A program made the position numbers and the translations under genes. From a bacterium (GTDB taxonomy: Bacteria; Zhuqueibacterota; Zhuqueibacteria; Residuimicrobiales; Krinioviventaceae): 64,000 nt of DNA. A model generated the notes under the pieces. That model was given only the letters and a program-made list of their open reading frames with translations. It had not been told where the DNA came from and searched no databases. The stretch is from the NCBI GenBank assembly GCA_963674595.2, contig CAXXFV010000009.1:64001-128000 (forward strand). Direction: 5' to 3'. How positions within the stretch are numbered: the first letter of the stretch is position 1; each line of letters opens with the position of its first letter. Shown here in pieces: positions 1 to 64,000 of the stretch.

Positions 1-2
1 TT

Positions 3-275
3 TATCACGGCGCTGATGTTGATGATCGTTACTGCCTCGGAGCTGTTTTGCTGGATGAACATGAACCGTGGAAAGTATTAGCAAGATCAAAATTGCCTTT
101 TATAGAACCTCAGGAAAATTATGAGATGGAAGGTTTTTTTGGCAACGCTATTTTTAATTGTGGTGTGCTTTTTGAAAATGATATCATCAAAATTTATTAT
201 GGCGCAGCAGATACACATATATGCTATGCTGAAATTTTTCTTGATGATGTTTTAAAAGGTCTGGAACCCTGTTAA
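3..275 (+). CDS. GH130-family glycosidase/phosphorylase, C-terminal part (5'-truncated by window)
   Basis: Frame open from nt 3: YHGAD..RYCLGAVLLD..P.KVLARS..P..EP..YE..GFFGNAIF.CG...IYYGAADT, the typical GH130 C-terminus. Confidence 0.85.
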   Translation, partial: YHGADVDDRYCLGAVLLDEHEPWKVLARSKLPFIEPQENYEMEGFFGNAIFNCGVLFENDIIKIYYGAADTHICYAEIFLDDVLKGLEPC

Positions 276-299
276 TCCGCTGATATTTATATTAAAAAT

Positions 300-342
300 A
301 AATCCGGGTATGTTTGTAATTTACAAATGTCCCGGATTTTTT
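300..342 (+). terminator. Intrinsic terminator-like hairpin
   Basis: AAATCCGGG..TGTTTGTAA-T-TTACAAATG..CCCGGATTT followed by T run, just after the GH130 stop. Confidence 0.65.
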
Positions 343-840
343 ATTTCCACTAATTTTTTTATCTGTTCACGTTCAGTACACTTGATACCGGCTGAACAGA
401 TAAATATTCATTTCTAATAAAGTATAAAGGGGAGACATGTTTGCCATCGATTTTTCTGCAGGACGAAAATAAAAGTGCCGGTAATCATAGAGGAGGGTGA
501 CTACCGGCTTGAGGGATACTGGAAACAAAGCATGTCAAAAGTTGGAAATTTTTATTGTAATGACTGATTTGATACTTGGATTTTATTATTTCAATATGTT
601 CATCAACAATTATCAGGCCACTTTTTATGGTTTTGTAAAATATTGTTTTTGTGTTATTTGTATATTTCACGTAATTCAAAAGTTAGTAATAGTTTTTAAT
701 AATTATTATTAATAATGATATTTTAATTTAAAACCTGAATTTTCTGATATATTGTCAGAGATTGCTTGAATTTTGTACAAGACTTTATTACTATGGGAGC
801 ATAAAAAATAACAGATACTTTACAAAGCAGGTTTTATATT

Positions 841-2127
841 TTGGATATTCATACTAAAAAGGCAATGCGAAATATCATTGTCGCCCAATGTGCCGGTGTA
901 CCGGCATCAATATTTTATTCAAATGGGGTCATGCTGGCTTTTTTATCCTCTTTGGGTTTTTCCAGTGCTGTGATTTTGCAATTACTTGCCCTTCCGAATT
1001 TTATTGCGTTGTTTGTGATGATTCCTGCGGCGTTACTTTCAGACCGTTATGGAAAAAAAATATGGGGTAATATTGGTTTGCTGGGAACGGTGGTCGGCTT
1101 TGCCTGTGTTGCCTTTGCCGGAAATGGTAACGTCCATTATGGTAAATTTTTAGCAATATTGGGAAATATTATATTTGGCATTGGATTGGCCATGTTCAAT
1201 TCAAACTGGTTTGCTCTGTTAAGCCCGATTATTCCCGAAAATATTATCGGACGTTTTTTTGGTAAATTACGTTTCTCCTGGCAATTTGTATCGATTGTGC
1301 TGACGTTGGTTACGACGGTTTTATTGAACAAATTTCACAATGAAAAATTGTTTCAATATATTTTTATTTTTATTGTGGTTACATTGTTTGTGAGGTTCTT
1401 GTTTTATCTCAAAATTCCTGAACTTGAAAAGCCTACCATGTCAAAACTGGCTCTTGTTTATCCTCTAAAACAAATTATAAAAAGTCCCGGTTTTATGCCG
1501 TTTTGTTCCTATACCTTTTTGCTGACATTGTGTACGGGAGCTTGTCCCTGGCTTTTCGGACTTTTGGAAAAGGATGTTTTACATTTTACAAATACCAATA
1601 TCGTGTTGATGGGAACATTGCTTTTAACCGGGTCTTTGATCGGTTTCATTCTGGGAGGGAGAATGGTTGACAAACGGGGAACACGATATGTATTTTTAAA
1701 CAGTCATTTATCCTATGGACTTGTTTTATTAATGTTTCTTTTTAGAGATTTTATACCGGTTTCAGAATTATTCTACATTGGATTATTAACCATGTTTTTT
1801 GGTTTTATACAGGCAGCATCCGGTATTGCCATTACTTCCGAATTGCTCAGTGTTATACCTGTTGAATATAAATCTCTTTCAACGGCATTTGCAACCACCT
1901 TAACAAGCAGTGCGTTGGCATTGTCCAGCCTTGCGTTTTCACAAATGTTAAATTCCGGGATGCTGACAAAAGAGTGGTATTTTTTCAGTCTCCCCATGAG
2001 TCAATATGATTCTATATTTTTAATATGCAGTTTGTTGATTATCCTGTTTATTGTCACTTTAGGGCTAATCCCTTCAGTGATTAAATCCGCTCAATGGATT
2101 CCAAGAAGCGGAATGCTGGATAGTTGA
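841..2127 (+). CDS. MFS transporter
   Basis: 428 aa, about 12 hydrophobic segments, motif A in both halves (LSDRYGKK, GRMVDKRGTR). Confidence 0.85.
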   Translation: MDIHTKKAMRNIIVAQCAGVPASIFYSNGVMLAFLSSLGFSSAVILQLLALPNFIALFVMIPAALLSDRYGKKIWGNIGLLGTVVGFACVAFAGNGNVHYGKFLAILGNIIFGIGLAMFNSNWFALLSPIIPENIIGRFFGKLRFSWQFVSIVLTLVTTVLLNKFHNEKLFQYIFIFIVVTLFVRFLFYLKIPELEKPTMSKLALVYPLKQIIKSPGFMPFCSYTFLLTLCTGACPWLFGLLEKDVLHFTNTNIVLMGTLLLTGSLIGFILGGRMVDKRGTRYVFLNSHLSYGLVLLMFLFRDFIPVSELFYIGLLTMFFGFIQAASGIAITSELLSVIPVEYKSLSTAFATTLTSSALALSSLAFSQMLNSGMLTKEWYFFSLPMSQYDSIFLICSLLIILFIVTLGLIPSVIKSAQWIPRSGMLDS

Positions 2128-2297
2128 TTTTTTCAAGTTGATTAATTTTCGGAAAATTTGTTGTTATATAATCGATTTCGTAATTGAATAAAAATTTTTA
2201 ATTTTGCGTTATATTTGTATATAGGTGCTGTTTTTGAATCTTAAATATGATTTATGAATCTAATAAGAAAATAAAAATTTTACTCTGGAGATTTAAT

Positions 2298-2807
2298 ATG
2301 AAGTCCCGACTTTTTTACACGTTTTTGTTAATTGTTTTAGTACCTGTTCTGGCTGCTGCTGCCGGAAAGGGAACATGGCACAGTTTTGATGAAGGCATTA
2401 GTCTGGCCGCCAAACAAGACAAAACAATTCTAGTCGATTTTTATACAAATTGGTGCCACTGGTGCAAAGTTATGGATGAGAAAACTTTTCAAAACGAAAC
2501 TATTGCTAAAAAATTAAAAGATCGTTTTGTAACAGTTCGCCTGAATGCGGAAGATTCACAAAGTTATTCAAACTATCAGGGCGTCACTTATAGTAATGTT
2601 GAGTTAACCCGGGCTTTTGGAATTACCGGTTATCCTTCATTAGCTTTTCTGGATTCGAGCGGAAAACCAATAACTATTATCCCTGGTTTTGTACCACCGG
2701 AACAGTTTGTTGACATTTTGGATTATATCGATAAAAAATGTTATGCTAAAGATGTATCTTTTGAAGATTTTTTAAAAACAAAAGACTGTGGTGACAAGGC
2801 TGACTAG
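2298..2807 (+). CDS. Exported thioredoxin-fold protein (SoxW/DUF255-like)
   Basis: GGAG RBS before ATG 2298, signal peptide, WCHWC motif, GYP cis-Pro loop. Confidence 0.85.
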   Translation: MKSRLFYTFLLIVLVPVLAAAAGKGTWHSFDEGISLAAKQDKTILVDFYTNWCHWCKVMDEKTFQNETIAKKLKDRFVTVRLNAEDSQSYSNYQGVTYSNVELTRAFGITGYPSLAFLDSSGKPITIIPGFVPPEQFVDILDYIDKKCYAKDVSFEDFLKTKDCGDKAD

Positions 2808-2819
2808 TTGATTTTAGTG

Positions 2820-2858
2820 GATGCAGATTTTTATTGAATATTAAAATCTGCATCTTTA
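2820..2858 (+). terminator. Hairpin/terminator
   Basis: GATGCAGATTTT...AAAATCTGCATC inverted repeat after the thioredoxin stop. Confidence 0.55.
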
Positions 2859-2913
2859 TCTTGAGCATATTCTTCCTTTTAATTATTAAATATTTCCCAA
2901 ATTAAGAGTTTGT

Positions 2914-4338
2914 ATGACTATGAATAACCGGATTAAGCCACTATTGTTTATCGGATGTGGAGTATTAATCGTTATATCGGCGTTTTTATGGCATGTTCCG
3001 GTTCAGGTTGTTGATTCTCTCACAAAAGAACCTGTTTCAGATATTTCCGTTCATATTTCATGGATTAGAATTGTTTTTGAACCTTTTTTTGGTCCCTGGT
3101 TTTATCTTTTGCGGGCAGACCAGCCCTTGTTACAGGCTGTTGTTGTATTTTGGTGGGGTGTCATTTTTCTTTTATTTTTTTATTTTTACAAAGCCGTCAA
3201 AAGTTACAAATCTTTAAAAACGGCAATTTACATTTCGTTTTTAAAATGGATTAAAGTTTTTCCGCTTGTGCTTGTAGTTTGGATGTTTATTGTTTTTGCC
3301 CTCGTATTTCTACCATTACCGACAAATAGCATAAAAAATTTCAATCCTGAATGGGTATTGGTTAATGCCCATAGTCATTCTCATTACAGCCATGACGGTG
3401 TTATCTCTCAAAAAAGGCTGATGAAATGGCACGAGAAAAACGGTTTTGATGCTTTTTTTCTCACGGAACATAATAATCACTTGAAAACACTTGAATTAAT
3501 AGGCGCACAAAAAAGCGGTGAAATACCTGAAACCCCTTTGGTTTTATGCGGTCAGGAATATTCCGGCAGTATCCATATTTTGTTACTGGGATTAACACAG
3601 GATTTTCTAACAAAGGACATACCGGACTCTACAGCCATTAACACAGCCCATTCTCAAAATGGAATCAGTATCATTCCTCACTGGTTTGACAAATGTAAAA
3701 ATACTGTAGACTATTACATACAACAGGGTACTGACGGGTATGAAATTGCCAATCAGGGAGAAGGCATTCAATATGATCCAAAGGTTATTAAAGAAATCGT
3801 AGAGAAATGCCGGGAACATGGATTGATTTTATTGGGAAATTGTGATTACCACGGATATGGAAACGCCGCTTTTGTTTGGAATGCACTGTATATTCCAAAT
3901 TGGAAACAGCTTGATCAGGATGGAAAACGAAATGAGATTATGGAAATTTTCAGAAACCGGGAAAATGACCGTATTCGTACCTTTAATTATTCTGACAGGA
4001 CTGTTTTTTCTCTCAAGTACTTACCGATTAGTCCTGTTTATAATTTAAGCTATTTTCGAACACTCGATATTTTTCAAGTCTTGTCATGGTTGGTTTGGCT
4101 TGGATTTGGATATATTCTTTTTATTAAAACCAATTTTTTCCAAACAAGAATTTTGCCGTTTATTTCCCTGGCAAGTTCTGTTTTTATCGTTGTCCTGGGA
4201 ATTGTTTTTTTGAGGCAGGGTGTTAAGTTGGGCGACTATAATCATATCTATACTGATTATGGAAATTATTTTCTTTGGGGCGGTCTTTTTTTTCTAATAT
4301 ACTCTCTTTTGGCATTAAAATTTTTTAAAAAAAATTAG
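2914..4338 (+). CDS. Membrane-embedded PHP-domain metallophosphoesterase
   Basis: HSHSHYSHDG, LTEHN, PHW and DYHG PHP motifs flanked by N- and C-terminal TM helices. Confidence 0.8.
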   Translation: MTMNNRIKPLLFIGCGVLIVISAFLWHVPVQVVDSLTKEPVSDISVHISWIRIVFEPFFGPWFYLLRADQPLLQAVVVFWWGVIFLLFFYFYKAVKSYKSLKTAIYISFLKWIKVFPLVLVVWMFIVFALVFLPLPTNSIKNFNPEWVLVNAHSHSHYSHDGVISQKRLMKWHEKNGFDAFFLTEHNNHLKTLELIGAQKSGEIPETPLVLCGQEYSGSIHILLLGLTQDFLTKDIPDSTAINTAHSQNGISIIPHWFDKCKNTVDYYIQQGTDGYEIANQGEGIQYDPKVIKEIVEKCREHGLILLGNCDYHGYGNAAFVWNALYIPNWKQLDQDGKRNEIMEIFRNRENDRIRTFNYSDRTVFSLKYLPISPVYNLSYFRTLDIFQVLSWLVWLGFGYILFIKTNFFQTRILPFISLASSVFIVVLGIVFLRQGVKLGDYNHIYTDYGNYFLWGGLFFLIYSLLALKFFKKN

Positions 4339-4381
4339 AAAAATTTTTTCGCAAAAAAACAGTTCTGCTTGTAAATAATAA

Positions 4382-4410
4382 TTGCATAGTAAGAACCTAT
4401 GTGATATAGT
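4382..4410 (+). promoter_or_regulatory. Sigma70-like promoter upstream of spoVG
   Basis: TTGCAT-N17-TATAGT. Confidence 0.5.
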
Positions 4411-4600
4411 ACAAACAGTTTAGATTGTTTTGACCCCTGCCAATTTTATATCCTGGGCAAGGTATAGAGTTCAAAAGTCAAAACAGAAAAGGTTCAATGC
4501 AACAGAGGAAAGTAAATCGTGTGCAGCATGGCCATGTGTGGTGGTTTTGTATGCATGAGGGTCAACCTATGAATGCAACAAGGAAGTGGTGAGGGGTTGT

Positions 4601-4927
4601 ATGGAAATTACTGAAATCAGTATCAGGCTGCGAAACGAACCAAAATTAAAAGCGTTCGTAAACGTTACTTTTGATAATGTTTTTGCTATCAAAGGTCTAA
4701 AAATCATCCATAGTAAAAAAGGTTTTCTATTGTGTATGCCGTCAAGAAGAGCTGAAGACGGCACACAGCGAGATATCGCGCATCCGATTTCCCGCACTTT
4801 TCGCGAAAAACTCGAACACGAAGTTTTGGACGAATACAAAAGAGCGGTCAAGAGAGCCGAACGTGGTGATTTTAAAGTCCTTGATGAAGAAATGGACTCT
4901 TGGACATTAACTTCAGATCGGAATTAA
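4601..4927 (+). CDS. spoVG: SpoVG family nucleic-acid-binding regulator
   Basis: MEITEI..LKAFVNVTFDNVFAIKGLKII...MPSR...DIAHPI; GAGGGG RBS before ATG 4601. Confidence 0.92.
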   Translation: MEITEISIRLRNEPKLKAFVNVTFDNVFAIKGLKIIHSKKGFLLCMPSRRAEDGTQRDIAHPISRTFREKLEHEVLDEYKRAVKRAERGDFKVLDEEMDSWTLTSDRN

Positions 4928-4985
4928 CATCAATCAAAAGAATTTGATCAATGATCCTTTGAGATCATTTTACAATTCTGGTTAT

Positions 4986-5011
4986 AAAAAGGCTAAATAT
5001 TTAGCCTTTTT
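4986..5011. terminator. Perfect 26-bp palindrome, probable bidirectional terminator
   Basis: AAAAAGGCTAAATATTTAGCCTTTTT. Confidence 0.65.
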
Positions 5012-5092
5012 TCTTTTTATCTCCAATTTACTGTATTAGAGCCAATATGAAAATAGCATCAATTGTCAAGCCTAAACAGGAGCCTCATTAGA

Positions 5093-7603
5093 ATGTATGT
5101 GAGAAATACTGTAATATTTTTAATCAATTTATTTATAGGTGTTCATTTATTATCAGCCGCTGAGATAATGTATGAAAAGGATTGGGATAGACTTGTTTCC
5201 GGGGGACAAGCTGCACGATTGACCCGGGGTATTACAGAAGACCCTGTTTCAACAAATTTGTCTGAAAAAACAATAGAGACAATATTTGAATCCTTGAGGT
5301 TGCCTGTTCCCGAACAGAATCTGTTAACAATTTGGATCAACACCATTAAAAGCTACGGATGGGCACAATTTGAAACAGAGCCTGAATATCAGGATTATGC
5401 GGCCGTTCAAATTTTGGTTTTAAATCATTTTGGTGAACGCGTTGTCGCGCGTCAGTTTGATGAGCAGGGGAAAATTGCCGAAATTAGATGTGACCTTGAC
5501 GGAAACGGACTCTCTTTAAAACGTTTACAACAGCCTCAAGACAATGACCGGACTGTTTTTAGTACTGTTAAATCGCCCATTACATTTGTTTTAAATCAGG
5601 AACATTTTGAAAAATTTTTCTTTGAATCTCTCATAAATCTGGAATATCCGGGGTTTGAAAAAATAAAAAAAGCCTATAGTGAGAAAAAAACATTACTGGC
5701 TGTTTATGAACTGGCAGAATATTTTCGAAACAAACAAAGCAATATTTGGCCTGTTATTGAGCCGTCACATGATAACTTGATAAACGATGCTGCAGAAATG
5801 GTATTAAATCATCAGTTTGAATATAATGATCAACTTGTAACCTATGGTGACCATATCAACTGGTTTGATAACCCGATAGATGATTCAGAATGGCTGTGGA
5901 CGCTTAACCGCATGCCTCACTGGAAAACGCTTTTGCAGGGATATATTGAAACGACAAATGAATCCTATGCTCAAGAGTATAACGACGAGGTTTTGGATTG
6001 GATCATTCGAAATCCGGCGCCTGCTTTTCGACTTACCAGGGTCCCGGCATGGCGTAATTTGGAAGCGGGTATTCGCTGTTCGTCTGTCTGGCCGGAAACT
6101 TTATATGGATTTTTAGCATCACCGTCTTTTCAAGCTCACACAATTCAATTGATGCTTGCTTCATTATGGAGCCATGCTGAACATATTTATAAATTTCCTT
6201 CAGGCATGCGTTTTGTAAATAATTGGGTCATCATTGAATCTAGCGGACTTGCTGTTGTGGGAATGGGGTTTCCGGAATTTATAAATTCCGAAAAGTGGTC
6301 TGCTGAAGGACTTTCAAGGTTATCCGAGCAATTGGCAAAACAGGTTTACCCGGATGGTGTACAGCATGAGTTAGCCTCAGGGTATCATCTTTCCTGCCTG
6401 AGCAGTTTTTGCACGGCCTATGAAATCGCCAAAAAGAACAATGTGCAGATACCGGATAGTTACAGCACTACCTTGGAAAAAATGTTTGATTATTTACTTT
6501 ATGCAGCAACACCTTCCAGGGAATTGCCGCCTACTAATGACTCTTTTCGCAGTAATATTGTTACGTGGTTAAAAAAGGGTGCCGCACTTTTTAACAGACC
6601 GGATATGTTGTTTGTCGCTGAAAACGGACAGGAAGGCACCATGCCGGAAAAAACTTCCTATCATTTCCCGCATGCCGGACAAAGCATTATGCGCAGTAAC
6701 TGGTCTAAAAACGCCCTTTATTTGTTTTTTGATGCCGGTCCCTACGGTGTCAGCCATCAGCATGAAGATAAACTGCATATCGATGTATCCGCCTATGGCC
6801 GTGATTTTATTACAGACGCAGGAAAAGGGTCCTATGTTCCGGATAAATGGCGGTCCTATTTTACATCAACGGCGGCACACAATACCATTCTGATTGACGG
6901 CCTGGGACAAAATCGCAATGATAAAAAGGAAACTCACCGGTATAATACAAATGATAACTATTGGTTTACCGGAGATTCTGTTGATTTTGCCTATGGTTTT
7001 TATAACGATGGATATGGGCCCCAAAAGATAAATGTTGAACATAAAAGATTTATATTTTTCAAAAAAAATGAATATTGGCTTGTTTTGGACCTTTTGGATG
7101 GTTTACAATCTCAAAAGTTCGATGTTTTATACCATTTTCTGCCATGTGATTTTGATATTGATCCTGATAACAAGATGATCAGTACAACATTTTCCGACGG
7201 CAAGAATATTCTTTTATGTTCGCAAGGAACTGTTCCTCTTGAAACAAGTATCATTAAAGGACAGGAGGGACCGGAGCAGGGTTGGATATCAACAGCAACT
7301 GAAAAACGCCTTGAAGCGCCCACAGTTGTTTTTAGCGGTGAAAGTCAATTACCTGTCCTTGTAGCAACGCTGATAAAACCGTTCCAGGGAAATATGGATG
7401 CGAACGTAAATATCACCATTTCCCGGTCACCAGAGTACCAGGCCGCCGTTATTATTCATGCCGATTGGGGTGAAGATTGGTGGGTCGTTAATCTTAAAAA
7501 TGAAAACAAAATTACAATCGGTGTTGTGGATGAAAAAGCCAAATTCGGTTTTTGGCGAATTGTTAATGAGAATATTGTTCAGGAAATTCTCAAGGATTTT
7601 TAG
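5093..7603 (+). CDS. Heparinase II/III-family polysaccharide lyase, secreted
   Basis: Signal peptide; W..LEAGIR, NNW, QVYPDG.QHELASGYH, HQHEDKL and AHNTILIDG motifs; AGGAG RBS. Confidence 0.88.
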   Translation: MYVRNTVIFLINLFIGVHLLSAAEIMYEKDWDRLVSGGQAARLTRGITEDPVSTNLSEKTIETIFESLRLPVPEQNLLTIWINTIKSYGWAQFETEPEYQDYAAVQILVLNHFGERVVARQFDEQGKIAEIRCDLDGNGLSLKRLQQPQDNDRTVFSTVKSPITFVLNQEHFEKFFFESLINLEYPGFEKIKKAYSEKKTLLAVYELAEYFRNKQSNIWPVIEPSHDNLINDAAEMVLNHQFEYNDQLVTYGDHINWFDNPIDDSEWLWTLNRMPHWKTLLQGYIETTNESYAQEYNDEVLDWIIRNPAPAFRLTRVPAWRNLEAGIRCSSVWPETLYGFLASPSFQAHTIQLMLASLWSHAEHIYKFPSGMRFVNNWVIIESSGLAVVGMGFPEFINSEKWSAEGLSRLSEQLAKQVYPDGVQHELASGYHLSCLSSFCTAYEIAKKNNVQIPDSYSTTLEKMFDYLLYAATPSRELPPTNDSFRSNIVTWLKKGAALFNRPDMLFVAENGQEGTMPEKTSYHFPHAGQSIMRSNWSKNALYLFFDAGPYGVSHQHEDKLHIDVSAYGRDFITDAGKGSYVPDKWRSYFTSTAAHNTILIDGLGQNRNDKKETHRYNTNDNYWFTGDSVDFAYGFYNDGYGPQKINVEHKRFIFFKKNEYWLVLDLLDGLQSQKFDVLYHFLPCDFDIDPDNKMISTTFSDGKNILLCSQGTVPLETSIIKGQEGPEQGWISTATEKRLEAPTVVFSGESQLPVLVATLIKPFQGNMDANVNITISRSPEYQAAVIIHADWGEDWWVVNLKNENKITIGVVDEKAKFGFWRIVNENIVQEILKDF

Positions 7604-7710
7604 AATTATTAAAAACATTACGTTTTGTTTTTTAAGTAAAAATTTTTATCTTTTATTCGAATGTTTTTAGTGATTCTCAAAAAATATTGATTGTGGGAGG
7701 ATATAGAATA

Positions 7711-8727
7711 ATGCTTCCAATTCTTTTAACTAAAAAGAATAAGCTGTTTTTTTCATGTTTAATATTTTGCCTTGTCGTTTTTCAATGCTTTTTAGTTTAT
7801 GCGGAAAATGCGCCTAAAATGATTATTGAAAATGACGACATTGATATTGGCTTTGTCAATCCCGGTGAGGATGCTGTTGCCGAATTTTTGGTTATTAATA
7901 AAGGTGATGCTGACCTGGTGTTGGATAAAGTAAAACCTACGTGAGGCTGCACAGTGGCCAAATATGATTCGGTCATCCCGCCTGGTCAGACGGGAAAAAT
8001 AATTGCAAAATTAAAAACAAAAACATATCGTGGAAAAGTTCGAAAAAGTATTCGTGTGGTTTCCAATGATCCAAAGGAGCCGTCCCGATTTTTATCGTTA
8101 AATTGTGTCATTCGTGGCATCAAAATGTTTCCATCGTCCCGTCTTTATTTTACCGTGTTTGAAGGACAACCGCAAGCCCGTGAAATAACATTGGCAACAG
8201 TAGGAGAGGATGAAATTAAGGTTAAAATTGACAAAGGTGATTTTGACGGAGAAATTTCGCTGGTTAAACTGGACCAACCAAAACCGGATGATGATAATGA
8301 TTATTGGAACCAATATAAAATGACCTTTACATTGCCTGTTGACGAAAAAGAGGGCCGTTTTAATGGTAAAATAAAATTAAGCACAAACAGTAAATATGAT
8401 CCTGAAACAGAACTTTATTATTTAGTAACAGTCAACTCTTCCATTAATATTAATCCTCAAAATTTGAACTTTGACGATAATAATATTCAGCATTCTGTTT
8501 TTGTAAATAATAAGTTCGGTGATGATCTGAAAATTTTGGATGTTAAAGTTGAGCCGAATGTTATTGCTGTAGAGATTGAACAATTGGAACCGGGCCTGCA
8601 ATATGTGTTAAAATGTAAAAAACAAAATGGTTCGGAGGACGCTCCTGTTAAAGGTAAAATTCAGATAAAAACAAACAATCATTTTCACTCTAAAATAGTC
8701 ATTCCATTTACAATTACCGGTTCGTAA
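7711..8727 (+). CDS. Secreted DUF1573-type Ig-like protein with in-frame TGA (probable selenocysteine at codon 78)
   Basis: ORFs 7687-7944 and 7954-8727 are in the same frame; readthrough gives KVKPT-U-GCTVAKYDSVIPPGQTGKI, matching the DUF1573 CGCT...IPPG motif; GGGAGG RBS before ATG 7711. Confidence 0.8.
7945..7994 (+). promoter_or_regulatory. Candidate bacterial SECIS element
   Basis: Stem GGCC-A-AAT/ATG/ATT-C-GGTC (7956-7974) begins 11 nt after the TGA; second hairpin CCCG-C-CT-GGTC-AG-A-CGGG at 7977-7994. Confidence 0.5.
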
Positions 8728-8940
8728 TAATATGCAAAGGTAACGAAATGAAGATAAAGCTGATGGTTTTGGCGCTTTTGTTTGCGGGAACATCACATGC
8801 CGGGGACAAATGGGTATGTAAAATTTTACCATCAGAACATAATGTTAGCTGAAACTCTGACAGACACAGCATGGAATATACTTGAAAAAAATGGCAATCC
8901 GGATGTTTGTATTGCCGGAATAATAAATGACTGGTAAAAA

Positions 8941-9618
8941 ATGCACGGTAATTCTCTACAGGTTTTCAGCAACCAAACGGACATTCATCCAAACCTTGAA
9001 AAAACAATTGCCCATCACAAAACATCTGCTTATAAACGTCCCTATTCTGACCACACAGTAAAGGCCTTTCAAGAAATCATATCTATCTGGGAACAACATA
9101 GCGGTATTGTTATTCTGGATTCCTGTTGTGGTACAGGTTCCAGTTCAGTTTATTTTGCAAATAAAAATCCTGAAAGCCTTGTTATAGGTATAGACAAGTC
9201 ACCGGTTCGCCTGAAGAGAGGGTTGCATCACCCTGCGGTCATTCCGGATAATTTAATTCTTGTTCAGGCAAATGTTATTGATTTTTGGCGTCTTGCTCTT
9301 GAAAACCAAATGAGAGTCGATTACCATTATTTATTATACCCGAATCCCTGGCCGAAAAAGAAACACTTTAAACGAAGGTTTCACGCTCATCCGGTTTTCC
9401 CGGATTTTATTAAGCTGTGCCGAAATATTGAAATACGAAGTAATTGGGAAATCTATATCAGAGAATTTTCCCTGGCCATTGAGATAATAACGGGCGAAAA
9501 ATATACTTTTGAATCCTTTATACCGGAAAATTACATCAGTGATTTTGAAAAAAAGTATAAAAATAGCGGACATTTGCTTTATAAATTATTTTACAAAAAT
9601 AATGAAAAAATTATATAA
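8941..9618 (+). CDS. TrmB-like SAM-dependent methyltransferase
   Basis: LDSCCGTG motif I, IGIDKS, YPNPWPKKKHFKRR, RSNW..Y. Confidence 0.8.
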   Translation: MHGNSLQVFSNQTDIHPNLEKTIAHHKTSAYKRPYSDHTVKAFQEIISIWEQHSGIVILDSCCGTGSSSVYFANKNPESLVIGIDKSPVRLKRGLHHPAVIPDNLILVQANVIDFWRLALENQMRVDYHYLLYPNPWPKKKHFKRRFHAHPVFPDFIKLCRNIEIRSNWEIYIREFSLAIEIITGEKYTFESFIPENYISDFEKKYKNSGHLLYKLFYKNNEKII

Positions 9619-9623
9619 ATAAC

Positions 9624-9652
9624 TTGCATTCTTTTATAGATATTGTTAGATT
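9624..9652 (+). promoter_or_regulatory. Sigma70-like promoter upstream of the peptide ABC/kinase operon
   Basis: TTGCAT-N17-TAGATT with TGn extension. Confidence 0.45.
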
Positions 9653-9901
9653 TAGGTTGTGGCACATAATTTGATCTCATAAAAATGAGATGAAAAGGCT
9701 GTTTTTTTTAAGCTTAAATGTGCAATGTAATGTGGCATCAAATGGCAAATGGGACGATGATGGGACGTGTGTGTGTGAAATTTGCTCCTCTTTATATCTT
9801 CATTCTCTTGTTTGTCCAAGATTATTTCAAATTTATGCATCATAGGAACGCATCCGCATTTATCATCTTGAAATTTTAAAACGATAAAGGTTAATACTTT
9901 A

Positions 9902-10864
9902 TTGGATCAAGACGTATTGTTAAATGTCGAGAATTTGTCCGTTCAGTATCATAATAACGGGCGAGTTCATCATGCTGTTAAACACGTTTCATTTTCTGTT
10001 TGCAAAGGGCAGCATACAGCCATTATCGGCGAGTCCGGTTGCGGCAAAAGCTCTTTGGCAACGGCACTTTTGCGATTACACCGTTATCTGGATGGCGCAC
10101 ATGTTTCCGGCCATATTTTTTTGAACGGAAATAATATCATGAAAATGAATGACTGTGAGATGAATAATATTCTCAGTAAAGATATTAGTCTGATTTTTCA
10201 GGATTTGTCGCTGTCTCTGGACCCGGTTATGACGGTGGGTAAACAAATAGAAAACGTGCTTAAAATTGCCAACAGTAATTCAGGCCCATTCTGTCGGAAT
10301 GAAACATTTTCTTTGTTGAAAAATGTCGGCCTGACACCGGAAAATGAAATATACAAAAAATATCCGCATCAGCTAAGCGGTGGAATGCGGCAGCGTGTTT
10401 TGCTGGCAATTGCTCTAGCCAATAATCCGGATGTGATAATAGCAGACGAACCGACGTCATCTTTGGATATGGTCCTCCAGGACGAGATCATGCGGCTTTT
10501 GTTTTCCTTTTGTCAGGAAAAACAGGCTACATTGTTATTTATAACACACGATCTTTCTTTGGCTTTTCAATATTTTTCCCGTTTTATCATTATGTATAAC
10601 GGGCAAATTGTTGAAATAGGTACCAGTGCTGATATACTGAAACAGGCTAAACATCCTTATACAAAATTATTGTTGAATGCTTTTTATAGTGATTGTGGTC
10701 AATCGGATACAAGTTTTACTTCCAGAAACGGACAGGACTCTGGTTGTATTTTTTACGCATTTTGTAACCAAAGAAAAACAAAATGTTTGCAAAATCCGCC
10801 GCTGATTTCTGTAAGTCACGAACATAAAGCAAGATGTTGGTTTATTGATGAAGAAACGAATTGA
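9902..10864 (+). CDS. Oligopeptide ABC transporter ATP-binding subunit (DppD/OppD-like)
   Basis: GESGCGKS, LSGGMRQR, IADEPT, HPYT and C-terminal Cys cluster. Confidence 0.92.
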   Translation: MDQDVLLNVENLSVQYHNNGRVHHAVKHVSFSVCKGQHTAIIGESGCGKSSLATALLRLHRYLDGAHVSGHIFLNGNNIMKMNDCEMNNILSKDISLIFQDLSLSLDPVMTVGKQIENVLKIANSNSGPFCRNETFSLLKNVGLTPENEIYKKYPHQLSGGMRQRVLLAIALANNPDVIIADEPTSSLDMVLQDEIMRLLFSFCQEKQATLLFITHDLSLAFQYFSRFIIMYNGQIVEIGTSADILKQAKHPYTKLLLNAFYSDCGQSDTSFTSRNGQDSGCIFYAFCNQRKTKCLQNPPLISVSHEHKARCWFIDEETN

Positions 10865-11670
10865 TGAACAAGATTTTGTTAAAAATTGAACATTTGGCTA
10901 AAACCTATCATGGGCAAACTTTGTTTAAAGTGACTATGGATAAGAATGTTTTGTCGGATGTTTCTTTTTCTATTCAACAAAATGAATTTTTTGCACTGAT
11001 CGGATTGTCCGGAAAAGGCAAGTCCACTATTGCCTCAATCATCACAGGCTTGGAATCCTTTGACAACGGACATATTTATTTAGATGACGTGCCATTAAAA
11101 CAATTGTCGCAAGACGGAAAAGTTTCTTCATTTTGTCAAATGATTTTTCAGGACCCAATGGCGTCCTTGAATCCTTATAAAAAGATTCAGTTTTTGTTGA
11201 CTGAAGTTTTGCAGCTTGAGAATAAAAATCAGGATTTTTATCAGCAAGCAACGATTTGTCTGGAGCAGGTTGGTCTGGATAAATCTTTTTTATTAAAATA
11301 TCCGCATCAACTAAGCGGAGGAGAAGCGCAGCGTGTTTGTATAGCACGGGCACTCATTAGAAAACCAAGGCTTTTGATCTGTGATGAAATTACGTCCAAC
11401 CTGGACCGTGTGACGGAAAATGAGATAATGAATTTGGTAAATGGCCTGAAGGAAAATAAAAACATGTCGGTTTTATTTATAACCCATTCAATGGCCCTGG
11501 TTGAAAAATATGCAGATCGTATTGGAGTATTGCATAACGGACATATTGTGGAACAAGGTCCATCGGATAAAATTTGCCGATATCCGCAGCATAAAATAAC
11601 GCAGAAACTGGTTGAAATTACGCGATCCAGGCAGATAAATACATCAAACATGTGTTTGAGCGAGTGTTAA
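10861..11670 (+). CDS. Oligopeptide ABC transporter ATP-binding subunit (DppF/OppF-like)
   Basis: GLSGKGKS, FQDP..SLNP, LSGGEAQR, ICDEIT. Confidence 0.9.
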   Translation: MMNKILLKIEHLAKTYHGQTLFKVTMDKNVLSDVSFSIQQNEFFALIGLSGKGKSTIASIITGLESFDNGHIYLDDVPLKQLSQDGKVSSFCQMIFQDPMASLNPYKKIQFLLTEVLQLENKNQDFYQQATICLEQVGLDKSFLLKYPHQLSGGEAQRVCIARALIRKPRLLICDEITSNLDRVTENEIMNLVNGLKENKNMSVLFITHSMALVEKYADRIGVLHNGHIVEQGPSDKICRYPQHKITQKLVEITRSRQINTSNMCLSEC

Positions 11671-12642
11671 ATGTCTAAATATATTTTTAAAAAAATATAT
11701 TCGGCCGGATTCCTGCTAATTGGAATTATTGTTTTTACTTTCTTTTTGTCCTCCATCGCACCGGGAAGTCCTGCTGCAAGATTGTTCAATCCGGCAGCCG
11801 GTGTAAAGGTAATGAAGGATATGGAGAAAAATATAGGATTTGACTTGCCGGTTTATAAACAGATGTTTAACTGGTTTAAAAATATACTAAAAGGTAATTT
11901 TGGACGTTCTTTCTCAAAAAATGAATCGGTGAACCATATGCTGGCGGAAGCAGTACCCAACACACTGCTGCTTACTGTTCCGGCTCTGGTTTTTCAGATT
12001 ATATTTGGTATGACTATCGGTGTTGTTCAGGTTTTACATCGCGGACAGAGCATAGACCGATTTTTAAGCATCATGGTACTGTTCATAATTGCTGTTCCAA
12101 CATTTTGGCTGGCCTTGATGTTGGTTATGTTGTTTTCGCAAAAATTAGGACTGTTACCGTCGTCGCACATGTTTACGTTTTCTTTTCAGCAAATGAATAT
12201 TGCCGAAAAATTTTTAGACCGCTTATATCATTTGGTTTTACCTGTTCTTTCTCTCGGACTGGTATCCGGTGCTTCCCTAGGCAGGTATGTGCGTAATTGT
12301 TTACTGGATGTAATGAGCAAACCTTTTGTTCGAACATTAAGATCAAAGGGTTTTTCAGATAGATATATTGTTTTAAAACACGCTTTGAGAAATGCAATGG
12401 TACCGATTGTAACTGTTATCGGACAATATTTCCCGGCGCTTATCGGCAGCTCTATTGTTATAGAGCTGATCTTTTCATGGCCGGGCATGGGACGAATGAT
12501 GATTTTTGCATGTTATGCCAGGGATTTTCCGGTAATTCTGGCCTGTACGCTTGTCATTTCTGCGTTTGTTGTTACAGGAAACCTGTTAGCCGATTTGCTC
12601 TGTGCATGGCTTGATCCGCGTATTCGATTTCAAAGGTATTAA
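11671..12642 (+). CDS. Oligopeptide ABC permease (DppB/OppB-like)
   Basis: G.FG.S, PTFW, HALRNA, FSWPGMG, DPRIR. Confidence 0.92.
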   Translation: MSKYIFKKIYSAGFLLIGIIVFTFFLSSIAPGSPAARLFNPAAGVKVMKDMEKNIGFDLPVYKQMFNWFKNILKGNFGRSFSKNESVNHMLAEAVPNTLLLTVPALVFQIIFGMTIGVVQVLHRGQSIDRFLSIMVLFIIAVPTFWLALMLVMLFSQKLGLLPSSHMFTFSFQQMNIAEKFLDRLYHLVLPVLSLGLVSGASLGRYVRNCLLDVMSKPFVRTLRSKGFSDRYIVLKHALRNAMVPIVTVIGQYFPALIGSSIVIELIFSWPGMGRMMIFACYARDFPVILACTLVISAFVVTGNLLADLLCAWLDPRIRFQRY

Positions 12643-13464
12643 ATGTTGAAACGAATTAAAAATAACAGACTATTTATCGTTTTAATATCATGTTTTGTCC
12701 TGATATTATTATTTGTTGCTTTAGGACCATTCATGATAAGCGCGGATGCTGTATCGCACCATTTAGATCAAAGCTATAAAGCACCGACTCTAAACAATTG
12801 GTTTGGGACCGACAAATTTGGTCGTGATGTTTTTAGCCGTGTTATGTATGGCGGCAGAATATCTTTTACTGTTGCTCTACTATCTGTTGTTTTGGCAGTT
12901 ATAATAGGCATACCCTATGGTTTGCTGGCAGGCTATACCGGTGGAAAAGTGGACGAGATTTTAAGCTGGTTTATTAATTTGTTTATGTCGATACCACAGT
13001 TTTTGCTGATCCTAACGGTTGTAGCCCTGTTTGAACCCAATTCTATTTCATGGATTGTTGTTGTTATCGGATTGTTAAGCTGGATGGATATTGCACGGTT
13101 GGTTAGAAATCAAACATATTCAATTAAGGAACAAACCTTTATTAAAGCGTCCGTAACATTGGGCCTTTCAAAAAAGAGAATTTTATATCATCATATTTTA
13201 CCCAACATGATGCCTTCGCTGATAGTGGCCTCGGCTTTGATGTTGGGAAATGTAATACTTTTAGAAGCAGCATTAAGTTTTATAGGTCTGGGTGTTCAGG
13301 CGCCCATTCCAAGCTGGGGAAATATAATTAATGACGGCAGACAAGTCCTTTTGGATGGATGGTGGATCAGTTTTTTCCCTGGCGTGGCTATTTTAATTAC
13401 AGTGACATGTTTAAATTTATTAGGAGAACAATTACAAAATATACTCGATATCAGAACAATATAA
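12643..13464 (+). CDS. Oligopeptide ABC permease (DppC/OppC-like)
   Basis: FGTDKFGRDVFSR, HILPN, EAALSFIGLG, PSWG. Confidence 0.92.
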   Translation: MLKRIKNNRLFIVLISCFVLILLFVALGPFMISADAVSHHLDQSYKAPTLNNWFGTDKFGRDVFSRVMYGGRISFTVALLSVVLAVIIGIPYGLLAGYTGGKVDEILSWFINLFMSIPQFLLILTVVALFEPNSISWIVVVIGLLSWMDIARLVRNQTYSIKEQTFIKASVTLGLSKKRILYHHILPNMMPSLIVASALMLGNVILLEAALSFIGLGVQAPIPSWGNIINDGRQVLLDGWWISFFPGVAILITVTCLNLLGEQLQNILDIRTI

Positions 13465-13524
13465 CTAAAATTTTTGTGTGAATATTTTAACTTCAAGGGC
13501 GTAATAAATTTGGAGGATGATGGG

Positions 13525-14955
13525 ATGAAGGATGTGGATGACAGATATTATTCGCGTAAGGAACAAGAAAACAATAACACGGATTCGGATTTATTGGATG
13601 TTTTTGACGAGCTCGATCAGGAGTTGCTGACTCTGGATCAGGAAATTTCCGATAAATCTGAAGATGAAAAAATTGGAGACTGGAAATTCATTGCTGAGGT
13701 TTTGGAAACCTTCAGACTGATGAACAGTTCTCTTGATTTAAAGTCTGTGCTGGAACATGTGATGGATTCTGCTGTTTCTGTTATCAGAGCAGAGAGAGGT
13801 TTTCTTGTTCTTAAAGATTCCAATGGAAATTTGGAGTATAGAATTGCACGGGATTCTGACCGGAATTCGTTAACAGAAGGGGAGTTCAAAGTCAGTCAAA
13901 GCTTTTTAAAGGAAACTATACGAACAAAACAGTTTGTTTATGTAGAAGATGTATTGACGGAACAGGAATATTCTCCCAGTTTGAGTATTCAGCAGTTGAA
14001 ATTGAGAAGCATTGTATGTTGTCCTATGATCATTAACGAGGACCTGGTTGGTGTTATCTATGCTGACAGCTCAAAGCCTTTGATCGGAAAATCAAAAACA
14101 AAAAAACAGCTTTTCCAGCTATTTGCTGATCAGGCTGCCGATGCCATTCGTAATGCGCAATATTATGAAAGATTGAAAAAATCCTACGAACAACTTCAAA
14201 ACGCCCAGGAAAGTTTGTTATATGCGGAAAAAATGGCAGCCCGCGGTAAAGTTGCCGCAAAAATCGGACATGAGTTGAATAATCTTTTGTCAGGTATTTA
14301 TGGTAATCTGGAAATCGGTATCCTTTATGTTCAACGAGAAGAAAGTAAAGAAAAAGTATTAAATCACCTGAACAAGGTTGCTGAAATGCTGACAAGCATG
14401 ACCCGATTTTCACAGGGTTTAATGGACAACACTCAAATGGACACCAAACTTTGCGAAAGTAATTTAAATGATGTTGTTCATAGCTTTATAGAATTTGTAA
14501 AACCGGTATATCGCCGAACCAAGGCGACATTTGAAGAAAAGTATGATAATGATATACCACTTATCTATTTGGATCGCGGCCAAATTCAGCAAATTTTATA
14601 TAATTTAACCAAAAATGCTATTGAAGTTGAGCCGCAATCTCATATTACAATTGAAACCAGGTTTAAAAGGGAAGAAGGTAATATCGAATTACTTTTATCT
14701 GATAACGGCCCGGGTATGAAAAAAGAAAAAATTGATAAATTGTTTACACCTTTATTTACTGATAAATCCGACGGGCATGGATATGGTTTGAGTATTTGCC
14801 AGGCTATTGTCAAAAACCATAGCGGTTCTATTAAAGTGGAAAGTGAATTTGGAGAAGGAACTACCTTTATCATAACGATACCGATATTGCAGGAAGAAAT
14901 AAAAAATTCTCCTGATATTCAGTTAGCTGAAAATATTGACGAATTTATATATTGA
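13525..14955 (+). CDS. Cytoplasmic GAF-domain sensor histidine kinase
   Basis: GAF (AERGFLVL...SIVCCP...GVIYAD), H-box HELNN, N-box NLTKNA, DNGPG, GYGL; no TM; GGAGG RBS before ATG 13525. Confidence 0.9.
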   Translation: MKDVDDRYYSRKEQENNNTDSDLLDVFDELDQELLTLDQEISDKSEDEKIGDWKFIAEVLETFRLMNSSLDLKSVLEHVMDSAVSVIRAERGFLVLKDSNGNLEYRIARDSDRNSLTEGEFKVSQSFLKETIRTKQFVYVEDVLTEQEYSPSLSIQQLKLRSIVCCPMIINEDLVGVIYADSSKPLIGKSKTKKQLFQLFADQAADAIRNAQYYERLKKSYEQLQNAQESLLYAEKMAARGKVAAKIGHELNNLLSGIYGNLEIGILYVQREESKEKVLNHLNKVAEMLTSMTRFSQGLMDNTQMDTKLCESNLNDVVHSFIEFVKPVYRRTKATFEEKYDNDIPLIYLDRGQIQQILYNLTKNAIEVEPQSHITIETRFKREEGNIELLLSDNGPGMKKEKIDKLFTPLFTDKSDGHGYGLSICQAIVKNHSGSIKVESEFGEGTTFIITIPILQEEIKNSPDIQLAENIDEFIY

Positions 14956-14964
14956 GAGTAGATT

Positions 14965-16539
14965 ATGAATAGAAAAACTTTATCTAAAGTTATTATTCTG
15001 CTGCTGCTGGTTTTCTCTTTTCATTGTGGAAAACAATCATCACAATCTGATTCATTGATTGTTGGAGTCAGCGGGGATACGGATTCTTTAAATCCATTGT
15101 TTTCCGTCTCTCGTTTGGGAAAAGAAATTTCACAAATGTTGTTTCTTAATCTTTTGGAAGAACAGCCTGACTTTTCGGAATTTAAGCCTGAACTTGCAGA
15201 TTCATGGGAAACACTGAACAATGGTGAAATTGTCAGGTTCCATTTAAACACCAGGGCCTTATGGACAGATGGCGTACCCGTAACGGCAAACGATGTGGAA
15301 TTTACTTTTGGTTTGCAAACAAACGAAAAAATTGGCTGGTCCGGGGCATCTGTTAAAGACCGTATTTCAAAGGTTGTTGCAGTTGATGATTCAACAGTAG
15401 AGTTTCATATATCAGAACCCTATCTGGACCAGTTAATGGATATTAATGACGGCGTTATTCTTCCAAAACACCAGCTTGAGGGTTTATCCGTTGAAGAGCT
15501 TAAAGATTTTTCATTTTCCAAAATGATTGTTGGTTCCGGGCCCTATAAAATAAAATCCTATGTTTCAAATCAGTATATTGAATTTATCAATAATCCGGAC
15601 TGCTTTAGAATTCAGCCTAAAATTAAACACATTGTATTTAAAATTATTCCGGATCAGAACCAAATGTTTACCCAATTGCAAACAGGTGAAATTCAGGTTC
15701 TGGATGGTTTGACACCTCAAAATGCCGCTGGTATCAAAGACAAAAAGTTAAATATAAATGTTCAATCTTTCCCCTATGTTCAGTATGTTGAAATTGCCTG
15801 GAATTTGAATAATCCTTTATTTGATAGTAAGGAAATAAGGACCGCCCTAACACAAGCGATAGATCGGGATGCTCTTGTAAATCATTTGTTGATCGGATAT
15901 GGCAGCAAAGCAAACAGTCCGATTCATCCGATGTTATGGGCCTATAAACAAGACCTGCCTGAACTCGCGTTTGATCCGCAGGCCGCAAAAAATATATTAA
16001 AGGCAAATGGGTGGATTGATTCTGATGGTGATGGTGTTATATCTAAAAATGGCAAACCTTTTGAGTTTAAGCTGGTTACCAATATTGGCAGCCAGGTTAG
16101 AGAGGATGCCATTATCATGGTCCAGGAAATGTTGGGAAAAGTAGGTATTAAGGTGGTTCCTCAAAAACTGGAATGGTCTGTTTATGTGGAAAAACTGTTG
16201 GGTAAACAATACGATGCCGTCTTGTTGGGTATGATGTCTCCGACCAAAGTTGATGTATACCCCGCGTGGCATTCATCAATGGCCGGACCGGATGGTTTTA
16301 ATTTCTCATGTTATCAAAACAGCACTGTTGATAAATTAATTGAAAATGCACGTAATTTAAAGGACAGAAAAGACGCCTTACCACTCTGGTACGAATTTCA
16401 GGAAATCATTGTATCTGACCAGCCTGCATCCTTTTTGTGGATTCCGGACAGAATTGTTGCTCTTGATCCTTCAATTAAAGGATTTAAATTCTCTCCTGTT
16501 TCAACGTTTTTTAATATATCAGAATGGTATTTTGATTAA
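14965..16539 (+). CDS. Family-5 peptide-binding lipoprotein (DppA/AppA-like)
   Basis: Lipobox FHC, LNP, PELADSW, WTDG.PVTA.DV.FT, GSGPY, R.AL..AIDR. Confidence 0.92.
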   Translation: MNRKTLSKVIILLLLVFSFHCGKQSSQSDSLIVGVSGDTDSLNPLFSVSRLGKEISQMLFLNLLEEQPDFSEFKPELADSWETLNNGEIVRFHLNTRALWTDGVPVTANDVEFTFGLQTNEKIGWSGASVKDRISKVVAVDDSTVEFHISEPYLDQLMDINDGVILPKHQLEGLSVEELKDFSFSKMIVGSGPYKIKSYVSNQYIEFINNPDCFRIQPKIKHIVFKIIPDQNQMFTQLQTGEIQVLDGLTPQNAAGIKDKKLNINVQSFPYVQYVEIAWNLNNPLFDSKEIRTALTQAIDRDALVNHLLIGYGSKANSPIHPMLWAYKQDLPELAFDPQAAKNILKANGWIDSDGDGVISKNGKPFEFKLVTNIGSQVREDAIIMVQEMLGKVGIKVVPQKLEWSVYVEKLLGKQYDAVLLGMMSPTKVDVYPAWHSSMAGPDGFNFSCYQNSTVDKLIENARNLKDRKDALPLWYEFQEIIVSDQPASFLWIPDRIVALDPSIKGFKFSPVSTFFNISEWYFD

Positions 16540-16541
16540 AT

Positions 16542-19500
16542 TTGATGAAAGATAATTTGACACAACCTGAAAATTTTCAAAATACGGATGAGTTAATCAA
16601 TAACAGATACCGTGTTTTGAAAGAGTTAGGGCGGGGTGCAACGGGAATCGTATATCTTGTTCAGGATATGATTCGCGAACAAAAGGAATGTGTCCTCAAA
16701 ATTTTAAACAATTCAGTAAACAAAGATGATTTGATTATAGCGCAATTGCGTCAGGAGTTTAGCATTCTCTCCGCTATACATCACCCCAATTTAGTTAATG
16801 TTTACGATTTAAATCGGATAGCCGGTACACAAAAGTACTTTTTCACAATGGAGTTTGTAGCCGGTAAACCTTATCTGGAAAAAGCATCTGAATATGATGT
16901 TCAACAGCATTTACAGTTGTTTGTGCAGATTATTTTAGCGCTTGACTATATACATGCCAAGGGATTATATCACGGGGATCTGAAAAGTGATAATTTGTTT
17001 ATTATTCAGGATACCTGGGGTAAAGACCAGGTTAAAATTATGGATTTTGGCATGTCCGGTCAAAGAGGCAGCAAAGCAAAGGAAAATATCGGCGGCACAT
17101 TGGAATATGCTGCACCGGAATTGTTTCGCGGCAGCGGACATTCCATCCAATCCGATATTTATGCCCTTGGTATTTTATTTTATTGGGCCCTGGCAGGGAA
17201 ACCTCCGTTTAAAGGTTCGCCTGACGCTCTTAAAAAGGGCCATCTAAGTGCTTCTCCACCGGCTCTTCAGGGCCAAGTTCCCTATGATCTTGAACGTATT
17301 ATTATGCGAATGCTGGCAAAAGAACCGGACGAACGTTATAAATCCTGTGAGGATATTCTTGTCGATCTGGAAAATTCACTGGATTTGGATATTAATTCGC
17401 AATCTATTCTGGAATCATTGTTTTGGGATGGATTTGTTCAACATAATAAAAATATTTTAGAAAAGGTTATAAACAGGCATAATAGCAGTCCTTCTGACAG
17501 GGATGGACAAATAATCACGTTGTCCGGTTCGGAAGGGTCGGGAATAGATCGTGTTTTAGATGAGATTAAAAATAACCTCCAAATGCAGGAAGTGAACGCT
17601 TATGAAATTTGGTGTCAACATACACACTTGTCACCCTTTCAACCATTGGCAAATACCTTTAGAAATTTGGACGGGTTTGGCAAAATAGAAGAAAATTTTA
17701 AAGAATTTTTTGACAAACATTTTAACGCTGATTTTTTCAAAAAAGACAATCAAAAACACCGCCAGATAAACTTGACGACATTTATGGATGAGTGGGTTTC
17801 CTTTTTTTCCGAGTTGGGCCAAAAAAATCCTGTTTATATTATTCTCAGAAATGCCGAACAGGCTGCTGACTTGTTAATTAAGCTCTTTTACTATATTGCC
17901 CGTGCTTTGGACGGTCAAAATGTATTTATCTGTCTTACTTTTTCACCTGAAAAAAGTCAGGCCCAGGCCCTTATTCATCACGAAAATGCATCGTTGGAAA
18001 AGGTAAGTGAATTATCACTTGAACCTTTTTCTTTAAATGAAATGGAAGAGTTTCTTAAACTTGCTTTTTATGATATTTCCATACCAGCCCGATTTATTAA
18101 TGATTTAATAAAACATAGCGGCGGGCATCCGTCTGCCGTTGTTTCCATATTAATTGAATTATATAATAAAAATTATTTTATTCGGTCAGAAGGCCGGTGG
18201 ATTTTAAATGATGATTATCATTTAACCGATCTGGACCTGAGTAATTTTAACAAAATCTATTTATCTCTATACAGTTCTCTTACTGAAAATGAAAAAAAAC
18301 TGGCCCAATATATTGCTGTTTGGGGTGCGGCTGTTACCAAACCGATTATCAAAAGTTTAAATATTGCTGTTGATGATGTTGAGGATTTATTTCAACCTCT
18401 TGTTACGAAACGGCTTTTGAGGATTTTTACAATAAAAGATGAAGAGTTTTTTGATTTTGTTTCAGACTCTTTACGTCAGTTTGTTTACAATTCAATCTCC
18501 GCTACTCTGGTAAAAACTTTACATAAAGAAATTGTTGAATATCTTAAAAGCTATCCGGATAGTTTTCTTTCGCTGCATCTCAAAGCATTGCACTATTTAA
18601 AGAGCGGTGATTTTGAAAACGGATTTAAATTTTCAACAAGATCCATAAAACAGCTAAGCTTTTCTCAGGAAAATCGAAATGCTTTAATATTAGCGCGTTT
18701 TACCAGTTCATTGGCAAAAAAACAAAAAAAACGCATAAGAATGACTCTTTTACGGCGTATTGCAGAACTGGAACAGAATCTTGGAGAGACTGTTGATGCC
18801 ATTAAACACTTTATCCAACTCGTGGTCATGTATAGAAAAGGTGTCGCCAAATCTGCTGTATACCGGCGAATCTCTACACTGTATCAAAAAATGGGTGATA
18901 TTGATAAAGCCACAGAGGCGTTAAATTCCGCCTTGAAACAAATCGGTAAACAAGCTTTTATTGAACAGGCGCTTGTTTTGCGTGAATTGGCATGGATTGC
19001 CCTGATAAAAGGAGAAAATAAAAAATCCCTGGAATTGGGTCATCAGGCCCTTCAATCTCTTGATAATCAGACACCTTCCAAAGCGCTTGGACTGGCTTTG
19101 AACAGTATGGGGTCTGCATATTATTTTAATGGTGAAATAGATAAGGCAATCGAATATTTGCATAAAAGCATAGATATTCGGAAAAAATTGCATGATGATT
19201 GGGGTACGGCCGCCACGTTGAATAATTTGGGTGTTTTTTACAATGTAGCCGGCAAACAAGAACAGGCAATAAGTGTTTGGACCCAGGGTTTGGAATTACG
19301 TGAAAAAATTGGTGATATTTCCGGTATTGCCCAAATTTTGATGAATATGGGTGTGCTGTTGCTGGAGAGAGGGCAGTTTTCCCGTGCCTATTTAAATTAT
19401 AATAAATGTAAAATAATTAGGAAACGGACCGGTGATATACGCGGCCTTGTTGAAGTTTTGGGTAATTTGGGTGAATTGGAACGACTTCGGGAAGATTTTG

Positions 19501-20285
19501 ATTCCGCTTTAAGCGCGCTTGAAGAAGGAATTAGCTATGCAAATAAACTACAGGATTTTCCAAATCAGGCTGAAATGTTGTATCAGGAAGCTTTTGTCTA
19601 TTTGGAACTAAACCAGGTTTTATTGGCAAACAAGAGTATTGATTTTTGTCTCAATATCGCCGAAGCTCACAGTCCTAAAGTAAGGTTGGCACAATATAAT
19701 GTTTTAAAAAGTCGTATTTGTTTACGATTAAATGATAACAATGCAGAATTGCACCTGAATAATGCCAGGGAGCTATCACATCAATATCAGGATGAAACGT
19801 TAAAGCTGGAAATTTTGTTTCTGGAACTTGAAATGTATATTCTTTTGCAAAAAGACAAACAGGTTTTAGTAAAGGTCAGACCCTATTTACAAAATTTCAA
19901 TGATATAAAATTCAAATGGCAGCAGGTTGAACTTTTAAAATTGCTATCATTTGCATTAATTGCCGACAAAAATGATCCGAACAGGATTAAAAAATTCTTA
20001 ATAAATGGTTTGAATATTGCCGATTCTCTTAACCGAACGCTAGACCAAAAAAACATCCATCAATTATTGGGTGATATTGATTATAAAAATGGTAATCTTG
20101 TTGATGCCTTTCAACATTATAAAACTGCCTACCAATGTCTGCGAATTTGTATAACATCTCTTCGTACGCCTGGATTTAAAAAGTCACTTTTATCCCTGCC
20201 GGAGAATGTTGAATTGATTAAAAAGATTAAGTTGATTAAAGAGTCTATAAAAAACCAAATGTCGCCCGCTAAAACCGATCCCTAA
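16542..20285 (+). CDS. Ser/Thr protein kinase-STAND-like P-loop-TPR protein
   Basis: LGRGATGIVY, HGDLKSDN, DFG, GTLEYAAPE; degenerate P-loop GSEGSGID; SGGHP; multiple TPRs (LNNLG, LMNMG, LGNLG). Confidence 0.88.
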   Translation: MMKDNLTQPENFQNTDELINNRYRVLKELGRGATGIVYLVQDMIREQKECVLKILNNSVNKDDLIIAQLRQEFSILSAIHHPNLVNVYDLNRIAGTQKYFFTMEFVAGKPYLEKASEYDVQQHLQLFVQIILALDYIHAKGLYHGDLKSDNLFIIQDTWGKDQVKIMDFGMSGQRGSKAKENIGGTLEYAAPELFRGSGHSIQSDIYALGILFYWALAGKPPFKGSPDALKKGHLSASPPALQGQVPYDLERIIMRMLAKEPDERYKSCEDILVDLENSLDLDINSQSILESLFWDGFVQHNKNILEKVINRHNSSPSDRDGQIITLSGSEGSGIDRVLDEIKNNLQMQEVNAYEIWCQHTHLSPFQPLANTFRNLDGFGKIEENFKEFFDKHFNADFFKKDNQKHRQINLTTFMDEWVSFFSELGQKNPVYIILRNAEQAADLLIKLFYYIARALDGQNVFICLTFSPEKSQAQALIHHENASLEKVSELSLEPFSLNEMEEFLKLAFYDISIPARFINDLIKHSGGHPSAVVSILIELYNKNYFIRSEGRWILNDDYHLTDLDLSNFNKIYLSLYSSLTENEKKLAQYIAVWGAAVTKPIIKSLNIAVDDVEDLFQPLVTKRLLRIFTIKDEEFFDFVSDSLRQFVYNSISATLVKTLHKEIVEYLKSYPDSFLSLHLKALHYLKSGDFENGFKFSTRSIKQLSFSQENRNALILARFTSSLAKKQKKRIRMTLLRRIAELEQNLGETVDAIKHFIQLVVMYRKGVAKSAVYRRISTLYQKMGDIDKATEALNSALKQIGKQAFIEQALVLRELAWIALIKGENKKSLELGHQALQSLDNQTPSKALGLALNSMGSAYYFNGEIDKAIEYLHKSIDIRKKLHDDWGTAATLNNLGVFYNVAGKQEQAISVWTQGLELREKIGDISGIAQILMNMGVLLLERGQFSRAYLNYNKCKIIRKRTGDIRGLVEVLGNLGELERLREDFDSALSALEEGISYANKLQDFPNQAEMLYQEAFVYLELNQVLLANKSIDFCLNIAEAHSPKVRLAQYNVLKSRICLRLNDNNAELHLNNARELSHQYQDETLKLEILFLELEMYILLQKDKQVLVKVRPYLQNFNDIKFKWQQVELLKLLSFALIADKNDPNRIKKFLINGLNIADSLNRTLDQKNIHQLLGDIDYKNGNLVDAFQHYKTAYQCLRICITSLRTPGFKKSLLSLPENVELIKKIKLIKESIKNQMSPAKTDP

Positions 20286-20679
20286 TATATTAAATTTTAA
20301 TAAATAAAGGTTACTATCCCAGGGTTATCCCCGTTTTATCTTTGTCTATTCTTTAAAAAGCAATCGGACAAATAAAACTAAAGACAATACCCAGTATTAA
20401 AATTAAACCCATGAAAAACATGGAAAGAGAATTTTTAATTTTGTTGAAAATTCGATTATTTTTGATCACTATACTTGTCATATTCTGCCATCTTTCGTAA
20501 TAAATCTGTTGTATTTTGGACACCAGAATACATACAAAATAAATGCCAAAAAGTGGTGATGCGATTTGAAATTTTAATTTTATAAGTGTAATAAAAATAA
20601 GGTGTGTTTGCAGCCTTCTGTCGAATGGACAAATAAACGAATAAATATGTGTCTAATATTTGTCCCAGGTGTCCTTTTT

Positions 20680-21378
20680 TTAGGACAGTTGTTGATGTTT
20701 CCGAATAATAATGACATCATTCCCATGGAATTCAATACCCGCCTGCCAATGTTCTGCTAGCCACTGAAAGGCTGTTTTTGAATAAAAGCAAATATGTGTC
20801 GGGTCATTTTTATAGTGCCAGGTTTTAAAAGCCTCCTTGTTTGTCAAAAGTTTTGTCATTATTCCCAAAACACCTCCGGATTTCAGACATGATAGCAGAC
20901 GTTCGAGTTCATATTTTGCATCACTTAAATGTTCCAGCACTTCTGTTGCCGTTATAAAAGTGTAATTTTGCTGCAATAGCCCGGGGTGATCTGCATAAAA
21001 TTTATCATAAATATTCATATCGCAGCCGATTTCCTGAAACATAACCGAAAGGGTGGGGCCGGGGCCGCAGCCAAAGTCCAAACCTTTGTCACCTTTTATA
21101 ATATATTTTTGCATAGGCTGAAAAAGCCGGTTCAGGAATTTTCGATAATTCATGTCGTTTGGACTGTTTTGATGAAAATCATATTGCTTTTTTTCTTCTT
21201 CAGCAGATAAATGGTATTGCGGAGGCACAAAGACAAGCGAGCATTCTTTACATTCAAGATAGACACGATATTTGTCCTGCCAATAGTCAGAAACCTTTTG
21301 TCCGTAACACAACGGACATTTGTAATGTTCTTTTTTATTTTGTGTCATTGCCAAATATTGATTGATGATTGAATTCAA
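20680..21378 (-). CDS. Class I SAM-dependent methyltransferase with N-terminal zinc ribbon
   Basis: CPLC..CKEC, LDFGCGPG, TEVLEH, WHYKNDPTHICFY. Confidence 0.88.
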   Translation of the reverse strand: MNSIINQYLAMTQNKKEHYKCPLCYGQKVSDYWQDKYRVYLECKECSLVFVPPQYHLSAEEEKKQYDFHQNSPNDMNYRKFLNRLFQPMQKYIIKGDKGLDFGCGPGPTLSVMFQEIGCDMNIYDKFYADHPGLLQQNYTFITATEVLEHLSDAKYELERLLSCLKSGGVLGIMTKLLTNKEAFKTWHYKNDPTHICFYSKTAFQWLAEHWQAGIEFHGNDVIIIRKHQQLS

Positions 21379-21420
21379 TTGGTTGGAATGTAAAAAGAAT
21401 TGCTGAAAAAGAAAACTTTT

Positions 21421-22998
21421 TTACAACATCTGTTGGGTTCTCTGATTATTTAAATCAACAGGAAGAACGACTGTAAAAGTTGAGCCTTTTCCCGGTTCAC
21501 TTGCAACCTTAATTTCACCATGATGCTCCTGAACAATTTGGTAGGATATGGATAATCCCAAACGGGCCCTGACAATCGGTCCTTTTGTTGTAAATCCAGG
21601 GTCAAAAATTGAATCCAGCTCTGTTTGTGCGATGCCCTTGCCGGTATCTCTAATAACGATGTGAACTTTATCGCCTTGCTGACTGGTGGTAATGGTGATT
21701 TGTCCCTCATCCTCAATCGCCTGTCCGGCATTTTTTATCAAGTTTAAAAACACCTGGTTCATTTTTCGCGGTTGAAAAATAAATTCCGGTATATCTCCAT
21801 ACTCTTTTACAACCGTGATATTTGAAAGATACTCGTGCTTTATGAGTGCTAAAACACTGTCAAGCCCTTCATGGATGTTTGCTTTTACTGTTTCGGCTTC
21901 ATCAAGCCTTGTAAAATTTTTCAAATTTTTGATAATTTCGTTCAGCCGTTCTGTTCCCTGTGAAATTGAGCCCTCTGCATTCAGGATGATTTGCATGAGT
22001 TTTGTTATTTCCTGATCTTTACGGTCTGTTTCAGGGACAATGTTTTTCATGATTGTTTCAAGTTTTTTAATGGCTTTGGATATTGTATCATTCATACTGC
22101 GTACAGCGCCTATCGGTGTGTTGAATTCGTGTGTTAATCCTGCCACCAATTGCCCGAGTGAGGCCATCTTTTCCTGAACAATAACCTGTTTCTGCATTTG
22201 TTGCAGTTTTAAAAGTGTGTCTTTCAGTTCGATGTTTTTTTGTAACAGTTCCTGAGTTCGGTCTTTTACCTTTTGTTCAAGACCAATATTCAGTTCGTTA
22301 ACCTTGTCGAATTGATAATTAAGAATTGCCACAAAATAAAAAACAGCCATTAAAAATGTGCCGATATAATTGATAAGCTGCCACTTTTCATTTGATGTAG
22401 GAAAAATAATTGCTCCTCCGTATCCAACAAAAAGCCATATCAATGTCCCAATTGATAGTAAAAGTATGAATCGTTTTTGAGGTTCTGCTGCTGTTTTAAA
22501 ACTTTTATATGCCATTGTAAACAAGTAGAAAAATACAACCAGAAACAAAGGAAATAGAAAACTTCCAATAGCACCAAATTCCACGTCCCAGATATGTTTG
22601 GGATTGTCGGATATTTTGATAATAAGGTCGGTAAACTGGGAAAATATAATACACATGAGAATGCCAAAAAGCGATGCGATTTTAAAGTTTTTTACTTTGA
22701 TTTTCAGGACTTTGGCATCCGGTTTTTTATCATATCCGGTAAAGGCAAAAAAGAAGTATAACAGTGTTATGGGCACAAAAAATCCTGCTGTAAATGTAAT
22801 CCGCATCCAGGTATTGATATGTTCCGTCCTTCCAAATTGGAACCAGGCAAAAAAAGCAAAACTGTCAATTGCCAGAGCAAGCGTAAATAAAGAAAACATT
22901 TTGTTGATTGTATCACGATTGCGAAATAGCCAGGTAATAATCGAAAGCAGTATGCAGAAAATACCTGAAATAAGCATGGGGAGGAATAAAATGTTCAT
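21421..22998 (-). CDS. Multi-TM sensor histidine kinase (NtrB-like transmitter)
   Basis: About 7 N-terminal TM helices, EKMASLGQLVAGLTHEFNTP, NQVFLNLIKNA, DTGKG, LGLSI. Confidence 0.9.
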   Translation of the reverse strand: MNILFLPMLISGIFCILLSIITWLFRNRDTINKMFSLFTLALAIDSFAFFAWFQFGRTEHINTWMRITFTAGFFVPITLLYFFFAFTGYDKKPDAKVLKIKVKNFKIASLFGILMCIIFSQFTDLIIKISDNPKHIWDVEFGAIGSFLFPLFLVVFFYLFTMAYKSFKTAAEPQKRFILLLSIGTLIWLFVGYGGAIIFPTSNEKWQLINYIGTFLMAVFYFVAILNYQFDKVNELNIGLEQKVKDRTQELLQKNIELKDTLLKLQQMQKQVIVQEKMASLGQLVAGLTHEFNTPIGAVRSMNDTISKAIKKLETIMKNIVPETDRKDQEITKLMQIILNAEGSISQGTERLNEIIKNLKNFTRLDEAETVKANIHEGLDSVLALIKHEYLSNITVVKEYGDIPEFIFQPRKMNQVFLNLIKNAGQAIEDEGQITITTSQQGDKVHIVIRDTGKGIAQTELDSIFDPGFTTKGPIVRARLGLSISYQIVQEHHGEIKVASEPGKGSTFTVVLPVDLNNQRTQQML

Positions 22999-23138
22999 AA
23001 GAAAAGGTCCGGATTTTTAAGGAATTTTTTCAAAATTTACTTTTAGATTATATTTTAACAAATCGGAGCTGGTTTTTTACAACTATGATTTTGATGATTT
23101 GAGAATATTTTATAATCAATTCCTGTTTTAAAATACCA

Positions 23139-23519
23139 TTAAAAGTTTTCTAAACTATCTCCAAATGAAATTACCAAACAAACCCAGATCGATACTAAAA
23201 GTGTAATAGTAGAAACAACTATGGTTGTCTTTTTTTTATTAATTTCTATTTTATTCATAGTTTTTATCTGGTTGAATGGCAGTTTTATTTCATATTCTGT
23301 ATTATTGTACTTATGGGGTACCACGATAATCAAAGTATCTCCTGAAATGGAATACTGTTCGAACTCGAAAGATTCATGTTCAAATGTTGTTATTCTGTAA
23401 ACCGAATTTCTTGTCTTATTATTCTCTTTAAATTCAGCAGGTGATGTTCTTATAGCTCTGGTACAGGATAAAAAAATCAAAATACAGCAGAACGAAAAGA
23501 TGATGAGCAGATTTTTCAT
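23139..23519 (-). CDS. Hypothetical lipoprotein with C-terminal TM
   Basis: Lipobox FLSC, C-terminal hydrophobic helix, GGGGA RBS. Confidence 0.6.
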   Translation of the reverse strand: MKNLLIIFSFCCILIFLSCTRAIRTSPAEFKENNKTRNSVYRITTFEHESFEFEQYSISGDTLIIVVPHKYNNTEYEIKLPFNQIKTMNKIEINKKKTTIVVSTITLLVSIWVCLVISFGDSLENF

Positions 23520-23629
23520 ATTGATCCCCGTTTTACAAGGCCGACAGGTTTAAAAATAATACAAAATAAAAACCATGACAGTAGAACTAATATCTCCAAA
23601 GGATGCTTTTTTACCTGGGAAGCAGGAAA

Positions 23630-24193
23630 TTAAATAATATTAAAGCTTGAGACAAATTGTAATATTTCTTTATTAATATAGGGAAAAATTTCTTTTGTGG
23701 AATCAACTAATATCAATACACCGATTTGATCTTTTTTCATTAAAGTGAAATAATAGCAGTCATGGGGTTCATTGAAATTGTCTGTGTATTCACTTACAAA
23801 ACCATAAAATGGTTTGTAATTTGATTGGTATTTAATTGGTGGTTTTAATTTACTTAACTGGTATTCTTTTAGGACAACCGGCGGTGCATAATTTAATAGT
23901 ACGACCAAAGTCATCATATCAAAAGGATCACTATCGTCTTTTTCTTCGACATTTTTATGGTTGATTATTTTAAACACCAATATTTGAATATTTGGTATCA
24001 CATCAATATTATTACTGTCTCTTATTGGATTGCGTTTGTATAAAAGTCTTTTTATCCCTTCAGTAGAATCTCTTACCGCTATATTCCAGGAATTGTTTAA
24101 CTTGTATTCAAAGCTGTTGCTGCCCAATGTTATTACTTGCGATGATGATATTGGAGGAAAACAAAATAACAAAATCATCATAAACTTTTTCAT
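23630..24193 (-). CDS. Hypothetical secreted protein
   Basis: 187-aa ORF with signal-peptide-like N-terminus. Confidence 0.55.
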   Translation of the reverse strand: MKKFMMILLFCFPPISSSQVITLGSNSFEYKLNNSWNIAVRDSTEGIKRLLYKRNPIRDSNNIDVIPNIQILVFKIINHKNVEEKDDSDPFDMMTLVVLLNYAPPVVLKEYQLSKLKPPIKYQSNYKPFYGFVSEYTDNFNEPHDCYYFTLMKKDQIGVLILVDSTKEIFPYINKEILQFVSSFNII

Positions 24194-24347
24194 TAAATCA
24201 CCATTATTTATTTCGTTATCATTCTCTCATTGCCATGTTAAAAAAAAATACAAAATATAGCATCACAGTACAAGGCTTTTCTGAAAATTATAAAACATCG
24301 TGAATATTTAATACTTTTTTAATTCAGTGATAGTTTGTTAAAGTCTG

Positions 24348-24701
24348 TCATTGATTTTCATATACGGATTTTGTAATGGAATACAAAATTAATAGAATAA
24401 TTGTTATGCCAAGCCCTAAAGAGACTGATGCTAAAATGGAAGATATTCCCTGGTGAATAATTGATGGTAACAAATCATTCACTTTCGCAATTGTGCCAAA
24501 TGCCTGGGAAACCGCTGTTAATGCTTTTGCGATGATTAACATAAAGGGAAGAAATACGGACACTTTGCAGGCAGTTATCAGCTTTACTTTTTTACGAAAA
24601 ACTATTTGATAAATACAAAGTATTATTGAAATCGCTGAAAAAATAACAACTATGACTGAAATTCCGGAAGGTAAATTTGCATTCATTTTTTCTTCTTCCA
24701 T
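24348..24701 (-). CDS. Small membrane protein, MotA/TolQ/ExbB-channel-like
   Basis: 3 TM helices; AF..IA....P.II..GIS..L.....GL pattern. Confidence 0.5.
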   Translation of the reverse strand: MEEEKMNANLPSGISVIVVIFSAISIILCIYQIVFRKKVKLITACKVSVFLPFMLIIAKALTAVSQAFGTIAKVNDLLPSIIHQGISSILASVSLGLGITIILLILYSITKSVYENQ

Positions 24702-24757
24702 TTCTATGGAGATGTTCGTTTAATAATATCCTGTGATTAGTAATAGCCGGTTTTTTT

Positions 24758-25384
24758 TTAATTATTGGGTAATTTATTTGAGGTTGCGCTCGTTATTTTC
24801 GAGAGAAAACGGTCTCGCATTGGTAACCATTCATCAATTGAATGAATTTGGCTTGTTTTAGTGAAAATAATTGTTGTACCTGTTCTCAGTGTATCATTAA
24901 ATAGTAGATAATAACCTATCAGTTCATCATTTTTTATTTTTTTAATATCGGCGCTGTGGTCCCCGATACAATGATATTCACCATATTCTTTAGTGAAATT
25001 TTCCAGTTCTTTGTTATTTTGTATGGCCCATTCTCTTTGATATAAAAATCCCTGTTCTATAATTTCTTTGCTTTGCGGATAAAGTTCGGAAACGTATTCT
25101 TCTGTTGCAAGGATGGCAAAGATATTATCTTTTTGATAAAATTCTATTGTAAATCCGATTAAAAACGAAATATTTGCTATTCCGTCACTCGTCTCGACTT
25201 GTTTTGTATACGGCTTATTGGATGGTTTGGTTATGGTAAATTTTTTGGAATAAACACCGTCGTCAAACTCTAATGTGGGATAGTATTCAAATAAAGATAC
25301 CATATTTCTTGTTTTATATGGGTATTGATGCGCACATGACAGACAAAACGTTAGGCTAAATATTATTAGTGTGAGCTTTTTCAT
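24758..25384 (-). CDS. Hypothetical lipoprotein
   Basis: Lipobox CLSC, GGGA RBS. Confidence 0.6.
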   Translation of the reverse strand: MKKLTLIIFSLTFCLSCAHQYPYKTRNMVSLFEYYPTLEFDDGVYSKKFTITKPSNKPYTKQVETSDGIANISFLIGFTIEFYQKDNIFAILATEEYVSELYPQSKEIIEQGFLYQREWAIQNNKELENFTKEYGEYHCIGDHSADIKKIKNDELIGYYLLFNDTLRTGTTIIFTKTSQIHSIDEWLPMRDRFLSKITSATSNKLPNN

Positions 25385-25493
25385 TTTAGTCCCTTTTGTT
25401 AAAAGTGAGTGTGTAATGTTGCCGGTTTGTGCTAGTAATTATCGATCGACGTGATTGAAATTTATTTCAATAGATATTTATTTTTTTTGTAGT

Positions 25494-25949
25494 CTAATCG
25501 TGGTCATCTTGTTTTGATTCAAATTTTAAAATAATAAATGCAGCATCTGCTGTATCATAAAGAATATGCACTGCAAAGCAAAAAATAGATAAAATTAAAA
25601 CATCAAAAATAAAATTATAATATGGTACATTTTCTTGAACAACAATACTATGTTTCAATATAAATAATAAAAAACTCGTTATTAATAACCAGACTTGTTC
25701 GCAGACAGATTTTCGCATTTCATGCATTGTAGTATTAAAATCATTCCCATATTGTTCAGCTATTTCTCTAAGTTTCGTCATAATAATACTTGTCGTAGTT
25801 GTGTTAATTGCCATAAGGGCAATTATTATTAATACTAAATTTGTATCAAGAAAAGATGAAATATATGAACTTTTTAGTAATATTGATAATAAGGTGAGAA
25901 TAATGCTTATAGTTATATACATAGAAATATTTTTTAGTTGGTCAATCAT
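25494..25949 (-). CDS. 4-TM membrane protein coupled to upstream gene
   Basis: Four hydrophobic segments; ATGA overlap with the 25946-26803 ORF. Confidence 0.7.
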   Translation of the reverse strand: MIDQLKNISMYITISIILTLLSILLKSSYISSFLDTNLVLIIIALMAINTTTTSIIMTKLREIAEQYGNDFNTTMHEMRKSVCEQVWLLITSFLLFILKHSIVVQENVPYYNFIFDVLILSIFCFAVHILYDTADAAFIILKFESKQDDHD

Positions 25950-26803
25950 GAGACAATTTCCTTTAAAATTGGTATCGCCTTATCTATATCTGATATAGAT
26001 AGTTCTATTTCATCAATTTCCGTTTCTTGAACACTTTCTGACATTGTAATATTTTTCCTGATACCTTTAACTTTCATCGTAACTTCACCCCCTCCCTCGG
26101 AAGAGTAGTCAAGCAAGCTTTCGATCATTTCATTCTCTGGTTTAATTGTTAAGTATGAAGTTTTAGGGCTATTTAACTCTAGTTTTGTTTTATTTGTATT
26201 TGTTTCTTCATTTAATTTTGGTAAGTCGAGTTTTAGTGCTCCTGAAATATTCGCTAAATTCGGTGATACCAAATTGAATGTTAGGCGGGTTAATGATTTC
26301 GGATACCTATTGATAATTTCCCAAAAGTCCTCTTTACCAAACATCGGCTCAATAAATATACCAAGGTGAAATTTTTTAAGGAAGTGGGACAAATTGCGTT
26401 CTAAAAAACTGGCAACTGTGTTCGTATTTGCAAATACTTTTGTATTTTTTTCAATAAATATTTTTTGGATTTCAGGTTTATTGTTGATTAATACACTGAT
26501 TGGTGTCCAATCGTCAACTGGTTTTTGATCAAAATTTTTATCTGTTATTTTTAAAATTTTTTGATGTCCGATTTTTAGTATTGAAAAATCTGATGAATGG
26601 TAAATTACTTTATGAGCAATTTCAGAACGACTATATTCAAATTTTTTAAGAGACCCAAGTGCTTCGGCAAAATAATTATTTTTTTGTTTCTTTAAATCCT
26701 CCAATGAAATGTTATCAGAAAATAATGATAACTGAGGGGATTGCTCAAGTGGTAAAATTTGATATCTAAAGATATTAAAAATGTGTGTTGAATCATCGTT
26801 CAT
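25946..26803 (-). CDS. Soluble hypothetical protein (possibly RdgC-fold, DUF4747/DUF6731-like)
   Basis: 285-aa ORF, AAGGAG RBS; L.F.LVSPN motif followed by N..K..LEL recalls these families (tentative). Confidence 0.6.
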   Translation of the reverse strand: MNDDSTHIFNIFRYQILPLEQSPQLSLFSDNISLEDLKKQKNNYFAEALGSLKKFEYSRSEIAHKVIYHSSDFSILKIGHQKILKITDKNFDQKPVDDWTPISVLINNKPEIQKIFIEKNTKVFANTNTVASFLERNLSHFLKKFHLGIFIEPMFGKEDFWEIINRYPKSLTRLTFNLVSPNLANISGALKLDLPKLNEETNTNKTKLELNSPKTSYLTIKPENEMIESLLDYSSEGGGEVTMKVKGIRKNITMSESVQETEIDEIELSISDIDKAIPILKEIVS

Positions 26804-27457
26804 ATCAAGGCTCCTTTTTATCTAAATAGATGTAGAGAATAGTATAAATTAGCTAAAAAACTATCCATAGTGTGATAGCTTATTCAAACTCTATCCAGTT
26901 TAGTTAAATTTGGCTATTGGTAGTTTATTCATTGGTTCCTATATTAAATTTATTTTTACAGAATTTATCTCTTAATTGGTGATTCTAAATAGCTGCCCAT
27001 CCCCACCCAACCCAATTATTCTGACACTGAAATAAAGGAATATGATCTTGAATCCGACACAATCTCTCCTCGTGTGTGCTGCTGAAACCCATATTTGAAA
27101 AAATGATTATCAGGTAAAAGACATCAGGAACGCCCATGATCGACCAATCGTCCTGAAAAATAGTCCTTAATATCTGATAAGAGAATAATACGTAATATTT
27201 AAAAACAGCGCAAGGGAATTTTATTTAAGCGTGAGAAATTAAAATGGCGGATTTTGATGGAATTATAATAATTGGCCTGATTTATATTAATATGTCATTC
27301 CTTTGGGATTTTATTCGGGTCTATTGAAAAATGGCATCAGCCCCGACATTCGTAAACCGTATTCTTTTCGTACTTTTTTTATTTCCCCCAACATATTCTA
27401 TATGAGCTGTGTGCAGATTGATGATTTCAATCTGCACATTTTGGCAGCCTATTTATC

Positions 27458-27985
27458 TCAATCCATCAATTTCGCGGCACAATAAGGGCAAACCTTCCAG
27501 TCACTTTCGACCTTTTTCTCACAAGCAGGACATGTCATTTTTAACGATGTGCCGCAATGGGGACAGACATTAAAATCGTTTCTAACCGGTTTTGAACAAG
27601 CCGGGCAGGTTTGTGGTGAATTTGCCGTTACCTGAGGAGTAATCGAAACAACCGGTGTACTACCGGTACGGACCAGCAGATAAATTATCAGACCGATCAC
27701 GTTACCGACAAACACAAGCGATCCCCATAAAAAGCCGTTCAACTTTCTTCGTTCCGCATCAATATAAACCCAGATTGTCACTATTAACCAGAATATAAAG
27801 AGCACTGAAGGAAATAAAAACATATGGTAGGCTTCAATGGGCTGAATTCCGTTGTGGGGGGAGATCATTTTGGGAAATATACCATGAAAAAAAGAATGTG
27901 AGAATGGATTAACAACAATAAATACAAATACAATAAGAAAAATAAGCAGTAACAGTCCGAGAGTTTTTCCGGTTGAAGTTGCCAT
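27458..27985 (-). CDS. Membrane protein with C-terminal double zinc ribbon
   Basis: WVYIDA.RR...W...V...N.IGLIIYLLVR; CPAC..CPHC..CPAC..CPYC; AGGAGA RBS before MATST. Confidence 0.8.
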   Translation of the reverse strand: MATSTGKTLGLLLLIFLIVFVFIVVNPFSHSFFHGIFPKMISPHNGIQPIEAYHMFLFPSVLFIFWLIVTIWVYIDAERRKLNGFLWGSLVFVGNVIGLIIYLLVRTGSTPVVSITPQVTANSPQTCPACSKPVRNDFNVCPHCGTSLKMTCPACEKKVESDWKVCPYCAAKLMD

Positions 27986-27995
27986 AATAATTCTC

Positions 27996-28487
27996 CTAAA
28001 AATAATTCGGGTTTTGATTGCTGCCGGTTTTATCATTAAACGGCGAATAAAACAGTGGGATAAAGATTGCCATGATCATATTTTGAATTAAAATTGTCAG
28101 CACCAAAGAGATATTAAAATCAAATACCTCTCCATTGTCCTTTTGTATGATGAGGCCAATTATCAATAATAACAACGTTGCCAGAAACAAAATTGAAAAA
28201 CCGATGCCAAGTTTTGGGGATTGCCATAATAAGTGCAGCTTTTGTTTTAAAGAGAGCTTTATTTTCTGTTTTTCTATAATAGTTTTGCACCATACCAATG
28301 TAGCCTGACTTAATTCTTCCGGTACTTTAATTTTTGTCTGGTTGAATGTTCGCTTAATTTCAATCATCTCTTGCTGAAACGCATTGCATTTTTCACAGGA
28401 AGTTATATGGCCCTGTTCTTTTTCATCAAGGTTTTGCTGCAACAAGAGTTTTTTTTGAATTGATTTACAGCGCATTTTAGAACTCAC
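27996..28487 (-). CDS. Putative zinc-binding membrane anti-sigma factor
   Basis: C...HITSCEKC (HxxxCxxC) motif plus 2 TM helices; overlaps the sigma stop codon. Confidence 0.75.
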   Translation of the reverse strand: MSSKMRCKSIQKKLLLQQNLDEKEQGHITSCEKCNAFQQEMIEIKRTFNQTKIKVPEELSQATLVWCKTIIEKQKIKLSLKQKLHLLWQSPKLGIGFSILFLATLLLLIIGLIIQKDNGEVFDFNISLVLTILIQNMIMAIFIPLFYSPFNDKTGSNQNPNYF

Positions 28488-29047
28488 ACTGATTGATTAA
28501 CATATTTTTTAATTTTTTGCACAGCCTGGAAAAGAGTGGCCTTGACTGTACCTTGTTTTCTTTTTACTATTACAGTGATTTCCTGAATCGATAAATCCTG
28601 AATATAAAACAGACTGAATACGGCTCGTTGCCGTGGCGTTAAGGACTTGAGGGCCGCTTGAATATCCTGCCATTGCTCAATATTTTGAAAGCTTGTAAGA
28701 GAATTCGAAACCGTATTTTCAGCATAAAGATAGCCATCTTTATCCGGATCAGCTTCTTCACCAAGAAAGAACCGTCGCACTCTTAGTTTACGCAATTCGT
28801 CCCGATACAGATTGGTGGCGATAGTAAATATATAATGTTTAAAATTTTTTATTTTGGATTTTCCCGGAAGGGCCCTGACGGCACGCAGCCATGTTTCCTG
28901 AAACAGGTCTTGCACAAGCCATGACTCTGAGCATAAATAGCAGAGATAGCGATAGACGTCCGCTTGGTATGTTTTATATAGTTGTGTAAAAGCGTCCTCA
29001 TCTCCACAAGCAGCAGATTCGATCAGCTCCGCATCCTTTTGCGGCAT
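28484..29047 (-). CDS. ECF RNA polymerase sigma factor
   Basis: GDEDAF..LY, DLFQETW, IATN..RD, L..LTPRQRAVF.L, GTVKA; GGAGGA RBS before ATG 29047. Confidence 0.92.
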   Translation of the reverse strand: MPQKDAELIESAACGDEDAFTQLYKTYQADVYRYLCYLCSESWLVQDLFQETWLRAVRALPGKSKIKNFKHYIFTIATNLYRDELRKLRVRRFFLGEEADPDKDGYLYAENTVSNSLTSFQNIEQWQDIQAALKSLTPRQRAVFSLFYIQDLSIQEITVIVKRKQGTVKATLFQAVQKIKKYVNQSV

Positions 29048-29079
29048 CGTTTCCTCCGGAAAATCATTTGTCATAATAA

Positions 29080-29106
29080 TAGACGTTTGAGAAGGAAAAA
29101 GGTTTA
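29080..29106 (-). promoter_or_regulatory. ECF-type autoregulatory promoter
   Basis: Minus strand TAAAC-N16-CGTCTA directly upstream of the ECF sigma gene, matching the AAAC-N16-CGT consensus of SigW/SigX-like ECFs. Confidence 0.65.
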
Positions 29107-29136
29107 GTGAGATATATAAATGACGGACATAATTTT

Positions 29137-29166
29137 AAGCCGGATTCGGTATTTTGAATCCGGCTT
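29137..29166. terminator. Inverted repeat / terminator
   Basis: AAGCCGGATTC-N8-GAATCCGGCTT. Confidence 0.5.
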
Positions 29167-29313
29167 GCTTTTTAAATTTTTTTCAATATCCCAATCAAGC
29201 AATCACTGTTTTATATTGCTTGTTTGTTATGTCATAAATAGAAATTCGCCAAACTTTTGACGATGAATAAAATTGAAAGTTTTCTGAATTTAGACACTTG
29301 TAAATACAAGTGA

Positions 29314-29943
29314 TTATATATTATTTTTGATTTTTATATTTTCTAATAATTTTTCAAACTCTTCTTTATATTTCAATTTTGGATTTTTACTATATCTTTG
29401 GTTTGGACCAGTTTCAGCATGATGAGCAATAAATATAAAATTTTTATTATTGGGAATATGGATATATAAATTACCATAGTTTAAAATTTGTTCTGTAAAG
29501 GTTGCATATCTCATTGTATAAAATGTTTTGTTTTGTATTACACAATTACCAGAATTAATATCTTTGGATAAATTATATTTTCCCTTATTTACTCCCAGCT
29601 CAATCATTCCATTAATTTCATTTTGTCTGTATATATCTGCAATTTCTGAAATCGATTTTTGTTTTAAATTTTCATCTAATATTTGAAATATTTGAAATGA
29701 TAGTTCGAATCCAAATAATTCGTTTTTTTTATTAATATTTACGATTTCCGACTCGCCGCCAATTCTATTTATATACCATCCTTTTAAAAGGTTTCCTTGT
29801 TTTTTATTCCTCAAGCTGAGAGAATAATGGGCCATATCAACAGTTAAATAATTATTGTCAAGCTTTATCCCTTGACCTGAATAACAGGTAATAATAAAAA
29901 TTATTGGAATTAAAATGGCATTTAATTTTAATACAGCCCTCAT
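29314..29943 (-). CDS. Hypothetical lipoprotein/secreted protein
   Basis: GGAGA RBS before MRAVL; hydrophobic N-terminus ending IITC. Confidence 0.55.
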   Translation of the reverse strand: MRAVLKLNAILIPIIFIITCYSGQGIKLDNNYLTVDMAHYSLSLRNKKQGNLLKGWYINRIGGESEIVNINKKNELFGFELSFQIFQILDENLKQKSISEIADIYRQNEINGMIELGVNKGKYNLSKDINSGNCVIQNKTFYTMRYATFTEQILNYGNLYIHIPNNKNFIFIAHHAETGPNQRYSKNPKLKYKEEFEKLLENIKIKNNI

Positions 29944-30059
29944 AGTATCGTCTCCAGAAATAGTTGTTGTCAAAAATCGGATTCCAAAAAGAATTATCCA
30001 GCCTTTAGCTTAAATTTTATAAAACAATATCGGGTGCCTAAAAAGCCCCATTATACATT

Positions 30060-33000
30060 TTATTCAATAAACAACTTGTCCGGCGGCAGTTGCTGCTTTT
30101 CGATCCCCGGTCCTTTGTAATATACCTCTAAACCATTATCGCCACCGGCGTCAAAAAAATCGAGGTGTAACGGATATTTGCCTGGTTTTAAATATACAGT
30201 GCCCTGGCGTTCCACCATGCCGTGCCTTCCACCGTTTTCCACGACAAGCTTGCCGTTCAGGTAGGTCATACTGCCGTCGTTAGAGTTTACAAAAAACGTA
30301 TAGTCGCCTTCCGTATCTATTTGCAGAATTGTGTCAAATTGAAAGGCAAATTTTTCTCTTCTTTGTTTGAGTTTTTGAGAGTCAAACGTGTATGATTGGC
30401 CGGAACTTTTAACTTTTATGGCATTAAAATCCGGCATGTCTTCATCAACTGTTTCATAATATTTGTAGGTAATACCATTCTTTGCGCTGTTTACAACGTA
30501 TATGCCATTTGTCACCAGGTCGCTTTCAATCATATCATCTTTAAAGGCGCGTACTTTAACAATGGCACTCTTTTTTAAAGTAATTGGCGCTGTATATAAC
30601 ACCGATGTCTTTGTCGGTTCACTGCCGTCCAATGTATAGCGTATTTCCGCACCCTGTGAGGTACAGGCTAACTGAATGTTGGCGGGTGAATCCTCGTAAA
30701 TGGACTGAAAATTTTTAAACTCAGGTTTGGCTGTTTTATAGTCCCGCCAGTAAACACGCTGTGCCGGTCCGGTACTTTCAATGACGCTAAAGTCCCTGAA
30801 TAGGCCATAATCAATAAAATCATAATCGCTGCCTGCCGGTATATGGTCCGGTGCTGTTTGAAATGAATTCGGCCATGCGGAACCTCTAACACTTCCCATG
30901 TGGTGTGGTCCCAGCAGATTTTTTAAGGTACCATAAACCGTAACAGAGATTTTATTTTCGCCTTTATGGACCAAATCTGTAATATCCAGCTCATAGGGAG
31001 CGGAAATAATCAGCCCGGCTTCTTTATCATTAACTTTAACCTGGGCAACACTTCCCAGCCAATCGGTGAGTTTAACGATGTGGCGTTTGTCTTTCGTATC
31101 AAGTTTAAAACTTGTAGCGTATTCCACACCGTCCGAATAAAAGGGCAGTCCCTGTTTTTTCCAACTCTCCAATACGAGTTTTTCTGACGGAACGAGTTTC
31201 CAACCCTTGGTTTGTGATTCAAGTTGAAAATCACCCAGCAGATAAATCGGTTCCAGTTCCGAATGAATTGTCATGGGCGAAGCTTTTAGGGTGATTTTAT
31301 TTGTACCAACCTTTATATATTTGCCGATATCATACACGCCAATGGCCCTGTCCAGCCAGGTTTCTCCATTGGGAGCGATACTTTTACCGTTAATAGATAC
31401 CTTCCAGCATTCCGGACGTTCTACAGCGGCTTTTATTGTGCCTGTATCCAGGCCTTCGGCTGTATCAAAATAAAAATCTGCCTGAAAACCGGAATCCTGA
31501 GCAAAGTTATCACGGTCAAGAATAGATGTTTTATACTGAACTGATCTGCTCCAGGGATCACCTTCGAATCCGAAATGAGTGAATATTTTATCAGACGCCT
31601 TAAAAAAAGTAAATGTCCTTTTCTATCTTTCCGTCCAATGTCAAATCGCAATAATCCAGTGTAAGCGTATTGGGCGTTAAACGGTTGATTTGCAGATCTG
31701 ATACTGATTTCAAAACTTTAATTTCAGCGGCTTTTTGTGGTAACGGTGTGTTTGCCCCTGAATTACCAACAAACAGTAAAAGACTTCCGGCAGGGGGAAT
31801 GTCAAACGCAATATCCAGTTTGCCGTTTTTTTGTTGTGCCGGATAACCGGACAAACAGCCGCAATCAGGATTGAGCTCTTTAACAGACTGCCCGTTGATG
31901 GTAAAAGAACCTGTTGACCAGTCCTCAGAACTTGAGTTGACAAGGAACACAATCTGTCCGTCGTCCAATACCCGGCGATGATGAAACAGTTTGCCGCCGG
32001 CTTTTTCCGGATTTTTGAATTGGATGACCGGCGATTCCAGTTGAGCGAGCACATCAGCATCAAGTGATTGGGCAAGTTTCCATTGACTCGCATATTGATT
32101 TGCCAGCTCAATTAATTCATTAGATTCCGCACCATCCACATATTTTGGCGGTTCAGTAAAGGATAAAATCTGGCCTCCATTAGCCAGATATTTTTTCAGC
32201 AGGGCCACCACTTCACTATCCATGTTTTCAATAGCAGGAGGGAGGACAACTAATTTATAGGTCCGTTCACCAACAACAAATTTTTGACCATCAAGTTTAC
32301 CCCAGGTTTTTATTGTGTTTTCCGAACCCAAATCATATTCTACCTGTAAAAACTCGAGGTCTGTGATAAATTTTTGAAAAATCGGTCCCATTTTGTTAAA
32401 GGCCGGATTGGCGTCTATGGTGGAATAATACATCCAGGCTGTGGTCGTCGGCTCCAATACTAAAGTATCATACAGTTGTTCCCCTGAAGAAAGCGCCAAG
32501 GATAATCTGGCAAAATAATCACCGGATGCTTTGTAAAATTTCCACCAGGGTTCATGATATGAAAAAGACTGTGGATGATCACGCTTGCGCGCGCCTTTTA
32601 TAGTAATATAAGATAGATGCTGGTTAAGGAAATTTACACCCAGCACATATTCCCAATCACCAATGCGCTTCATGTCCTCAAACCGCAAGTCCCAACCGCC
32701 GGCTCCGTATGTTTCGCTCAATGTTCTTGTACGTCCCATTTGATTGGCGACACTTCTCAACTCTTTAACATTTCTGACATTGCCGAACTGGGCATTTACA
32801 TCTTCGTTATATTGGTTCATCAATATATCAATGGCCGGCATTTGGTGCCAGGCATACATTGCCATATTATCAGACCCTTCCTTTGGATTGGGCCAGCCGT
32901 GTTCCCAATAGTGACCGGTCCAGATCAAATTGTTTTTTTCACAATATTCAAACCAGGGCTTGCTCCAACGGTCAATAAACAGATCAAGTAATAAAGAGTA

Positions 33001-33991
33001 ATAATTGTGTCGGATTTTTTTCCAGTCACCAATTTCTTCAAATAATGACGGCAGATTTGTTTTCAGGTCATATCCCCATTTTTTTTCAAAGTCATCAAAC
33101 AACGAAGGTGTATACTTGATGCCGCCCGGCGGATTGATATTGGGCTCATCTGTAAAAATTCCAGGGACCTCTTTACCGAAATCTTGCCCGATTGACTTTT
33201 CATAGCCGTTCATTGTAATATCAATAAACTTTTCTGTTACACCGGGAATCAGTAAATCAACATATGAATAACCCCCGAACCACGGAGATTTTTTATAATA
33301 TTTTTTTTTCAAACAGATAATAGTCTCCACCGGTATTTTTTTTCTGGTCCAACTGAGTGGTTATATCGATAAATTTATCGTTTGCTTTTTCAAGTACAAT
33401 AAAATATTTATCTTTTACATTGTCCGGCAATTGCTGAACATATTCCATTTCCAGGCCCTGTCCCTGGTTATAGGATTCAGGCATTTGTGCCGGTACGTTC
33501 CCGCCGGCAAATCCACTGGGATAGGAATTTTCGTCGTACAACCAAACTTTCATTCCCATTTCCTTTGCTTTTGCAACCGTATATTTGCATAATTCAAACC
33601 ATCGGTCGGAGAGATAAGGTGTAATGAGCCCCGGTCTGGGATGGATAAAAACGCCGCCGATGCCGCCTTGCTTCATTTCCTGTAATTGCTGGTCGATTTC
33701 CTGCTCATCAGAGTCTTCATTCCATACCCACAACGGTGCGCTTTGGTATTCAACCGGTGGACTTTTAAACATGGATTCCATTTGTGAAAAGGAATTTATT
33801 GTTTGAGTTTCTGCCATACTGCTTTTTATGGAAAGGAAAATTGTTGCACAAATAATAAGAACGGTGAAAATCAGCGGTTTTTTAATTCTGGATCGGTGTG
33901 TTGCCGTCAATTTTTTTAAACTACAAAACTTGGAAACAGTTACAAAAGGAGCCCCAAAATTTAATATGCGGTTTTTTAATAAAGAACTCAA
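30060..33991 (-). pseudogene. GH106-like (alpha-L-rhamnosidase-type) glycoside hydrolase with Fn3/CHB-like and PA14 domains, interrupted by two +1 frameshifts
   Basis: GGAGGTG RBS plus TTG 33991; WLYDENSYPSGFAGG, FTDEP, SETYG, IRYTLDGSEPT, SNDGS. Removing one base from each of the runs at 33301-33309 and 31602-31608 gives one 1309-aa ORF. Confidence 0.85.
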
Positions 33992-34077
33992 AATTCACCT
34001 CCGAATAATAGATGTATAAATTTTTAAATATCTATAAAAGTGAATGATAAAAAGTATAAAACCAGTGTTTTACTGTT

Positions 34078-35850
34078 TTATATGTTTTTAAAAAGAAACT
34101 GAAAAGATGATTTTTTTTGTGCTTCAATATTCTCAAATTCCAATGTATTTAATGGTTTAATCGTAACGCCGGATGAGGTTCTATATTTGCCCGGATCATT
34201 TGTAGCCTCGAATTTTATATGAGGAGAAAAATTAATTGTTTGGTTACTATTGCACCCTAATAAAACAGGACCATGAAAATATTTTGTATAACGTGTTTGA
34301 ATGTTCTCCTGATGGGGGGGCTTTGTATAAAACAAAATATCAAACGTAATGGAAATCGGGTCTGAGATGTTGGGTCCCAGCAAAAATGATAAAAAACCGT
34401 TTTTTTGTTTGTAATCAAGTTGTCCAACCCGGCTATTAACTTTAATACTATGGCGATCTATCCATTCCGGTATAAAAAGGTAGACTGTTTTTGTTTTAGC
34501 TAATGTGGATTTGATAACTGAAATACGGACATCACCTTTTTCCGGATAGCTGCTTTTTAGGCCCAAATGCAGGTCGCCATCCTGGAATTTTAATACAGCG
34601 GTGCTGTTGTGATAAAAAGGAATGTAAATATTGTCCTGATCATAAAAGTAACCATACTGGCCTGCTTTGGCTAAACCCTCACTGCCCCGCATGGTGCAAC
34701 ACCATGTAGCTTCAACTTTGTGAGTAAGGCGTGCATTTTCTTTAGTACCCAGGCAATTGTTGACACCAAAACCGCCGTTTGTCCATTGATTATGCCGCAC
34801 ACCGTTATAATAAATTAAATGAGCGTCATGTAAATAATTTTGCTGTCCGGTTGCTTTCCATAGTTCAACCGCAAGAAGAAATGAATCTATAACAGCACAT
34901 CCTTCTGTGTGTGCCGGTCTTCCGAACCAGTTATAGTTTTCATAATTTTCTGTCATTGCATATTTCTTATAGTCGGCATATATGCGTTCTACAAAATTCA
35001 GATATTTCTTTTTGTTTAAAAGTTCGTAAAATCTTAAAATTCCTCTCAACGCAGACAGTGTTGAGTGCGTTTGTGCTTTTATTTGCAGCAGATCAATTTG
35101 ACAATAAAAATTAAAAATTTGTTCTATCGCTGTTTTTAATTCGTTTGACGGAAATATCTGATATACCTGTGTCAAGCCGTCAAGGACCATAAATAATTGG
35201 CAAGTATCGGTAGAAAGCTGCCAGTTTTCTACCAATCCAGCGTCCATAGCTATTGTACCGCCCTTTTTCAGGCTTTTACGTTTGTTCTCAAGAGGATAAC
35301 TTTTGATGTCGTTGGCAAGGGGAATCATCATATTTTGAACAGTGGATTGGATGATGTCCCTTATAGTGTCATCCTTCTGCCAGAGGTACAATTCGCATAA
35401 ACCACGAAGAAAAAACTGATGGCCGGTTATTTGAATTTCATCATAAAAACCGTTTTCAAGAATTTTGCCGGTATACCCTTTATCATTAACAAGCTCTTTG
35501 GGAAATTTTTCCACAATTTCTGCCAGAAATTGTGGTTCCTGGTTTAGAACCTGGGCCAATTGTACCAGTCCCAAAATAGTGCGACCAATAAAGTCACCCG
35601 GATAAGGATCTTCAAGTGTGTGTTTGGCAATATTTTTATACTGAAAAAGGGGATCATGTAAACGATCAAAATTTCGTTGTGCGCGTTGAAGCAGATCTCC
35701 ATCGATGGTAATATCATAAAACTGTGGATTCAAAAGATTGTTTGTCTCGGGCTGTTTTTCTTTTTTTGTGCAAGATATCACCAAGCCAAGGCTTGATATG
35801 ACTGTAGTTATATAATAAACATTATCTAAAAAGTCACGTCGAGTTATCAT
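34078..35850 (-). CDS. GH127/GH146-like beta-L-arabinofuranosidase, Tat-type lipoprotein
   Basis: TRRDFL twin-Arg motif, ISC lipobox, TEGC, WCC, YP..G, IPEW, GPVLL. Confidence 0.75.
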   Translation of the reverse strand: MITRRDFLDNVYYITTVISSLGLVISCTKKEKQPETNNLLNPQFYDITIDGDLLQRAQRNFDRLHDPLFQYKNIAKHTLEDPYPGDFIGRTILGLVQLAQVLNQEPQFLAEIVEKFPKELVNDKGYTGKILENGFYDEIQITGHQFFLRGLCELYLWQKDDTIRDIIQSTVQNMMIPLANDIKSYPLENKRKSLKKGGTIAMDAGLVENWQLSTDTCQLFMVLDGLTQVYQIFPSNELKTAIEQIFNFYCQIDLLQIKAQTHSTLSALRGILRFYELLNKKKYLNFVERIYADYKKYAMTENYENYNWFGRPAHTEGCAVIDSFLLAVELWKATGQQNYLHDAHLIYYNGVRHNQWTNGGFGVNNCLGTKENARLTHKVEATWCCTMRGSEGLAKAGQYGYFYDQDNIYIPFYHNSTAVLKFQDGDLHLGLKSSYPEKGDVRISVIKSTLAKTKTVYLFIPEWIDRHSIKVNSRVGQLDYKQKNGFLSFLLGPNISDPISITFDILFYTKPPHQENIQTRYTKYFHGPVLLGCNSNQTINFSPHIKFEATNDPGKYRTSSGVTIKPLNTLEFENIEAQKKSSFQFLFKNI

Positions 35851-36439
35851 AAATATCCTATTTTTAAAAGCTATATAGATGAAGCTGTTTGCAAAATTTT
35901 TCATTTTTTGAGTAAATCAGATTTACAATAATGTGCTCTTTTCTTTTTTAAAAGTAAATTAAAAAAATTTCCTGTTAAAACAATTTTTAACAAAAAGAAT
36001 TGTTTTATTATCAATTTTATTATCAGAAAATATTTTTCGATATTGGAATTTAGTCCTGCAAATGTAAATGATAAAAGATGCCCTTGAAAAAATGATATTA
36101 GAAGAGCAGGGGATTATGTTTATCAAAAAGTTTAGTTGCATGAATATAATAACTAACTTGTAAAATAATTTCAAGTAGTATTATTGAAACAATAATTATA
36201 AAGTAGAATTTCAGACTTTGTTGATAAAAGAAATTTTTTAGCCCGGGCTGAATGTCATTTCTCATATTTAAAAATTGTAAAGGTGCTTAAAACATTTAGG
36301 TATGTTTACTATTTAATAATTACAAATTATACAAAAACGAAACTAAAAAAATATTTTGTACTTGCATTTCAAAATAAGAATCTTTAAATTACCCAGCTTT
36401 TAATGTCAGTGAAATCAGAACGATAAGCAAAGGTAAATT

Positions 36440-37123
36440 ATGCTCAAGCCAAGAAAACGAATCACTAAAAAGGAACTTAAAGAAGACAAGCTTGTAACAT
36501 TTTATTTTGAGGCAAGCTCGTGGGTTGAAAAAAATCTTCGCTATGTTATAGGTGGTGCAACTGCTCTAGTTGTAATTATTGTAGCAATATTTTTGTATTC
36601 GCAATCCCAGAATAAAGCTAATCAAGATGCTGCCGTTGATTATGCACGTGCAATAAAAGCCTATGAAAGTTCCGATTATCAGGGCGCTTTAACACTTTTC
36701 AGTAATGTTGTTGATAATTATGGCGGTACGAAAAGTGGAAAAACAAGTCGTTTTTATTTGGCCAATTGTTTTTTCTTTACAAATGATTATGACAATGCAG
36801 AAAAATTTTATAATAAATATTTATCAAGAGGTAACGATAAACTTTTGACTCCGGCAGCAATGGCGGGAATAGCCGCTTGTTACGAACAGCGTAAAGAATA
36901 TGAAAAAGCGGCCAAGCAGTATGAAAAAACCGTTTCAAAACATTCGGATTATGTTCTCGTTTCCGAGTATCTGTTAAATGCTGCTGCCTGTTACCAGAGT
37001 GCCGGCAAAGCCGATCAGGCTGTTAAAGTGCTGGACCAAATTATTGATGATTATTCTGATTCACAGGAGAAAGATCAGGCTGTTATACTAAAAGCAATGA
37101 TTGAAAGTGCCCCTGCTATGTAA
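36440..37123 (+). CDS. YfgM-like membrane-anchored TPR protein
   Basis: KKELKED N-terminus, single TM helix, TPR repeats. Confidence 0.75.
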   Translation: MLKPRKRITKKELKEDKLVTFYFEASSWVEKNLRYVIGGATALVVIIVAIFLYSQSQNKANQDAAVDYARAIKAYESSDYQGALTLFSNVVDNYGGTKSGKTSRFYLANCFFFTNDYDNAEKFYNKYLSRGNDKLLTPAAMAGIAACYEQRKEYEKAAKQYEKTVSKHSDYVLVSEYLLNAAACYQSAGKADQAVKVLDQIIDDYSDSQEKDQAVILKAMIESAPAM

Positions 37124-37144
37124 GGCTGTAAATGTAAAAAAATC

Positions 37145-37206
37145 TTGCATTATCTTGTTTTTTTTTATATATTCCATGTCAAGTGGGCCAAAAGGCCCAC
37201 TTTTTT
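37145..37206 (+). promoter_or_regulatory. Promoter and conserved rimP leader hairpin
   Basis: TTGCAT-N17-TATATT, then AAGTGGGCC-AAAA-GGCCCACTT followed by Ts, the hairpin typically found before rimP. Confidence 0.7.
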
Positions 37207-37229
37207 ATTGCTTGTAATTGAGGTTCGGC

Positions 37230-37682
37230 ATGTATGAAGATACAAATTTGAATAATATTATCGCTCCGGTTTTAGAAGAAATGGGTATAGAGTTAGTCGA
37301 ACTCAAGTTACTTGGTTCCGGTCCACGGAGAATTTTAAGAATATATGTGGATCAAGCTGGTGGTATCAGTTTGGAACGATGTGCCGAAGCAAGTAGACAA
37401 ATATCTGATATATTGGATCGAAAAGACCCGATTCCTTCTAGATTTGTTTTAGAAGTATCATCTCCGGGCGCCGATCGTCCACTTGTTTCTGAAAAAGATT
37501 TTTCTAAAAATATAGGTCGAAAAGTAAAAATTCGGTACAAGGCAGAAGATGAGAAAACAGATAAAATTATAGGAAAGATTTTGTCTGTAGATCAGGAAGC
37601 TGTCATTGTAGCTGTTGAAAATACGGAACATTCAATTAAATTTAATGATATTTTAAAAGCAAAAATAGTTTTTGAAATTTAA
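37230..37682 (+). CDS. rimP: Ribosome maturation factor RimP
   Basis: LRIYVD..GGI....C...SR, LEVSSPG.DRPL; position before nusA. Confidence 0.95.
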   Translation: MYEDTNLNNIIAPVLEEMGIELVELKLLGSGPRRILRIYVDQAGGISLERCAEASRQISDILDRKDPIPSRFVLEVSSPGADRPLVSEKDFSKNIGRKVKIRYKAEDEKTDKIIGKILSVDQEAVIVAVENTEHSIKFNDILKAKIVFEI

Positions 37683-37724
37683 TTGAAAAAACAATACGTG
37701 TAGAGTTTATCACAGGATTGAACC

Positions 37725-39008
37725 ATGAAAAGTGACATTGTTGAGGCATTTGCCCTCCTTACAAAAGAAAAAAGCATCGATAAAGAAGTACTTTCCCGGA
37801 TTATTGAAGATATTTTTCTTTCGCTGATTAAAAAGAAATATGGTACATCTGATAATTTTGATGTTTTTGTGAACATGGAAAAAGGTGAAATTGAAATTTA
37901 TCAAAGCAAGACAATCGTTGAAGACGTTCAGGATGAAGTTTTGGAAATTTCTTTGGAGGCTGCACGTAAAGCTGAACCGGACCTTGAGCTTGGCGATGAA
38001 TATCTTGAAATTATTGATCCGACCACATTTGGACGAAGATTGGTTATCTCTGCTAAGCAAAATTTGAATCAACGCATTAAAGAAGTTGAAAAAGAACTTG
38101 TTTTTGAAGAGTTTAAGGATCGAATTGGTGAGATTATCAGTGGTGAAGTTCGGCAAATTAATCGTGATGAAATTTTTCTAAATGCCGAAAATACCGAAGT
38201 TTTATTGTCGAAAAACGAGCAGATACCAAACGAAAAATATCGTCGTGGTGATAATTTACGGGCTGTAATTAAGGATGTTCAATGGACCTCCAGAGGACCG
38301 GAAATTATCGTATCTCGGTCTGCTCCGATGTTTTTGACCCGATTATTTGAATTGGAAGTACCTGAGATTTATGAAGGTATTATTGAAATTAAAGGTATTG
38401 CCCGTGAAGCTGGTGAACGTACAAAAATTGCCGTTTATTCGAACGATAAACGCATTGATGCTGTTGGAGCGTGTGTTGGAATGAAAGGTATGAGGATTCA
38501 GGCTATTGTCCAGGAATTGAATAACGAAAAAATCGATATTATTAACTGGAGTGCTGAACCTGAAATTTTTATTACACGTGCACTTAGCCCGGCAAAACCT
38601 AAGCGAATTGCAATTGATGAAGAAGCCCATAAAGTTTATGCCATATTGGATGATACGCAAATATCCCTGGCAATTGGAAAAGGTGGGCAAAACCGTCGTT
38701 TGGCATCTAAATTAACCGGATATGATCTGCAGACAATGCGTGAAAAAGACTATAAGAAAATGACAACCACGGAAAGCGGATTAGACCTGCCGTTGTCAGA
38801 GATTGAAGATTTGTCTGAAAAGATTGCACATACCCTTATTATGGGCGGCTTTGAAACTATTCGGGACGTTTTGGATGCAGACCTTGAAGAACTGACCAGT
38901 TTACCTGGTATTGGTGAGAAAACAGCAGAAAAAATTAAAAGCATGTTGACACCTGCTGTTGACGAATTAAATGACGACGATGATGATATAGATGATGAAG
39001 AGTATTAG
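37725..39008 (+). CDS. nusA: Transcription factor NusA
   Basis: LFELEVPEI, AREAGERTKIAV, GACVGMKG, AIGKGGQN; C-terminal HhH. Confidence 0.97.
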   Translation: MKSDIVEAFALLTKEKSIDKEVLSRIIEDIFLSLIKKKYGTSDNFDVFVNMEKGEIEIYQSKTIVEDVQDEVLEISLEAARKAEPDLELGDEYLEIIDPTTFGRRLVISAKQNLNQRIKEVEKELVFEEFKDRIGEIISGEVRQINRDEIFLNAENTEVLLSKNEQIPNEKYRRGDNLRAVIKDVQWTSRGPEIIVSRSAPMFLTRLFELEVPEIYEGIIEIKGIAREAGERTKIAVYSNDKRIDAVGACVGMKGMRIQAIVQELNNEKIDIINWSAEPEIFITRALSPAKPKRIAIDEEAHKVYAILDDTQISLAIGKGGQNRRLASKLTGYDLQTMREKDYKKMTTTESGLDLPLSEIEDLSEKIAHTLIMGGFETIRDVLDADLEELTSLPGIGEKTAEKIKSMLTPAVDELNDDDDDIDDEEY

Positions 39009-39083
39009 TAAATACTCCTATATTGATAATGTTAAATTTTAGTTGACTTGAGTGAATGTGAAATTCTTGGGAGTTAGAAACTT

Positions 39084-41753
39084 TTGGCTGTTAAAAAAAG
39101 AGTATTTCAAGTAGCCCGTGAGTTTAATATCGCAAACGAAGCGCTTATTGAATTCCTTAAAAAATTAGACTATGATATTCGAAACCATATGAGTCCTGTC
39201 GATGACGATGCTTATGCACTCGTACAGGAAAAATTTGGTGAAAAGCCTGCTCAGGTAGATGAGGAATATGAGTTTCGTAAAAGATTACGCGATAGAAAAG
39301 CTCAGGAAGAGGCAAGTAAAGAAAAAGCCAAAGAAGATTTGGAACGACGGATACGTGTGTCTCAGGAACTAGCTCAAGAGATACCAAAGTTAAAACGACA
39401 ACGTGGTCAGGAAAAAGAAATTGTCGATGTTCCTGAACAACCTGATCTTGTAACTGAACCTGTTGCCGAAGAGTCGCAGGTAGATGAGGCTAGAGCTGAA
39501 GTTACTGAAGCAGTTGGTGAGAAACCTGAAAAAATTATAGAAAAAACTCAAGTACCTTCTGTTGAAGAGCTTGATGAAGAAGCGCCGGCAAAGAAAAAGA
39601 GTGCACGTAAGAAATTACGAATCGTAGAGATACCATCCGAAGATTCCGGACGTAAATTAAAAGAAGATCATAAAAAAGTACCTCCTGCACAAGAAAAGGG
39701 CGAAGAAACTAAGGAAACGGAAAAGACTGCTCCTGTTAAAAAAGAAGAAAAAGAAGAATCCAGGTCCAAGAGGAAAAGAAAACGTAAACGTCCTGCTGCT
39801 GAAGAGGATGATTCTGAAGCTGAAGAATTACTGGTTCCTTCTAAAAAACATAAAAAGAAGAAAAAGAAAAAGAAAAAACCACAGTTTGATGAAGAGGAAA
39901 TTAAAGAAACCATTCGTCAAACATTGGCTTCAATTGATGATTCCGGAAAAACGAAAAAACGTAAACGACGAACTCAAGTTGAAGAAACTGATGAAGAAGA
40001 ACAATCCATCATACGCGTTAGTGAGTTTATGTCATTGTCTGAGCTTGCCAAGCTGATGGAAGTGGAATCATCAGAACTTATTAAAAAATGTATGGAACTG
40101 GGCATGATGGTATCCATTAATCAACGAATAGATATGGATACGATTACATTGCTGGCTTCTGAATACGAATTCCAGGTTGAAGCACTGGAAGAATTCGGTG
40201 AAGAACTTGTAGAAGAACTTGAAGAAGATGATGAGGGAACCAAACTTCCCCGTCCACCTGTTGTTACGATAATGGGACATGTTGATCACGGTAAAACATC
40301 GTTGCTGGATTATATTAGAAGCAGTAACATTATTGCAGGTGAAGCAGGTGGTATTACACAGCACATAGGTGCTTATGAAGTAGAAGTAAACGGCAAAAGT
40401 ATTTGCTTTTTAGATACTCCAGGTCACGAGGCTTTTACAGCCATGCGTGCCCGTGGTGCTCAAGTGACGGATATTGTCGTTTTAATTGTTGCAGCAGACG
40501 ATAGTGTGATGCCGCAAACAATTGAAGCTATCAGCCATGCCAAAGCCGCCAATGTTCCGATTGTCGTTGCAATTAATAAAATCGATAAACCCAGTGCAAA
40601 TTCAGATATGATACGAAAACAACTTGCTGAGCACGATGTGTTGGTTGAACAGTGGGGCGGAAAGTATCAATCCGTTGAAGTTTCTGCAAAAACCGGACAA
40701 GGTATGGAACAATTGCTGGAATTGATTTTACTGGAAGCCGAACTTTTGGACCTGAGAGCAAATCCGGACCGCAATGCTCGTGGTGTTGTTATAGAGTCCC
40801 GTCTGGATAGAGGCAAAGGTGTTGTTTCAACAGTTTTAGTACAAGCTGGTACATTAAGGGTTGGGCAACCATTTGTTGCAGGTGCTACTTTTGGTAAAGT
40901 CCGTTCAATGCTTGATGAAAGAAGTCATAGCATTAAACTAGCCGGGCCTTCTGTTCCTGTTCAGGTACTTGGTTTCGATTCATTACCACAATCCGGTGAT
41001 TCATTTGTTGTCCTAGATTCAGAACGTGATACAAAAGAAATAAGCCAAAAACGCCAACAACTTCAACGTGAACACGAACACTGGCAAAGCAGACCCAGAA
41101 CATTGGATCAGATTTCTAAACAGATCCAAAAAGGAAAGATCAAACAATTGTCCGTCGTGCTTAAAGCCGATGTGGACGGGTCTATAGAAGCCATTACAGA
41201 TTCACTGCAAAAATTAGCTACGGATGAAGTTGCTGTAAACGTCATTTTAAGAGGTGTCGGCGCTATTTCTGAAACAGATGTTATTTTGGCAGCCGCATCA
41301 AGTGCTATTATTATCGGTTTTCATGTCAGACCCGCAACCAAAGCCCGTGAATTGGCGGCCAAAGAACAGGTTGATATTCGGCTTTATGACGTTATTTATG
41401 ATATTATTTCAGATGTAAAATCTGCTCTTGAAGGATTTTTATCTCCTACATTGCATGAAGAAATTGTCGGTACTATTGAAGTTCGTGAAACATTCAAGGT
41501 GCCGAAAATAGGAACCATTGCCGGTTGTTATGTGTTATCCGGAAAAATTAATAGAAATGACAAGATTAAACTATACAGAGATGACCGTCTTGTTCATGAT
41601 GGCAAAATATCTTCTCTTAAACGATTTAAAGATGATGCTAAAGAAGTAGCTGCCGGATTTGAATGTGGTATCGGTATTGATCGATATGATGATATTAAAG
41701 TTAATGATGTCATTGAAGTATATAATATCATTGAAACAAAACGTTCTTTATAG
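39084..41753 (+). CDS. infB: Translation initiation factor IF-2
   Basis: [38 protein letters not shown]. Confidence 0.98.
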
Positions 41754-41765
41754 TAAAAAATTATT

Positions 41766-42047
41766 GTGCTGGTAGGAATTTATCAAATAGAGTTGTTTAT
41801 CCCGGCGAGTCATTCGCTAAAAGAAAAACGTTTTGTTTTGTCCAGCATTAAAGCAAAACTTCAAAATAAATACAATATTTCAATTGCTGAAGTCGATGGA
41901 CTGGACAAGTGGCAGCGGGCTGTTCTTGGAATTGCCATGGTTGCAAACGAACGGCTCATTTTAGAGCAAACAAAAACCAAAATATTGAATTTTATTGATA
42001 CACAAGATCAGGTCGAATTACTTGATCAACAATTTGAAATTATTTAG
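41766..42047 (+). CDS. DUF503 (YlxP) protein
   Basis: SLKEKR, N.SIAEV..D.WQ; between infB and rbfA. Confidence 0.88.
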   Translation: MLVGIYQIELFIPASHSLKEKRFVLSSIKAKLQNKYNISIAEVDGLDKWQRAVLGIAMVANERLILEQTKTKILNFIDTQDQVELLDQQFEII

Positions 42048-42063
42048 CAGAGATAATATAAAT

Positions 42064-42423
42064 ATGCAGTATAAACGTGCTGATCGTGTAGCTGTTTTAA
42101 TAAAAGAAGAAATTAGCAAAATACTTTTAAAGGATGCCAAAGATCCTCAAATTGGTTTTGTGACCATAACCAAAGTTAAACTGAGTAGCGATTTAAAACA
42201 TGCAAAAATATACTATAGCGTGCTCGGTGACGAACAAAAAAAAGAGCAAGCCGGCGAGGCTTTAAACAGATTAACATCCTTTGTGAGAAGTGAAATTGCT
42301 CATCGTGTTCGCTTGAGATTTGTGCCGACGATCCAGTTTTTTTTCGATGATTCGTTGGAATATGCCGATCGTATTAACAAAATTATTAATAAATTGCATG
42401 ATGAAGACAATATCAAGTCCTGA
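42064..42423 (+). CDS. rbfA: Ribosome-binding factor A
   Basis: R..RV, KDP.IGFVTIT.V.LS.DL..AKIY, LR.VP...F..D.S. Confidence 0.95.
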   Translation: MQYKRADRVAVLIKEEISKILLKDAKDPQIGFVTITKVKLSSDLKHAKIYYSVLGDEQKKEQAGEALNRLTSFVRSEIAHRVRLRFVPTIQFFFDDSLEYADRINKIINKLHDEDNIKS

Positions 42424-42429
42424 TGATTT

Positions 42430-43113
42430 TTGGTGAGTTTTAATATTATTATTGACAATAATTTCGGAAAAATATTTAATATTAATAAACCAATAGGTTG
42501 GACATCTAATGATGTTATCCGTTGGTTTAAAGGCAGGTTGCCAAAAATTAAAATTGGACACGCCGGAACTCTTGATCCTTTTGCAAACGGAATTTTACTT
42601 GTTTGTGTGGGCAAGGCCACAAAACAAGTTCCGTTTTTGATGGATGACGAGAAAGAATATATCGGCACTTTATGCTTTGGTTATGAAACAGATACACTGG
42701 ATATAAGCGGTAAAATTATTAAAAAAAGTCGTGTTCCTGAAATAAGCTGTAAAAGTTTTGTGGAGAATACGTTACAACTTTTAGGTGAAATTGAGCAGGT
42801 TCCTCCGAGGTTTTCTGCTTTAAGAGTAAACGGACAACGGTCCTATGATCTTGTTCGAAAAGGACAGGAAGTAACTTTAAAAAAACGCCGTGTATATATA
42901 CATAAATTGGAACCCATAAAGGCTTTTCATCAAATGATACAATTTCGTGTTGTCTGTTCGAAAGGGACTTATATCCGGTCTTTGGCCCGTGATATTGCCC
43001 ATGCCATGAACACTGTTGGATATTTAAAGACCTTGACACGTACCCGGAATGGATCATTTTATATTAAAGATGCTCTTTATTTGGATCAAATAATAGAATC
43101 ATCATTATTTTAA
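42430..43113 (+). CDS. truB: tRNA pseudouridine-55 synthase (short form, no PUA domain)
   Basis: KP.GWTS, GHAGTLDPFA.G, PP.FSA, CSKGTYIRSL. Confidence 0.95.
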   Translation: MVSFNIIIDNNFGKIFNINKPIGWTSNDVIRWFKGRLPKIKIGHAGTLDPFANGILLVCVGKATKQVPFLMDDEKEYIGTLCFGYETDTLDISGKIIKKSRVPEISCKSFVENTLQLLGEIEQVPPRFSALRVNGQRSYDLVRKGQEVTLKKRRVYIHKLEPIKAFHQMIQFRVVCSKGTYIRSLARDIAHAMNTVGYLKTLTRTRNGSFYIKDALYLDQIIESSLF

Positions 43114-43127
43114 GTTAAAAAAAATTA

Positions 43128-44069
43128 ATGCAAGTTTTTTGGGATTTAAATCATATATACCCAAAGAAAGACTGTATAGTCTCAGTCGGTACATATGATG
43201 GAATACATTTGGGACATCAAAAAATAGTAAACGAGCTGATAGAGAAATCCAAACAAAAGCAGCTTGTTTCAACATTGGTTACTTTTGAACCTCATCCTCA
43301 ACTTATATTAAAAAGAGCCGACAAGCCTGAAATAAAACTGTTGACAACGATTGAGGAAAAAATTGATGTTCTTGAAGCATTAGGACTTGATCGATTAGTG
43401 ATCGCCAGTTTTTCCAGTGCTTTTTCAAATATTTCGCCTGATATATTTGTCGAGTCAATATTAGTTCAAAAACTTGGCATGAAGCACATTATCATCGGCT
43501 ATGATCATTCATTTGGAAAACGACGCGCCGGAAATATAGAATTATTAAGGAATTTGGGTAAAGTTCACAATTTTGATGTGGATGTTACAAAACAAATTCA
43601 ATTAAAAAATGAAACCGTAAGCAGCACTCTTGTAAGAAGGCTGTTGCTTGAGGGAAATGTAAAACAGGCCAATATCTTTTTAGGCCGACTCTATAGCCTC
43701 AGAGGGCAGGTTATTCCGGGGCATGGAAGAGGCCGGGAATTTGGATTTCCAACAGCGAATATAAAAACCTATTCGCAGTACAAACTTGTTCCAAAATCCG
43801 GCATCTATGCAACACGTTTAAAATTAAATGAAACTTTATACAATTCTGTTACATATATAGGAAACCGGCCTACTTTAGGCCTGAAAGAAAATGTGATTGA
43901 AACACATATTTTTGACTTTGACCAGGAATTGTATAATTCAGAGATAGATTTGGAATTTGTAGATTTTATTCGAGACGATGAAACATTTCAAACAACTGAT
44001 GAACTTGTTCATCAAATAAAAGCTGATAAAAAAAAATCAATGGAACTTTTAACAATATTCTCAAGTTAA
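43128..44069 (+). CDS. ribF: Riboflavin kinase/FAD synthetase
   Basis: [30 protein letters not shown]. Confidence 0.95.
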
Positions 44070-44085
44070 TATCTGGAGGATTTTA

Positions 44086-44355
44086 ATGCCTATTACAAAA
44101 GAACAAAAGGTTGATTTAGTAAAAACCTATGGAAAAAACGAGCATGATTCTGGAAACGCTGAAGCTCAGGTAGCTATTTTGACTGCTCGTATTAACGATT
44201 TAACAAAACACTTTAAAACCAATCCTAAAGATCATCACTCCCGTCGTGGACTTTTAAAGTTAGTTGGCCGACGTCGCAGACTCTTGGATTATATTAAAGC
44301 AAGAGACATCGAACTTTATCGATCTTTAATTGGTAAATTAGGTATAAGAAGGTAA
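44086..44355 (+). CDS. rpsO: 30S ribosomal protein S15
   Basis: [31 protein letters not shown]. Confidence 0.98.
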
Positions 44356-44435
44356 GCGATAATACCCTCTATTGTGTTTTTATATCGATAATAGCCGGGC
44401 ATGCAGTGTTTCTGTGAAGAAAGGAGGAATGATTA

Positions 44436-45386
44436 ATGATTGATGTGCAACATGTCAGTCGATTCTTTGGCGATGTCATGGCCGTTGATGATGTATCTTT
44501 TCAGGTTGAAAAAGGCGAAATCGTTGGTTTTTTAGGACCAAACGCTGCCGGAAAAACTACGACGATGCGTGTATTAACGACTTATTTACCTGCAACATCA
44601 GGTACGGCCAAAGTTGCAGGTTTCGATGTACATGACCAATCTATGGAAGTCCGAAAAAGAATAGGCTATCTGCCCGAACAACCTCCGCTTTATCTGGAGA
44701 TGCGGGTAAAAGATTATCTTGATTTTGTTGCAAAAATTAAAGGCGTAGACACAAAGCAAAGAAAAAGTGCTGTGGATGCTGCCATGTCAAAAGCTGCTGT
44801 ACAAAATGTTCAAGATCGTGTAATTAAAAACCTTTCTAAAGGATATAAACAACGTGTTGGGCTGGCTCAGGCAATTGTACATAATCCTGATGTTCTGATC
44901 TTAGATGAACCAACCGTGGGATTGGATCCAAAACAAATTATTGAAGTACGTGAGTTGATTAAAAGTCTTGCCGGAGAGCATACTATTATTCTCAGTACAC
45001 ATATTTTACCGGAAGTTAGTATGACATGTGAACGTGTTGTTATTATTAACAAAGGTAAAATTGTAGCTGAAGATAAACCGACAAATTTAACCAAAAATCT
45101 GACAGGCACAAAAAGATATATGATGTCTGTTGGCGGGCCCGTAACTGAGATTACTCAGGTACTTGGAAATATTCAAGGTGTACAAAAAATAGAAAATGAT
45201 AATAAAGCAAATACGGACGAACCCGGCACATTCTTTATAGAATCAAATGCTGACACTGAAATTCGTCCTATATTAGCAAAAAATATTATTGATAATGGGT
45301 GGTCCTTGTTTGAGTTAAAATCTGAGGATATCAGTCTGGAAGATGTCTTTCTGCAATTAACGACAAAAGAGGAGGGAACCGCCTGA
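44436..45386 (+). CDS. ABC transporter ATP-binding protein, GldA-like
   Basis: GPNAAGKTT, LSKGYKQRVG, LDEPTVGLDP, LSTHILPEV. Confidence 0.88.
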   Translation: MIDVQHVSRFFGDVMAVDDVSFQVEKGEIVGFLGPNAAGKTTTMRVLTTYLPATSGTAKVAGFDVHDQSMEVRKRIGYLPEQPPLYLEMRVKDYLDFVAKIKGVDTKQRKSAVDAAMSKAAVQNVQDRVIKNLSKGYKQRVGLAQAIVHNPDVLILDEPTVGLDPKQIIEVRELIKSLAGEHTIILSTHILPEVSMTCERVVIINKGKIVAEDKPTNLTKNLTGTKRYMMSVGGPVTEITQVLGNIQGVQKIENDNKANTDEPGTFFIESNADTEIRPILAKNIIDNGWSLFELKSEDISLEDVFLQLTTKEEGTA

Positions 45387-46171
45387 TGAAAAATTACTTG
45401 GCTATTTTTCAAAGAGAGACGAAATCTTATTTTTCATCTCCAATCGCTTATGTAGTCATCGGTCTCTTTGTATTATTATCCGGTGTCTTTTTTTACTTGA
45501 TTCTTTCGAATTTTGTAGAAATGTGCATGCGTGCTGATATGCAGGCACAATATTATAGAATGGCTCCACCGAAAATGAATGTAAATATGATGGCTATTCG
45601 CCCGGTTTTACATAATATGAGCCTGTTTGCATTGTTTTTTATTCCATTAATTACAATGCGTTTGTATACGGATGAAAAACGGACCGGTACATTAGAACTG
45701 TTATCCACGTCTCCGGTTACTAATTTACAGGCTATTTTGGGTAAATTTTCAGCCGGTGCATTATTGTTTTTGGTTATGCTGGCGTCCAGTTTTCTATTCA
45801 TCATTGTAACATTTATCTTTGGTAAACCTGAAATTGGACCTGTATTAACCGGATATTTGGGACTGTTTTTGTTAGGGCTTTCTTATATTTCATTCGGCCT
45901 GTTTTTTTCAACATTAACAGATAACCAAATTATTGCTGCCGTTAGTACCGTTACTTTTATTTTATTCTTTTGGGCAATAGGATGGTTTGCCAATTATCTT
46001 GGTCCACAGATTGGGCAAGCTTTATCCGGTTTTTCTCTAATTGATCACTTTGACGATTTTTCTAAAGGTGTTCTTGATACAAAACATATTGTCTTTTATC
46101 TAAGTTTTATTTCGATGGGTTTGTTCCTTTCATATATATCTATTGAATCCGCAAGATGGAGGGGCAGATGA
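45386..46171 (+). CDS. ABC-2 permease, GldF-like
   Basis: RE.KSYF.SPIAY, P.ITMRL..DEKR.GTLELL.T.P, T.NQIIA. Confidence 0.88.
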   Translation: MKNYLAIFQRETKSYFSSPIAYVVIGLFVLLSGVFFYLILSNFVEMCMRADMQAQYYRMAPPKMNVNMMAIRPVLHNMSLFALFFIPLITMRLYTDEKRTGTLELLSTSPVTNLQAILGKFSAGALLFLVMLASSFLFIIVTFIFGKPEIGPVLTGYLGLFLLGLSYISFGLFFSTLTDNQIIAAVSTVTFILFFWAIGWFANYLGPQIGQALSGFSLIDHFDDFSKGVLDTKHIVFYLSFISMGLFLSYISIESARWRGR

Positions 46172-47721
46172 TAAACAAATACGCACATTTAGGTGGTCTT
46201 GCCGGACTTGCTCTTGTCCTGCTCGGCCTGATAATATATTCTATCAATTCAGTTTTTACTGTTGTTACCAATGTTTTAATTATTGTTGGTGCAATATTAT
46301 TAATCGCATTTATCGTTTTAAAATTTAAAACCATAAAACAAGGAATGACAAGTCGATCCGCAAAGTTTGGAAGTAATGCGGCTTTGTTAATTATTTTCGT
46401 TTTTGGTATTATTATTATTGTTAATGTTTTACTCAGTCGATTCTCTTATCGTGTCGATACAACTTCTGCAAAAATTTACAGCCTTGCAGAACAAACAACA
46501 AAAGTTTTAAGAAATTTGGATAATGATGTTAAAGTTATCGGGTTTTTTAAAACAGGTTCTGCCCAGCAAATAGAAGAATTATTGTTGGAATATTCCAATG
46601 TTTCTTCACGCTTTAAATACGAACTTGTCGATCCGGATAAAAAACCTGGGCTGGCAAAGCGTTATGGTATAAAAGCCTATGGAACGCTTGTTGTCGAAAG
46701 TAACGGCAAAGAAGAGAAAATTGAAAAATCCTCTGAGGAAGAAATAACAAATGCCTTAATTTCTGTAACCAGAGATGGTATTAAAAAAGTATATTTTACA
46801 ACTGGTCACGGAGAAAAAGATCTTGAAAATGAAGACAAGGCAGGTTTTAGTGCGGCAAAAGCGGCTGCAGAAGATGAAAACTATGTTATAGAAACAATAT
46901 TGTTGGCCGAACAGGATTCCATTCCATCAGACTGCTCTGTTTTGGTCATCGCAGGCCCGCAAAGCGACTTTTTTCAAAAAGAGCTGGACATGGTTGACAG
47001 TTATTTGGAAAAAGGCGGAAAACTTTTGTTAATGCTTGATCCGGGTGCTGCTAATGGATTTGTAAAATTTTTGACGTTCTGGGGTCTTGATGTTGGAAAC
47101 GACATTGTTGTTGATGCATCCGGTGTTGGTCAGTTGTTTGGTGCCGGTCCAACAATTCCCATTGTTTCGCAATATGAAGATCATGTGCTGACTAAAGATT
47201 TTAATGTTATGACATTTTATCCTGAAGCACGTTCCATTTCAAAAGCAGAATATGCTCCCAAGGGTGTTACCGCAACAGAACTGGCAAAAACCAGTCCAAG
47301 AAGCTGGGGTGAAACATCATCCCTAACTTCCGGTAAAATAGCCTTTGATGAGGGAAAGGACCTGCAAGGACCGGTCAATATTTTAGCTGTTGTTGAAAAG
47401 GATGCGGCAAAGGCTGCTAAAAAAGAAGACAAGTATAACCTTGGAACTTCAACAACCAAAGCACGACTCATTGTTTTTGGTGATTCTGATTTTGCAAGCA
47501 ATTCCTATTTCAGCGTCCAGGGAAATGGTAATATGTTTATGAATTCAATTAGCTGGTTGGCGGAAAATGAAGACTTGATTGCTATCCGTCCGCGTGACCC
47601 TGAGGACAGGCGGCTTAACCTGACTAAAAAACAATCAAAAATGATCCTTTATTTTGGTGTTATTTTACTTCCCTTGGTTGTTTTTGTAATCGGAATTGTT
47701 GTATATCGTAAAAGAAAATAG
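46168..47721 (+). CDS. GldG-like ABC auxiliary component
   Basis: D.T....YSL, YFTTGHGE, LVIAGP, GDSDF.SN, N...WL; ATGA overlap with the permease. Confidence 0.85.
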   Translation: MINKYAHLGGLAGLALVLLGLIIYSINSVFTVVTNVLIIVGAILLIAFIVLKFKTIKQGMTSRSAKFGSNAALLIIFVFGIIIIVNVLLSRFSYRVDTTSAKIYSLAEQTTKVLRNLDNDVKVIGFFKTGSAQQIEELLLEYSNVSSRFKYELVDPDKKPGLAKRYGIKAYGTLVVESNGKEEKIEKSSEEEITNALISVTRDGIKKVYFTTGHGEKDLENEDKAGFSAAKAAAEDENYVIETILLAEQDSIPSDCSVLVIAGPQSDFFQKELDMVDSYLEKGGKLLLMLDPGAANGFVKFLTFWGLDVGNDIVVDASGVGQLFGAGPTIPIVSQYEDHVLTKDFNVMTFYPEARSISKAEYAPKGVTATELAKTSPRSWGETSSLTSGKIAFDEGKDLQGPVNILAVVEKDAAKAAKKEDKYNLGTSTTKARLIVFGDSDFASNSYFSVQGNGNMFMNSISWLAENEDLIAIRPRDPEDRRLNLTKKQSKMILYFGVILLPLVVFVIGIVVYRKRK

Positions 47722-47728
47722 TAACTTT

Positions 47729-47757
47729 ACAAGGCTTCTTTTTAGAAGCCTTGTTTT
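47729..47757 (+). terminator. Intrinsic terminator
   Basis: ACAAGGCTTCT-TTTT-AGAAGCCTTGT followed by Ts. Confidence 0.65.
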
Positions 47758-47838
47758 AATATAAGCATATGATTATTCATTTGTATTTTGTAAATTATCC
47801 TTTAGTCTTGAGTTAATAAAACTGGGAGAATCGGAAAA

Positions 47839-49194
47839 ATGAATTTTAAAAAAACACTCTTAATCGGCGTTATTTTTGGGCTCAGCGTCTTGGGAGTCGT
47901 TTTATTAAATAAACAAGATAAAAAGAATAAAGAAATTGAAGAGAGTGAAGCCAAACTTTTAAATGTTGAAAAAGAAAAATTTACTAGTGTAGCTTTATAT
48001 CCATTGGGCATCCATGCTGTTAAAACAGGAGAAGAGTGGAAATTAATTGAACCTTTTGAAACAGATGCTGATAAGAGCGCTATTGAAGCTATCCTGAATA
48101 TTTTTAGTTGGGCAAAACTTGAACGTACTGTTTCTTCTGATCAAACGGAATATACGGATTTTGGTTTAAACCCTGAATACGGGAAAATGGTCCTAACTTA
48201 TGAAGGCGGTGCCGATACACTTTACATTGGTGATTCCAATCCAACCGGTTCGTTTCTTTTTGCACGCCGTGGTGGTTCTGATGTGGTTTTTTTAACTACA
48301 ACAAGTTTACGAACTCAGTTGGAAAAATCGTTGTTTGATTATCGTGATAAACGAGCGCTTGTTTTTAATAAAGACCAGGTAACAGCTTTTGATATTAAAA
48401 CATCAAAAAATACCTATTCTCTTGCAAAAAACGGAGCACAATGGGACCTTTTATCACCACTTGAGGATAAAGCCGATGATGGTAAAGTACAGGGTGTTAT
48501 AAACCGGATTGCAAATACACGTATCAAAGAATTTGTTGATGAAAATCCAAAATCATTAGCAACCTACGGCCTTTTAAAGCCAAACTATACAATTGATGTT
48601 TTTATTGGTAGCGAAAAAGCAAAAAAAACTTTATATATAGGCAATGCAAAGGCGAAACAGTTTTATGCAAAGGATGAAACCAGAAAACCTGTTTTTCTTT
48701 TAGATTCGTCATTTGTAAATATTTTTAAAGCCCCGGTTTCTGATTATAGAAATAAAAAGATAACTGACTTTAAAGAAGCAGATATTGCAAGATTTGAATT
48801 AAATTATTCTGATACGACAATTGTTTGTACAAAAGATTCTAACGGAAAGTGGGTGCTGGTTGAACCGGTAAAAAATAAGACAAAAAGCTGGAAGATTTCA
48901 GCTATTACATCAGCCGTGGCAAATTTAAGAGTTGAAAAGTTTGTTGACAAAAAAGGTTCTTTACGACAATTTGGTTTGTCTAAACCTTCTGTTATTGGGA
49001 CTTTTTATGACAATTTTGGAAATATTCTTTTAAAATTAGAGCTTGGCAAAATAAATAAAGATAATGTATACGCTAAAAAAGCGGATTTAAACGAAATATA
49101 TTTAGTTAATAAAGGCGTTATGACCAAATTGACGTCAAAAATTGATGAAATATCTGAAATTCAAAAAGATAGTTCATCAGAGGCAACTAATTAG
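47839..49194 (+). CDS. DUF4340-type repeat protein
   Basis: N-terminal TM; three repeats of W.L..P...AD...(F/Y)GL..P...L.(I/L)G. Confidence 0.8.
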   Translation: MNFKKTLLIGVIFGLSVLGVVLLNKQDKKNKEIEESEAKLLNVEKEKFTSVALYPLGIHAVKTGEEWKLIEPFETDADKSAIEAILNIFSWAKLERTVSSDQTEYTDFGLNPEYGKMVLTYEGGADTLYIGDSNPTGSFLFARRGGSDVVFLTTTSLRTQLEKSLFDYRDKRALVFNKDQVTAFDIKTSKNTYSLAKNGAQWDLLSPLEDKADDGKVQGVINRIANTRIKEFVDENPKSLATYGLLKPNYTIDVFIGSEKAKKTLYIGNAKAKQFYAKDETRKPVFLLDSSFVNIFKAPVSDYRNKKITDFKEADIARFELNYSDTTIVCTKDSNGKWVLVEPVKNKTKSWKISAITSAVANLRVEKFVDKKGSLRQFGLSKPSVIGTFYDNFGNILLKLELGKINKDNVYAKKADLNEIYLVNKGVMTKLTSKIDEISEIQKDSSSEATN

Positions 49195-49288
49195 GTTGTA
49201 ATTATCAACCCGATTGTTATTCGGCATAATAGTTTAGACTGTCAAATGAGTCGGGATTACTAAATATTCTCTGAATATTGGAGGATGA

Positions 49289-51376
49289 ATGATTTGTAAA
49301 AAAGAAATAGAATTCGGTGGAAGCAAGTTTATCATTGAAACTGGTCGAATTGCAAAACAGGCACATGGTGCCGCCTGGGTACAAATGGGTGATACCGTTG
49401 TCCTGGCTGCAGTTTGTAGATCCAGATCTGAGCTGGAAGGTGTAGATTTTTTCCCACTTCAAGTGGAATATCGTGAAAAAACCTATGCCGTTGGAAAAAT
49501 TCCAGGTGGATTTATCAAGCGTGAAGGCCGACCCAGTGAAACCGAAATTCTTAGCGCCCGACTTATTGATAGACCCATCAGGCCCCTTTTCCCTGATGGA
49601 TTTACCTATGAAATTCAGATTATTGTCAATGTGCTTTCTTCTGATCGGCAAAATGATGCAGATGTGCTGGGAATAACAGCCGCTTCTGCTGCCTTGTCTC
49701 TATCAGAAATTCCTTTTGAAGGCCCTATTGCCGGTGCACGTGTTGGACGTATTAATGGTGAATTTGTAATAAACCCAACATATGAGCAACGTGCAGAAAG
49801 TGACCTCGATTTGGTCATAGCTGGTTCAAAAGATTCCATTTCAATGGTTGAAGGTGAGGCTTTGGAACTTTCTGAAGAGGAAATGTTAGCTGCCCTGGAA
49901 TTTGGACACAAAGAAATCCAAAAATTAATTGAATTACAGGAGAGTATGCTGCCTGAGGCCGGTAAACCAAAAATGGAACTGGCTGAAAAGGAAGATTTTA
50001 CACCACTGGCTGATAAAGTTAAAGAACTTTGTTACAGCAAGTTACAGGAAAGTTTAAGAATCGCTGATAAAGAAACGCGAAATACTTCTCTTTCCGAAAT
50101 TCAAGATCAGGTTATTCAGGCTTTGGAAGAAGAATTCCCGGAACATGAAAAAAAGATCGGTGGAATTATTCACGATTTTGAAAAGGAAATTATCCGGCAG
50201 ATGCTTGTGAATGATAATATCCGGCTTGATGGAAGAACACCTGACGAGATTAGAAATATTGACATTGAAGTTGGTGTTTTGCCCCGTGCTCATGGTTCTG
50301 CCTTGTTTACTCGTGGGCAGACGCAGTCATTAGCTGCAACCACACTTGGAACAAAAGTTGACGAACAGCGTATTGAAGGGCTGGAAGGTGAATTTTGGAA
50401 AAACTATATGCTTCATTATAATTTTCCGCCATTCAGCACTGGTGAGACAAAACCATTACGTGGAACCAGTCGTCGTGAAATCGGTCATGGAAATTTGGCA
50501 GAAAGAGCGATAAAACCTACCATACCGACGGATAAAGTTTTTCCATATACCATCCGAATTGTTTCCGATATTATGGAATCTAATGGTTCTTCATCTATGG
50601 CTTCTGTCTGTGCTGGTTCTCTTTCTTTAATGGATGCCGGTGTACCGGTTAAAAGTCCTGTAGCCGGAATTGCTATGGGCCTGGTTAAAGAGGATGATAA
50701 AGTTGTTGTTCTTACTGATATTCTTGGTGACGAAGATCATTTCGGTGATATGGATTTTAAAGTTGCCGGAAATGCGGAAGGTATAACTGCTTTTCAAATG
50801 GATATTAAAATTAAGGGCATTTCAACAGAAATTATGAAAGAAGCTTTGGAAAAAGCTAAAAAAGCTCGTCTTTTTATCCTTGATAAAATGAACAAGGTTA
50901 TTTCTGTTCCACGCGACCAACTCTCTACATACGCACCGAGAATGTTAACACTTAAAATAAATCCGGATGCTATCGGAAGCGTTATAGGACCGGGAGGTAA
51001 AACGATCCGTGAAATAACTGAACGGACCGGAGCAACGGTTGACATTGATGATGATGGAACCGTTACGATAGCTTCTGTTTCCTCTGAGGCCGGCGAAGAA
51101 GCTTACAAAATCATAAAGTCAATCACCGCTCAACCGGAAGTCGATGAAATTTATACAGGCAAAGTCAAACGAATTATGAACTTTGGCGCTTTTGTGGAAA
51201 TTCTTCCTGGTAAAGAAGGCCTTGTTCATATTTCACAAATTGACCACACCCGTGTAAATAAGGTCGAAGATGTTTTGAAAATCGGAGACGAAGTTACGGT
51301 CAAGGTTATCAAGATTGATGGAGAGGGCCGAATCGATCTAAGTCGTAAAGCACTCTTGCCACAAGAAGAAAAATAG
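49289..51376 (+). CDS. pnp: Polynucleotide phosphorylase
   Basis: RLIDRPIRPLFP, FTRGQTQ, RREIGHG, ESNGSSSMAS, DMDFKVAG, KH and S1 domains. Confidence 0.98.
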   Translation: MICKKEIEFGGSKFIIETGRIAKQAHGAAWVQMGDTVVLAAVCRSRSELEGVDFFPLQVEYREKTYAVGKIPGGFIKREGRPSETEILSARLIDRPIRPLFPDGFTYEIQIIVNVLSSDRQNDADVLGITAASAALSLSEIPFEGPIAGARVGRINGEFVINPTYEQRAESDLDLVIAGSKDSISMVEGEALELSEEEMLAALEFGHKEIQKLIELQESMLPEAGKPKMELAEKEDFTPLADKVKELCYSKLQESLRIADKETRNTSLSEIQDQVIQALEEEFPEHEKKIGGIIHDFEKEIIRQMLVNDNIRLDGRTPDEIRNIDIEVGVLPRAHGSALFTRGQTQSLAATTLGTKVDEQRIEGLEGEFWKNYMLHYNFPPFSTGETKPLRGTSRREIGHGNLAERAIKPTIPTDKVFPYTIRIVSDIMESNGSSSMASVCAGSLSLMDAGVPVKSPVAGIAMGLVKEDDKVVVLTDILGDEDHFGDMDFKVAGNAEGITAFQMDIKIKGISTEIMKEALEKAKKARLFILDKMNKVISVPRDQLSTYAPRMLTLKINPDAIGSVIGPGGKTIREITERTGATVDIDDDGTVTIASVSSEAGEEAYKIIKSITAQPEVDEIYTGKVKRIMNFGAFVEILPGKEGLVHISQIDHTRVNKVEDVLKIGDEVTVKVIKIDGEGRIDLSRKALLPQEEK

Positions 51377-51387
51377 TATATACTAAT

Positions 51388-52626
51388 ATGAAAAATCCTC
51401 ATATAAAAAGAACAGTTTTAGAAAATGGCATTCGAATAATTACCGAACGGATGCCATTTGTTCGTTCTGTTGCTATTGGGGCCTGGATTAAGACTGGTTC
51501 CGGTGATGAAACAGAACAAAACAATGGAATTTCTCATTTTCTGGAACATATGCTCTTTAAAGGAACCGAAAAAAGATCTGCTTTTGAGATTGCTGAAGGT
51601 TTGGAATCCCTGGGTGGAAGTATTAACGGTTCCACAGGTAAAGAATTAAGTTTGTATAATGTTCATGTGTTGGATGAAAACACGGAAACGGCTGTTGATA
51701 TTTTAACAGACTTGATTCAAAACCCAAAAATTACTGAAAAAGACCTGGAGCTTGAAAGAAACGTTATCCTTTCGGAAATTAGCCATTCCATGGAAGATCC
51801 CGAAGAGTTTTTACTCGATCACTTTTACTACAATATCTATTCTCCGCACCCGCTTGGTTTTTTTATTTATGGAAAACCAGAAAATGTCGCCCGTTTTTCA
51901 AGCCGTGAAATATACGAATATTTTGAATCAAAATATATTCCTCAAAACATTGTCTTTTCCGCATCCGGTAATATTGAACATGATCGTTTTGTTGATCTGG
52001 TCCAAAAATATTATATCAAAAATAAAAATGCAAATTTGCAATCAAATGCTTGTAGTCTTGCGGAAAATTATGTAAATTATTGCGAACTTGAAGTACAGTC
52101 ATTACAACAGGCCCATATTTGTATCGGGACGAGAACCTGTGGAGTTAATGACGAAAAAAAATATGCAACAATCTTATTGGAACTAATCCTTGGCGGTGGA
52201 ATGAGCTCAAGACTTTTTCAAAATATTCGGGAAAAGTATGGATTTGCCTATAATGTCTATAGCTTTACGGACATTATGGCAGGGACTGGTGTTTTGGGCG
52301 CCTACATGGCCTGCAAAGAGTCCAAGGTTGTACAGTCAATTAGACTTTTGCGTGAAGAATTTAACAAAATGATTGAAGAACCGATTCCGGAAGAAGAGCT
52401 GGAACGCGGTAAATCACATATTAAAGGTAATATCATTCTTGGCTTGGAAAGCAGCAGCCGACGCATGAGAAAAAACGGTGAAACCGAAATTTATAATGGA
52501 ATGCACCTGACGCTTGAAGAGACACTTGATAAAATTGACAACATCACGTCTGCAGATATTCAAAATATAGCTTCGGATGTTTTTATGAATAATAAATTAA
52601 ATATAACAGTTCTCTTACCAAAATAA
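51388..52626 (+). CDS. M16 family zinc peptidase
   Basis: HFLEH (HxxEH), LGGGMSSRLFQNIREK; usual position after pnp. Confidence 0.92.
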   Translation: MKNPHIKRTVLENGIRIITERMPFVRSVAIGAWIKTGSGDETEQNNGISHFLEHMLFKGTEKRSAFEIAEGLESLGGSINGSTGKELSLYNVHVLDENTETAVDILTDLIQNPKITEKDLELERNVILSEISHSMEDPEEFLLDHFYYNIYSPHPLGFFIYGKPENVARFSSREIYEYFESKYIPQNIVFSASGNIEHDRFVDLVQKYYIKNKNANLQSNACSLAENYVNYCELEVQSLQQAHICIGTRTCGVNDEKKYATILLELILGGGMSSRLFQNIREKYGFAYNVYSFTDIMAGTGVLGAYMACKESKVVQSIRLLREEFNKMIEEPIPEEELERGKSHIKGNIILGLESSSRRMRKNGETEIYNGMHLTLEETLDKIDNITSADIQNIASDVFMNNKLNITVLLPK

Positions 52627-52642
52627 TTTTACGGAGGTTTCC

Positions 52643-53755
52643 ATGTTAATTGGTGTCCCTACTGAAATTAAAACAAATGAAAACAGAATTGCTTTGGTGC
52701 CGGCCGGCGCTGAAATTTTAAAACGAAACGGGCATTCTGTAATGGTTCAAAAAGATGGTGGTTTTGGCAGTGGCTTTACAAATGAAGATTATGAAGCTGC
52801 TGGTGCAGAGATTGTAAATACGGCTGAGGAAATATTTGATCGTGCTGATATGATCATGAAGGTTAAAGAACCTTTGCCGCAAGAATATGCTTTAATTAAA
52901 GAAAATCAAATAGTTTTTACTTATTTCCATTTTGCCGCTGCTGAAGATCTCACAATGGCAATGATTAAAAGCAAAGCCAAATGTATTGCTTATGAAACTG
53001 TTGAAACAGCCGATGGCAGTTTACCGTTACTCATCCCTATGAGTGAAGTTGCCGGTAGAATGGCTGTTCAGGAAGGCGCCAAATATTTGGAAAAGTTTTT
53101 TGGTGGGAGAGGTTTGTTGTTAGGTGGTATCCCCGGTGTTAGACCAGCTTCTGTTGTTATTTTAGGTGGTGGTATTGTTGGTACAAATGCTGCAAAAATG
53201 GCTGCCGGTATGGGAGCAAATGTTTCAATTTTAGACCTTGATTTGAATCGTCTCAGATACCTGGATGACGTAATGCCAAAAAATGTAGCAACAATTAAAT
53301 CAAATCCTTATACAATTCGGGAAGCAATATCTACAGCAGATTTGGTTGTCGGTGCTGTTTTAATAGCCGGTGCTAAAGCTCCTCATTTAATTACACGTGA
53401 CATGCTCAAATTTATGCCAAAAGGTTCAGTTATCGTTGATGTTGCTGTTGATCAGGGCGGATGTGTTGAAACAATTCGTGCCACAACCCATCAGGACCCA
53501 ACCTATGTTGTTGACGGCGTCATTCATTATGGTGTTGCCAATATGCCGGGTGCCGTACCAATGACATCTACTATCGGTCTGACAAATGCAACATTACCCT
53601 ATGCCGTACAGATTGCCAATATGGGCTATGTTGAGGCATGCAAGGCTAATGACGAAATTGCAAAAGGTGTAAATATTATAGATGGTAAAGTTACCTATAA
53701 AGGTGTTTCAGATGCATTTGGACTGGAATACACACCATTGTCTCAGGTGATATAA
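52643..53755 (+). CDS. ald: Alanine dehydrogenase
   Basis: GVP.EIK.NENR, KVKEP, PMSEVAGR, DVAVDQGG, VANMPGAVP. Confidence 0.96.
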   Translation: MLIGVPTEIKTNENRIALVPAGAEILKRNGHSVMVQKDGGFGSGFTNEDYEAAGAEIVNTAEEIFDRADMIMKVKEPLPQEYALIKENQIVFTYFHFAAAEDLTMAMIKSKAKCIAYETVETADGSLPLLIPMSEVAGRMAVQEGAKYLEKFFGGRGLLLGGIPGVRPASVVILGGGIVGTNAAKMAAGMGANVSILDLDLNRLRYLDDVMPKNVATIKSNPYTIREAISTADLVVGAVLIAGAKAPHLITRDMLKFMPKGSVIVDVAVDQGGCVETIRATTHQDPTYVVDGVIHYGVANMPGAVPMTSTIGLTNATLPYAVQIANMGYVEACKANDEIAKGVNIIDGKVTYKGVSDAFGLEYTPLSQVI

Positions 53756-53759
53756 TTTA

Positions 53760-54509
53760 TTGAGTATTCTAGCCTATCATATGGTTGATGATCGATTTGA
53801 CTGGGGTGTTACCAAGGTAACACCCCGTCAATTCGAAAAGCAAATAAAAACCGCTCTGGAAGCGGGGTTCAGGTTCTTTAATCTTGAAGATTATTTTAAA
53901 GAAAATGGACCCAAAAAAGTGGCCATCACATTTGATGATGGTTACGAATCTGTTTATCAATATGCTTTTCCAATTTTGAAAAAGTATGGGGTGACGGCGA
54001 CGGTGTTTGTAATACCCGGCTATTGCGGGCAATTTAACACCTGGGATGTTAATATTGGCGGTATCAGGTTTAAACACCTCTCCTGGCAGCAGATAAAAGA
54101 TTTAAAATCAGCAGGGTGGGAGATTGGTTCGCATTCGTTTTTACACCGGGATTTGTCAGTTCTAAGTACGGATCAGTTATTTAAAGACTTGCTTTCGGCA
54201 GAAAAAATTCTTAAATATCATATTAGTGATTTTAGTTCAGTTATTTCTTATCCATTTGGAAATACAAACGAAAAAGTGATTCAGGTTTGTAAACAACTGG
54301 GTTTTAAAAATGGTGTTGTTATGGGCAGGGTATCCAAAAATTGGGACCCGTGCTTTTCACAAACCCGTTTAGGCGTTTATTTGCTTGATACCGAGTTCAC
54401 TTTTTTGAATAAACTTAATCACCATAATTGGCTTTTTCATAATATGCAAAAAGTTATGGACTTTTGTTCTGATGGTTCTGTTATTGTGAAAAAACGATCC
54501 TGGTACTAA
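53760..54509 (+). CDS. Polysaccharide deacetylase (NodB/CE4)
   Basis: ILAYH, ITFDDGY, IGSHSFLH, SYPFG. Confidence 0.88.
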   Translation: MSILAYHMVDDRFDWGVTKVTPRQFEKQIKTALEAGFRFFNLEDYFKENGPKKVAITFDDGYESVYQYAFPILKKYGVTATVFVIPGYCGQFNTWDVNIGGIRFKHLSWQQIKDLKSAGWEIGSHSFLHRDLSVLSTDQLFKDLLSAEKILKYHISDFSSVISYPFGNTNEKVIQVCKQLGFKNGVVMGRVSKNWDPCFSQTRLGVYLLDTEFTFLNKLNHHNWLFHNMQKVMDFCSDGSVIVKKRSWY

Positions 54510-54589
54510 AAAATAATACTTGATTCTTGCAACAATTATCTTTATTTTATAATCTTGATAAAGCGGAGAAGACTCCACCTAGGAAACGG

Positions 54590-54952
54590 ATGGAAGATAA
54601 CTCTATTAAACGGCTTTATTATTCCATTGCTCAAGTTAGTAAAATTACCGGATTAAAACAGTATGTTTTAAGATACTGGGAAACAGAGTTTACAGAGCTC
54701 AAACCGGCAAAAAACAGAGCAGGAAAACGCATTTATAAAGAAAAAGATATCAAAATCATTTTTCTTATAAAGCGGCTACTTTATCAGGAAAAATATACCA
54801 TTGAAGGTGCGCGTAAAAGATTACGTAATATAAAACGTAATAAAGACACTCACCAACAGCTTTCATTGCTGGAATTGGAAAAAATTGATGTTTTGGAGCA
54901 GGTTAAAAATGAGTTAAAAGAGCTCCTTGACATTTTAGACAATAAAAAATAG
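54590..54952 (+). CDS. MerR-family HTH regulator
   Basis: YYSI..V......YVLRYWETEF..LKP.K...G.R.Y; LLY...YTIEGAR; followed by tRNA-Pro. Confidence 0.9.
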   Translation: MEDNSIKRLYYSIAQVSKITGLKQYVLRYWETEFTELKPAKNRAGKRIYKEKDIKIIFLIKRLLYQEKYTIEGARKRLRNIKRNKDTHQQLSLLELEKIDVLEQVKNELKELLDILDNKK

Positions 54953-54954
54953 TT

Positions 54955-55029
54955 CGGGGCGTAGCGCAGCCCGGTTAGCGCACTTGACTGGGGGTCAAGG
55001 GGTCGGAAGTTCAAATCTTCTCGCCCCGA
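54955..55029 (+). tRNA. tRNA-Pro (GGG), CCA not encoded
   Basis: CGGGGCG/CGCCCCG acceptor stem, anticodon arm CTTGA-CTGGGGG-TCAAG, T-arm GTTCAAATC. Confidence 0.96.
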
Positions 55030-55057
55030 CTGTTTTATAAGCACTTAGACTGAGTGC

Positions 55058-55094
55058 TTGACCTTTGCCCAACGTTTGACCAAATATTGACCAA
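55058..55094. repeat. Phased direct repeats, candidate integrase arm-type sites
   Basis: TTGCCCAA 55065, TTGACCAA 55076 and TTGACCAA 55087 (11-bp period), plus TTGACC at 55058. Confidence 0.55.
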
Positions 55095-55119
55095 GTGTTG
55101 GGCATTTTTTTTGTTTTTA

Positions 55120-56286
55120 TCATTTTTCTTCTATAAATCCAATTTCATTCATCAACTTTAAGTTGGTAATTTCCGTATAATGGGTTTCAGTGGTTTCCAC
55201 GGATGAATGTCCCAAGGATTTTTGGACTGATTCAAGGGTTGCCCCACCTTCTAATAAATACGATCCGTATGATTTTCTATTATTATGAAACTTGCTTTCA
55301 ATCCCCAATTTTTTTAATGTTTTTTTAAATGATTTGCTTATAGAGTCATCTCTATTTATCTCAAAAAATAAATATCCATTCTCTGCTCTCTTGTAATAGT
55401 ATGGAAAGCAACTATGATTTCCTAATCTGACGAGTTCTCTAATTTTGTCGGCATCAGAAAGTATTTTTATTCTTTCATTTATCAGATCAAAAGCTTTAGG
55501 TCCCAGGGGAATGTTTCTAATATTGCTACCTTTTCCATGTAATTGTAAAAAGGGAAATGATTGGGATTGCACTTTAATAAAGACCAAGTCCTCTTTTTTT
55601 AATTTGAAAAGCTCGCCTCTTCTTGCACCTGTCCACAACGATAAATTAAACGTGTCTAATTTCCAACGTTGTAACTGATTGCTTAATTCATCTCTGATTA
55701 GGTTAATCTCCTCATCGGTATGAATTCGTTTTACAATTTTTGTTTGAAGTATTGATACCTTTTTAAAGTAATTTGCTTGAATGTAATTTTTTTCGAGGGC
55801 ATAAGAAAAAGCTGACTTTAGATGTTTATGGTATGTATTAACTGTAAATTCCTTTTTTCCGTCTTCTTTTAAAAGATGTTTCTGATATTCCTTTATCAGA
55901 TTATCATCGATTCTATCAATAAAAAATTTTTTTCCGACAAATTTGAGAAAAGAAAGTAAAGCATAATAATCTGTTTCAAGGGTAGCTTTTGACAAGTTAC
56001 CAAGCTCGACTTCTCTTTCTCGATAAGTGAGATAATCTTGGGCAAATTTTTCCAGTTTAATTCGTTTTCGTACTATCTTTGAAAAATCGGCTAAATCAAA
56101 TGTTCCTAGCGCGATTCTGTCATTAATTTTTTCAACAAGGTCTTTTGCAGCTTCTGGAGAGCATCTTTTTGTTATAGTTTTACAAGAATTGTCTTCATAA
56201 TAAATTCTAATAACAGGATATTTTCGATCAAGTCGCAATGTTGCTCTTGTCGGTTTATTTTCTTTTTCTAATTCTTTTTTCGTCAT
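55120..56286 (-). CDS. Tyrosine recombinase / phage integrase
   Basis: TGARRGE (R), KG (K), HNNR (HxxR), LGH, TETHY (Y). Confidence 0.93.
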   Translation of the reverse strand: MTKKELEKENKPTRATLRLDRKYPVIRIYYEDNSCKTITKRCSPEAAKDLVEKINDRIALGTFDLADFSKIVRKRIKLEKFAQDYLTYREREVELGNLSKATLETDYYALLSFLKFVGKKFFIDRIDDNLIKEYQKHLLKEDGKKEFTVNTYHKHLKSAFSYALEKNYIQANYFKKVSILQTKIVKRIHTDEEINLIRDELSNQLQRWKLDTFNLSLWTGARRGELFKLKKEDLVFIKVQSQSFPFLQLHGKGSNIRNIPLGPKAFDLINERIKILSDADKIRELVRLGNHSCFPYYYKRAENGYLFFEINRDDSISKSFKKTLKKLGIESKFHNNRKSYGSYLLEGGATLESVQKSLGHSSVETTETHYTEITNLKLMNEIGFIEEK

Positions 56287-56492
56287 ATTAGTAAAATCTA
56301 TTTTTCTGTTCTTTTAAATTACTAGTTTCTTTGTAATAATAAATTCCGATTAGATATTCTGGTAAGTGCAGCTAAAAGTGAATTAAATTGTTTCTTATTG
56401 AGCATTATCAATAAAATGGATTCTGCACAAATATAGATGTACATGAAAAGTAATTAACTTTTTCATGCCCGCCCTCGCGAATTTGTTTTAAT

Positions 56493-57197
56493 TTAATATG
56501 TGTTTATTGATTGAACTACCCTGAAGATAGCAACCTCCGGGTCCTTGGGGATTAAAAGTGGGGGTGTTTTACCTATTCCATGCAATATAATCATGTCATT
56601 TTGTTCGTGATAATAACCTACATAGTTTTTATCATTATATTTTACTGCTGATATATCCCCTTCCTTTAACGTCTGATCCGGGTCTGCAACTACAGATGAA
56701 CCCTTTTTAACAACATCTCCCATTGAATCGTCCTGCATTTCTACTGCAAACAACATTTCGTTTTCTCCAGTGTAAGTCGTCATTACCGTCCCAATTCGTA
56801 AATTAACAAATTGTTGTTTCAGGTTTTGCCTTGTGGTTGGCACTTCCCTAAGTAATGGGATATATTGCAAACGACGTACCATATCCGGAGTTAATCCCAA
56901 CATCTTGATTACAGCTTCATCTTTCTCTGTTAGAGGTATCGGCTTATACAAATTTGAAGAAGGTGTTTCGTTTTTGAAAAAAGTTACTTTATCACCTTCA
57001 AAAGTAGTTTTTCTATTTGCACCTTCAGCAATTTTTCTAGCAATAGCTCTCTGTGATGTAGGTCTATCTAATGACAAAATTCTATAAATAGTCCCAACAG
57101 CGACACCAGCTTTATTTGCTAATTCCTCAGGAGATAAACCATCTTCATTAAGAATTTTCTCTATTTCAGTTTTTAATATTTTAGTATTTATTTTCAT
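56493..57197 (-). CDS. CI-like repressor: XRE HTH plus degenerate S24 domain
   Basis: LS.EELA.KAGV..GTIYRI HTH; IPLL, FAVEMQDDSM, G..VVADP. Confidence 0.8.
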   Translation of the reverse strand: MKINTKILKTEIEKILNEDGLSPEELANKAGVAVGTIYRILSLDRPTSQRAIARKIAEGANRKTTFEGDKVTFFKNETPSSNLYKPIPLTEKDEAVIKMLGLTPDMVRRLQYIPLLREVPTTRQNLKQQFVNLRIGTVMTTYTGENEMLFAVEMQDDSMGDVVKKGSSVVADPDQTLKEGDISAVKYNDKNYVGYYHEQNDMIILHGIGKTPPLLIPKDPEVAIFRVVQSINTY

Positions 57198-57275
57198 AAC
57201 TTTTTAAATTAGTATAAATATTTTGAATAAAAATATCCATAAATTGCTATTTGTTGTATTTTTGTAAAAATATTC

Positions 57276-57304
57276 TTGACAAAGTTCTCAAAAATTATTA
57301 TAAT
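57276..57304 (+). promoter_or_regulatory. Perfect-consensus sigma70 early (PR-like) promoter
   Basis: TTGACA-N17-TATAAT. Confidence 0.85.
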
Positions 57305-57352
57305 TGAAAAGATTTTATAAGAAATAATAACTTATGAGAATGAGGTGGTTAA

Positions 57353-57538
57353 GTGGAAACAAAAACAATGAAAATTAACCGTAAAAATCATCAAGAACTT
57401 AAAATTCGTTCTGCAATTGGCAATGTTGGAATTAATAGTCTTGTGAATGAATATCTCGAAAGAGTCTTGTTCGGTTATGAACCTAGAGAATCAACAAATT
57501 CTGAGTTTAGTTCAAAAAGTAGTGAATATTCTCAATAG
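57353..57538 (+). CDS. Small DNA-binding protein in Cro position, ribbon-helix-helix-like
   Basis: GAGGTG RBS; KTMKI...HQELKI.SA......SLVNEYL. Confidence 0.6.
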   Translation: METKTMKINRKNHQELKIRSAIGNVGINSLVNEYLERVLFGYEPRESTNSEFSSKSSEYSQ

Positions 57539-57545
57539 CTAATTA

Positions 57546-57782
57546 ATGGATTTCAATATGTCAATAATTAACATTAGACGCGATCCAGACCAAACTGCCC
57601 TTTTAAACGCAATAAATGAGCTTGGTCAAGCCGGGATAAATGATTTGCAATCATACGTCAAACGACCTTTAAGTTATTTGAAAATCCGACTAAATGAACT
57701 GGTTAACCAGGGCGAAATCCAAACCAAAGAACAGAATAGCATATTATACTTTTGTTCCATTTGTGCCGAGGAAACAGTATGA
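57546..57782 (+). CDS. Small winged-helix-like protein
   Basis: LLNAI..LG.A...DL......SYLK.RLNELV.QG.I. Confidence 0.55.
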   Translation: MDFNMSIINIRRDPDQTALLNAINELGQAGINDLQSYVKRPLSYLKIRLNELVNQGEIQTKEQNSILYFCSICAEETV

Positions 57783-58051
57783 AAACTTTGAAGACATGGC
57801 AACAAGTTTCTAAACAGGACCTTTTGACGTTTACTGATTTAGCTGTTTATATACGCGGGATAAGCGCCCGTAAATTGCAGGATATGAGAAATGCCGGGCG
57901 GTTGCCTTCTCAGATATTACCTGGATTATGGTCAAAATACCATATAGATCGATGGCTTGCAAAACCGGAATATCCCTACGATGAAGAGGTAACTGATCTC
58001 CCGGAAATGGGAAAAACAGCTCTCAGATTGGAAAGGGCTTTAAGTGTATAA
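57779..58051 (+). CDS. Excisionase/AlpA-like protein
   Basis: LLT..DLA.Y..GIS.RKL..M...GRLP....G.W....IDRWL. Confidence 0.7.
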   Translation: MKTLKTWQQVSKQDLLTFTDLAVYIRGISARKLQDMRNAGRLPSQILPGLWSKYHIDRWLAKPEYPYDEEVTDLPEMGKTALRLERALSV

Positions 58052-58128
58052 TGCCAAAGAACATTTTATTTTAACGGAATTACGGTGCTCCTGCCTGAAA
58101 ATCCGTGATCCCTGTTAAAATAGTATTT

Positions 58129-58407
58129 TCAGGTCAATTCAAATAAAAACCCCCTGGTCTGATGAGTCGCCAAACTATGCAAACCAGAGGGTGAAGGCAA
58201 AGAACTGCAAAGAGCCTGTTGAATATCAACATAAACACCAGAGCAGCCTTTGTAATTTAAGGTAGTGAAATTCTTATTTTTTAACAATGAAGAAATAAAG
58301 GCTTTCTCTAAAACATCTGCAGTCTCGAATATTATTAATAGATCGAAATTGATTTCAGAGATTGAGTTCTGAGTGTATTCAACGGGTTCTTTCCTATTTA
58401 TTTTCAT
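58129..58407 (-). CDS. Hypothetical protein antisense to the early operon
   Basis: GAGGT RBS before ATG 58407; fills an otherwise empty gap. Confidence 0.4.
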   Translation of the reverse strand: MKINRKEPVEYTQNSISEINFDLLIIFETADVLEKAFISSLLKNKNFTTLNYKGCSGVYVDIQQALCSSLPSPSGLHSLATHQTRGFLFELT

Positions 58408-58548
58408 GATTGACCTCATTTTTAAGAATTGACAATTAAATATACTATGGGAGAATGATTTTTACAATGGGCAGTACAATTAATTTTTACAAGAATTTGC
58501 AAAAATTAACGGTCAAGCTAAAAAACAATTGAAAGAGCGGGTAGAGAA

Positions 58549-58911
58549 ATGAAAGAACAACAATTTGAAAATATAGACACAATCTCAACCGTGGAGGAGA
58601 AATTGTTCCGATTTATTGCATCAGAAATTGATAACGCTATTGAAGATTGCATCTCACAGAACAGACAATTGACCAGGGAATGGTTCGCTCAGGAGGCAAA
58701 GATGACGATTGGGCGGTTGAACAATTTATGTAAAGGCGGACGGACGCCGATAGACGCCGGTGACTTTCGGATTATTTCAAATTTGATCAGACAAGCTAAT
58801 CGTTTAAGATGGCTTCGTATGGCCAGAAACATTATGGGTTGTGAAGATTTGTACCTGTATGATCATACCAGTAAACGCCGCAGAGACGGAAATCCTGATG
58901 ATGTATCATGA
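58549..58911 (+). CDS. Hypothetical phage protein, possible HTH
   Basis: 120-aa ORF; TREWFAQEAKMTIGRLNNLCKG resembles an XRE HTH. Confidence 0.55.
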   Translation: MKEQQFENIDTISTVEEKLFRFIASEIDNAIEDCISQNRQLTREWFAQEAKMTIGRLNNLCKGGRTPIDAGDFRIISNLIRQANRLRWLRMARNIMGCEDLYLYDHTSKRRRDGNPDDVS

Positions 58912-59161
58912 TGACATGTACACAAATCCGTTATTTGTAGCGCCTTTTGATGTTCCTGAAGAGGAAAAAATCGACACAAAAGCTTTTACTATTATTTGTC
59001 CTCATTGTGGTACTGTTGTGGACGGATATTTGGATTCTGAAATCGTGGAAAAAGTTCAATCCGGAGAAACAGACTCTATAACATGTCCTATCGGCTATTG
59101 TAAGAGGATGTTTGATATAGAGTATGACCCGGCATCAGGACTCTTTGAGACATGGATGTAA
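58898..59161 (+). CDS. Zinc-ribbon protein
   Basis: CPHC ... CPIGYC. Confidence 0.55.
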   Translation: MMYHDDMYTNPLFVAPFDVPEEEKIDTKAFTIICPHCGTVVDGYLDSEIVEKVQSGETDSITCPIGYCKRMFDIEYDPASGLFETWM

Positions 59162-59210
59162 AGTTTGGTACGGCCATGAAAAATGACATAAATATAATTG
59201 GAGATGAGAA

Positions 59211-59477
59211 ATGATAAAAGAAGTTCCTTCAAAAGAGAGGCAAGTCTCAGCAGCAAAAATGCTGATAGAGAATTTAAACATCGACATCACCATTGATCAT
59301 GATATTGTGTCTCTGGCACAGATCATTCTTGGTGGGAACAGTTCTATTGGAATGGTGGCATTACAAGGTGCTGTCAAAATAGCCTATTCCAATATGATAG
59401 TAAAAGAAGTACTTACGAATCAAATTATTGAGAATATGCAAATAGGATTTACAGATCAGGATAAATTAAATTTTTGA
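59211..59477 (+). CDS. Hypothetical phage protein
   Basis: GGAGA RBS, 88-aa ORF in operon. Confidence 0.55.
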   Translation: MIKEVPSKERQVSAAKMLIENLNIDITIDHDIVSLAQIILGGNSSIGMVALQGAVKIAYSNMIVKEVLTNQIIENMQIGFTDQDKLNF

Positions 59478-59485
59478 GGTGAATC

Positions 59486-60370
59486 ATGAATGGAAATGGA
59501 AATCAATCTCAAGTTGCTTTGGCAATAAAGTCAGACCAAAATAAAGAAGTGACTGTTCAGGAAAATTGTGAAATCGATCTGTATAATAACATTGCTGAGA
59601 ATCCTGTTACAGATCAGGTTCAACGAAAGTTGTCTGCTGAAATAGATAAAAACGATGTTGCCATCCGGCCAGACGGCATTATTTATTTGCCGGGTGTTTT
59701 TTACCGTAAAAGATTAATTGAAGCTTTTCATGCCGGTGGATGGGCTTTGTATAGCCGAAATATTTTTTATGACAAAAACATCAATCTTGTCTGTTATCAC
59801 GGGGTCTTGTTTGTTCTCGGACAGTTTATATCTGAAGCTGTCGGAGAACAGAAATACCATCCGAACAACAAGTCCATGACCTATGCCAGTGCTGTTGAAG
59901 GAGCCAAAACAGATTGTCTGACCCGATGTTGTAAAGATTTGGGAATCGCTACAGAACTGTGGTCTCCCAATTTTATCATGGAATGGAAGAATGAATTTGC
60001 TATCAGTGAATGGTATACAGATAAAAGAGATAATAATAAGGTTTTATTGTGGCGACGCAAAGACTATCCTCAATATGGCTGGCCCTATGAGATTTCAAAC
60101 AATAACACGCACGGTGAATCTGATAATAACAATCAACTTGATCAAAAATTAAAAACTGAACCATCCTTTGAGGACAAATGTAAAAATGCCAAAGAGTGGC
60201 TTTTTAAACAGACCGGCACGCATACCATTTATTTAAAAATGCTTGAGGACATGGGTGTGACCACAGCCCAAAAAATAGACAAGAAAAAACAAAACTTTTT
60301 TCTGCAAAAGTTAAAAGAGAGAATGCAACAGGTTCAACAAGAAAAAAAGGAGAGTGATCATGGAAAATGA
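59486..60370 (+). CDS. Mgm101/Rad52-like single-strand annealing protein
   Basis: I.PDG.IYLP..YR..L..AF.AGGW, GEQ.Y, EG.K...L.RCCKDLG...ELW.P.F. Confidence 0.85.
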   Translation: MNGNGNQSQVALAIKSDQNKEVTVQENCEIDLYNNIAENPVTDQVQRKLSAEIDKNDVAIRPDGIIYLPGVFYRKRLIEAFHAGGWALYSRNIFYDKNINLVCYHGVLFVLGQFISEAVGEQKYHPNNKSMTYASAVEGAKTDCLTRCCKDLGIATELWSPNFIMEWKNEFAISEWYTDKRDNNKVLLWRRKDYPQYGWPYEISNNNTHGESDNNNQLDQKLKTEPSFEDKCKNAKEWLFKQTGTHTIYLKMLEDMGVTTAQKIDKKKQNFFLQKLKERMQQVQQEKKESDHGK

Positions 60371-61076
60371 TTTTTTCGACAGCATTTTGAATGGTGGCCC
60401 TGATGTGATGGAAGCAGAAGCTTTACCGGAGTTGGCAGAGATTAATGATGCCATGATCATCTCAACATATAAAGACATTCGATTAACAGTTGTGGATATA
60501 ACCGTTGATGATGCTACTATTTTTGAGGTGACAGATTATACCGGGAAAATATCAAAGTTTATAAAATACCTTGAAACAGCTAAAAAAGAATCGGTAAAAG
60601 AATTAAAAGAACAGATAAAAACAAAAGAGCAGCCATTTAAGAACCTGATAGGCGAAGTTGATAAACTGAACAGCATGCTGCGTTCTAAACTTTTGGAATA
60701 TCAAAAGGGGAAAAAACGCAAAGAAGAGGAACGATTAAAAGCAGAACGAGCACAGCAAATCAAAGAGCTTGAACAAGCCAAAGAAGCGACGGGTGATGAA
60801 GAAACAAAACAGGCACTGGATAAAGCTGTCAAACATGTTGCCAGTCAGGAAATCGTCGCCAAATCATCCGTTCAATCCATTCAAGCGACATCAAGTGTTG
60901 TGACCTATTGGAAATACGACATAACAGATCCGGACCTGGTGTGCCAACATCACCCGGAATTGTGTGAACCGTCCCGTTCAAAAATTAACGCTCAAGTGCA
61001 AAAACTAAAAAAAGATGCTGTTGAGAAATTCAAAGGCATTAAGGTTTATTCAAAAGATGATATAAGAGTGAGGTAA
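60360..61076 (+). CDS. Coiled-coil phage recombination-module protein (Gam/Gp157-like, tentative)
   Basis: Long coiled coil, then W.Y.ITD...P....P..KI...KGIKVY tail; lies between SSAP and SSB. Confidence 0.55.
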   Translation: MENDFFDSILNGGPDVMEAEALPELAEINDAMIISTYKDIRLTVVDITVDDATIFEVTDYTGKISKFIKYLETAKKESVKELKEQIKTKEQPFKNLIGEVDKLNSMLRSKLLEYQKGKKRKEEERLKAERAQQIKELEQAKEATGDEETKQALDKAVKHVASQEIVAKSSVQSIQATSSVVTYWKYDITDPDLVCQHHPELCEPSRSKINAQVQKLKKDAVEKFKGIKVYSKDDIRVR

Positions 61077-61081
61077 TAAAA

Positions 61082-61492
61082 ATGGCATACAATAGTAAAG
61101 CAACATTAAACAAAGTCATGCTCATCGGTCGATTAGGTAAAGACCCGGAGATAAAATACACTCCTTCCGAGGTCGCTGTTATGACATTAAACATGGCAAC
61201 CAATACATCCTATAAATCCCAGGACGGAGAAATTGTCGAAAAAACAGAATGGCATCGTGTCGTTGTTTGGCGTAAAACAGCAGAAATGATTTCTCAATAT
61301 GCTAAAAAGGGTGATCTGGTTTATATCGAAGGCAAATTGGCCACTCGTTCCTGGGATGATAAAGATGGAAACAAGCAATATATGACTGAAATACAAGCAG
61401 AACAGGTACAGATTTTACAATTCAGTCAAACCTATGAACAGGAACAGCAAACAAATTTTCCTGATGAACCGGCAGATGATTTACCGTTTTAG
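61082..61492 (+). CDS. ssb: Single-stranded DNA-binding protein
   Basis: LNKV.LIGRLGKDPE, TEWHRVV, KG..VYIEGKL.TR.W, DDLPF tail. Confidence 0.95.
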   Translation: MAYNSKATLNKVMLIGRLGKDPEIKYTPSEVAVMTLNMATNTSYKSQDGEIVEKTEWHRVVVWRKTAEMISQYAKKGDLVYIEGKLATRSWDDKDGNKQYMTEIQAEQVQILQFSQTYEQEQQTNFPDEPADDLPF

Positions 61493-61584
61493 GATTTTTG
61501 GTTTGTTGCCATAGATGTAAAATCGGATACTGGTGAAATTAATAAAAAGAAAAAATCTTAATGTCTTATCATAGAGGTTGATAT

Positions 61585-62124
61585 ATGACTGAAAAAGATA
61601 GAGAATGTTTTTCAAAACTCATGTGGCAAATGGAAACGGTTGCTGTGAATAATAAACAACCATTGACAGTAGAGAAGATAGATTTTTATTTCAAGGTATT
61701 ACAGGACCTGAGTTTTAAGGAAATTGAAAAGAATGCTGTTTACTATTTTAGAAATAAAAATGCTCTTTTCCCATCACCGGCAGATTTACGGGGACAGGAT
61801 CCTCTTCAACAGCAAGCTCAGGTAGCCTGGAACCGGATTAAAATGTATCTTGACCATTTTTATGATCCATCCATTGGTTCCTGTATGATGACGGTAATAG
61901 AAAAACGAATGCAGAAAAACGGTGAAGGGCATTTATATCCACTTCTTGTGCAATGGGGACCTGAAATACGATCTACCACTGCCATAGCTGCCACACGTAA
62001 GCATTTTTTGGATGCTTATAAAAATAACAGCAAGGTGGAAGAGAAAAAGCAGTTTGCGACAGATACAATGTCCAGAGAATTAAAATGGAAAAAAATTGAA
62101 TTATCTAGTATCAATGAGAAATAG
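61585..62124 (+). CDS. Putative helicase loader/inhibitor-like phage protein (G39P/DUF6475-like)
   Basis: YF..L.DL....I......FPSPADLR...AW. Confidence 0.55.
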   Translation: MTEKDRECFSKLMWQMETVAVNNKQPLTVEKIDFYFKVLQDLSFKEIEKNAVYYFRNKNALFPSPADLRGQDPLQQQAQVAWNRIKMYLDHFYDPSIGSCMMTVIEKRMQKNGEGHLYPLLVQWGPEIRSTTAIAATRKHFLDAYKNNSKVEEKKQFATDTMSRELKWKKIELSSINEK

Positions 62125-62138
62125 AAAAGGAGTTTGAC

Positions 62139-62723
62139 ATGATTCGACTACAGAATAATATGATTACAGCTTTGGTAGAATCTCGAAAGACAGAAACCAT
62201 GTCGAATTTAAACAGATTTTGGGGTGCGGTTGATCCGGGTAATCCGGGTGGGATCAGTGTGTTTAACAGTATGGGATCAAAGGTTTGTTCAAAGAATTTA
62301 CCTTTTAAAGACACACAACAATACAGACTGTTACTGGAACAAATTAAAAAAGAGTACAACCTTGAATTTATCCTTCTGGAAGATTATAAACCGTTTATCG
62401 GCATAAAAAGAAAAAATTCTTATAAAGTATCAATTCAAATCCAGGTCTGTAAAGAAGTGTTCCCGGATCACATCCTGATCTTTCACACGCAGTGGAACCG
62501 GAATAAATGTAAAGATAAATTTAAACGACAATGGGCAAGGGATCTATTCGGAGAACAATTGCCAAATTCTCATCAGACGGATTCTGCGCTTATGGGAAAA
62601 CTGACTTTTGAAATTATTGATTCTGACACAAATGGTGGTGGATTTGTTGCCATGAAGCAGATGGCTTTTGAACAACTGCCATATCCGACTGTCAATCAAT
62701 TAAAACCATGGCTTGAACATTAA
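62139..62723 (+). CDS. RuvC-like (RNase H fold) nuclease, copy 1
   Basis: AVDPGNPGG (D), LLED (E), QW, HQTDSAL (D); AAGGAG RBS. Confidence 0.7.
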   Translation: MIRLQNNMITALVESRKTETMSNLNRFWGAVDPGNPGGISVFNSMGSKVCSKNLPFKDTQQYRLLLEQIKKEYNLEFILLEDYKPFIGIKRKNSYKVSIQIQVCKEVFPDHILIFHTQWNRNKCKDKFKRQWARDLFGEQLPNSHQTDSALMGKLTFEIIDSDTNGGGFVAMKQMAFEQLPYPTVNQLKPWLEH

Positions 62724-62739
62724 AATAAAAGGTGTGATT

Positions 62740-63303
62740 ATGAATAAGGTGACTTTTGTGAGTATTTCCCCTGGTAGTTTTACCGGGTTGACCATCTGGG
62801 ACCAGTATGGTAAATATATAAACACCGGAACGATAAAATATTTTAAACATCTTGATTACAGTGAAAGATTATACAAAACCAGGCAACATCATAATATTGC
62901 TTTTGCAGTGATTGAGGACCATGAACAGCACATAAACGGGAACATGACATGGGAAGTAAATGCCCATTTCACTCAAACTCAATTGACGATCTGTAAAGAG
63001 ATATTTGATTCTCATATTCTCATTAGCCCGGCACAATGGAACCGGTCCGGGCACCAGGATTATATGAAGCGTCAAATGACGTTACAGACTCTGCAGTTGA
63101 ATTTAAGAAATATGCCAGAGATTGACAGTGCCTTAATTGGACGATATGTGTTTCAATTTGCTAATCGGTATGTTGGGCACAAGACATTTGAAGCATTGCA
63201 TCAACTGGCAACCACGAGTCATAAATGGCCTTTATTATCTCAAAAACAGCCCTGGAATGATTTAATAAAAGTTTATTCGGAACAACTAAGTATTAACATT
63301 TAG
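62740..63303 (+). CDS. RuvC-like paralogue, copy 2, first catalytic Asp replaced by Ser
   Basis: SISPGSFTG, VIED, QWNR, EIDSAL; collinear with copy 1. Confidence 0.65.
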   Translation: MNKVTFVSISPGSFTGLTIWDQYGKYINTGTIKYFKHLDYSERLYKTRQHHNIAFAVIEDHEQHINGNMTWEVNAHFTQTQLTICKEIFDSHILISPAQWNRSGHQDYMKRQMTLQTLQLNLRNMPEIDSALIGRYVFQFANRYVGHKTFEALHQLATTSHKWPLLSQKQPWNDLIKVYSEQLSINI

Positions 63304-63500
63304 TACAAGAATTATAATGTATTCCTGACTGATAAAATCAATTATTAGACCGGAAGGTCGTTCAAGTGATAGGTGACCAGGGCTGTGTCGCCCGGATTCG
63401 GATTGATGTAAGATGATGGAAATAGTTATCGAATTATAAAGAAGGAGGTGGTGATTATCGAGCACTGAACATTAATAATATTGGAATTCGAGCGTTTACT

Positions 63501-63530
63501 AAGCCCTGCAGGAATGTGGGGCTTTTATTT
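63501..63530 (+). terminator. Intrinsic terminator
   Basis: AAGCCCTGCA-GGAA-TGTGGGGCTT followed by T-rich tail. Confidence 0.7.
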
Positions 63531-63716
63531 TATATTAAATTTAAAAATTCATGTGCATTTCAAGCAGAAAAATATTGTAAATTCTTTAAAAACCACTTGC
63601 AGTGGTTTGAGAAAATTTGTATAATTATTTTATCAGTAATAAAGGACTCTTTTTCAGGACAATATGGTCGGATATGGGTGTCTCTGATGCCCTTTAGCTA
63701 CTTTACCATCTATAAA

Positions 63717-63911
63717 AATGGGATTCATACGCACGTACGAGGAATAGATTGAGTCAATCACAAAATCACATTCCTGTTATTGTTATGACACTATTATTTG
63801 CAGGAAGACTTGAAAAATAATTTCCATGATTTTATTGATTCTTGTAATAATCATCGTTATCATAAATCATTGGGCAATGTTACGCCGACTGATGTCTATT
63901 TTGGTAGGTAA
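63717..63911 (+). pseudogene. Decayed IS3/IS481-type transposase C-terminal remnant
   Basis: NGIHTHVRG fragment, then 63789-63911 HYYLQEDLKNNFHDFIDSCNNHRYHKSLGNVTPTDVYFGR*, resembling the YN..RYH.SL.NVTP.DVYFGR integrase-core tail. Confidence 0.7.
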
Positions 63912-64000
63912 GAAAAAAAATCAGAGCGAGATACTAATAAACAATAAAACAGGCAGGATTATATATTTTGAATATCCTTGAGTGCAGTAACAAATTAAAA

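Follow-up and report, generated by a model that had tools for sequence, protein, structure and literature searches.

A three-domain Ig-like protein of the DUF1573/OS_HP2 family with an apparent in-frame stop that almost certainly encodes selenocysteine

Judging from sequence comparisons, an apparent in-frame stop in the 64,000-nt stretch of bacterial DNA analyzed here (contig CAXXFV010000009.1; hereafter the window) almost certainly encodes selenocysteine (Sec) in a putatively exported three-domain Ig-like protein, and the gene that carries it (7711..8727, + strand) is very probably a genuine Sec-containing member of the DUF1573/OS_HP2 family. The practical value of this assignment lies in annotation, with one selenoprotein gene being listed as two entries: in public protein collections it is split into a 77-aa piece (P0009) and a 257-aa piece (P0002, 98% identity). 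In addition, the assignment extends a selenoprotein family that the published tables carry as one of unknown function to a KSB1-type clade and to proteins of three domains.

Results

A single frame extends from ATG 7711 to TAA 8727 (338 codons plus the TAA stop), with TGA 7942-7944 as its sole interruption. An earlier note on this DNA had described two ORFs of one frame separated by a TGA, and we found the same arrangement, with an ORF at 7687/7711..7944 followed by another at 7954..8727 and only this TGA between them; the read-through product proposed there, LVLDKVKPT-U-GCTVAKYDSVIPPGQTGKI, was reproduced by translation with TGA read as U, yielding 338 residues with the motif T-U-G-C-T at residues 77-81. 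A Shine-Dalgarno-like GGGAGGA, read off the sequence (7695..7701, + strand), lies ~9-10 nt 5' of the ATG. The reading of UGA 7942..7944 (+ strand) as Sec78 draws on a conserved alignment column, on the Sec machinery of the genome and on sequencing runs: the three nucleotides were without difference in the contigs of all four runs, from four studies, a comparison that was made on contigs and shows presence only. In three of these four runs the contigs represent strain variants (97-98%) and show 19-31 further differences over 1201 nt, and in one RNA run just 0.07 of the sampled words matched.

The N-terminal 31 residues (7711..7803, + strand) resemble a signal peptide or membrane anchor, with a basic TKKNK, a hydrophobic core and V-Y-A before E32. 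Kyte-Doolittle means over 15 residues peak at 2.15-2.64 for segments starting at residues 10-16 (i.e. residues 10-30), residues 8-31 were modelled as a helix by AlphaFold, and cleavage would fall after V-Y-A by the -3/-1 rule; the 338-residue protein is thus predicted to be exported, or anchored in the membrane facing outward. A DUF1573/HYDIN-VesB-like Ig domain at residues 39-126 (7825..8088, + strand) carries T77-U78-G79-C80-T81, and its PF07610 (DUF1573) match, which extends across the TGA, passes the gathering threshold (74.2 bits vs. 26.1, E = 8.8e-21). The same domain scores 47.2 bits with PF22544 and, with Cys substituted for Sec, 92.2 bits with NF041425 ('OS_HP2 family (seleno)protein'), under the curated 100-bit cut-off of that model, which none of the 167 genomes of the phylum reaches (best 97.7); in the six-frame genome search, the score of the window gene with NF041425 was 73.4 bits. 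The AlphaFold model comprises three beta-sandwich domains, the second Ig-like one at residues ~136-242 (8116..8436, + strand; mean pLDDT 91.3), for which the Pfam scan gave no family at its cut-off, and the third at residues ~245-335 (8443..8715, + strand), both also recognized by Foldseek. As a guide to function the Foldseek matches in the PDB were set aside as uninformative, the top ones being generic tandem Ig/ASH-type domains of cilia central-apparatus structures and the lower ones titin, cadherins and adhesins; a PDB sequence search with the window protein gave no match.

The earlier note had also placed the TGA exactly at the first Cys of the C-G-C-T motif, and the family alignment agrees, with C78 and C80 unchanged throughout the 44 sequences aligned (Cys substituted for Sec in three rows). 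At this column Cys and TGA alternate among relatives: each TGA-bearing one that was examined (G001, G011, two paralogues of G118, and L075) has its TGA here, and most homologues have Cys. Identity to the window protein is 35-39% for G001, G011 and G118:C35, matched over nearly the whole length, and 31% in the best segment of L075; G118:C383 is a fourth relative with TGA at the same column, beside L075, and a second lineage (G048/G049) displays RGS-U-GCT. When the phylum was scanned, 40 of 167 genomes matched NF041425 at E <= 1e-10; among the 43 matches listed, 7 contained one TGA and 36 none, and inspection of 31 of these 43 placed every TGA (7/7) at the first Cys of C-G-C-T, the other 24 all having Cys. 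A locus search of the contig database with the single window protein as query returned nothing, and an alignment query gave 80 loci, with TGA at the column in 4, TGC in 70 and TGT in 6 (Cys in 76/80), a 4:76 ratio skewed towards Cys forms as one of the two patterns used demanded a Cys codon. Among the best 150 database relatives, the closest full-length Cys form is P0008 (34% identity, PT-C-GCTVAEY), which is nested within the Sec clade on the family tree; the repeated Sec/Cys switching seen on this tree may be a new detail.

The genome search bore out the expectation of sel genes, as selA (574 vs. a cut-off of 268), selB (354 vs. 242), selD (389 vs. 125) and tRNA-Sec (65.9 bits vs. 47, anticodon tca) were all present above their curated cut-offs, with selD containing one TGA inside its own match (Sec-containing selD). 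Together, the TGA column, the Cys homologues, this machinery and the AlphaFold model support the view of the earlier note that a multi-Ig DUF1573 protein with a signal peptide and Sec78 in a U-x-C pair has been mis-called as two genes.

Downstream of the UGA, the best SECIS candidate is UCCCG-C-CU[GGUC]AG-A-CGGGA (7976..7995, + strand), comprising 7 bp with two bulges and a loop (7984-7987) that starts 39 nt after the UGA, with a folding energy of -7.2 kcal/mol (-8.0 when a flanking base at either end is folded with it). All six TGA-bearing sequences of the clade have this hairpin, as does L075 in a perfect 8-bp version, and 38 of the 42 cells of its alignment are paired. By the hairpin criteria applied, it was recovered in all five sequences tested vs. 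6-22% of their synonymous recodings. In a comparison of four sequences, the codon was identical at 8 of 15 invariant-amino-acid columns within the 20 codons that follow the UGA, as opposed to 5 of 53 in the rest of the gene (Fisher p = 6e-4). Covariation within the hairpin was not above that of shuffles (152 of 500 reached the observed value, with one pair changed on both sides), and folding energy over the 60 nt after the codon, relative to synonymous recodings, failed to distinguish Sec forms (z-scores -1.65, -2.74, -1.11, -1.83, -0.91, +0.37 and -0.05) from 22 Cys forms (mean -0.66).

The loop of the fdhF SECIS is likewise GGUC. Like the E. coli fdhF-type SECIS and the bSECIS consensus, the window candidate is an intragenic stem-loop 3' of the UGA, with a small apical loop starting with GGU, seven base pairs and ~-7 to -8 kcal/mol. 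It differs in that its stem overlaps a conserved peptide motif and a comparable G-loop hairpin occurs at the same place in 36 of 76 Cys-form loci, owing to the peptide P-G..T-G being encoded as CCGG..CCGG in GC-rich genomes. Its GGUC loop and 7-bp stem fit the consensus, whereas its 39-nt spacing falls just outside the 16-37 nt given in the Fig. 2 legend of PMC13188914, a source that also lists some putative bSECIS elements as failing the consensus model. A scan for bulge-free hairpins at spacings of 10-45 nt found none within 16-37 nt that was common to all six sequences, and an Rfam scan of the window returned only a tRNA. On this evidence, we consider it an evenly balanced call that 7976-7995 is the SECIS; the conservation of a GGUC-loop hairpin at 39 nt may be a new detail.

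Other candidates were rejected. The G-containing hairpin that the earlier note had set 11 nt after the TGA and likened to the fdhF geometry turned out to be a weak UGGCC/GGUCA stem with an 11-nt loop (7954-7974, -2.2 kcal/mol); this 5-bp stem ~10-11 nt after the TGA was discarded as a SECIS, and the 75-nt region folds as a whole no better than shuffles (z = +0.33). The hairpin GGCUGC-ACA-GUGGCC (7945-7959, -5.6 kcal/mol) has conserved codons but a distance of just 6 nt between UGA and loop, which no SECIS model accommodates, and AUGA-UUCGG-UCAU (7964-7976) has a folding energy of -0.6 kcal/mol and a loop that starts without G.

Flanking the window gene are a heparinase II/III gene upstream and a TrmB-like methyltransferase gene downstream, with the nearest thioredoxin-like gene of the window (2247-2807) ~5 kb off and three genes between. 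No neighbour was common to the window and its relatives (G001, G118 and G048; 40 contig-database loci scanned), and the neighbourhood of the window gene is uninformative on function. Around relatives, L075 has an AhpC/TSA-thioredoxin-like gene directly 3', a Thioredoxin_9 gene lies upstream of G118:C35 at a remove of two genes, and the U-G-C domain of G048, fused to a c-type cytochrome domain, adjoins thioredoxin-domain and MauE genes. In flanks with a Pfam family, the acidobacterial Cys forms frequently adjoin a Mur ligase, Mur ligase domains being present in 24 of 80 flanking frames, and more rarely an O-methyltransferase (6 of 80).

Discussion

The earlier note had left undecided whether this subfamily had been reported, and it has: OS_HP2, or 'DUF1573 domain-containing protein' (pfam07610), stands in published tables and in NCBIfam as NF041425. 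The OS_HP2 family with pfam07610 was published in 2007 (Zhang & Gladyshev, NAR, PMC1976440), it is tabulated as OS_HP2/DUF1573 with the motif U-x-C in PLoS Genet 2008 (PMC2398784), where the GOS table has 2 Sec sequences vs. 354 Cys homologues, and it recurs as a DUF1573 selenoprotein family with UxC/UGC in the review tables of PMC9312934 (2022) and PMC13188914 (2026). The predicted window protein fits the published DUF1573/OS_HP2 definition, namely pfam07610 with Sec in U-G-C; going by these tables, the family has been known as a selenoprotein family in print since 2007 and the window gene is no new kind. It shares with OS_HP2, as tabulated, the Pfam domain, Sec at the first Cys of C-G-C and a large excess of Cys homologues over Sec forms. 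It differs in being a 338-aa protein with two extra Ig-like domains, as against the 98-position domain of the NCBIfam model, and in coming from a KSB1-type lineage rather than from the Olavius deltaproteobacterial symbionts of the published record; relative to that record, the three-Ig architecture in a KSB1-type clade may be a new detail. Three-Ig Cys homologues of Acidobacteriota/Thermoanaerobaculia (P0004, P0019) have the same length, the same three-domain architecture and the same motif C-G-C-T-V-A-D-F/Y-D-K-V-I-x-P-G, with acidobacterial Cys homologues of the locus scan being 24-31% identical in their best segments and most matches spanning most of the length, but they carry Cys instead of Sec and have a Mur ligase synteny that is absent from the window.

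DsbA, DsbG-like and MerP proteins are periplasmic protein types. An exported selenoprotein, which the earlier note had called unusual, is less so than it assumed, with these three families already in the selenoprotein table of PMC2398784.

We propose that a ribosome arriving at UGA 7942-7944 would meet SelB with Sec-tRNA(Sec), recruited by a hairpin within the coding mRNA, most likely 7976-7995 with its GGUC apical loop, and would place selenocysteine at position 78. The N-terminal hydrophobic segment would then route the unfolded chain via the Sec translocon, and outside the cytoplasm the chain would fold into three Ig-like beta-sandwich domains, with T-U-G-C at a tight inter-strand turn of the first. 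The U-x-C pair would most likely cycle between selenol/thiol and selenylsulfide, exchanging with thioredoxin-like partners.

We surmise that the U-G-C turn is redox-active or metal-binding, with the chances of a redox role about equally divided. The nesting of P0008 in the Sec clade, the cytochrome c fusion in G048/G049 and the thioredoxin-like neighbours, which also offer material for comparison, suggest redox chemistry outside the cytoplasm on a non-oxidoreductase fold. The main alternative, possible if unlikely, is that the turn instead binds a soft metal such as Cu(I), Hg or Cd in an extracytoplasmic metal chaperone or scavenger, with Sec raising the affinity. A C-x-C pair on an exposed beta-sandwich turn suits two-coordinate metal binding, and middle residues other than Gly do occur in the alignment (CNC, CTC, CAC, CSC). 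The selenoprotein table of PMC2398784 also holds MerP-like and mercuric transport proteins. However, no copper or mercury gene was among the Pfam matches of 13 window ORFs, 16 relative-flanking ORFs and 80 flanking frames, and the genes that recur beside Sec forms encode thioredoxin-like, MauE and cytochrome c proteins, which argues against a metal site.

We regard it as very improbable that translation simply ends at the TGA, either in a recent pseudogene or between two products of 77 aa and of 257 aa, the latter starting at GTG 7954. The claim that the downstream ORF lacks a ribosome binding site of its own did not hold, as a Shine-Dalgarno-like GAGG (7943-7946) lies 7 nt before this GTG; at least 7 of the best 150 database relatives are C-terminal fragments beginning right past the motif (query position 82-84), and the 77-residue N-terminal piece of the window stands as a separate entry, as noted above, all in keeping with a genuine stop. 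Nevertheless, the TGA column and an intact downstream frame are kept in relatives of only 31-39% identity, and, with DUF1573 (39-126) lying across the break, a single beta-sandwich domain would be cut into halves, one in each piece. Moreover, the 257-aa piece would be without a signal segment, the synonymous sites right after the TGA are constrained, and a Cys form (P0008) is nested in the Sec clade. Equally improbable is a decoding of the UGA through a near-cognate Cys or Trp tRNA or a recoded genetic code in place of Sec-tRNA(Sec), to which the non-canonical spacing of the SECIS candidate might lend itself, given that TGA is the normal stop of 8 of the 28 long ORFs in the window, indicating a standard code, that the genome retains selA, selB, selD (its match itself with a TGA) and tRNA-Sec, and that the UGA shares its alignment column with an invariant Cys, the usual Sec signature.

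Returning to selenocysteine insertion at UGA 7942-7944, we entertain one further notion that is rather doubtful, namely that the peptide I-P-x-G-x-T/E-G-K of the three-Ig family inevitably encodes a CCNGG...CNGG hairpin ~30-40 nt past the first Cys codon and hence a pre-adapted SECIS. If true, such a pre-adapted hairpin would explain both the several Cys/Sec swaps at one column and the unusual 39-nt spacing. As a side observation, the fusion to cytochrome c is a feature of G048 and G049 alike.

Reading frame and selenocysteine machinery

The candidate gene at 7711-8727 on the forward strand opens with an ATG at 7711, preceded by a Shine-Dalgarno-like GGGAGGA (7695-7701), and is interrupted by an in-frame TGA at 7942-7944, beyond which the frame stays open to a TAA at 8725-8727. 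As the earlier note had recognized, two ORFs in one frame are split by this TGA alone, and translation with TGA as U yields the proposed 338-residue product, ...LVLDKVKPT-U-GCTVAKYDSVIPPGQTGKI.... Contigs from 4 sequencing runs in 4 studies showed no difference at 7942-7944, in keeping with the TGA that the note had read there, while 3 of them, being strain variants, carried 19-31 other differences in the 1201 nt compared. TGA also terminates 8 of the 28 long ORFs in the window; the genetic code is therefore standard. The suggestion that the downstream ORF lacks a ribosome-binding site did not hold, as GAGG at 7943-7946, arising from the UGA-GGC junction itself, lies 7 nt ahead of a GTG at 7954.

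The presence of Sec machinery was confirmed in the genome (6.6 Mb, 37 contigs, 97.6% complete), with all four components above their cut-offs: tRNA-Sec (65.9 bits vs. 47; called by ARAGORN as tRNA-SeC(tca)), selA (574 vs. 268 bits), selB (354 vs. 242 bits) and selD (389 vs. 125 bits; G000:C4:13190-14113, locus L018). The selD match itself contains one in-frame TGA (...VKCAG-*-AAKL...), and SelD of this genome appears to be a selenoprotein too. Judged from sequence, the window gene is a genuine selenoprotein gene and, as had been anticipated, it is mis-annotated as two, with public protein collections holding it as separate pieces.

The family is not new. OS_HP2 was described as a new selenoprotein family from the Olavius symbiont metagenome, where Table 2 gives 2 sequences and no Cys homologue within that dataset (PMC1976440), and the GOS table of PMC2398784 enters it as "OS_HP2, pfam07610, UxC", counting 354 Cys homologues against 2 Sec sequences. 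Review tables in PMC9312934 and PMC13188914 also list the family. Since the family is already catalogued, the window gene represents a further member, and the new points are modest. A KSB1-type clade has a three-Ig architecture, Sec and Cys have switched repeatedly, and a hairpin is conserved at an unusual spacing of 39 nt. "KSB1-type" is used loosely here, given the inconsistent NCBI labels of the kin (L070-L072): genomes of the same GTDB family are titled "Actinomycetota bacterium" or "Calditrichota bacterium", and one of the same class "candidate division KSB1 bacterium".

Selenocysteine and cysteine forms among relatives

A search of 41 genomes (the window's own plus 40 relatives) found near-full-length relatives of 38-39% identity in G001 and G011, of a sister genus, each with one TGA that falls at the window's column on translation (VAPT*GCTVADYDKVIPAGQTGKI). 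When 167 genomes of the phylum were scanned with NF041425 (E <= 1e-10), 40 had matches; among the 43 matches listed, 7 contained one TGA and 36 none, one of the latter being from the unpublished genome G162. The alternation of Cys and TGA in homologues that the earlier note had proposed as a check is evident in the 31 of these 43 matches that were read, as all 7 TGAs lie at the first Cys of C-G-C-T and the other 24 matches have Cys at this column. The 7 TGA-bearing matches form two groups, one of the window type (the window genome, G001, G011 and two G118 paralogues) and the other comprising G048 and G049. The single genome G118 thus has two Sec paralogues of the three-Ig protein (L046/L066 on C383; L064/L067 on C35).

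The second lineage (G048:C37 and G049:C84; L055/L057/L068) differs from the window type in both architecture and SECIS-like hairpin. Its proteins combine a DUF1573 domain carrying RGS-U-GCTAALLS with a C-terminal c-type cytochrome domain in which CxxCH occurs twice, and thioredoxin-domain, MauE-family membrane and multihaem cytochrome proteins are encoded around the G048 fusion gene. The hairpin, CUUCUG[AGUU]CAGAAG, lies 21 nt past the UGA and fits the bSECIS consensus (PMC13188914) in spacing and loop; taken alone, it folds with only -5.5 to -6.6 kcal/mol.

With four aligned sequences as query, the column codon in 80 genome_contigs loci was TGA in 4, TGC in 70 and TGT in 6, a ratio tilted to Cys, since a Cys codon was required by one of the two patterns scanned; the 4 TGA loci were the G011, G001 and G118 places and an additional one, L075, from an uncultured bacterium. 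In the protein databases, a word-indexed search brought up P0004, a Cys homologue of full length from Thermoanaerobaculia (PS-C-GCTVTDFDKVIKPGQTGKI), and P0003, a fragment of 261 aa that is labelled candidate division KSB1 and whose first residue comes right after the motif. An exhaustive search of representatives gave 11,991 proteins at E <= 1e-3, 2,131 at E <= 1e-10 and 12 at E <= 1e-30; the best 150 relatives included the window's own 77-residue N-terminal piece (P0009) and at least seven C-terminal fragments beginning at query position 82-84. Relatives starting right after the motif are consistent with gene callers starting at a site like GTG 7954. In 46 of the best 150 that were examined, the middle residue of the motif was mostly Gly, with CNC, CTC, CAC and CSC also present. 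The 44-sequence alignment, in which C78 and C80 (Cys standing in for Sec) were invariant, set 40 full-length relatives and P0004 beside the window protein and two orthologues whose Sec was likewise written as Cys.

The protein part after the motif was used for a maximum-likelihood tree with 40 rows. Left out were G011, which nearly duplicates G001; P0002, at 98% identity to the window protein; P0012 and P0014, both truncated fragments; and nine of the Cys rows aligned. The window clade (7 rows, support 100/99) holds six Sec forms, fragments counted as Sec, and one Cys form, P0008, whose sister is a fragment taken as Sec (97/91). L075 and the fragment P0091 fall outside this clade, P0091 pairing with P0019, a Cys form, as its sister (100/99). 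Under parsimony 4 state changes are needed, at least 3 of them forced by well-supported branches, with three fragment rows scored as Sec by presumption rather than from DNA, on the sole ground that their first residue follows the motif directly.

The RNA element downstream of the UGA

The SECIS hairpin that the earlier note had placed 11 nt after the TGA was not upheld: its stem, 10-11 nt from the TGA, is weak (-2.2 kcal/mol for the stretch 7954-7974), and the 75-nt stretch folded no better than shuffled sequence (z = +0.33). There is constraint beyond the protein on codons +1 to +20, as in four Sec forms (window, G001, G118:C383 and G118:C35) 8 of 15 columns of invariant amino acid kept one codon in all four, vs. 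5 of 53 elsewhere (Fisher p = 6e-4). A single hairpin, UCCCG-C-CU[GGUC]AG-A-CGGGA at 7976-7995 (-7.2 to -8.0 kcal/mol), is common to all 6 Sec forms of the window kind. The stem is shifted by one base in G001 and G011 (GGA to GGG; CCG-CCU to CCC-GCU or CCU-GCC), and L075 has a perfect 8-bp helix with the GGUC loop kept, by way of a Thr-to-Glu codon change and a Pro wobble change. Synonymous recodings under local codon usage kept such a hairpin in 6-22% of cases, and the real sequences in 5 of 5 tested.

Several results speak against 7976-7995 as the SECIS. Its loop begins 39 nt past the UGA, beyond the 16-37 nt of the bSECIS consensus (PMC13188914, Fig. 2 legend); a bulge-free scan of spacings from 10 to 45 nt found no hairpin common to all six within 16-37 nt. 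Although 38 of 42 cells are paired, with only one compensatory pair, covariation was not above chance (152 of 500 shuffles did as well), and the folding energy of the whole region failed to tell 7 Sec forms apart from 22 Cys forms (24 Cys loci less L036 and the unpublished L041). In 36 of 76 Cys-form loci a similar G-loop hairpin folds at the same place, a consequence of P-G..T-G being spelled CCGG..CCGG in these GC-rich genomes; the element may derive from a hairpin encoded anyway by the conserved peptide motif. In view of this evidence, we consider 7976-7995 the best SECIS candidate, short of established. At 7981, run X10 shows a strain variant with C>T (Pro to Ser) that spares the stem, since this C bulges out unpaired in the proposed hairpin.

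Directly after the UGA lies another hairpin, GGCUGC-ACA-GUGGCC (7945-7959), which is too near the UGA for a SECIS. Its stem codons are fixed in the four sequences compared, except for a GCA that G118:C35 has at the outermost pair, and the loop wobble base varies (ACA/ACC/ACU); G048 and G049 have a different hairpin at this place, GGCU-GCAC-AGCC.

Protein fold, neighbourhood and function

Residues 39-126 match Pfam DUF1573 (74.2 bits), with a HYDIN/VesB-like Ig domain at 47.2 bits; NF041425, "OS_HP2 family (seleno)protein", scores 92.2 bits, under its 100-bit cut-off. Basic residues at the N-terminus are followed by a hydrophobic core, where Kyte-Doolittle means reach 2.15-2.64 (windows starting at residues 10-16), and by V-Y-A ahead of E32; we read this segment as a putative Sec-type signal peptide or anchor. 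An AlphaFold2 model from the 44-sequence alignment (mean pLDDT 91.3, pTM 0.77) has a helix at 8-31 and three beta-sandwich domains (about 35-134, 136-242 and 245-335), with T77-U78-G79-C80 forming a short turn between strands 69-76 and 81-85. Foldseek against the PDB returned only tandem Ig/ASH-type domains, led by cilia central-apparatus structures with titin, cadherins and adhesins lower in the list; a PDB sequence search gave no match.

Thiol-redox genes recur near the Sec forms: an AhpC/TSA-thioredoxin-like gene lies directly downstream at L075 and a Thioredoxin_9 gene two genes upstream at G118:C35. Given this recurrence, and that Sec generally replaces redox-active Cys (as stated in PMC1794560), we favor U-G-C as a putative selenylsulfide/selenol-thiol couple on an exposed turn; the main rival is that the same turn may bind soft metals. 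The Sec paralogue with the Thioredoxin_9 gene also has a glycyl-radical enzyme upstream. URO-D-like genes lie near both G118 loci, and a gene whose product of about 550 aa bears a T9SS sorting tail lies downstream in G001 and G118:C35. Across 40 genome_contigs loci, Mur ligase domains occurred in 24 of 80 flanking frames, each of the 24 lying upstream on the opposite strand, and O-methyltransferase in 6 of 80; the loci of this survey (L074-L118) are mostly Acidobacteriota/Thermoanaerobaculia, and the Mur ligase synteny within Cys forms is unrelated to the window context.

In the window, the gene is preceded by genes for an MFS transporter (841-2127), a thioredoxin-like protein (2247-2807), a PHP-domain protein, SpoVG and, directly upstream, a heparinase II/III protein (5063-7603; 846 aa), and followed by a TrmB-like methyltransferase (8941-9618), an Opp-type ABC transporter and a Ser/Thr kinase with TPR repeats. 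None of these neighbors is shared by the scanned relatives, which have others, and the heparinase has no evident tie to the selenoprotein. The predicted N-terminal region of the heparinase contains a hydrophobic stretch resembling a signal sequence. Just downstream of the selenoprotein gene, an ORF of 34 codons at 8749-8853 (MKIKLMVLALLFAGTSHAGDKW...) has a signal-peptide-like start and ends at a TGA, where read-through looks unlikely because a second in-frame TGA comes soon after.
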